The notes beneath the pieces are model-generated. The model saw only the letters and a program-made list of their open reading frames with translations. It made no database searches and was not told where the DNA came from. A stretch of DNA of 36,617 bases from Salisapilia sapeloensis CBS 127946 (lineage: Eukaryota > Protista > Oomycota), in the NCBI GenBank assembly GCA_023334545.1, contig JAADVB010000194.1, forward strand, positions 1-36,617, written 5' to 3'. Numbering within the stretch: position 1 is the first letter of the stretch; every line of letters starts with the position of its first letter. Position numbers and translations under genes: made by a program. Below are positions 1 to 36,617 of the stretch, one piece after another.

Positions 1-186
1 GGCGTCTTTGAAGGTCGAAAGCCTGCGCTGCTGGACAGTTTGGATCAAGCGTTGGTAACTGCCCCGATGTTCGTCCTGCTGGAAATTTTATTTCCGCTGG
101 GTTATCGTCATGAGATGTACATGCGTATTCGCAAGCAAGTGGATGCGAATGTAAAGGCGTACAAGGCTGTAGGCAAGACGCTCTAA
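1..186 (+). CDS. 3' end of an Mpo1/DUF962-like membrane protein (partial, runs off the left edge)
   Basis: Frame 1 is open from base 1 to TAA at 184-186: GVFEGRKPALLDSLDQALVTAPMFVLLEILFPLGYRHEMY...; the FEGRKPALLD..Q....AP.FV..E motif matches the C-terminus of the DUF962/Mpo1 family. Confidence 0.8.
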   Translation, partial: GVFEGRKPALLDSLDQALVTAPMFVLLEILFPLGYRHEMYMRIRKQVDANVKAYKAVGKTL

Positions 187-1082
187 GCTTCTTTTGTCCA
201 ATGAATGAAACTAATGCATCGATGCATCTTGTTTAACGTTTCAGAAAAATCAAGATGGCGGTAACATGCACGTCAGAGTTTTACAGTGTCCAGAGAAAAA
301 TCAGAACGGACATACGAAAGTCGATCCAGCAGTATTTGCAAGTAGTCAGAATAAATTTTTGTACTCTCCATATAATCAAATATTTGCATCGACATAGACG
401 TTGCCGCCATGGCCAGGCCTTAAGGGAAAAAAGGTGGGAGCGGTAAAAGAATACTCACCAATAAAGATAAAATCAGTGGTGGCAAATCCAAGATAAGAAG
501 CTGGAGTGTGCACGTAGATTCAGACATCTTCCCCCATACCTTCCTCCCTAGGAGAAGGTGAGTTGCCTATAAATACCCTCGGTACCAACCTGAATATCAC
601 GTCGAATCGTCTGTCTTGGCAGCATACACGACCGTCCGTTCAGTCTATCTATCGCATCGAAGGGACACTAAACAACATGTCGAAGCGATATTTAGTCGGT
701 ATAGAAGATTAGACAGGCTCTGTCCGTTTCTGCCGTCATCGATGTGCAGCTTGAACCAGTGTACTCATGTGACAAGCATTTTACATTTAACTAATTTACG
801 TACACGAGGTTGAAAATTCGCCTCCGTTCCGACCAGAAGTTACGTGTACTTGGGGTACAAGACCAGCCGGTATGCGTGTTGATCAAGCATCATGCATTGC
901 AGCCATCGTTTCAGCCATAAACCAAGCTGCCGAGACGAGCCCAGAGCCAGCGACGACTGTTTCATTTCGAAGCGTCGAACGGCTCGTAACGATCAGAAAG
1001 CAGGAAATAGCCACAACTCAATTTGCGTCCGACTGTCCTCTTGCTTGTGCATAAGTCGTTGAGCAAACCTTTGACGGCAAAC

Positions 1083-4000
1083 ATGGAGTTGGAACGGCCG
1101 AATGACGTCCAAATACCACTAAATGACAACACGGAAGAATCGTCGCAGCCAGTCGCGTCTCGCCTTCGAAAGCGGACGACTGCTGGCGAATCCTCACACG
1201 AGCGAGCTGCTCGCATGCGAATCAAGATGGACGAGCAAAAGAAGCGGAATATCCGTGGCTCCATGTTCACACGTAAGCTTCCTGTATACCAGTTGCTACT
1301 ACTCCTCTTACCTTTTGATGTGTTATAGCGGCATTTAAACTCAACTTGGAACTGGCGATTCGAGTCGCCGTGGGTGTCCTCGTTGCGTCTGCAGTCCAAA
1401 CACGCACGAACGAAGACAACGCAGACGGTGAAGATGTCCAGCGATGGGTGCTATTTCCGAAATGGTACTACCTCGGTGGTCTTAGCTACTGCGCTGTAGC
1501 TGTGATCTTCACGACAGACAAGAACATCGGTGCTACGATTCACTGTATGTGCCAAGCCTTCTACGGTGTCGGTTTAGCCTTGATCTACAACATCATCCTG
1601 TTTTCCTTCGTCGACGTCCACTTGTTCGATCCAGAAGCAGGCCAACCGGAGAAACAAGGGTTCTTCCGGATCAACGTGACTTTCGATGGTAATCCATACT
1701 ACGTGAACGCTCACAACTTTTGGACGATCTTGCCATGGATCATGCTCTTCACCATCGCCGTCCTCATCCTACCGCTGGACACGAGCACCAAGAAGTTTTC
1801 TCTCGCAAACAACCTCTACTTTGCTCTGACGATTATCGATCCGACGAATCCGACGAATCCGACGAACAACTATCAATTGAAAACCGAAAAAGACAGCGAT
1901 TTCCAGACAGCGAATACGCTCCACAACCTCGAAATCTACTTTCTCGTCGGCTTCATCGGCACAGTCATATCGATACTCATCATGTTCATTCCGTATCCAA
2001 TCTTTGCTGTGAAACAGCTAAAGAAGGAAATGACTAAAGGTACGGAAGAGGTTCTAGAGATCCTCAACCTTATCGTCGACTCGTACTGCTTCAAGAACAA
2101 GAATGTCGATACGATGAAGTTCCTAAAACTCCAGCTTCAGCGCAAGTTTGACGACGAGAATGCTCGACACCTGCGGATGAAAGACCTCTTGACAGACGTC
2201 TGGTGGGAACAGCTCTTTGGTCTCCACTCATGTCTCAAGTTCAACCTGCCGATGTTGACGCAGTACACCAACCTCCTCGCGTCGCTCCTAAGTGACTTGG
2301 CGCAGCTCAATAGTGCTATGCGATTGGAAAAGTACGGACAGCTACATATTGCGTACATGAAAGTGCTCCAGCGAGACATCTACCAGATTCAGAACCAAGC
2401 TGGCGAAGCGCTGGAAGAGATTCAAGAGGTCGTGGTGACTGCAAAGCGAGAGATGAATATCAAGAAGCTGGAGGAACTCGAGCGACATATGGAACGGACG
2501 TTGCATCGGTATCGTATGACCCAGACGAGACAGTTGCGACAGAAGACTGTGGATAGGAAGGATGTGGAAGGCAACGTTCCGCTCAACCTTTTCCTCTTTT
2601 CTCTCCACTCTTTTTGCAGTTCTCTCAAGGGCTTCGAGACGACGCATAACAGCAAGGTCCATAGCGTCCGAGCTCGTGCGATCAAGTTTATTCGTAAAAC
2701 TGTCTTGGATTTCGTCTCGAGGAAGCACTATGACCAGTTGCGACTGATGAATACGATTAAGGTAGCTGTTGCCATCTTTGCTGGTACCATGCTCAGTATC
2801 TACGTCTACAACTTTAGCAGCACGGCACCTGCGACGGTGGCGTACGTCATGGGCAACCACATCGGAGGCTCTTTTAGCGTCACGGTGAATCGAGTCGGTG
2901 GTGTCGTGGCTGGAAGCGTCGTCCCATCCGTCTTCCAGTTCTTCATCTCGCAAGTATGTGACCATGATTTAAACAACATCCTCACATGCATTGCGCTATT
3001 CGTCTGGGTCGCCATCTCCATGTACGTTCGTTTCTCTGGTGGATACGGATGGTATGCTGGTCTAGTGTCTGCCTTCGTTGCTGCCGGTATCCTACTCAAA
3101 CAGACAGACGTGTGTCTCTCAGTAGATGGGGACTCGTCTCAATCAGTAGATGCGGACGCGTCTGTATCGACTGCCATCGCGAGCTACTCGACGATGGCCC
3201 AGACGTCTATCGGTATCATCCTCTTCATTCTCGTGGAACTGGCATTGATCCCACAGAGTGCGACGTCGCTTTTGCGGAAGAACATCCAAGAGACGATGGA
3301 TATGCTCGAAACGTCTTTTGTTGACTTGTTCAATCATCACGTCGGTGGGAAACATGACATGGACGAGATGAAACTCGCTGACCTGCGACATAAACTCCAG
3401 GTGCTTCTACCAGAGCAACTCGCAGAGCAAAAGCGTTTGCTACAGGAAGCAGACACAGAGCCAGAGTTATGGAAGCGACATTTCTCGTATCAAAAGTATG
3501 AAGAAATCCTCAAGAACTGCCATCGACTGTTGAACCACAACAATCTGCTCTACAAACTCATGCGCTGGTTTTCGTATCGTGTGGCAGATCATAAAGTGTC
3601 ATATCATGACATGGCAGACATTCGAGAGCACGCGCGTGTGTCGAGAGTGAGTCGCATGTCGAATGATGAAGATACGAGAGCGACGTGGGATGTTGCTGCG
3701 ACACAGTTTTTGGACTCGACGATCGATGACTTCAAGACGCTGCGAGAACTCTTTGGCGATAAGTTCCTGTACTCGGATCCGGACCAGACTGCAGTCTTTT
3801 TGCAGATGAAGGAAGCGTTCCGACTTGCGGATAAAGATGGAAGTGGTGAGATTGATAGCGATGAAGTCGCGACGATGCTCGAGAACATCTTCTTCGAGAC
3901 GGGTGCCGTGCGAGAAGAGGAGATTCAAGAGTACGTGAGCAACTTTATGGCGGCCGTGGATGCCGATGGAAGTGGCACTGTGTCGTTTGAAGAGTTTATG

Positions 4001-4591
4001 GACGCACTGCAGAACGGATTGAAGCTTGAAGTCGAAGTCTACCAGCGTCATAAGCGCAAGGCCAAGGCGATCGAATCGGCTGTTCAGGAACGGTCGTCGC
4101 GACCTCTGACGAACAGTCGCGCGACACCGTCCGAGCAGAGTCGCAGTCGTAGTCGATGGACTCGGAAGAGTGTCGATGCGAGTAGCACGCCGGTGAATGG
4201 CGCAAACAGCAACTATGTTGCGGCCAAGACACCGATTGGTAGCTTGGATAACTTTGCGGATGAACGAGTGAGCACGCCTTCGCACCAGGGGCAAGGAAAC
4301 CGAAGGTCGAGAGCGTCTACCGCAAGAGGTAGGGAGTCGAGCTCCACGAGTAACGGTCAGCAGTCACCATCTCCATTCACGAGACGGCATGACGTGTTGG
4401 ATATCGACGATTTCGAACTGACGGACTTGGCTGGCGCGATGAAGACGGCGTACATTGCGTGGCTGATGGATGGCAATCGATTCGAGAAGGTGACAATGGA
4501 AGAGCTGTTGCTCTTCAACTGTTTGATCAGTGGTGCTGAAGGTGTGGCTCATCAGCTTACAGCTTTGGAACAAGCAGTCGTGTCAGATTAG
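1083..4591 (+). CDS. FUSC/ALMT (aromatic acid exporter)-like multi-pass membrane protein with C-terminal EF-hand pair, paralog 1 (~1150 aa)
   Basis: Exons 1083-1272 and 1329-4591, with a 56-nt GTAAGC..TAG intron that joins the frames. Two hydrophobic blocks start ELAIRVAVG and IKVAVAI..AYVMGNHIGGSFSVTVNRVGGVVAG. EF-hand loops are DKDGSGEIDSDE and DADGSGTVSFEE. The FUSC/ALMT family call is from motif resemblance. Confidence 0.8.
1841..1867 (+). repeat. In-frame 9-nt tandem repeat (CCGACGAAY)x3 encoding PTNPTNPTN
   Basis: Direct reading: ccgacgaat ccgacgaat ccgacgaac, within paralog 1. Confidence 0.9.
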
Positions 4592-5209
4592 ATGGAAGGC
4601 CTTGTCGATAGCGTACATCTTTAATTCAGAGCTTGGAGGATGTAACGAGAATAAAAATCTGCATACGAAATGTAGTCTTTTGTATACCAAGATACGAGCT
4701 GTTGAGATTGCTTCGGAGACTAATCGATGGAGAAAGCAAAGTGTTCACAGTGGTTGCTATGTACCAGTCGATAAAGATATCGATTGCGTATGTGGCTCAA
4801 GAGCTTGTACGTAGACGATGAGATGTGATACGCAAATCATTCATGCTGTACTTGGAGCTGATGAAAGATATAAAGCGATAAATCGATCGTAAAGTCAACG
4901 TAGCTCGTATGAATGAGTTCAAATCGAAGGAAGAGTAGTACTGACGTACCGTTTGATTTGCTACAGAGGAAGACATTCCAGATTACCAGAACCAGTCGCT
5001 TACAAAGTTCAAGTGTGACAAGAGCTGATGCGATGAGAAAGACATAGCAGTCGATGGGTGCGTATCGTCCGATTGTAAGACTCATCCAGCAGGATCCTTG
5101 CTCCAGGCGGCTAATTTTCCTGCACAATATCTTTCACTGTCTTGGGAGCTCATCAGGATGGCTGAAGGCACGGAGCAGCAAAGTACGGGCTGGATGGGCA
5201 TGGCTGCCA

Positions 5210-8200
5210 ATGGCATCTCCAGCTCGTATCAGTGGGTCTCGAATGCCGTCACTGGGTACGTTTGTCAAGAACTCGGAAAGCGATGTAGTGTCTAATATCT
5301 TTATGCCTGGCAGTACGTCTAGCAACGATTATGAGCCTTTGAATTCGGACCAAAAGGGTCGGTATGGATCGACGCAGTCGATGGGCTCAAGGAAGGGCTC
5401 GAAAGATAAAGAAATGAACGTCACGATGAAGATCGGCATGGACGACGATAAGAAGCAGGACTACACGAGCGGCCGTATCTTGCGTAAGATACCATTACTG
5501 TTCATAGTAGCCTACTTGATATGCATACTTATCATGCACTAGCTACTTTCTGGTCCAAGATGCAACTGTCCTGTCGTGTTGGCATCGCTGTCATCATTTC
5601 CTCCATCATTCAAATGCGGAACGATCCGTACGGAAATAATCACACGGAAGGCCATGACCAAGAATGGTACTTCTTCCCTAGCTGGTACTACATTGGTGGT
5701 CTTAGCTATTGCGCTGTCGCTATTATCTTTGCCGTCTGTGAGAATTTGGGTGGAACGATCTCTGAAATCTGCCATGCCTTCTTTGGTGTCGGATTCTCTC
5801 TCCTTTACAATGTCTTCCTCTTCCGTGTCCTCGATGTAGAATTATACAACCCAGAGGAAGACAACAAGGATGAAAAGTACTATGAGATCGACCGGACATT
5901 CTCTGGCGTTAGCTACTATGTCAACCAGAGTAACTTCTTCTACGTCCTCCCGTGGCTCATGCTCTTCGTCGTCATCATCGTCGTCCTACCACTCCACACT
6001 AGTACGAAAAAATTCGCTTTAGCCTACGATCTCTTCTTCACGCTGACGGTCATCAATCCAACGGATCCGTTGAATGGAGACCAGCTGAAAGAACAAGGAG
6101 ACTGGTACTTCCAGACCGACAACATTTTGCACAACCTTGAGCTCTATTTTGTCGTTGGTATGGTCGGATGGGCTGCCTCTATCCTTGTCATGATGATCCC
6201 ATATCCGCTCTTTGCTTTTTCCAGCCTTCGTTTCCAGATCGAAGAAGGAGCAGACGAAGTATTAGAAATCCTCAACCTCATCGTCGATACTTACTGCTTT
6301 AAGCACAAGACTGGTGACACGATGAAGTTCCTTGATGCCAAGTTGAAGCGCATGTTCGACAGTGCTACGGCTCGAGAGCAACGTATGAAGCAGTTGGTGG
6401 ATGACTTGTGGTGGGAACAGCTCTTTGGTCTTCAGTTCCTCTTGTCCTTCAATCGCTCCATGCTGCTCAGTTACATTCGTCTCTTGTCTACTCTGCTGTC
6501 CGATTTGCGTCAGCTGAACTTTGCCATGGAACTGGAAAGCTACGACGCTCTTCACGCTGAGTACATGCGTCACTTGCAGAGAGAAGTGCACTTGCTACAG
6601 CGACGAGCGGAGACTGTGTTGGACGAAGTGAGCACGAACATCCACGATAAGGCCAAGAAGTTAGATCTTAAGACGAAACCTGGGTTGGAGCAGCAGATGG
6701 AGAAAACGCTGCAGCGTTTCCATGAAGTCAACGATCGGATTCTACGATCCAAAGACTTGAACAAGGAGGACTTGGAGGACAATCTGGCCATGAACCTCTT
6801 CTTCTTCTCCTTCAACTCGTACTGCGCGTCTCTCATCAGCTTTGAAGAGAAGCACAACGCGGCCGATTACTCTACTGAAGGTCGATTCGAAACGTTCATG
6901 AAGCAAGCACTATACGAGTTTGTTGACATGCAATACTACGACCGCCTCCACATGGTGTCTGCGCTAAAGCTCACTGTCGCCATGTGTGGTGGTATCTTCC
7001 TCGCCGTCTACGTCTTCGACTTTGACAGTACGACGCCTGCCGCAGTAGCCTACGTCATGGGTAACCACATTGGTGGAGCTTTCAGTGTGACAGTAAATCG
7101 AGTGGGTGGTGTCGTGGCTGGATGTGTCATCCCATCCATCCTTCAGTTCTTCATCGCGCAGGTCTGTCACCCTCAGTACTTGAACGACTTGTTGATGAAC
7201 GGCACGCTCTTCTTCTGGGTCACCCTCTCCATGTACGTTCGCTTCTCGAGCGACTACTGGTGGTACGGAGGTCTCGTGTCCGCTTTTGTATCTGCTGGTA
7301 TCCTACTCAAACAGACGGACGTGTGTCTTCCAGGAGGCACTGACAGTGCAGTGAACATCTCCACGTCTTCCTACTCGTCCTTAGCCCAGAACTCTGTTGG
7401 GATCGTCCTCTTCATCTTGATGGAAGCCCTCGTCTTCCCAGAAAGCTCCATGAGTATCCTGCGCAAGAACATCCAGAAGACGCTGACTCTATTGGAAGAA
7501 AGCTTCGACACTTTGTTCCGTTACCATCTAACGCCAGAAGTCGGGATGGATCCTTCCAAGCTAGATGAGGTCCGAGAGAAACTTCGTGTTAAGATCCCAA
7601 AGCTCATCGCAGAGCAAAACGGTCTCATTACACAAGCTGCGGCCGAGCCAACGTTATGGAAAGCTGAGTTTTCAAAACAAAAGTATGACAGTGTCCATGA
7701 TCTATGTCAAGAACTTTTGAACAACAACAACTTGTTGTACAAACTCATGCGCTGGTATAAAAAGCGTTTGGAGCAGAACAAGGTGGATGAAGAGAAGACT
7801 GCGGATATTCGTAAGAATAAGTCGCAGCATACGTGGTTTAATGAGGATGAAGAAGAGGATACGGTTCGACGATGGACGGAGAACAGTGACAAGTTCCTCT
7901 TGTCCGTCCACGATGCGTTCGCGACACTCCACACGGTCTTTAGTGAAGAGTTCTTGTACACGGAGAACGATAAGACGGCTGTCTTCATGCAGATGAAGGA
8001 GGCGTTCCGAATGGCAGATACCAACTGCAGTGGCGAGATCTCGTCGAGTGAAGTGGCCAACATGCTGCAGCAAATCTTCCAGCAGACGGGAGCTGCGAGT
8101 AGCAAGGAAATCTCGAAGCATGTAAAGACGTTCATGATGCTGGTCGACAAGGACGGCAATGGCACCGTGTCCTTTGAAGAGTTCATGGACGCTCTCGAGA

Positions 8201-8646
8201 ATGGCCTGCAAGTGGAAACGCAAGTGTACAAGCGTAATAAACCCAAGGCGTCGAGACTGGCACAAGGAAAGAAGCAGCGTAAGGCTGCAGCCGGGAAGGG
8301 TCCGAAAAGTCAGAGCACGAAAGAAATGAAGGACGATGAGGATGCCACAGCGAAATCACCGTTGAAGAGTTCTAGCACTGGCACTAATCAAAGCTGGTCG
8401 GAACGAAATGACTCGATGCCGGATGTTCCGATGCAGCGTAGCCACGATGTGCTGAATGTGTCAGACTTTTCACTGACTGATGTTGCGGACGATATGCGAT
8501 CTGCATTTGTCGAATGGTTGATGGAAGATCAACGATTTGAGCAAGTGACGATGGAAGAGTTGGTGCTTCTAAACTGTCTCGTCAGTGGTGCGGAAGGTAT
8601 CGCTCGTCAAATGACTGAGTTGCAGGAAGCTGTGTTAGCCATCTAG
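5210..8646 (+). CDS. FUSC/ALMT-like EF-hand membrane protein, paralog 2 (~1100 aa; start at ATG 5210 or 5303)
   Basis: Exon 1 ends at 5483, followed by a 59-nt intron 5484-5542 (GTAAGA..TAG) and exon 5543-8646. It aligns by eye with paralog 1 throughout (YYIGGLSYCAVAII, WWEQLFG, YVMGNHIGG, QMKEAFR, LNCLVSGAEGIA). EF loops are DTNCSGEISSSE (degenerate) and DKDGNGTVSFEE. Confidence 0.8.
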
Positions 8647-8772
8647 GTAGGTGCTTGAGGTGGAATGCAAAACTTTTAGTTTCGATTACTTTTGTTTTTG
8701 CAGTTGGCAAGAGCTATAGATGTAGTTGCGATGTTTAGAACAGCTAAAGCGTTTCTAACATGGACATGAAAT

Positions 8773-9779
8773 ATGGACTCGAATCGTGAAAGCGATATGG
8801 CGAAAGTGGAGGAAGTGGAGTGGACATCAGCGCGATTAGCAGACGAATATAACGTAAAGCCACGGGTTGTGTACGATGCCTGTGCTATGTTTATTGCTAA
8901 TGCAATGCTTGTATCTAAATGCTGTTAATGACACTCGTAGCAATGTGGTCGGTCACGGGCGTCTGCGTTCTACAGTCGATTGCAAGCGATTAGCGTTACT
9001 AGTCCGCAATGCCGACTATACTCCTCGGGTAGATTACCTACTCGAACATTTGGAATACGTTTATACTCATATCATTATTGCATATGTAATTAGAGCTTTG
9101 GTGCTCTCATCCTCCGGTTTCGATCGCCCAAAGCGTCGATCTCTGTCTACAAAAGTGGCAAGGTACTCTACGTACAGCATAGAGCCTCAATAGCATCCTT
9201 AACATATCTTTGTAATGCAGTTCCTCGTCCTAGGTTGCCGACAAGAAAGTGAAGCTCATAGTGCTGTGGACAAATTCCGGTCCATCCTTCAAGTACATTA
9301 GCTCGGACATTTCGACACGCATCTCACCTCCACCCTTACCATTTACCCTCTAGAAAGTAGAATTTGAGAACGAACTAGACTTTTTCTCCATTGCCAACGT
9401 CGTCGTGTCCGTCGACCTCCACTTTAACGTCCGACTGGAAGGACTAGCACGAGACCACATCCGCTTTTGCACCGTACTATACCATCCATACGATCAACCT
9501 TTTCCTCTACTAATACCTTGTCATGAATAGTACGAGCCAGAGCTATTCCCAGGCCTTATCTATCGGATGATGAAACCCAAATGCACATTCCTCATCTTTG
9601 TCTCCGGCAAAATGATACTTACTGGACTACAAGTACTCTCCTTTCCTCTCTTCCTCTTCCATCTTGTTCACTCTCTTTAGAAAACGGAACAAGCAGATGA
9701 AGCTCTATGTGCTCTCTACCCTGCCTTACGCCAATACCGAATGGATCCTCCCATCGACTCTTCTTCCGACGATGAATAA
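8773..9779 (+). CDS. Divergent TATA-binding-protein-like factor (215 aa, 7 exons)
   Basis: Exons 8773-8870, 8941-9028, 9094-9162, 9221-9292, 9354-9473, 9531-9632 and 9681-9779 total 648 nt. All six introns are GT-AG and 48-70 nt. The spliced protein contains both TBP repeats: [30 protein letters not shown] and [47 protein letters not shown]. Confidence 0.9.
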
Positions 9780-9841
9780 CAAGTATGCAATCGTATCCTC
9801 TCAAGTTGTTTTTAAATGTACCTTATTCCCATGAGCTAAAG

Positions 9842-12175
9842 CTAGGCTAAATAGTTGTACATTTGCTGATCCTCCGCGTCTCGTTCAAGGTACTCTCGAT
9901 CAATCAGACTCTCAATCCGGCGCTTGACATCCGTCGCTTTTGCTGGGAAACGCACTTGGTTAAAGATTTCTGCCATCAAGAGCGGATGGGACAGTTTCTT
10001 TCGAGCCTTCATGATCCGAACGATCGCAGCGTCAACTTGATATTGTCGATCACGGAACACTCGTTCGTGCGTATCCTTGGCCTCTTGTGGTGTCTCCCGC
10101 ATCTGGATCGAATTGATCTTAATCCGGTGCAAAGCATTCGTGAACTTGGCGTTGAAGACAAACTCATCGTCATCATTCACATCCTTCCCGCGTGGTTCCT
10201 TCTGCAGCACACGCACTTTGCCACATGCGAGCGATTGGCACGTGCGTTTCAACTCCCCATCCTCGAGTCTCGTTTCTTCTTTCAGTTGTTTCAACGACAC
10301 TCGATCATTCGCGTTAAAGCAGAGCAAAACAATGGTTTGGAAGAGAGACACGAGGAGCTCCTTGCGTCCTGCTTTCGGGAAACGCGCTCGGACGACACAG
10401 TTGGCGAGCGAGTGTTGCCACTGCAACTGTCGTCCTTGATACTTGGACGCGTAGAACTGTTCAAAAATGTCTTTGAGAGGCGTAAGTTCTGTCGGCATGG
10501 TCATTTCTATCGAAGGATACGGAGGCCAGAAGCCTGTCGTAAGCACTTGGACGTGCATGTCTGGTCGTGGCTTCCCGAGTGCCTCCATCTTACTCTGACT
10601 AGCTGCATGTTGCTGAAACTGCGTCATCATGTTGTTTGACACATCAATGTCCTTGAACATACCCTCGAGTTTCATCGTAAAGGAGCTCCCGCACTCAGTC
10701 TTGAGCTTGGCTAGCATGAGTTTCTCCAGATCGAACGACGCACTCTTTCCAACCAAGAGTCGTTTTGCTAAGTCTTTCTTATAAAACGCTTCAAACACGT
10801 CTTTACCTTGGAGGTACCGGAAAATGACCATGACACGATCCAACAACGCTTCCACTTCACTCTCGGATCCGCCTTTATTCCCCTGTCGAAGCTTCCCGTC
10901 GACGAATTTCGCCACAAGCTCAGCAGGACGACTCGCACGTGCATTCACACCATGCTCCATGGCGGATTTAAGTGCAAACGTAAACTCGGCACTCGAGTGG
11001 AACGACTCTTTCAAAACCTTGTCGAGACACTGCTTGAACGCGAGCAAGTTCTCCACTAGGTGCTTCTCCTGCTCGACGTCCTGGACCATGGCAGACACCT
11101 TGGCTTTGATATAGGTCGAGAAGGCTTGCTTCAGGTCATCTCGAGCATCCACTCGGCCGAAAAGAGCGTACATGCGTTGCAAGTCGTCTACCTGTACTTG
11201 ATCCAAGAGGTCCTGAAGACCTCGTTCCAATAGAGTATGCACGTGAGGCTGTAGTAAATGACTTTCAACGGTATGCACAAGACGTTTGTGTGTCGAGTTG
11301 TCTAGATAATGGACCACGCGATCCCCTTCTTCCTGCAGTCGAGACTCGACATGACGTAAGAAGTGTTTCACACTACTTTCCGACACGAGAGAGGCGCCTT
11401 CGGAAGCGTAAAACTGTTCCGATGAAGTTAAAAATGGCGTCTCGAAGCGATTATAGAGCTGCAACGACGTCAGCATACGAAGAACATTGTATAGCGAGCT
11501 GCGATTGACTGTTTCGCCACGTCGCTCACGATCTATTAGCTCTAGGAGAGCACTGAGGAGACGAGATTCGAGGGCTGGACGAGCGACCACTTGGTCTCGT
11601 AGCGAATGCAAGCCCATGTCCCAGATAGATGCCACGTGAGGCGTTTGGACGACGTACGTTCGGTCTAGGTAGAGGAAAATCGTACGGACTGTTAGCATAT
11701 TGTCGCAATGGTCTTGCCAGAGATTGTCAACTGCCGAGAGAAAGACATCTGCGTCAGACCCGGCCGATTCGAGCGTGTCGACACGAGTCTTGATGGTGCT
11801 GGCGCAGACTCCTGTCAGCCGCTCGTACAATCTACATTAGAGTTAGCTACGTTCTTGATGCAATATAACACCTGTCTACCTTGCAGCCATTTTCCATGTA
11901 CACAAGTCTTCTACTGCTCGATAAAGCTCTTCACGAGATAAGGAAGTTGGTTGTTTCGCATTCACGTCGTGTAAGGCAGCTTCGAGCTTTTTCCACGTCT
12001 CGTCTTCAAACGAATCAGGCAGTGTCGGTGCTTTCTTAAAAGGCTTGATAGTCATTTTCTTCTTCGCACCAAGCTTTACGCCGCTACTGAAAGCGTGGCT
12101 TGTGCCTGTCGGACGAGATCCACCTTCACTCTTTGGTCGGATGGACACTCCGCGTGCATTCGTTGGTGGCGCCAT
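9842..12175 (-). CDS. CUL4: Cullin-4 (761 aa)
   Basis: Exons 12175-11880 and 11831-9842, with a 48-nt intron 11832-11879. Motifs include SREELYRAVEDLC, FLYLDRTYV, GKDVFEAFYKKDLAKRLLVGKSAS, KLEGMFKD and the neddylation domain DRQYQVDAAIVRIMKARK..ESLIDREY. The N-terminal KKMTIKPFK..P.LP segment is CUL4-type. Confidence 0.93.
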
Positions 12176-13234
12176 CCAAATGTTGTCGATGTTGTTTGGC
12201 TTGGTACTGGCGTAGGAAAGATGGGAGTAGGATACGTGGGACGAGTACTGTCTTGCTGCAGCACGCAGGCGGGTACTCTGTCGGAGGTGATAGAGGAATG
12301 CTCTGCTTTTGCAATTGTGAAACAAGAATGCGCATGTTGTATTTGATTGGTATAAAATTAAAAATAGATGGTATGATTGGTGAATAATAGGGCGATTGAA
12401 AAGATGAGCAGCTTCGATGAGTATCCGAGGCACTGGTAGCGCCCAGAAGTCGGATAAGAGACCTATGACACTAAGATTGAAAGAAATAAGCTTTGTAGCT
12501 AGGTACTATTCAATATCCTTTGATGTGTCGCTGTTGAACTTGATTAAAAGTTGTCGAGTAGACGTATATGCATTTTAATATTTTGATCTGTGTCCTTGAT
12601 GGACGATTGAAAAGTGGTGACGGTTGGAGTCGATAACTTGCCTCTTTATCTTGTGTATCTTCTGGCGCAATCTATCTTGCTTTTTAATTTCTATGAAGCC
12701 GTTCAACTTCAAGGAGATGCTCTCGTCCTTGATGGCTACACCGACATATCATCGATCGGTTACTCGCCGTAACCTCGATTGTAAAGCACTAAGTGAAATG
12801 GTATGCATCACAACCTTAGTAGCATCGATCGAGCACTTTTATAGCCCTTCTAGTCACATGAAGCAACACAACTGCGACCTTAAAGTCTCGAAGATGATAT
12901 GACCATTTCGCCAGCAACTTGGAATCCTCTTTATTCCTTTTTTAATTGACTGCCTTGGACTTGGTTGTACCCTATGCAGGAACAAAATCAACTGAACGCT
13001 CATTACAGATCATATCCCAGAAGCTAGTCTTCGCTCTTACTCTGTCTTGACATTCCATTCTATTGTATCGCAGCAGATTTGTTCATCCAAGACGTGGCTG
13101 ATCTACCACATTACAGTCTATCAAAGCAAAGCACACAATCTATTTCACAAAAATAGGAATTTATAATATTTTATTTATCTGCCATCTATCCAACCTAGCG
13201 CACAGATCACGACGTGATCTCGAGCGACATCAAT

Positions 13235-15242
13235 TTATCTGGGAATTGCAGAGGAGCCACTATCTCTTCGTCTTCTCTTCATCTCCCGCACCATGCCTTG
13301 AACCTCGGACAGGAACTGTTTATACTGTGCTGTCGATATATAATTTTCTTCTGCCAGTGCATGCACAAATGAAAGATGATCTGCTATCTCCAGAGCACTT
13401 CTACTACCAGTACAGTCGAGGACACACGGCAGGAACTCGTGTTTCCATTTCTGCGCTTGAAACATCCGAAGCTGTTGGAAAGTGGCTGACAGCTTGTTCT
13501 TTTGCTTGTACTGATTAATTTCAGACTTGACCATCTTTTGTATTTCCGACATGAAAGGCACATCATCCACTTTCTTCTCCCCAGTACTACCTTCTCCATC
13601 TGCGCATGAGCGTTTCGCACCAATGACACTCATTCGACTCGATTGAACAAGCGTCTGAACTTGTAAGAAGTGAGCTCTCGTATCCGAAGTCAAATCCGAC
13701 AGCGTCGTGTCTGTTGGGTACTTGCTCATCTGACTTTTAAGTATATTTAAATGCACCGCAATCTCTTCCATCAAGGTATTAGTATCCAATGCATCCGTAT
13801 AACTTAGCTTATGAAGATCGTGTGCTACAAGAGTGTTTCCGAGAAGATGTGCATGCCGAACGTTGGTCACGATTGAACACGTGCTTTCTGCACGAAGGCA
13901 TGGTATATCCATCTTGACACTCGATGCAGTAGACATGCCTCCAGCGATATTTGAAGAGCCGATCTTGGCTCCAAAATGGACTGCCATCCACTGCCGATAC
14001 ATACCATCATGAGACCTTGAGATGGCAGCTAAGAGGTAGACACAATGGTGGATAAGAGTAGAGCTATTGTTTGTGAAGCCGTCTGCGGCAAGGCTGTGGC
14101 ATAGTTCGAGTGTAGGCTGGACGAGGACAGGATGATGCTTGATCCATGCCTCGAGGACATGCTTGAGCGTTCCATTTTCAAAAACGCTGACTGTATGCTC
14201 ATTACTTGGTGTAGATAATAGCTTCTTGATAACCTGTATACACTTTTAGCTTCTCTTCTAATAAATGAGGAAGTAGATGGCATACCTGTAGCACTTTTGT
14301 TTGGTCGAGGCAGGAATGAAAGCAATCAAAAACTTTGTCTGCGGTTTCTGTCGGAAGAGAGGAGCAAGATGATAAAAATAAGTAAAGCTGCTCTCGAAGG
14401 AAATGATGGACAGCTATAGGATCCAGCGTACGATCTCGATCTTTGTCATCTTTTGCCAAGTCTTGCTGGAGAAAGGATAAGACTATCTGAACACTGGACG
14501 GTGAGAGTGTGGGTGGATCAAACGCGAACCATAGTTTGATCATCCGTGTAGCAGACTGACGTACTACAATGACAGAATGGCTGTCGTAGAAACTTTTGGA
14601 AGCAGCTTGATGCGACTTGTAGAATGCAAGTCGAACTACGTGACAGATCATCTGATGTGCTATCGCCCGGCCTGTTCGCTCGCTGCGTTTACTGTTAAAT
14701 GCTGGTAATAAAAGCATACACTCCTTATTGGCATATAATGCACTGATAGAATGTGCACACCAGACTAACCACTGTCTGTCTTCGTCACTCGCTCCACTTT
14801 GCTCCAACAAGTCTTCTATCCTGCAGATAGCTTGCTCATGCAAGTACCAGTATGCAATTATAATGGCCAACTGTGATTGACAACTCTTATGCTTGTTGAT
14901 TGCACTAAAGTCTGTATCTGGACGGTATGCTCCATCCTTGGCATGTCGCTTGTATAGGTCCACTGAAATTTTTGCAAGTCTAACTCTACCAAATCGTTTT
15001 TCCCGACCAAGAATCTTTTTTAAGCGCTGCAGCTTTGACCACAGCGTCATTGAATCTGCAGCTCCATCCATTGATTCCACATCATCGTCACAATTTATGC
15101 CAGCTTGAGCGTTGCTAATACTCCGTTGAAAGGTTAAAACAAGTTCATCAAGTACAGTGACAAGTTCTTGTTTCATCCTGTCATATTCAGGTCCATTTGA
15201 ATGTACGATACGATGAACATCCGCCGCCAATGTCCTCGACAT
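13235..15242 (-). CDS. Helical protein (~650 aa) resembling the FANCA N-terminal domain; true 5' end uncertain
   Basis: ORF 15242-14286 joins ORF 14233-13235 across a 52-nt GTATGC..CAG intron (14234-14285); the frame between 14233 and 14003 was checked and is open. GMYRQWMAVHFG and KNKLSATFQQLRMFQAQKWKHEFLPCVL..LSFVHALAEENYISTAQY resemble recalled human FANCA segments ([51 protein letters not shown]). Confidence 0.55.
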
Positions 15243-15559
15243 CCTTCGCGTCGCCCACTTCCTATTCGTATCGGAATTGGTTGTCAGAAGCGTACTTCCT
15301 ATTGGCTAAAACAATTCCATGCGATCTTGAAGAGATGTGGATAATGCTCAACTATCAGATGCTCCTGCCTTCAATGACACTGTACATGTAAGCAAATGTG
15401 TTTTAGCAAAAACTTCTTGATACTAGAACTCCTATCCTCTTTTCCACTTAAGTTTAGCTCATAATGAAATGTCGTATTCGTCATCAGGATCCACTTGAGC
15501 ACCTTGGCATTATCAGACTCTTTCAAAATCTTTAGCTCTTGCAGAACTCGCAGCCTTTT

Positions 15560-16340
15560 TAAGTTTCGACATACACCACCTTTATTCTGAATGTACCATA
15601 ATGACCAAACCGATTTAAGCCCCTGCATATTTCCGGGAAAGGATCCGTAGCCGGAATCAAGTAGCTCGTCCGCATATCCGCACAGGACCTAAACTTATTC
15701 GCATACAATTTAAGGACTGGTAAAACACCACATTTCCATCTCGAGTTATAATAGCCCAAGCTAAATTCTATTTCATCCAACCTTCGCATTTCGTTCGTCG
15801 CGATTGTGTTTCCGACTCTTACCCATGGAGTCCACAAGCCTATACGAAAGCCTCTGGATGGTCGGCCATGAATTATTTCGGAGCATGTCACCTATACAGC
15901 GGCATTACCATATCGAGAGGATAGTGAAATGAAGCATCAGTTAACGTATCTACATGTTCATTTAATCCATGTTCACTCTTGAGCGCGTAGCACTCGCTCA
16001 TGACTTATTGACAGGAAAGATATCTGAGTACTGCCTAGTGCGGTTTGTTCAAGCAGTGAACAAATCCTAATGGAGTTTACCATCCTTGTGGCTTCTCTGT
16101 TAGCTTGAAATACTCGGGATTACCGAGAAGTATTGGTAACCAACGACGAAGCAAATTTTTGAAGCTATTTTTGTCGAGGCGAAGTGAGAAAGCAGCGTCG
16201 ACACCCATCTTCATCCAGCATATGACCACCAGCATCCACTCCACGTGCAAGCTCCATCGCACACTTTCAAACCTCTCGTTGCTCATTTTCCAATTTTCCC
16301 AGTTGATCCCAAGTCGGCAAAAAACCGAAAAAAGCACCTT
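15560..16340 (-). mobile_element. Possible highly decayed piggyBac-like transposase fragment
   Basis: Broken minus-strand frames contain MSNERFESVRWSLHV, KPQGW and YIQNKGGV, in the order of the piggyBac motifs MSRxRF..I...LHF, KPHKWG and YN..MGGVD. No intact ORF or TTAA-flanked terminal inverted repeats were seen. Confidence 0.3.
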
Positions 16341-17132
16341 ACGCCAAGTTACCAGTCACAGCTAGTATGGAAATCTGAGCGCATGACACATGCAAGAACG
16401 TTCCAAAGGACAAGACGCATGGGGATGGCAATCGCACACAAAGAGCACTCATCGAAGATGGTTTACGATGTGATAACACCGCGTTCTGTTCCGCTCAGCT
16501 TCCTACAACTTTGCAGACGACTGTGATTTGTGTGCTGTAAAGAGAGTCACGCACGACATATCGCACGATCACCTCTCTACAGCAATCTTGCTGTCAAGTA
16601 CCTAGTCTACCACAACAACCAGCGACATATTGTACAGAGAGATGGTGATACGCAGCATTTTCCATTAAAATGCTGTTCGATATGTCCGAAGATGCAGGAA
16701 TCCATGCGATTGAACCAAGGTGTAACTGTATTCGATTATGGTCTTGAAGAAAAACGACCTTTGTATCCCACGTCAAGCCGCACTTGCTTACTGTCAGTAT
16801 AAATCATGCTATCCTTCCTTCCGTTAATCCAACTGTACGACGATCGGCGTCTGGAAAAATCCGAGCCATCGTCAAAGATCCGGTGGTAAATTTCCGCTTC
16901 CTGTCCTGTGATTAATATAGTAAGACACCAGTCATTTCCACCGTCATCTCCATTTACAATATTCTGGACAATGGATGCGTGTGGAGTCGTCACATGCGAA
17001 GCTACTTCGGAAGCGATAAGATGATGGCTCAAACTTTTCAAAACGTCAAGACTTGGCTGACATGCTGTCATTCGGCTTTTTGCACCACGCCCCAGACCCT
17101 CCCCTGTTCTCGTCTGCATCTTGGTCATCAAG

Positions 17133-20100
17133 ATGGTTAAGTACGTGTTCCTACAAGATACAGTAGCCACTTGGGCGGATGGTATACTGATTGGACGCAA
17201 TCTGTAGGCAATCCAGTGAAAACCAAGAGCTGTCCGAGCCGCTCAATCCGGATCGAGACGTGCAAATGGAAGAAGATACGAATGGCCAGAGCAATGGCCA
17301 TGCCAATGGCCAGAGCAATCGTAACGGCGTTCGTCAGCGCAAGAACAAGCAAGATGAAACGTCGCCAGGATACACGACCAAGATGAAGGTCGGTATGGAT
17401 CGAAATGATACGCAAAAGAAAGAGCAGCAACGCAATCGCATCAAACGTACTTGTCTTTATACGTTTTCTAGGTATGAAGTATTGACATAATGATCCATAG
17501 CCACTTTCTTCAAGACACTGGAGCTAGCAGCTCGTGTTGGTGCTGCTTGTATTATCGCATCGGCAATTCAAACACGTGAAAATTCTACTCAGGAAGTCAA
17601 TGTGGTCAATGAAGAGCAAATGTGGGCCTTGTTTCCATACTGGTACTACCTCGGAGGTCTGAGCTTTTGTGCCGTCGCAGTGATTTTCGCTGCCGGTGAA
17701 AATCTTGGCGCGACGATGATGGAAGTATGCCACGCCTTCTTCGGTGTTGGTCTCGCGCTCGTCTATAACATCATCCTGTTTTCCATCGTCGACGTCGAAC
17801 TGCACGATCCCGATAATGAAGACTTCACTGGGTACTACCAGATCAACACGACTTTCACAGGTTCCAGTTACAAAATCCATCTGGGCAACTTTTATACTGT
17901 CCTGCCTTGGATCATGGTTTTCGTCGTCGTCGTCGTCGTCTTGCCAATCAACTCGAGCACGAAAAAGTTCGCGCTCGCATACGACTTGTACTTCGCTCTA
18001 ACAATCATAAATCCGTCGAATCCGTTGTATGATCCGTCGGATGATTCGTCGGCTTCGCGGGAGGAAGACCAGCTGAAAGTAGAAGATGTATCGTTCTTTC
18101 AAACGCCCAACACGCTGAGAAACCTTGCAATGTACTTTGTCGTCGGCCTACTCGGATGGGTACTATCCCTCGTCATTATGATGATTCCGTACCCTCGCTT
18201 TGCGATCTGGACGTTCAAGAAGCATATGGCAGAAGGTGCAGAAGAAATTATGGAGATTCTAAACCTCATTGTCGATGCCTATTGCTTCAAGAAGAAGAGT
18301 GCCGGGTCGATGAAGTTCTTAAAAGCCAAGTTGGAACGCAAGTTTGAGGCTGCGACTGCCCGTCATGAGCGCATGACGACGCTACTGGGCAACGTCTGGT
18401 GGGAGCAGATTTTCTTGTTGAACTACATTCTAAACTTCAATCGGTCAATGCTCCAAAGCCACCTCCATCTCCTCACGACACTTCTGGCTGACCTACGAGC
18501 TCTCAACTTTGCGTTGGAACAAGAAAGCTACGATGAACTCCACTTCCGGTACATGCAAAAGCTACGACGAGATGTGCACGTCATGCAGCTTCGTTCGGGT
18601 GACGTTTTGGACGAGATCACAGCCAACGTTCGTGCTTGTACGACGAAAATGGACATGCAGTCTGTACCGAAGCTTGATGAGCACATGAAGGACACGCTAA
18701 GACACTTTTACGACGTGAACAAGTCTATCTTGGGCGGCGGAGACGTGACGGCCAAGGATCTAGCGGACAACCAGCCGCTCTATCTCTTCTTTTTCTCCCT
18801 CCACTCGTTCTCTGCGTCGCTCACGAGCTTCCAGGACAAGCACAACAAGACGAACTACACTGTTGGCGAACGTCTTCAGAACTTTTTACGGAACTTCTTC
18901 ATGGACTTTGTCAATCCGGACTACTACGACCGTATCCACATGGTGTCGTCTTTAAAGGTAGCGATTGCTATCTGCATTGGTGTCTTTCTCGCTGTCTACG
19001 TCTTCAACTTTAGTAGCACTGCACCTGGAGCTGTGGCTTACGTCATGGGAAACCACATTGGTGGAGCCTTTAGTACGACTGTGAACCGAGTGGGTGGTGT
19101 CGTGGCTGGATGTGTCATCCCATCCATCCTCCAGTTCTTCATTGTTCAAGTGTGTGACCCTTACTACTTGAAAGTCGTCTTGATGAACGCACTGCTCTTC
19201 GTGTGGGTCACGCTCTCCATGTACGTTCGTTTCTCCAGTAGCTATTGGTGGTACGGAGGTCTCGTATCTGCCTTTGTGTCTGCTGGTATCCTACTTAAGC
19301 AAACACACGTGTGTTTAAACGATGAAAACAGTTCATCTAGTGTCGCCACGTCGTCCTACTCTTCCTTAGCCCAGAACTCGGTCGGTGTCGTCCTCTTCAT
19401 CCTCATGGAGCTCTTGGTCTTCCCGGAAAGTTCTCTCAGTCTCCTTCGGAAGAATATCAAGAAGACATTGGACAAGTTGGAATCATCATTCAATACGCTG
19501 TTCAACTTCCACATGAACACGGATGTAGAGCTAGACCAGAAGAAATTGGATGAAGTCAAGGAAATTCTTCAGAACCAACTACCAGGTCTCTTGTCGAAAC
19601 AGAAAGGATTGATGCAAGAAGCAAGTCATGAACCAGCATTGTGGAAAGCTCCGTTTTCGAAAGAGCGATATGGAAACGTCCACTCAGCGCTACAGCGTCT
19701 ATTGGATCACAATAACTTGATGTACAAGCTCATGAGATGGTACGCCAAGCGTGTGAATGACGCTAATACCGATACGGATGGCGGAGAGGACATTCGGGAG
19801 GAAAAAGGACCTCAGGACGATGCGCGAGATGAGTGGAAGGACTCGACGCACCAGTTCTTGAATGTGGTGGAAGACACGTTCGACTCGTTGGATACGGTCT
19901 TTAGTAACAAGTACCTGACGTCCGGATCGGATCAGACGGCCATGTTCTTGCAAATGAAAGAGGCGTTCCGAGAGGCAGATGTGGATGGAAGCGGAGAGAT
20001 TGATCGAGATGAAGTGGAGCACATGCTCAAGACGGTCTTCTCCCAAGCGGATGCTGCGAGCAACCAAGAGATTGAACAGCACGTGGATGAATTCATGCAG

Positions 20101-20493
20101 CTCGTGGACCAGAACAATGATGGCAAAGTGTCGTTTGATGAGTTTATGACAGCGTTGGAGAATGGACTGGAAGTGCATACGGAGTTGTATGAGAAGAATG
20201 CATCCAGTTCAAAGAACCCGTCGGATGGAGAGAAGCGAGACGGTGCAAATGAAGATCGACAGGGAGGTGGAGAACCCATGCGACACGAGCATGACGTCTT
20301 GAACGTATCGGAATTCTCCATCAACCAATCGGCCAAGTACATGCGTTCAGCTTTTGTCCATTGGCTTGTGAAAGACCATCGGTATGAAAAGGTGACGCTG
20401 GAAGAGCTCTTGCTATTCAATTGCCTCGTCGGTGGCTCCAAGGGTATTGCGGAGGAACTGACCAACTTGCAAGAAACGATCGTCTCGGACTAG
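17133..20493 (+). CDS. FUSC/ALMT-like EF-hand membrane protein, paralog 3 (~1050-1075 aa; start at ATG 17133 via a micro-exon, or ATG 17266)
   Basis: A 54-nt intron 17447-17500 (GTACTT..TAG) joins ..RNRIK-P to TFFKTLELAARVG, in frame with ORF 17602-20493. A candidate upstream intron 17141-17207 (GTACGT..CTGAT..TAG) gives MVKQSSEN. EF loops are DVDGSGEIDRDE and DQNNDGKVSFDE. Confidence 0.8.
17281..17319 (+). repeat. In-frame imperfect 12-nt repeat encoding NGQS-NGHA-NGQS-N
   Basis: Direct reading: aatggccagagc aatggccatgcc aatggccagagc aat. Confidence 0.8.
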
Positions 20494-20881
20494 AGAAATC
20501 TTTATAAATGCATAAGAGATGGTTTTGATCTTTAAACTCTGTTTCTCATGTGTTTAGTAGTGCCTTTGGAGCAAAGAGATCTTGTAGGTTGCTACGAAAG
20601 TAAAAGCTTGTTTAATGTAATATTAAGAGCAATTCGTCTCCTACGAAGTTGCTGTAGCTACAAGGATAGAAAGTACCATTCTACTTTAAAACCTATAGCA
20701 GTTTCATCCGATTCGTTCTCGTAATTAGGTCTGTGCGAAGAACACACACTTCTCGACTCGTAGAAAGGGTATTTGTTGCAATGGTCCGTCAATCTAAAGC
20801 GAACACCTGTTCCTATCTTGGCAATGTGATGAATGGAACAAAAGTATTTATTATGTACTTAGTGATATCGCTCTCTCTTCA

Positions 20882-23467
20882 TCAACTCCCGCCTTCATCT
20901 ACAACAATTTCATCCATTTGCATCACATTGAGTTTCCCAGCGAGGTCAGCAATACGTTTCGGAAGTCCTTTGCAAACGACCAGTACAGGATGGTTTGCTA
21001 GCAATTCGATCTTATCGTCCGAGTCGACAACTTCCTTGGCTCGACTTAACTCTTCAATCCGAATAGGTCGACTAGCTACAGCCACAAGCATCCTGGCTGC
21101 AAACTTTGGTGAGAATGGAGACAGCTGGAACACCTTTTCTCCATGACCGGTGACCGATCCATCCGTCGTGACGGATTGCCTGGCTGTTAGCAGTACCTTT
21201 AGCTCAGAAGAGTTTGTCAGCAAGTCAGACAAAAACATTCGAAAGCTATCTTTCCTTTCGTCCGACCTGAGAAAGTAATCACAGCCATCCAACAGAATGA
21301 GTCGCTTCTGATAAGGAGCCTTTTGGCTGCGTGTCATCAGATATTCTTGCACCCGTTCCTTGAGCCGTGGAAGCACCAGAGTCCTTCCAGCACTCGACGG
21401 TCGACCAACGCTTGATGTTAAAGCAATACTTTGAGCTTCCAATTCTTCACGTACAATCCGGTCGACTGCAAAGACTTTGGCATTGCCTTGAGTAGTAAAC
21501 CTCGGACCGACATAGTTAATCACCGCATGAGCGACAGCCGTCTTACCAATGCCTTCGGCGCCTGTGATAGAAGCCAGACGCATACTCTTCGACCGATTCG
21601 CGAGAATAGCTTCGCTGATCTTGTACACTTCGACCGTTCTGTTCGAAAACCCTTGGCACAGTCCAGGCAGATCGTCAAACCAGAGCTTGGGCGCTTTGGT
21701 CTTCTTGAACGATCCGAGACCTTGCGATGCCATGGCGCGCATGGTAATAGGAGGAAAGATGACTTCGGAGTGATCTCCGTCCTCTGGTAAGAGCATAAAC
21801 TTGTTGGACACTCGTATCGGGTCTTTAATGTTCGGAGAGCTCGCTACTGCTTCCTGAGCTATGTGGTAGCTACTCCCGACGGCCTTACCCGCAGCTAGTG
21901 CCAAGTAGAAGGATCGAGTGAACTCAATCGCAGCATGGTCTTCTATCTTTTCACCTTCTCTCACACCAACGACATGTGGGATGCCACAAGTAACAAAGGC
22001 TTTAGCAATGGAAGCAGAGGAACAAGCAGATACGAAAACTAGACGCAACGGTGGCTCTCCACCTACTAAGCTACCTGCTGAGAAGAGTTTCTGAAGACCG
22101 GAGTGAGGGATTGGATGCACGAGTGCTGCGCCGTCTTCAAAGTACAAATGGTGTTCATCTCCGTGACCTGAAAAGTGAAGAGCTCGACAGCCGAGCGTCA
22201 CGACCGATCGGAAGTTCTCGCTACTGGCGAACTTTGCACTGACACGAATGTGTCGCGGAACTTCAAAGAGTGCCTGTCCATCTCCTTGTTGGTTGAACGC
22301 TTCGGACCTCATCTTCCCGTACCGAGCAGCTTCTAGGAGACTCTCTTGGAGGATCGTGTACTCTCGCTTGATACCGATCTCTGGTATCGGATGGTACCGA
22401 CCATGGATATCTTTACCAACGAGTGGGACGGCGAATAAGACACCCAAAGTATATTCGAGAAACTCACGAGTAACTTGAGACGATTCGCTGTTCTCACTCG
22501 CGTGTCGGACTTCTGTCGTGATTTTATCTGCTGGCGTCACGAGGTTGCTCATCTCTGCGATGGCAGCTCCTTTGATATGAGGGTCTTCTACAATGTAGCC
22601 TAAAAGCACTCGACCGCTTGGATTGGATAGCAAAGTAATCGTGTCTCCGTGCTCCACTTGCTGTCGAGTGCGTTTGGGGACTTGCTGTCCATTAACTCGG
22701 ATACCATTCGTGCTGCAGTCGGTGACGTATAAAGCATACTTCCCGTTGGATCGAGACGGAGGTCTTTGTGGTGACATCTCCTGGTTCTCGGATAGTGGAG
22801 TAAGGTGCGCGGATTCCTCTAACAGGTAGTCGAAGACGGCATGCGTGCGACTAAGACGCACAGGATCGATCGGACTTGTATGCTTACTAAATATACGAGC
22901 AAAGACGTCTCGACCGAGTTGTACGTTTGAGTGGTGTCGATTCATATCCAAAACGTCGAGTCGGGCAGCTCGAAGAGCAGCATGCTGCTCAGCAGTCAGC
23001 GATCTTTCCACATCTGGGTGAAGCTTTACGAGCATCGTGTTGTGCATCGCTTCACTATCCTCCAGCGTTTGCGAGAACTCTTGCGTGGCTTGCTGTGAGA
23101 TCGACAGCTCGTCCAGAATGCTCTGGGAATTATGTATCTCTAGCTCGGTCACCTCGTCTTTCGTTAGACGCTCACCTATCATGCTACTACCATCGCCATC
23201 ATTGGCTCTGGACGATGGAGCCGAGTGTCGGAGTCGCTTGGAAGACTGACGAGCTATCGATTCTTCTCTTTGCCGAGCCTGCTTCGACGATGGCGACCTC
23301 ATGTACGACGAGGACGGTTCTCTCGTGGATAAATGTGCTGGAAATCCAATCACATCTTCCGTATCTGGGCTCTTAGCAGAGTAGAACGACTCGCTAGACT
23401 CTTCTGGTATCTGTATAGTACTCCCAGCACCGTTCATCTGCCTACTATCTCCGTTCCTCATCTCCAT
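20882..23467 (-). CDS. FHA + CHAT (caspase-like protease) + STAND/NB-ARC-type NTPase protein (~861 aa)
   Basis: Single long ORF; the first ATG is at 23467 (the track's 23527 is a GTG preceded by an in-frame TAA). FHA motifs: QLGRD..RLSRTHA..VTDCSTNGIRVNG..HGDTITL. CHAT motifs: LHFSGHG (His 22163-22165) and LVFVSAC (Cys 22022-22024). Walker A is GAEGIGKT, Walker B is LILLDGCD, then VLLTAR and CKGLP. Confidence 0.85.
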   Translation of the reverse strand: MEMRNGDSRQMNGAGSTIQIPEESSESFYSAKSPDTEDVIGFPAHLSTREPSSSYMRSPSSKQARQREESIARQSSKRLRHSAPSSRANDGDGSSMIGERLTKDEVTELEIHNSQSILDELSISQQATQEFSQTLEDSEAMHNTMLVKLHPDVERSLTAEQHAALRAARLDVLDMNRHHSNVQLGRDVFARIFSKHTSPIDPVRLSRTHAVFDYLLEESAHLTPLSENQEMSPQRPPSRSNGKYALYVTDCSTNGIRVNGQQVPKRTRQQVEHGDTITLLSNPSGRVLLGYIVEDPHIKGAAIAEMSNLVTPADKITTEVRHASENSESSQVTREFLEYTLGVLFAVPLVGKDIHGRYHPIPEIGIKREYTILQESLLEAARYGKMRSEAFNQQGDGQALFEVPRHIRVSAKFASSENFRSVVTLGCRALHFSGHGDEHHLYFEDGAALVHPIPHSGLQKLFSAGSLVGGEPPLRLVFVSACSSASIAKAFVTCGIPHVVGVREGEKIEDHAAIEFTRSFYLALAAGKAVGSSYHIAQEAVASSPNIKDPIRVSNKFMLLPEDGDHSEVIFPPITMRAMASQGLGSFKKTKAPKLWFDDLPGLCQGFSNRTVEVYKISEAILANRSKSMRLASITGAEGIGKTAVAHAVINYVGPRFTTQGNAKVFAVDRIVREELEAQSIALTSSVGRPSSAGRTLVLPRLKERVQEYLMTRSQKAPYQKRLILLDGCDYFLRSDERKDSFRMFLSDLLTNSSELKVLLTARQSVTTDGSVTGHGEKVFQLSPFSPKFAARMLVAVASRPIRIEELSRAKEVVDSDDKIELLANHPVLVVCKGLPKRIADLAGKLNVMQMDEIVVDEGGS

Positions 23468-23804
23468 CGGTCGTAGCGATGTCTGTGTAAAGCGTCGTGT
23501 ACCTCTCCTGTACCGCTTCGAATCCACTTAACCGTTACTTCACTAAAACTTCCATCGAAGTCGGCCGGGGGGCGAAAAATTATTTCAATCAGGCCAGAGC
23601 TAAGTAGACAAGTACCGTCTTTCATATTATTCACTCGAACTGGTACTAAACTTCCTTCCTACGTTTCTCATCTTTCGTAGAGAGATTCTCTCGTGCTTTA
23701 TCTCCTTGCCACTCGACATTCGATCTTTTGATCAAACGTTCATTTCCTTCCACTTATATCGTCCACCCCTTCTTATCAAAAGTAACAAGACACGAGACGT
23801 CTGG
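23468..23804. promoter_or_regulatory. Short divergent (probably bidirectional promoter) interval between the FHA-CHAT-STAND and LRR genes
   Basis: The first ATGs lie on opposite strands about 340 bp apart. No specific promoter element was identified. Confidence 0.45.
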
Positions 23805-25928
23805 ATGGTCACCGTGTCCGCGAGAGAAGTACAGCAGATTCTACACGAATGGTGTGGTCCGCTAGAGAGTCACGTACGGCTCGAGGACGCCGAGTTCCGA
23901 CGCCACTTTCGACCGACGCAGTGGCTCGTACTGCGCCTCGTCCACAGGCCTCCGCTACAATCTGAGGACTCGACATCCAACCCGGCTCCACGCAAATCAA
24001 GGCGTGTGGGAAATAAAGCCTTCCCGAGTCAAGCCAACATCAATCGGTCCCCGTACCTCAAGCAGTGGGTCACGGCCATCCAGCGCCAGCTCGACGCAAT
24101 CCAAGTGCTCTTGTTCCTCATGCGACTCGTACCGTGCATGGACGCCCAAGCGCAGCAGCATATCGTCGACTTTCTAGGTGCCATGACTATATCCCAGAGT
24201 AAGCAGGCTATGATACAGGAATCCAAGAAGCATGCTCGGAATCAACGACCCAAAGATGATACATGGGCGCCAGCGTTTCATGATCCGACCCAGCAGCATG
24301 CCGTCTGGGCTATGACTAGTGACGAAGACAGAGGACTGGGCAGTGTCCACGGTCTCGTGCTAGACTTTGCCGGGTGGGAAGTGCTGCCAGAAGCCATCTT
24401 CCAGGCAGTTGGACAAGTGCTGCGATGCTCGACGAGTAGGATTGACGAAGCTAATGCCGAGCCTCTGCGAAGGGCTGTGCAGATCGCTCGATCCGCTGAT
24501 TCTGGCGTGTCCGAAATACTGGATCGCGTGATTCCCGTCGACTTGCGCTTCTGGAATTGCAAGCTGAATGCATCGAGTCTTGATCTAATCCATCGACACT
24601 TGGTCCACTGCCGTACGCCCGAGATGTCATCTCCCGCCACGTCTTCTTCATCGTTAACGTCGTCTCCAGCCTCGAAAGCAGCGTATTCTAGATTATTCGT
24701 AGTTCAGATATTGGATTTAAGCTCGAACGTGCTAAATCGAGATGCCATCCGGCAGATCACGTCGTCCACCTTGAGTGCAGGAAATAATGTCGCTGGGTGT
24801 CTGTCTTGTGTCAAGTTGAATGGCGTCTGCTGTGACGACGTCGACCCGGACGCGACTTTGAGTCTAATGACAGCCATCTTCTCTCCTGTACTCGATGGTG
24901 ACGGGTCTGCCCATCGCATGCAAGAGATTGCATTCGGAGACAACGCTCTCACGTGGCAGCAATTGGCTTGTCTCGGCTCTCTACTGCACACAGTTCCGTG
25001 TCCGACAGAAGCCAAGCGTCGACTTGGTCTCTCTCGTCTGCAGCCTCCTCTCTCCATCGATAAGGAGACGATGTGGCAGTGGCTAATGTTCGCTGTCTTC
25101 CACCCTCTCTCTCGTGCTGGTATCAAAGAGCTCGACCTCTCCGGTAACGGACTCGAGGTATCGGACGTCTACGCTGCCCAACGAGCGCTTCGGCTTGCCC
25201 AACCACCGCGTGATGTCTGGTACGACGAACCATTCTTGTCCGAGTACAAGCTCCCACAGGATGAACGCGACCGTCGAGATCAAGACGTGTCGACTTTAAG
25301 TGAATCCGAAGGAGATGACTTTGCAGAGTACGTTCGTGTCTCGTCCAAAGCGACGTTCCGGTCTCGACCGACTCGAGCCTCACGGAAGCTCAACTGCGTC
25401 GTCGCAGATAATCGCGAGAGTTGGTTCCCTGTCGTCGATCGACAGCACGACTGCGTCTGCGTCATGCTGCCTGGCGTCGGCTATGCGTGGGTCCATCCTC
25501 CGTCTGCTGTGATTGAGACGCAGACGAGGGAGATGCCACCGGACGGTGTGCATAGTGTCCGGGCGTTGAAACTAGACTTTATGGTCTCATCTGGCATGGG
25601 CCACACGTATGAACCTTCTCTGATGGAGCTCGTGAATGGCATGCTCCAGCTCATCGGTCATCCATTAACGTCCTTGTCGTTGCGTGGGAACTATATGAAA
25701 AGCGAGGATGTAGTGCAAGTGATGGACCTTTGTCCGAACTTAGAGAGCTTGGACTTGCAAGGATGCAGCCTCGTGGACATCGGCGGACTGGTGCTGACGC
25801 TACGACGTCGAGAGCGTTGTGCGCATCTGCGTCATTTGAATCTGCGCTACAACTTGTTTTCGTCCATTGACTTGAACTTGTTGACCGAGTTGGAGAACTC
25901 GGTGCAAGAGATGGAAGTTTGGTACTAG
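23805..25928 (+). CDS. Leucine-rich-repeat (RNI-like) protein (~707 aa; 3' end may be spliced further)
   Basis: Long ORF with first ATG at 23805. LxxLxLxxN units include QILDLSSNVL, IKELDLSGNGL, LTSLSLRGNYM, LESLDLQGCSL and LRHLNLRYNLF. WQWLMFAVF and CVMLPGVGYAWV resemble an uncharacterised oomycete LRR family (recalled, unverified). Confidence 0.8.
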   Translation: MVTVSAREVQQILHEWCGPLESHVRLEDAEFRRHFRPTQWLVLRLVHRPPLQSEDSTSNPAPRKSRRVGNKAFPSQANINRSPYLKQWVTAIQRQLDAIQVLLFLMRLVPCMDAQAQQHIVDFLGAMTISQSKQAMIQESKKHARNQRPKDDTWAPAFHDPTQQHAVWAMTSDEDRGLGSVHGLVLDFAGWEVLPEAIFQAVGQVLRCSTSRIDEANAEPLRRAVQIARSADSGVSEILDRVIPVDLRFWNCKLNASSLDLIHRHLVHCRTPEMSSPATSSSSLTSSPASKAAYSRLFVVQILDLSSNVLNRDAIRQITSSTLSAGNNVAGCLSCVKLNGVCCDDVDPDATLSLMTAIFSPVLDGDGSAHRMQEIAFGDNALTWQQLACLGSLLHTVPCPTEAKRRLGLSRLQPPLSIDKETMWQWLMFAVFHPLSRAGIKELDLSGNGLEVSDVYAAQRALRLAQPPRDVWYDEPFLSEYKLPQDERDRRDQDVSTLSESEGDDFAEYVRVSSKATFRSRPTRASRKLNCVVADNRESWFPVVDRQHDCVCVMLPGVGYAWVHPPSAVIETQTREMPPDGVHSVRALKLDFMVSSGMGHTYEPSLMELVNGMLQLIGHPLTSLSLRGNYMKSEDVVQVMDLCPNLESLDLQGCSLVDIGGLVLTLRRRERCAHLRHLNLRYNLFSSIDLNLLTELENSVQEMEVWY

Positions 25929-26127
25929 CAAGTGACTAGGTAAAGAGCTATGAAGGTAATATATTATGAACGGTGTGTGAGACCACTAGTCATACCTTTC
26001 GTCTTCTTCTGCCACTTTACCTAGTTACATGTGGACATGACGTTCGTATCGTATAGCGTCGGCTTTTAGATGTAAAAAGACCAAGTGTGCAACAAGTCAA
26101 GTTTATTTCCATTGCAAGAGTCGAACG

Positions 26128-28931
26128 CTAGGAGCTACGTTGTTTCTTGCCTCTTCCTCGTCCACGTCCACTGGTGCTGGAGGCAGCCTTTCGCTTACCT
26201 GTCGCTTTGGCTTTCTTCTGGAACTGACTCACATCAGCGTCCTGATCCTCCTCCTCTTCTTCTTCCGCATCAGATGGAGGCGCGAGTCCACCTTCTTCCT
26301 CTGCACTAGCTGTTTTCTTCCGTCCCTTTGTAATTGTCGTAGAGCTCAAACTTGACTCGACGACTGCTTGGGATGTATGCACTGCCTTATTGTACTGGCG
26401 AGTAAAAGCAGACTTGGCTTTCGTATCTAGTTGAGAGTACGAATGCCGCTTGACATTCGGGAAGCCAAAGCTCTCCATGGACTCCACCAGGTCTGTTCGT
26501 GTGAGTTGACAAGCGTCTAATAGTTCAATCACCTCCGCAACATGCTATCCATACTACATAAGACACTGCGAAAGCAAACATCAGAAGAAAAAGGTACGTA
26601 CGTCATCTCCAGATAAGAGTTTGGTCAGTAGAATCTCCTTCATGAACGGCACATAGTCCAGTCGAATCACTAGACCACATCACATAAGACACTTGCATCC
26701 ACCTTTAATAGAACATGTATATCTACCTTGTCTTGAGCCAGATGCATGCGATCGCATACGGACAGATAGTTCACTTAGCAGTCGCTTAGACTTGGTAGCT
26801 GTCGAGTTCTTCCCAAGCCACCTACATGTATTTGTCAGTCCACTGCATCCTCTGTCAACTAGAAACAAACATACTTGGAGAATTCAGTCTGACCGACATA
26901 TCCTTTCGAATGGATACAAGCAGCAACGTTCAACGCCGCTTGTTTCGTCAGGAGATCCCATCGCTGGTCTGATCGAACGTAATTGCTCACAATATCGCTT
27001 TCGCCGATAAAGTCTGCTGCTAATGCCGCTACTTCCAACTGATCATCCACTCCTCCCTTGCCATGCATAACGCTCTTCAGATAATTCTCCTGTACCATCA
27101 ATGGCATCAGGTCGTAATCGACAAAGTACGCTTCGTTGCGTTCAGCAAACGACGCGTCCTTTGCGAATATCTGTTGCGTCGCACTGAAAGGGTTTAGCCG
27201 TAAGACCTCATCTTTATTGACTGCTGCTTTCGGGTTCACGAGATCGTCGTACGTCACGCGGTTCGTAGTTAACTTCCATCGTTGCATCTGCGTTAACAAC
27301 TGTCGAATGTCATTCCCACATCGTTCCACGGCTTCTTCCATGGCATTTTTCTCTACTTCTAGACCTTCCTTACTAGCAATGTCCATCATCCGCTTGGCAA
27401 TTGCAACCTTCGTCGGGCGAGCGATACGTAAGTCGAGTGCAGAGTTCGCCAATGAACGAACCTTTTGGCTCTGACGGTCGTTGCAGATGCAAATGATAGG
27501 CGTCCGACTCTTCTTGATGAGCTGGATGAGCTCTGCCGTGCCGCCTCGATCGCCACCACTCATACCGTCCACTTCATCCATGACGACGACTCGCTTTCCT
27601 AACGACATGCCTTTGCTCGAACCAAATTGCAATGTTCTCGTACCAAGCACATCTGTCAATCCACTCTGGAGCATCTTCTTACTACGCGTGTCACTTGCGT
27701 TCAACTCGAGGACTTCAAATCCTAAATCCTCCGCTACGATAGTTGCCATGCTCGTTTTCCCGATGCCAGGTGGACCGGACAGCAAGACTGTTTTGGCACC
27801 TGGATTATCGTTTTTAAAACTCTTTGGCATAGGCTTCGTCTTGGCGACGTGAATCGCATGCCAGTCACGAAGCCAGTCGGCAAGCGTCTTGGCTTTCGCG
27901 TTAAGACCGATGAGGTCACTCACGGTCTTGGGCTTGTACTTGTCTGGCCACAAGTAGTCTTGCGAGGTGTGAGAGGACACTTGTCGTGCAGGGGCAGGTT
28001 TCTGTGCATTCTTTTTCTCCTGGAAAGACGCCTTGTCCGCAATCAAATTGTAAAAGTCATTCTGTGTTAGCATACGAACGTTATTTTCGACCGCAGCTTT
28101 GTACTTTGCGCTAACAGAAACGGCGTCTCCGTTTTCCAACGTATCACCAAGAACCAAGTAGTGTGTTTTTTTCGTCACGCTCTTCGCGACACTCCCACCA
28201 CACTGTTTTACAAGATGAATTGCATCGTTACGAGAAATGTTGAGCATATCTCCTGTGAATACAAACGTCGTGTTGTCGAGACAACCTGGTACTGGATGAG
28301 GAGCGCTGACAGGGTCTTTACTACGACCAAGAGTGTCGAATTCTTGCTTTATACTGGATGTTGAGTCGATAGGAAGAGGCTGCTTTTCCGTCTATACACA
28401 GGTAGGAGGTGTGTTAATGATCTATTCTACATTGCAGTCGAGGTACGCATACACATGATGCTTGATACGATACACTTTTGCGATAATAAAGATCTGTACC
28501 TTGATGGTGACAGAGGTTGATGAAGATGAATCAACCTTCTTAGTAACTTCCTTCTTTGGAGATTTTGATGATAGCTTTGGTTCTGGAGAAGGCTCCTTCT
28601 TTGCACTTGGCATGTCTTCGTCGCTATCACTTTCTTCGACAGCTTTTGATCGCTGTTGCAGTCGCTTTCGAATCTTCGGAACGGATGGAGCATCCATGTC
28701 CTCATCACTGTCATCAATAGCTATAGTTTCTTCCAGCTTTATAGGCTTCTTCGGCTTTGGCACCCGCTTGGATTGGCTCGTGGCTCGTTCTGCAGCTACA
28801 AATATGCAGTTAGTAGGCTATATAAGGCTATATTGTACATCCCAATCCATATATATCTTACCTCTGGTGGTTTTCTTTTCCTGGCCAGAGCTCTCGCCCT
28901 TGCCTTTATTGAAAAAGGACCTAATATCCAT
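26128..28931 (-). CDS. RFC1: Replication factor C large subunit
   Basis: Starts MDIRSFF. Five GT-AG introns restore the frame: 28796-28861, 28392-28499, 26822-26874, 26670-26726 and 26545-26601. Motifs include a BRCT domain (CLDNTTFVFTG..GGSVAKSVTKKTHYLVLG), LWPDKYKP, Walker A SGPPGIGKT, LELNASDTRSK, Walker B MDEVDGMSGGDRGG and WLGKNS. Confidence 0.95.
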
Positions 28932-29167
28932 GCAGTAGTAGCCTGATGTGGTCTTCGCGCCACTTTTTGCTTAGGCTTTGTCGGTTTTGTTGTTAATTTT
29001 AGCCAATACTAGTAGAGTCGAAGAAATTACTACCAATCAATTAGCATCGATTTAAACTTTAAAATAAAAAACAAGCCCGATATTAAATATGAATTTATGT
29101 TTTCACGTACTCCAATCGACTTTGCTGTGAGATAAGGGATGCGACGTCAGCACGATTGATTTCATAG

Positions 29168-31240
29168 TTATTGCTGGATCATTATATTCATTTTACCAAA
29201 GGTCGAGTCAGTATCGCCATCATCGCTTTCAGGCTCCTCCACGGTACTATTTGTAGCTGCCCATAGGTTATTGCCTGCACCAGATGATTCCACCCACTCC
29301 ATATATTTGTTGCAAGCCAACTTTCGCTTCTGAGTGAGCGCATTGAGTGCTTCCATGACGCGAAAACCACCGCCTAATGATCGTAGGCGTATAATCTGAG
29401 AAGTCAACGCATTCGCTACACACCAGTATGCCTCGCCTCGCAGTGACGAAGCTTCAGACAGATGCATTTCGCAAAGCGTTATAAAGGTGCTGCACTCGAC
29501 TAGCCGGTCTTCTATTTCTTGTGCATACTTTGGTAGTTCGAACGTATGCACGAGGTTTCGCTGAGCTTCGATTGTTTCTTCGATGTTGTCGAGCTCTTTC
29601 GCAATAGCTCTTTGTTTCTCAAATACATAACGAATATCATTCTCTTTCTTTTCAAGCATTTCCGTAGCTTTAGGATGCACAGTGTGGTAGCTATTACGCA
29701 AATGGAGGTGCTTTAAAGCACGACCAAGTCCAGCATACGCTTCAAGCATATCTTGTGGACGCTGTAGGGTGGTCGCAATATTTACCGCTTCACGCCATAA
29801 AGGTATTGCTTCCATATAACGCTGACTGGCTGAATACACCAGGGCCAAGTTGTGTGTTGCTCGCTGTTGGCTAGGGATGTCCTCTTGTTCGGTCGCCATT
29901 TGAAGGTCTATGTAGTGCAATTTTACTGCGTCATCAACTTTTCCCTGCGCAAAATGAACTTGACCAAACCAGCTAATCAGCATGCCTTTTAATTTTAATA
30001 ACGATCCTCTATCTGCGCAGTTTTCAGCTTCCAACTCGTCGCAAAGTATCTCGTCTACCCCTTGAAGGCCGAACGATAATTCTGCTTCAGATGTGTGAAA
30101 CTGCTTGGCTTCATACGACTTGCGGGCTCTTTCGCATTGGATCAGTAAGCGAACAATCATATCTGGACGTGAGTCGGTACTTCGTGATACTTCACTTTGT
30201 TTTAGGCACGCTTCAGCGGTTATAGATGGATGCAGACCTGCGCTTTGTAGCATGCGCGTACTAAACGACGACCTTCCGAGCAAAACGCCCAAATGAAACA
30301 TTATAAGGCCTTGAATAGATGTCTTGTGACAGTGACCATTAGCTTGAAGAGCTTTTGAAAAGCATATTAACGCAGTTTCTTCATTTCCAACTTCCAACTC
30401 GACCACCCCTTTGTTATTGTAAGCAACGCAAAGTAGTTCTTGGTCATCACATCGCTCTGCTTCTTCAACTGCAATATTCACTTCCTTAACTCTATCTATT
30501 GTCAACTTTGTTTGACCAATCCTTACTGTATTGATTGAGGAAGATGAATATAATAGTCGATGTCAGTACAACGTGCAATAGATTGCGTAAAGTAACATCA
30601 GACAAATTGTAGACGTACAAAGTCGACTTGTTGCACCAGCCTTGGTGACATTTATGTGCTCACTTGGATGAAGCCCCGCTGCGTCTCGGCAGTCGAGCAT
30701 GGTTGATGCGGTATGCATTGCATCTTTCAGATTACCTTGACGAAATAGATACAATGCATAATTTGAGTTGAGCATGGGTTCTTGAGTTGTGATGCCCAAG
30801 TTTCCTTTGCTGATTTCTGCTCTGACAACCTTTTTGCCAGCAAGAATATATGTGATGGCTTGTTGCACGTTGTCTAAACAGTACTTGGCGACCGCCATGT
30901 TATTCAGAGTACCCACATGCAATTCAGCCAAAGCGGCTGCAGTTGCATCGGATGCGTGGTCATGTAGAGAACTTTCACTACATGCAAGTAGTGGATGCGT
31001 ATGTATCCAAGCAAGCACTTTTTCGTAATAAGGCAAGGACTCTGCATGCTTTTCATACTTCGTACAAAGCTGTCCGAGTTGGTATGTCAAGTACATTGCC
31101 TTTTGCTTCTTGGCATTAACATTGACACTCTCCGTAGTCGAGACATTTTCGGTAGCTAGTAGTACTGGAATCTTAATTCGTGAAAGTTTATCTTCTAATC
31201 GTTGGAATTGTTCTTGATAAGCCTCTTCTCTGGATATCAT
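29168..31240 (-). CDS. TPR-repeat protein (~659 aa)
   Basis: The two track ORFs join across a 93-nt intron 30526-30618 (GTACGT..CAG, phase 1). TPR-like units include YQLGQLCTKYEKHAESLPYYEK, AYNNKGVVELEVGNEETALICFSKAL and ATHNLALVYSASQRYMEAIPLWREA. Confidence 0.75.
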
Positions 31241-31404
31241 TTTCAGGCTGAAGCAGTAAAGATCGAGCTTAGAGAGTATCGATATAACGGTGACTGATTA
31301 ATCATGCCACGAATTTATTTATAACTCACGTTGTTGTTTGATGTCGTAACGATCAAATCGTCTAAATGATTAAATATAAGACTTTCTATCACTCACTTAC
31401 AGCT

Positions 31405-32615
31405 ATGACGGATGCAAGCCTTCTTGTTGTGGATGGAGTGATCAATAAGTTGCTAAGCGTGCAGGATAAGGCAGTACAGACTGAAGTCACCGATATCACG
31501 GCCGAGGAAGTGACACTTCTCTGTCGCAAGATCCGTACGGTAAGTAGGCTTCATTCTTCATCATACGTAGGCATGATATAACCACATATCACACAGATCT
31601 TCCTTGAGCAACCCTCCCTCGTCGAAGTTTCAGCACCGACGAACATATGCGGTGACACGCATGGGCAATACTCAGACCTTTTGCGCTTATTTGAAATCGG
31701 AGGGTTTCCAGATACCAATCGGTACTTATTTCTCGGTGATTATGTCGACAGAGGAATGCAAAGTATAGAAACAATTTGCTTGTTATTTGCATACAAGATC
31801 AAATATCCTGAGCAACTTTATTTACTGCGTGGAAATCATGAATGCGCTTCGATCAATCGCATATACGGTACGAAGAATGTAATGGAGAATTGTGTCCACA
31901 TGTATCCTAATTCAAGTTTGGACTGCAATGCTATATATCCATGATAGGCTTCTACGACGAGTGTAAGCGCCGATATTCGGTCAAGATTTGGCGTACATTT
32001 GGTGACTGCTTTAATTGCATGCCCGTAGCAGCGGTGGTATCAGAAAAGGTATCAATTGCGTCCGTTGTGCTTCTATCATTTAATGAAAATCAGTGCCCAC
32101 GACAACGTAGATATTCTGTACACACGGAGGATTATCTCCGGACTTGTATACACTGGACCAGATCCGTAGTATTAGACGTCCAACTGATGTTCCAGATGAG
32201 GTATGCTATGCAAACTGATTGCCTTGCTAATATTTACCTGTATTGCATGCTAACGAAACAGATTTTAATTGTTGCGCTTTCGTAGGGTCTACTTTGTGAT
32301 CTATTATGGGCAGACCCCGATCCAGATAGCCTAGGATGGACTGAAAGTGATCGAGGTGTATCGTACGTATTTGGAGCAGATATCGTGGAGCAATTTCTTG
32401 AGAGCTACGACCTCGAACTTATATGTCGAGCTCATCAAGTTGTGTCTGATGGATACGAATTTTTCGCCGGCCGAAAACTTGTCACGATATTCTCTGCTCC
32501 AAATTACTGCAACGAATTTGATAACTCTGGTGCAATGCTTATTGTAGCTCCCAACCTTGTCTGCTCTTTTAAAATTCTCGCATCGGCAGACAAGATGAAT
32601 CAAGGCAAAACTTAG
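31405..32615 (+). CDS. Ser/Thr protein phosphatase, PP1-type catalytic subunit (308 aa, 5 exons)
   Basis: Exons 31405-31539, 31597-31867, 31948-32048, 32111-32200 and 32286-32615 total 927 nt. PPP motifs are [47 protein letters not shown] and FSAPNYC. Confidence 0.93.
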
Positions 32616-33970
32616 TGGATGTTGAATCATTTCGAAGTCCGAACATGTAGTAGCCTTGGAAGACTAAGAAAATATGAATATATTGAGCCATTGTAAAAAC
32701 CATCTATGCAGAGTTCTCGCATGTTGTGTTCAAATTTACCTTCATGAAAAGAATAGCATAAAGTATTGTCTTTGTCTAAGTCCACGATAAAGCGTAAAAT
32801 GTATACGTATGGGCGCACATTAAGACTAGCTCACTTATTGGATTTGGGAAATTGAGCATTGCTACATGCAGAACCAATGTATCAATCGAACTTTCATGGA
32901 TGTAGCTGCTTTTATATCCACGCTCTGGCAAATTGTAGCTTTTTTAGCTTCTCCAACAGCAAATGCATTACTTGACATATGATCACGTTTGCTATCAATT
33001 TCGCTAAGCTTATCTAATCTTGACTTGCTAAAACACACTCGAAAGCAGACACTAAGTGCTCGGCTTCGCTTAATTGAAAAGAGACCATACTTTTTACTTT
33101 CGTGAGTATCCAAGCGATCTATAGTTCACTAATTACTGTATGATATATCGAGATGGAGTGACTCTGCGTTAGCGAAAATTTCCACTTTATATTATCCCGT
33201 GACTTTATACATTTGCGCAATTCTGATGAGCTGAATCAAAGTATATTTTATGCTGTGGAAACCGGGTTGAAGACATTGACAAACATCTCATCATTTTTAT
33301 AACTGTATCTCCATGTCTCCGATTAAATGTAGACAAAAACATGCTACAAAGAATTAAACATCTTATTCTGCCCTATTTGATCAATATAAGTGGGAATCGC
33401 GTCGTCGTCGAAGTACGTCCGTTCTTCTATTTCCCTACTATTGCTTCCTGCTAGTGAAAAGCGACACGACTTTCGTCACAGCTATGGTCAGTACCAACTG
33501 CAATAATGGAGCTACTAAAGTCACGAAATATACAGAGTTACCTCCACACTGGCCCGCCAAGCACGGTTTACATGTTGCACGGTTGAAGCTTTAACTAGGA
33601 AAATGAGTCCACTGATTTTGTTTTATGTGCTTTTGCAGAAAACTGTTTATCAAGGTGTAGCGATCACCAACGATAAGAAACTCCTACGATCGATTGATTT
33701 TAACTAAACACTTGGAAACACTTGAGTGAACACTTGACGAGCTTCAGACTGAAAATGAGATATATAATTTGCTTGTACAAGTCTAATAGCTGGTCTTCTG
33801 CTCATTAGCACATCACAAATCTGTTCTTCTGCTGCCAAAGTTACCAAGCAATCGGTACGTTGGCTAGAGTACCGCAAAAGATGTCCTATTTACCTGGTCA
33901 ATGTTAAAGCAAAAACAGCGTCTTCTACTCAGAATTTTTGAAGGTGATACGAATAGTATCAGCACAAGTC

Positions 33971-35206
33971 TTATTGAATACGCTCCTTTATTCTTTTAAT
34001 GATGTCTCGTGCTTCACTCTTAATGTGGAGCGGGTCAACTTGAGTTGCTTGTAGTTGAACCATTGGTGCGGTCTTGGTTGTGACATGCACCTGCTTTCCA
34101 TACGTAATTGTAGATTGAGATGTCTTATGGGATGAACGCCAGCTTGCTGCCGTATAAAATCGATGCGCAATAACACGTAAATGATGGCTTTGCACTATCG
34201 TCTTCATCACAAGTTCCTTAAGCAAGTTGTTCAGTTCCTCCGTTTTACGATCAAGTTCAGAAGATGGCTGTGCATCAAACGGAAAGAATGAAAGCTCTTG
34301 TACTTGATCCGATAACGCCTGCTCTAAAATTCTGCTTGTACCGGAACTTGCTTGTAAAAGCTCCCACGCGATAGAGTCTTCTAAAAAGAGGTCTGCCTGT
34401 GCTGAACTGTCATCGACGACACAACGGATGGTAGTGGATACTCGAGTTTGTTTATTAAAGTCGGGGCTGGAGGACACAAAAATCGCATCAAAGCACTTTG
34501 GCTTTGCGTTCTTCCCTCGGTATGGTTGCTTCGTAGCATTATCTACGTGTAGCCATTGTGATCGTGCCTTATCCAGCAACAGTGCGCTCTGGCATTGACG
34601 ACATCTTCGCTTTAAATAAACGTAGCTGAAATGGACGACACGAACTACTAGTCGATGGAGTCGACGGTCTACTCTTAGCGATGGACGGTAAAAGGCTTCT
34701 AGCCATTCGTGCTTCATACTACCGTAGAGCATCGGAGTACTTAAATGGGATGGAACTGCACCACTGACAGTGATGGAAGATGAAGCAGCGTTCCAATTTA
34801 CATACACTTTATACGAGTTTTTAGCGACGTTAATCTTCACATGATGAAAAGTAACAACACAGCCAGTGTCAAGTTTATCCATATCCAGCTCCCACGCAGC
34901 ATCAATAGAAATGCTAATAAAGTCGACAAAGTGCAAATCCCGTAGAGTGCATGAGATTTGCATTATTGTTCCAGCCGCTGGTACTTGTTCACCTGTCCGA
35001 AGTCTCTTCTTTCCTTCACAAGTTACTGTGGCATACGAACGAGTGTCGGTCACTTCAGCCATCTGGCAGCTTTCGATAACTCCTATCACGTCCACAACTT
35101 GTGGAAGATGTTGGATAGAGGTTTGGCTCTTTATGGTAGAACTGGTGCTTTTAGCCTGACTTGGATGAAGGAAGAGCTCATGAACATGCTTAAGCTGGCA
35201 TGACAT
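33971..35206 (-). CDS. CTC1 (CST complex)-like C-terminal OB-fold/Zn-ribbon protein (411 aa as seen; may be 5'-incomplete)
   Basis: GCVVTFHHVKINVAKNSYKVYV and RCRQCQ..IRCVVDDSSAQA resemble recalled CTC1 OB-F and OB-G motifs ([37 protein letters not shown]). Confidence 0.65.
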   Translation of the reverse strand: MSCQLKHVHELFLHPSQAKSTSSTIKSQTSIQHLPQVVDVIGVIESCQMAEVTDTRSYATVTCEGKKRLRTGEQVPAAGTIMQISCTLRDLHFVDFISISIDAAWELDMDKLDTGCVVTFHHVKINVAKNSYKVYVNWNAASSSITVSGAVPSHLSTPMLYGSMKHEWLEAFYRPSLRVDRRLHRLVVRVVHFSYVYLKRRCRQCQSALLLDKARSQWLHVDNATKQPYRGKNAKPKCFDAIFVSSSPDFNKQTRVSTTIRCVVDDSSAQADLFLEDSIAWELLQASSGTSRILEQALSDQVQELSFFPFDAQPSSELDRKTEELNNLLKELVMKTIVQSHHLRVIAHRFYTAASWRSSHKTSQSTITYGKQVHVTTKTAPMVQLQATQVDPLHIKSEARDIIKRIKERIQ

Positions 35207-36617
35207 GACTGCAAGTTTTATTGCAGTGAGTCATTCGAGATGTATCTCATTGGTTGGTTTATGAAACGTTTCGAATAGATGAAGTGAGCTACCTGTTATC
35301 CGCCTTCATTTTCGTATGTGCATTTACGAGCTACTTATTAGTTTTTCAGCAGATATGTTGCATGGGAGGATGTAGGCTGGTAACTACTCACTGATAGAGC
35401 AAGATTTGCAACTAAGTTACAAGTGCAGGTCGAAATGAAAGTAATAGTCATGCATGGTACCTCTTGATTTACTAGGTTTCCGTCATGTGTCAGCACGAGA
35501 TACCATGCCGCATGATAACAAACTTAACCTGAGTACATCAATACGTATTTAGATAATTATTCTAAACTATATAAAAGCATAGAACGTATACAAAGAGGTT
35601 CAAGAACATTTACAGTGTCCTAACATTGCGTAAAGACTATCACGTTGAGGACTGGATTAATATGTGTCAGTATGTTGTATTGCATATCAGGTTTCGCAAA
35701 GGCGTCAAGTCGCAATGAAGTATGCTCATATCCTCTGAAAACACTAGCGAAAGAGTTTAAAAGCTTGCTTAACCTCCGCATAGGTCTAAAGTCGAACAAG
35801 TGAAATATTCTCTTCTAGCGGGTATGAGAGAGAATTAAAGCAAGCTTCGCGTGGGCAAATACCAAACGGTTTTGTATGGCCAAAGTATGCATAATACAAG
35901 ACAAGTTCTAAGGCTTAGATAAGACACCTTCTACCATTTCACGCGTGTCATTGCGAATAGTCGACAAAGAGTGAGTACCAGAACAGGCTTTCTTTAGGAC
36001 GTCAAAATGTCGTGATGGTGTCGGATCGCAACTAGCTTCATCAACAACGAGTGCATTTGGTGAGAACATAGTATCAGATTCATAGGAGTAAAAGGCAAAG
36101 TTAGACTACGTAGCAGCCAGGAGACTGAAATGGGAATGCAATTGCAACGTCGGGCGTATTTCTTTGTGGCAAAGAGCACGTGTATAGAAACGTCGGGCGT
36201 TTGGGGCGGTACCAATGCCAAATTACCAGTAATGCAAGCTTTTCGTATCCGGTGGAAAACTTGTCCGAATATGATGTGGGTTTAAGCGACTTCGCGCTCT
36301 TCGTCACCACTACCAACACTAATTCCATCTGACTGCTAAGGAGTCCATCCGCCTAGGAAACATACATCAAATTTAGTGTTGGATGCTGTTTTAGAATTTC
36401 GTGCTGTCCTGGTGATTTGCTTCTGCATGCGCCCATTTACTTTCCTGTCGTGATGATGATTGCTTTGCACAAAAGGAAAGCTACTTGATTGAAGGAAACG
36501 TTTTGAGTAGTCTGATAACTTTGCGAGTTACGTTATCAGGAGCTCAAGAATAGTGCGATCGATCTTGTTCCCTTGCAAGTTACAAAGACGCTGGTAATTA
36601 GAGGACTGGAGGACATA

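Follow-up and report, generated by a model that had tools for sequence, protein, structure and literature searches.

The window, by which is meant the whole 36,617-nucleotide stretch of contig JAADVB010000194.1 of Salisapilia sapeloensis CBS 127946 that was analysed, carries on its reverse strand an intron-free gene whose product joins, from N to C terminus within a single ORF, a disordered tail, an SQ/TQ cluster, an FHA domain, a CHAT domain, and a NACHT-like P-loop NTPase. The gene, its component parts, and its flanks are as follows.

20882..23467, reverse strand: complete, intron-free coding sequence of 861 aa (ATG at 23467, TGA stop at 20882-20884)
23162..23467, reverse strand: disordered N-terminal tail, aa 1-102, with basic, KR-rich patches (pLDDT < 35)
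23057..23128, reverse strand: SQ/TQ cluster (S114Q, S124Q, T128Q, S132Q) followed by the near-invariant T134-L-E-D (S/TQ count and alignment)
22583..23035, reverse strand: extended FHA domain, aa 145-295 (Pfam FHA, invariant columns, pLDDT 85-93)
22739..22804, reverse strand: loop of about 21 aa inserted into the FHA domain (aa 222-243), unique to the S. sapeloensis copy (gap in 22/22 orthologs, low pLDDT)
21743..22450, reverse strand: CHAT caspase-like protease domain, aa 340-575 (Pfam, invariant dyad, fold match)
22163-22165 and 22022-22024, reverse strand: codons of His435 and Cys482, the predicted catalytic dyad of the CHAT domain
20885..21646, reverse strand: NACHT-like P-loop NTPase, aa 608-861, consisting of a nucleotide-binding domain and helical lid only (profiles, alignment, model)
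21539-21562, reverse strand: Walker A motif
21278-21301, reverse strand: Walker B motif, LILLDGCD
20960-20968, reverse strand: GLP motif
20494..20881, no strand: 3' intergenic spacer of 388 bp, without room for repeat-sensor exons
17602-20493, forward strand: convergent gene for an EF-hand/FUSC-like transporter, the stop of which borders the spacer
23706..25928, forward strand: divergent, head-to-head neighbour with C-terminal LRRs (Pfam LRR_4, LRR_8, and LRR_1 at aa 654-730)

The longest reading of the ORF (20882..23527, reverse strand) begins at a GTG and comprises 881 aa; the 861-aa coding sequence adopted here can be aligned over its full length with 22 oomycete orthologs. The preliminary description had recognized an FHA domain, a CHAT domain with intact His and Cys, and a P-loop NTPase in one ORF, and this combination is borne out by Pfam, residue alignment, and fold searches, while an NCBIfam search of the window protein returned nothing meaningful. 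FHA domains bind phospho-Thr. Here, the Pfam FHA profile (PF00498) matches aa 184-279 with 34.5 bits against a cut-off of 20.7, the profile is matched by 21 of the 23 aligned sequences, and the predicted phospho-Thr pocket, composed of R186 (the Arg of the GR loop), S206 and H209 (Ser-x-x-His), and N254/G255 (the NG loop with its Asn), is invariant in all 23. In a profile search of the PDB, the FHA domains of Mek1, Chk2, and Rad53 are closest in sequence among solved structures, and Foldseek returns those of SNIP1, Pml1, and DDL; by structure, the nearest type is SNIP1/Pml1, not Chk2. The 21-aa insertion in the S. sapeloensis FHA domain has no plausible GT..AG borders, and an unspliced in-frame intron is thereby ruled out.

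The CHAT profile (PF12770) matches aa 413-548 (32.8 bits, cut-off 24) and is matched by 23/23 aligned sequences. The dyad motifs reside at aa 432-436 (FSGHG, with His435) and aa 479-482 (VSAC, with Cys482), neither residue varies among the 23 aligned sequences, and each is at least 90% conserved over 76 cassettes; because the dyad is maintained both in oomycetes and in these diverse cassettes, catalysis has probably been retained. Structure prediction likewise recovers the CHAT fold, which superposes on the SAVED-CHAT chain 8tl0_A with a Z of 22.8 and an rmsd of 2.5 Å over 200 residues at 21% identity (Foldseek E 2e-9). A cassette-specific motif, KFxLLPEdGDHsEvIFP, closes the domain.

The C-terminal NTPase contains a Walker A motif of the form GxxGxGK[ST] with G636, G639, G641, and K642, a NACHT-type (DGxD) Walker B motif with D727 and D730, and a GLP motif (aa 834-836, 25 aa before the protein end) with Pro836, all of these residues being invariant in 23 sequences, as well as, after strand 4, a sensor-1-like LTAR (aa 760-763) in which T761 is invariant and R763 at least 90% conserved. 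Pfam scores for the P-loop region (aa 611-793) lie below the cut-offs (27.7 vs 32.6 for AAA_16 and 25.8 vs 26.7 for NACHT); NACHT is matched by 23/23 aligned sequences at E<=1e-3 (best 8.5e-8), and relatives of the cassette exceed the cut-offs for NACHT, nSTAND1, NB-ARC, or AAA_16. Structural matches to the NTPase include residues 113-360 of CED-4 (Z 13.2, rmsd 3.2 Å over 210 residues), residues 152-391 of ZAR1 (Z 12.3), and NRC4 (alignment ending at about 383); the three matches span the NBD plus HD1, and their end points in CED-4 (360), ZAR1 (391), and NRC4 (383) lie near the end of HD1. Structure alone fails to place the domain with either STAND proteins or classical AAA+ ATPases (NSF, p97, RFC, and ORC/Cdc6), which tie at Z-scores of 12-13.6. 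The model of the CHAT-NTPase cassette is compact (pLDDT 92.2, pTM 0.91) and includes the lid helices; past its last strand there are just short helices, with no winged helix after the lid. Of the STAND module put forward previously, a P-loop NTPase with NACHT-type motifs thus stands, whereas a full STAND module does not, the protein ending after the lid. The winged helix is the element that normally locks and then organizes STAND oligomers, and assembly of this protein may differ or need a partner.

That the protein stops about 25 aa past the GLP motif without TPR, WD40, or LRR repeats, as had also been proposed, agrees with the position of the motif and with a Pfam search of the 861-aa protein, in which none of the three was detected. 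This end is genuine and a trait of the whole family, given that the C-terminal stop position is shared by 22/22 aligned oomycete orthologs, that the convergent gene lies a mere 388 bp away, and that 93 of the 147 full CHAT-NTPase cassettes are followed within 40 aa by the end of their protein; truncation and missed 3' exons are ruled out on the same grounds. Because so many proteins end at the cassette, and because GHG and Walker A stand at a steady distance across cassettes (about 185-200 aa), the CHAT-NTPase cassette is a natural modular unit, with swappable inputs (FHA, SH2, SPRY, TPR, and KH) at either end. Paralogs in the same genome have the architectures CHAT-STAND-SH2 (C80) and SAM-CHAT-STAND-TPR-KH (C712), a Mucochytrium version has an N-terminal SPRY/Arm/LRR portion, and bacterial versions are CHAT-NACHT-TPR proteins. 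The prokaryotic distribution rests on two of the latter, P0219 and P0102, which were inspected by hand and lie on bacterial-type contigs; P0219 is located in a defence island with Mrr, GmrSD, and DNA-methylase genes and a second CHAT/C14 gene. In PADLOC, no defence family was matched by the window protein or its cassette, a result that speaks against a known anti-phage system, and the bacterial relatives gave weak SAVED_CHAT or TPR matches only, with no named system.

All oomycetes examined have the family, with a copy number of about one per species, and it has been kept by the obligate biotrophs Albugo, Peronospora, and Hyaloperonospora; besides the one ortholog, the 22-Mb S. sapeloensis assembly contains the two cassette paralogs and, as a fourth match, the weakly similar C369. 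The gene tree, built by a quick method and carrying SH-aLRT support, agrees with that of the species and displays no lineage-specific expansion in peronosporaleans. Since there is roughly one copy per species and the tree tracks that of the species, the pattern is unlike that of an expanding immune-receptor family, and such a distribution argues for a core function. A survey across stramenopiles had been suggested for this architecture, which turns out not to be confined there, as the malawimonad Gefionella okellyi also carries an FHA-CHAT-STAND protein.

Across the alignment, the tail (aa 1-102) is poorly conserved except for RKRR and KRxR-like patches. Beyond it, the window protein has four S/TQ sites in 19 aa, the last of them 13 aa before the FHA domain, and the 60 aa upstream of the FHA contain 3-5 such sites per sequence, with 2 in one, among 23/23 aligned sequences (expected count, 0.3; shuffle P<=0.0075 in 22/23 sequences); T134 is conserved in at least 90% of the same alignment. 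An SCD-FHA arrangement of the Chk2/Rad53 type, defined by at least three S/TQ sites within 100 aa and next to an FHA, is accordingly present in the window protein, and the segment running from the SQ/TQ cluster through TLED is a candidate phospho-acceptor and FHA ligand. The cluster is absent from a second family of FHA paralogs in Saprolegniales, and in the Gefionella protein the FHA is preceded by only two S/TQ sites. SQ/TQ clusters can arise within acidic, low-complexity linkers. The S. sapeloensis genome encodes four FATC-bearing genes of PIKK size, and a search for a canonical Chk2 (FHA plus kinase) yielded 18 FHA matches, five of which were inspected and are FHA-RING (two), FHA-PP2C, and FHA-only proteins.

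With this architecture, its conserved catalytic and ligand residues, its natural C-terminal end, and its compact CHAT-NTPase unit as the starting point, we favour with moderate confidence the reading that the gene encodes a pan-oomycete, essentially single-copy, phospho-Thr-gated protease activated by oligomerization, the output of which is likely regulated proteolysis in a conserved cellular programme. The CHAT-NTPase cassette would serve as a self-contained executioner module, wherein nucleotide-dependent self-association of the NTPase would gather CHAT domains and activate them by proximity, by analogy with the CED-4/CED-3 apoptosome and with SAVED-CHAT filaments. The input would be phosphorylation instead of a repeat sensor: a kinase, for which PIKK-type (ATM/ATR-like) enzymes are candidates at the TQ sites and acidophilic, CK2-like enzymes at T134-L-E-D, may act on a Thr of the SQ/TQ-TLED segment or of a partner, after which another protomer could bind the phospho-Thr through its FHA to effect head-to-tail assembly or recruitment, in the manner of the SCD-FHA of Chk2/Rad53. 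The switch may possibly lie downstream of ATM/ATR-type kinases. Most likely, the outcome would be regulated proteolysis, for example in cell death linked to stress or DNA damage or during development, and variable non-self recognition is less likely than proteolysis of this conserved kind. The idea of a phosphorylation-triggered protease switch with the FHA as its sensor was already contained in the preliminary description; the phosphopeptide-reading input has been strengthened, because a conserved SQ/TQ cluster precedes the FHA and because the same genome holds an SH2-bearing paralog of the cassette, while the immune setting in which the idea was placed fits the evolutionary pattern poorly.

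In that setting, an innate-immune, NLR-like receptor would translate a pathogen or virus cue into protease-mediated cell death, with the FHA as sensor, and we regard this as unlikely. It draws on the pairing of an effector with a NACHT-like NTPase, on the 33-35% identity to bacterial CHAT-NACHT-TPR relatives, one of which sits in a defence island, and on the precedent of caspase-related CHAT proteases that switch on a fungal gasdermin in a cell-death pathway (PMC10197012). Against these points, there is about one ortholog per oomycete species, kept even by genome-reduced obligate biotrophs, the gene tree follows the species tree without lineage-specific expansion in peronosporaleans, all functional residues and both protein ends are conserved, PADLOC matches no family, and what an FHA recognizes is a modification made by the host instead of a foreign molecule. 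Overall, a conserved protease switch triggered by phosphorylation suits the gene better than a rapidly evolving immune receptor does.

Also improbable is a housekeeping regulator acting as a phospho-dependent scaffold or an AAA+-like remodelling ATPase, in which the CHAT domain is inactive or merely cuts itself. Although the NTPase is structurally as near to NSF, p97, RFC, and ORC as to STAND proteins, a single-copy, conserved distribution is typical of housekeeping genes, and FHA proteins are frequently adaptors, the His/Cys dyad and the motifs around it do not vary in oomycetes and are conserved to at least 90% over the 76 cassettes, sequence profiles of NACHT, nSTAND, and AAA_16 fit better than those of classical AAA, and the Walker B motif is the NACHT-type DGxD. 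Lastly, a split or paired receptor, in which the head-to-head LRR gene at 23706-25928 would supply the repeat sensor in trans, is very unlikely: despite a divergent promoter region of about 240 bp common to the two genes, and LRR homologs that adjoin the ortholog in Phytophthora fragariae (E 7e-22) and, in head-to-head arrangement, in Globisporangium splendens (E 4e-45), the LRR gene of P. fragariae is on the other (3') side in tandem orientation, tblastn found no homolog within about 8 kb of the ortholog in Peronospora effusa, Pythium oligandrum, Saprolegnia parasitica, or Aphanomyces stellatus, the cassette also ends without a sensor in many unrelated proteins, and plain inherited microsynteny accounts for the adjacency because the unrelated EF-hand transporter adjoins the gene in exactly the same three lineages.

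A broader extension of the phospho-Thr-gated protease reading is offered tentatively, as a possibility that we would not yet call probable. Oomycetes, and perhaps other protists, may have wired a checkpoint-kinase-style SQ/TQ-FHA switch onto a caspase-like protease/NLR-type ATPase cassette of bacterial defence ancestry. Signals from stress kinases, whether of ATM/ATR type or others, would then lead straight to proteolytic cell death. If true, the protein would represent a minimal STAND executioner, devoid of both winged helix and repeat sensor. A winged helix and a repeat sensor are usually held to be central to STAND regulation, and a cassette with neither bears on how NLR-like machines work and evolve. 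Very little is known about regulated cell death, or about what sets it off, in oomycetes, which include major crop and fish pathogens, and a full-text literature search turned up no publication about the FHA-CHAT-STAND or SH2-CHAT proteins of these organisms. The gene, single and universally conserved, unites a phospho-Thr reader with a caspase-fold protease and an NLR-type ATPase and so offers a concrete and genetically tractable entry point.

Among known systems, the NLR scheme of effector, NOD, and repeat sensor differs in that the oomycete protein lacks C-terminal repeats as well as lineage-specific expansion, the latter being typical of NLRs and not defining. Close bacterial relatives, the uncharacterized, NLR-related CHAT-NACHT-TPR proteins (for example P0219/P0084, P0102, P0088, and P0090), have a homologous cassette (33-35% identity over about 450 aa) with the same His/Cys dyad, linker motif, Walker A and B motifs, and GxP lid motif, yet they continue for about 400-750 residues with TPR after the cassette and have neither an FHA nor an SQ/TQ cluster. 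The Apaf-1/CED-4 apoptosome, with caspase-9/CED-3, likewise unites a STAND-type NTPase with a caspase-fold protease, the coupling through oligomerization being in the present case a proposal; in the oomycete protein, the protease is fused in cis, N-terminal to the NTPase, and belongs to the CHAT family instead of the caspases proper, and a CARD, a winged helix, an HD2, and a WD40 sensor are all missing. The best structural match to the protease domain is SAVED-CHAT, a type III CRISPR-associated protease (PDB 8tl0), the structure title of which refers to an activated filament. SAVED-CHAT is a bacterial protease that is turned on by ligand-driven filament assembly, and it has a cyclic-oligonucleotide-binding SAVED input and is not known to contain an NTPase or an FHA.

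Closer to hand, the SH2-CHAT-STAND family (for example C80 and P0047-P0070) has the same oomycete range, a paralogous cassette that aligns to 38-53% of the query at 28-31% identity, and a phosphopeptide-binding domain as well, although this is an SH2 at the C terminus, about 240 aa past the lid, and no FHA is present; in the quick tree, the clade of its cassettes groups with the bacterial TPR forms. The head of the oomycete protein finds its counterpart in Chk2/Rad53/Cds1, in which an SQ/TQ cluster likewise lies directly N-terminal to an FHA whose phospho-Thr pocket is intact. Chk2 oligomerizes and becomes active when its cluster, once phosphorylated by ATM, is bound by the FHA of another Chk2 molecule. 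The output of Chk2/Rad53/Cds1 is a kinase, whereas the oomycete protein has a caspase-like protease and an NTPase in place of a kinase domain, as assessed by Pfam, and so may function in the manner of the SCD-FHA module without belonging to the kinase family; its SQ/TQ-FHA head suggests a link from kinase signalling to protease activation that would parallel the activation of Chk2.

The FHA-CHAT gene of the window is an intact, conserved gene for a protein that combines an SQ/TQ cluster, an FHA domain, a CHAT domain and a NACHT domain reduced to its nucleotide-binding domain (NBD) and lid, with a natural C-terminal end and a compact CHAT-NTPase core; we regard this architecture, and the orthology described here, as very probably correct. 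The gene occupies a single unbroken minus-strand ORF (20882..23527), which yields 861 aa when read from its first ATG (23467) to a TGA stop (20882-20884), in agreement with the coordinates of the preliminary description. Its ATG lies ~240 bp from a divergent ORF on the upstream side, and a stop-to-stop gap of 388 bp separates it from a convergent gene downstream.

Genes flanking the FHA-CHAT gene
17602-20493, plus strand: FUSC-like membrane protein gene with an EF-hand pair in its tail, convergent with the FHA-CHAT gene
23706-25928, plus strand: LRR-bearing 740-aa ORF, divergent (head-to-head), with the LRRs confined to the C terminus

The FUSC-like/EF-hand gene is one of three copies in the window, its paralogs lying at 1346-4591 and 5521-8646.

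Pfam curated cut-offs are exceeded for FHA and CHAT, and the P-loop region (aa 611-793) scores slightly below them.

Pfam matches of the window protein
aa 184-279: FHA, 34.5 bits (curated cut-off 20.7)
aa 413-548: CHAT, 32.8 bits (curated cut-off 24)
aa 611-755: AAA_16, 27.7 bits (curated cut-off 32.6)
aa 633-793: NACHT, 25.8 bits (curated cut-off 26.7)
aa 626-847: NB-ARC, 12.3 bits (curated cut-off 23.5)

Across the family, CHAT and NACHT are matched by 23/23 aligned sequences (E<=1e-3) and FHA by 21/23, while remoter relatives exceed the curated cut-offs for NACHT, nSTAND1, AAA_16 or NB-ARC. Invariant in the 23-sequence alignment are the FHA phospho-Thr pocket (R186, S206, H209, N254/G255), the CHAT dyad (H435, C482), Walker A (G636, G639, G641, K642), the NACHT-style Walker B (hhhhDGxD; D727, D730), T761 of the 'LTAR' motif (with R763 at least 90% conserved), and the lid Pro836. 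Judged by sequence, the protein carries every residue predicted to be needed to bind phospho-Thr, to act as a cysteine protease, and to bind and hydrolyse nucleotides. The motifs quoted at the outset are all present, namely FSGHG (His435), VSAC (Cys482), and GLP (834-836), the last of these 25 aa before the C terminus. The short ending after GLP, also pointed out then, recurs in every aligned ortholog, each of which stops 20-35 aa past a G[IL]PK..A.LA motif, and is therefore a family trait. Peculiar to the window protein is a ~21-aa insertion in an FHA loop (HLTPLSENQEMSPQRPPSRSNGK region; 22739-22804, minus strand), which is in frame, lacks intron signals, and is missing from 22/22 aligned orthologs.

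Directly upstream of the FHA domain lies an SQ/TQ cluster that the preliminary description had missed (S114Q, S124Q, T128Q, and S132Q, then a near-invariant T134-L-E-D), such that 50% of the protein's S/TQ sites fall within 19 residues. The 60 aa preceding FHA hold 3-5 S/TQ sites in 22/23 aligned sequences and 2 in the remaining one, against ~0.3 expected from composition (shuffle P <=0.0075 in 22/23). Chk2, Rad53, and Cds1 have as their regulatory head an SQ/TQ cluster adjoining an FHA domain, and in these kinases the PIKK-phosphorylated cluster is bound by the FHA domain of a second molecule, leading to oligomerisation and activation; T-x-x-D, moreover, fits both a CK2-type site and those FHA domains that prefer Asp at pT+3. 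Among solved FHA domains, sequence comparison puts Mek1, Chk2, and Rad53 nearest, and structure comparison ranks SNIP1, Pml1, and DDL first. Four FATC-domain matches in the source genome (contigs C450, C438, C414, and C694; open frames of 1760-3261 aa) are candidate PIKK-family kinases and, together with the sequence closeness to Mek1, Chk2, and Rad53, are consistent with a Chk2-type reading of cluster and FHA. The cluster is absent from the FHA paralogs of Saprolegniales, and the FHA protein of the malawimonad Gefionella has two S/TQ sites only, which makes the cluster a specific feature of the core oomycete orthogroup. Another short, conserved SQ motif lies in the linker between FHA and CHAT, immediately ahead of the first CHAT strand (22470-22480 region, aa ~328-332); it reads 'SQDKSQQG' in Phytophthora and Pythium, and the window protein has a single SQ at aa 330.

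The full-length structural model is of moderate confidence (pLDDT 65.9), with aa 1-102 and the linkers disordered, and still resolves an extended FHA (aa 145-295, pLDDT 85-93), CHAT, and the NTPase. Modelled alone from a 76-sequence alignment, aa 335-861 give a high-confidence structure (pLDDT 92.2, pTM 0.91), and CHAT and NTPase are therefore predicted to form one compact unit. The CHAT assignment put forward earlier holds in this model, whose CHAT half has a match in 8tl0_A, the protease of an activated SAVED-CHAT filament (Foldseek E 2e-9; VIA Z 22.8, rmsd 2.5 A over 200 residues). Model residues 260-527, the NTPase half, can be superposed on CED-4 113-360 (Z 13.2), ZAR1 152-391 (Z 12.3), and NRC4 150-383, ranges that presumably stop at about the end of the first helical domain (HD1); as only five short helices follow the last strand, the region is predicted to comprise a nucleotide-binding domain and lid, without a winged helix. 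NSF-D2, p97, Mpa, and ORC/Cdc6 fit equally well (Z 12-13.6), so that in the model a NACHT-like STAND and a classical AAA+ NTPase are inseparable by structure alone; the sequence profiles, DGxD Walker B, T-A-R motif, and GxP lid motif favour the NACHT-like STAND class for the domain.

A word-based search returned 71 relatives, of which all the named ones are oomycete, the best being 52% identical to the window protein. Full-length FHA-CHAT-NACHT proteins, labelled only as hypothetical or 'FHA domain-containing', number about one per species in Phytophthora, Nothophytophthora, Peronospora, Hyaloperonospora, Peronosclerospora, Pythium, and Globisporangium (48-52% identity), one in Albugo (46%), and one in Saprolegnia, Achlya, Thraustotheca, and Aphanomyces (33-35%), with extra, divergent FHA-bearing paralogs in Saprolegniales. 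A quick maximum-likelihood tree of the CHAT-NTPase cassette mirrors oomycete phylogeny overall and places the window protein within the peronosporalean clade, branching later than Albugo and lying outside Pythium, Globisporangium, and Phytophthora, as expected of a vertically inherited ortholog.

Functional pairing with the adjacent LRR gene would supply the protein with a repeat sensor in trans, and among seven genomic contexts (window included) an LRR homolog does lie head-to-head with the ortholog in Globisporangium splendens (E 4e-45) and in tandem on its 3' side in Phytophthora fragariae (E 7e-22). In Peronospora effusa, Pythium oligandrum, Saprolegnia parasitica, and Aphanomyces stellatus, tblastn detected none within ~8 kb, and an unrelated EF-hand transporter adjoins the ortholog in precisely the three lineages that have the LRR homolog. 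To account for this pattern, inherited microsynteny plus local inversions is sufficient, and pairing need not be invoked. FUSC-like/EF-hand homologs flank the ortholog in P. fragariae and G. splendens, which marks the block as old microsynteny.

When 1.84 billion representatives were searched with a profile, 582 proteins matched at E<=1e-30, nearly all aligning at profile positions ~320-840 (CHAT plus NTPase), with a constant spacing of ~185-200 aa between the catalytic GHG and Walker A. The protein ends <=40 aa past the cassette in 93/147 near-complete-cassette proteins (among them the window protein and the 43 oomycete orthologs) and continues for >150 aa in 46/147. The source assembly (22.4 Mb, 1365 contigs) encodes one FHA-CHAT-NTPase ortholog, cassette relatives on contigs 80 and 712, and a weak fourth match on contig 369.

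Cassette relatives
Contig C80, L002:814-3609, plus strand: CHAT-STAND-...-SH2 gene, 931 aa (CHAT aa 65-296, STAND P-loop aa 365-503, ~240-aa region, SH2 aa 830-907)
Contig C712, L006:3993-8870, plus strand: SAM-CHAT-STAND-TPR-KH open frame, 1626 aa (SAM, CHAT-like region 41% identical to query aa 406-548, NACHT/nSTAND1, TPR_12 repeats, C-terminal KH)
Gefionella okellyi (malawimonad), 779 aa: FHA-CHAT-STAND, 30% identical, same end
Mucochytrium quahogii (labyrinthulid), 2466 aa: SPRY, Arm, and LRR upstream, cassette C-terminal
Haptolina (haptophyte) and Platysulcus (deep stramenopile): cassette members
Bacterial-type contigs (P0219 and P0102 inspected): CHAT-NACHT-TPR, 33-35% identical over the cassette

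Across these relatives, one and the same putative executioner cassette is joined, at one end or the other, to a range of ligand-binding domains, of which two read phospho-sites. In the C80 protein, whose family is common to other oomycetes (annotated there as 'SH2 domain-containing protein'), a phospho-Tyr reader occupies the usual repeat-sensor position; the C712 paralog pairs a conventional repeat region with an RNA-binding domain. The P0219 gene (8001-11135 on L010, a 145-kb JGI metagenome contig) has defence-island-like neighbours (Mrr, GmrSD_N, DUF4145, an HD protein, a DNA methylase, and a second CHAT/Peptidase_C14 gene), and the bacterial cassette relatives matched no named system in PADLOC.

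By analogy with CED-4/CED-3 and SAVED-CHAT filaments, NTPase-driven self-association would activate the CHAT protease by proximity, with phospho-Thr recognition by FHA as the putative trigger or recruitment step; the simplest ligand may be the protein's own phosphorylated SQ/TQ-TLED segment, bound in trans as in Chk2. A phospho-gated, assembly-activated protease is, in our estimation, slightly favoured, and a specific tie to PIKK or DNA-damage signalling rather unlikely. As for the immune role first proposed, the one-per-species, species-tree-congruent distribution, obligate biotrophs included, speaks for a conserved cellular programme rather than for recognition of variable non-self; candidate programmes would be death linked to stress or damage, or proteolysis at a developmental step.

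A full-text literature search found no paper on the FHA-CHAT-NACHT family. Caspase-fold effectors fused to STAND/NLR-like NTPases are known from bacteria and fungi. For CHAT proteases a cell-death role is known, e.g., in fungal gasdermin activation (PMC10197012). The oomycete protein differs from the known STAND/caspase-fold fusions in that its putative input is an FHA domain with an SQ/TQ cluster, neither a winged helix nor a repeat sensor is present, an SH2-bearing paralog exists in parallel, and the gene is a strictly conserved core gene of oomycetes.
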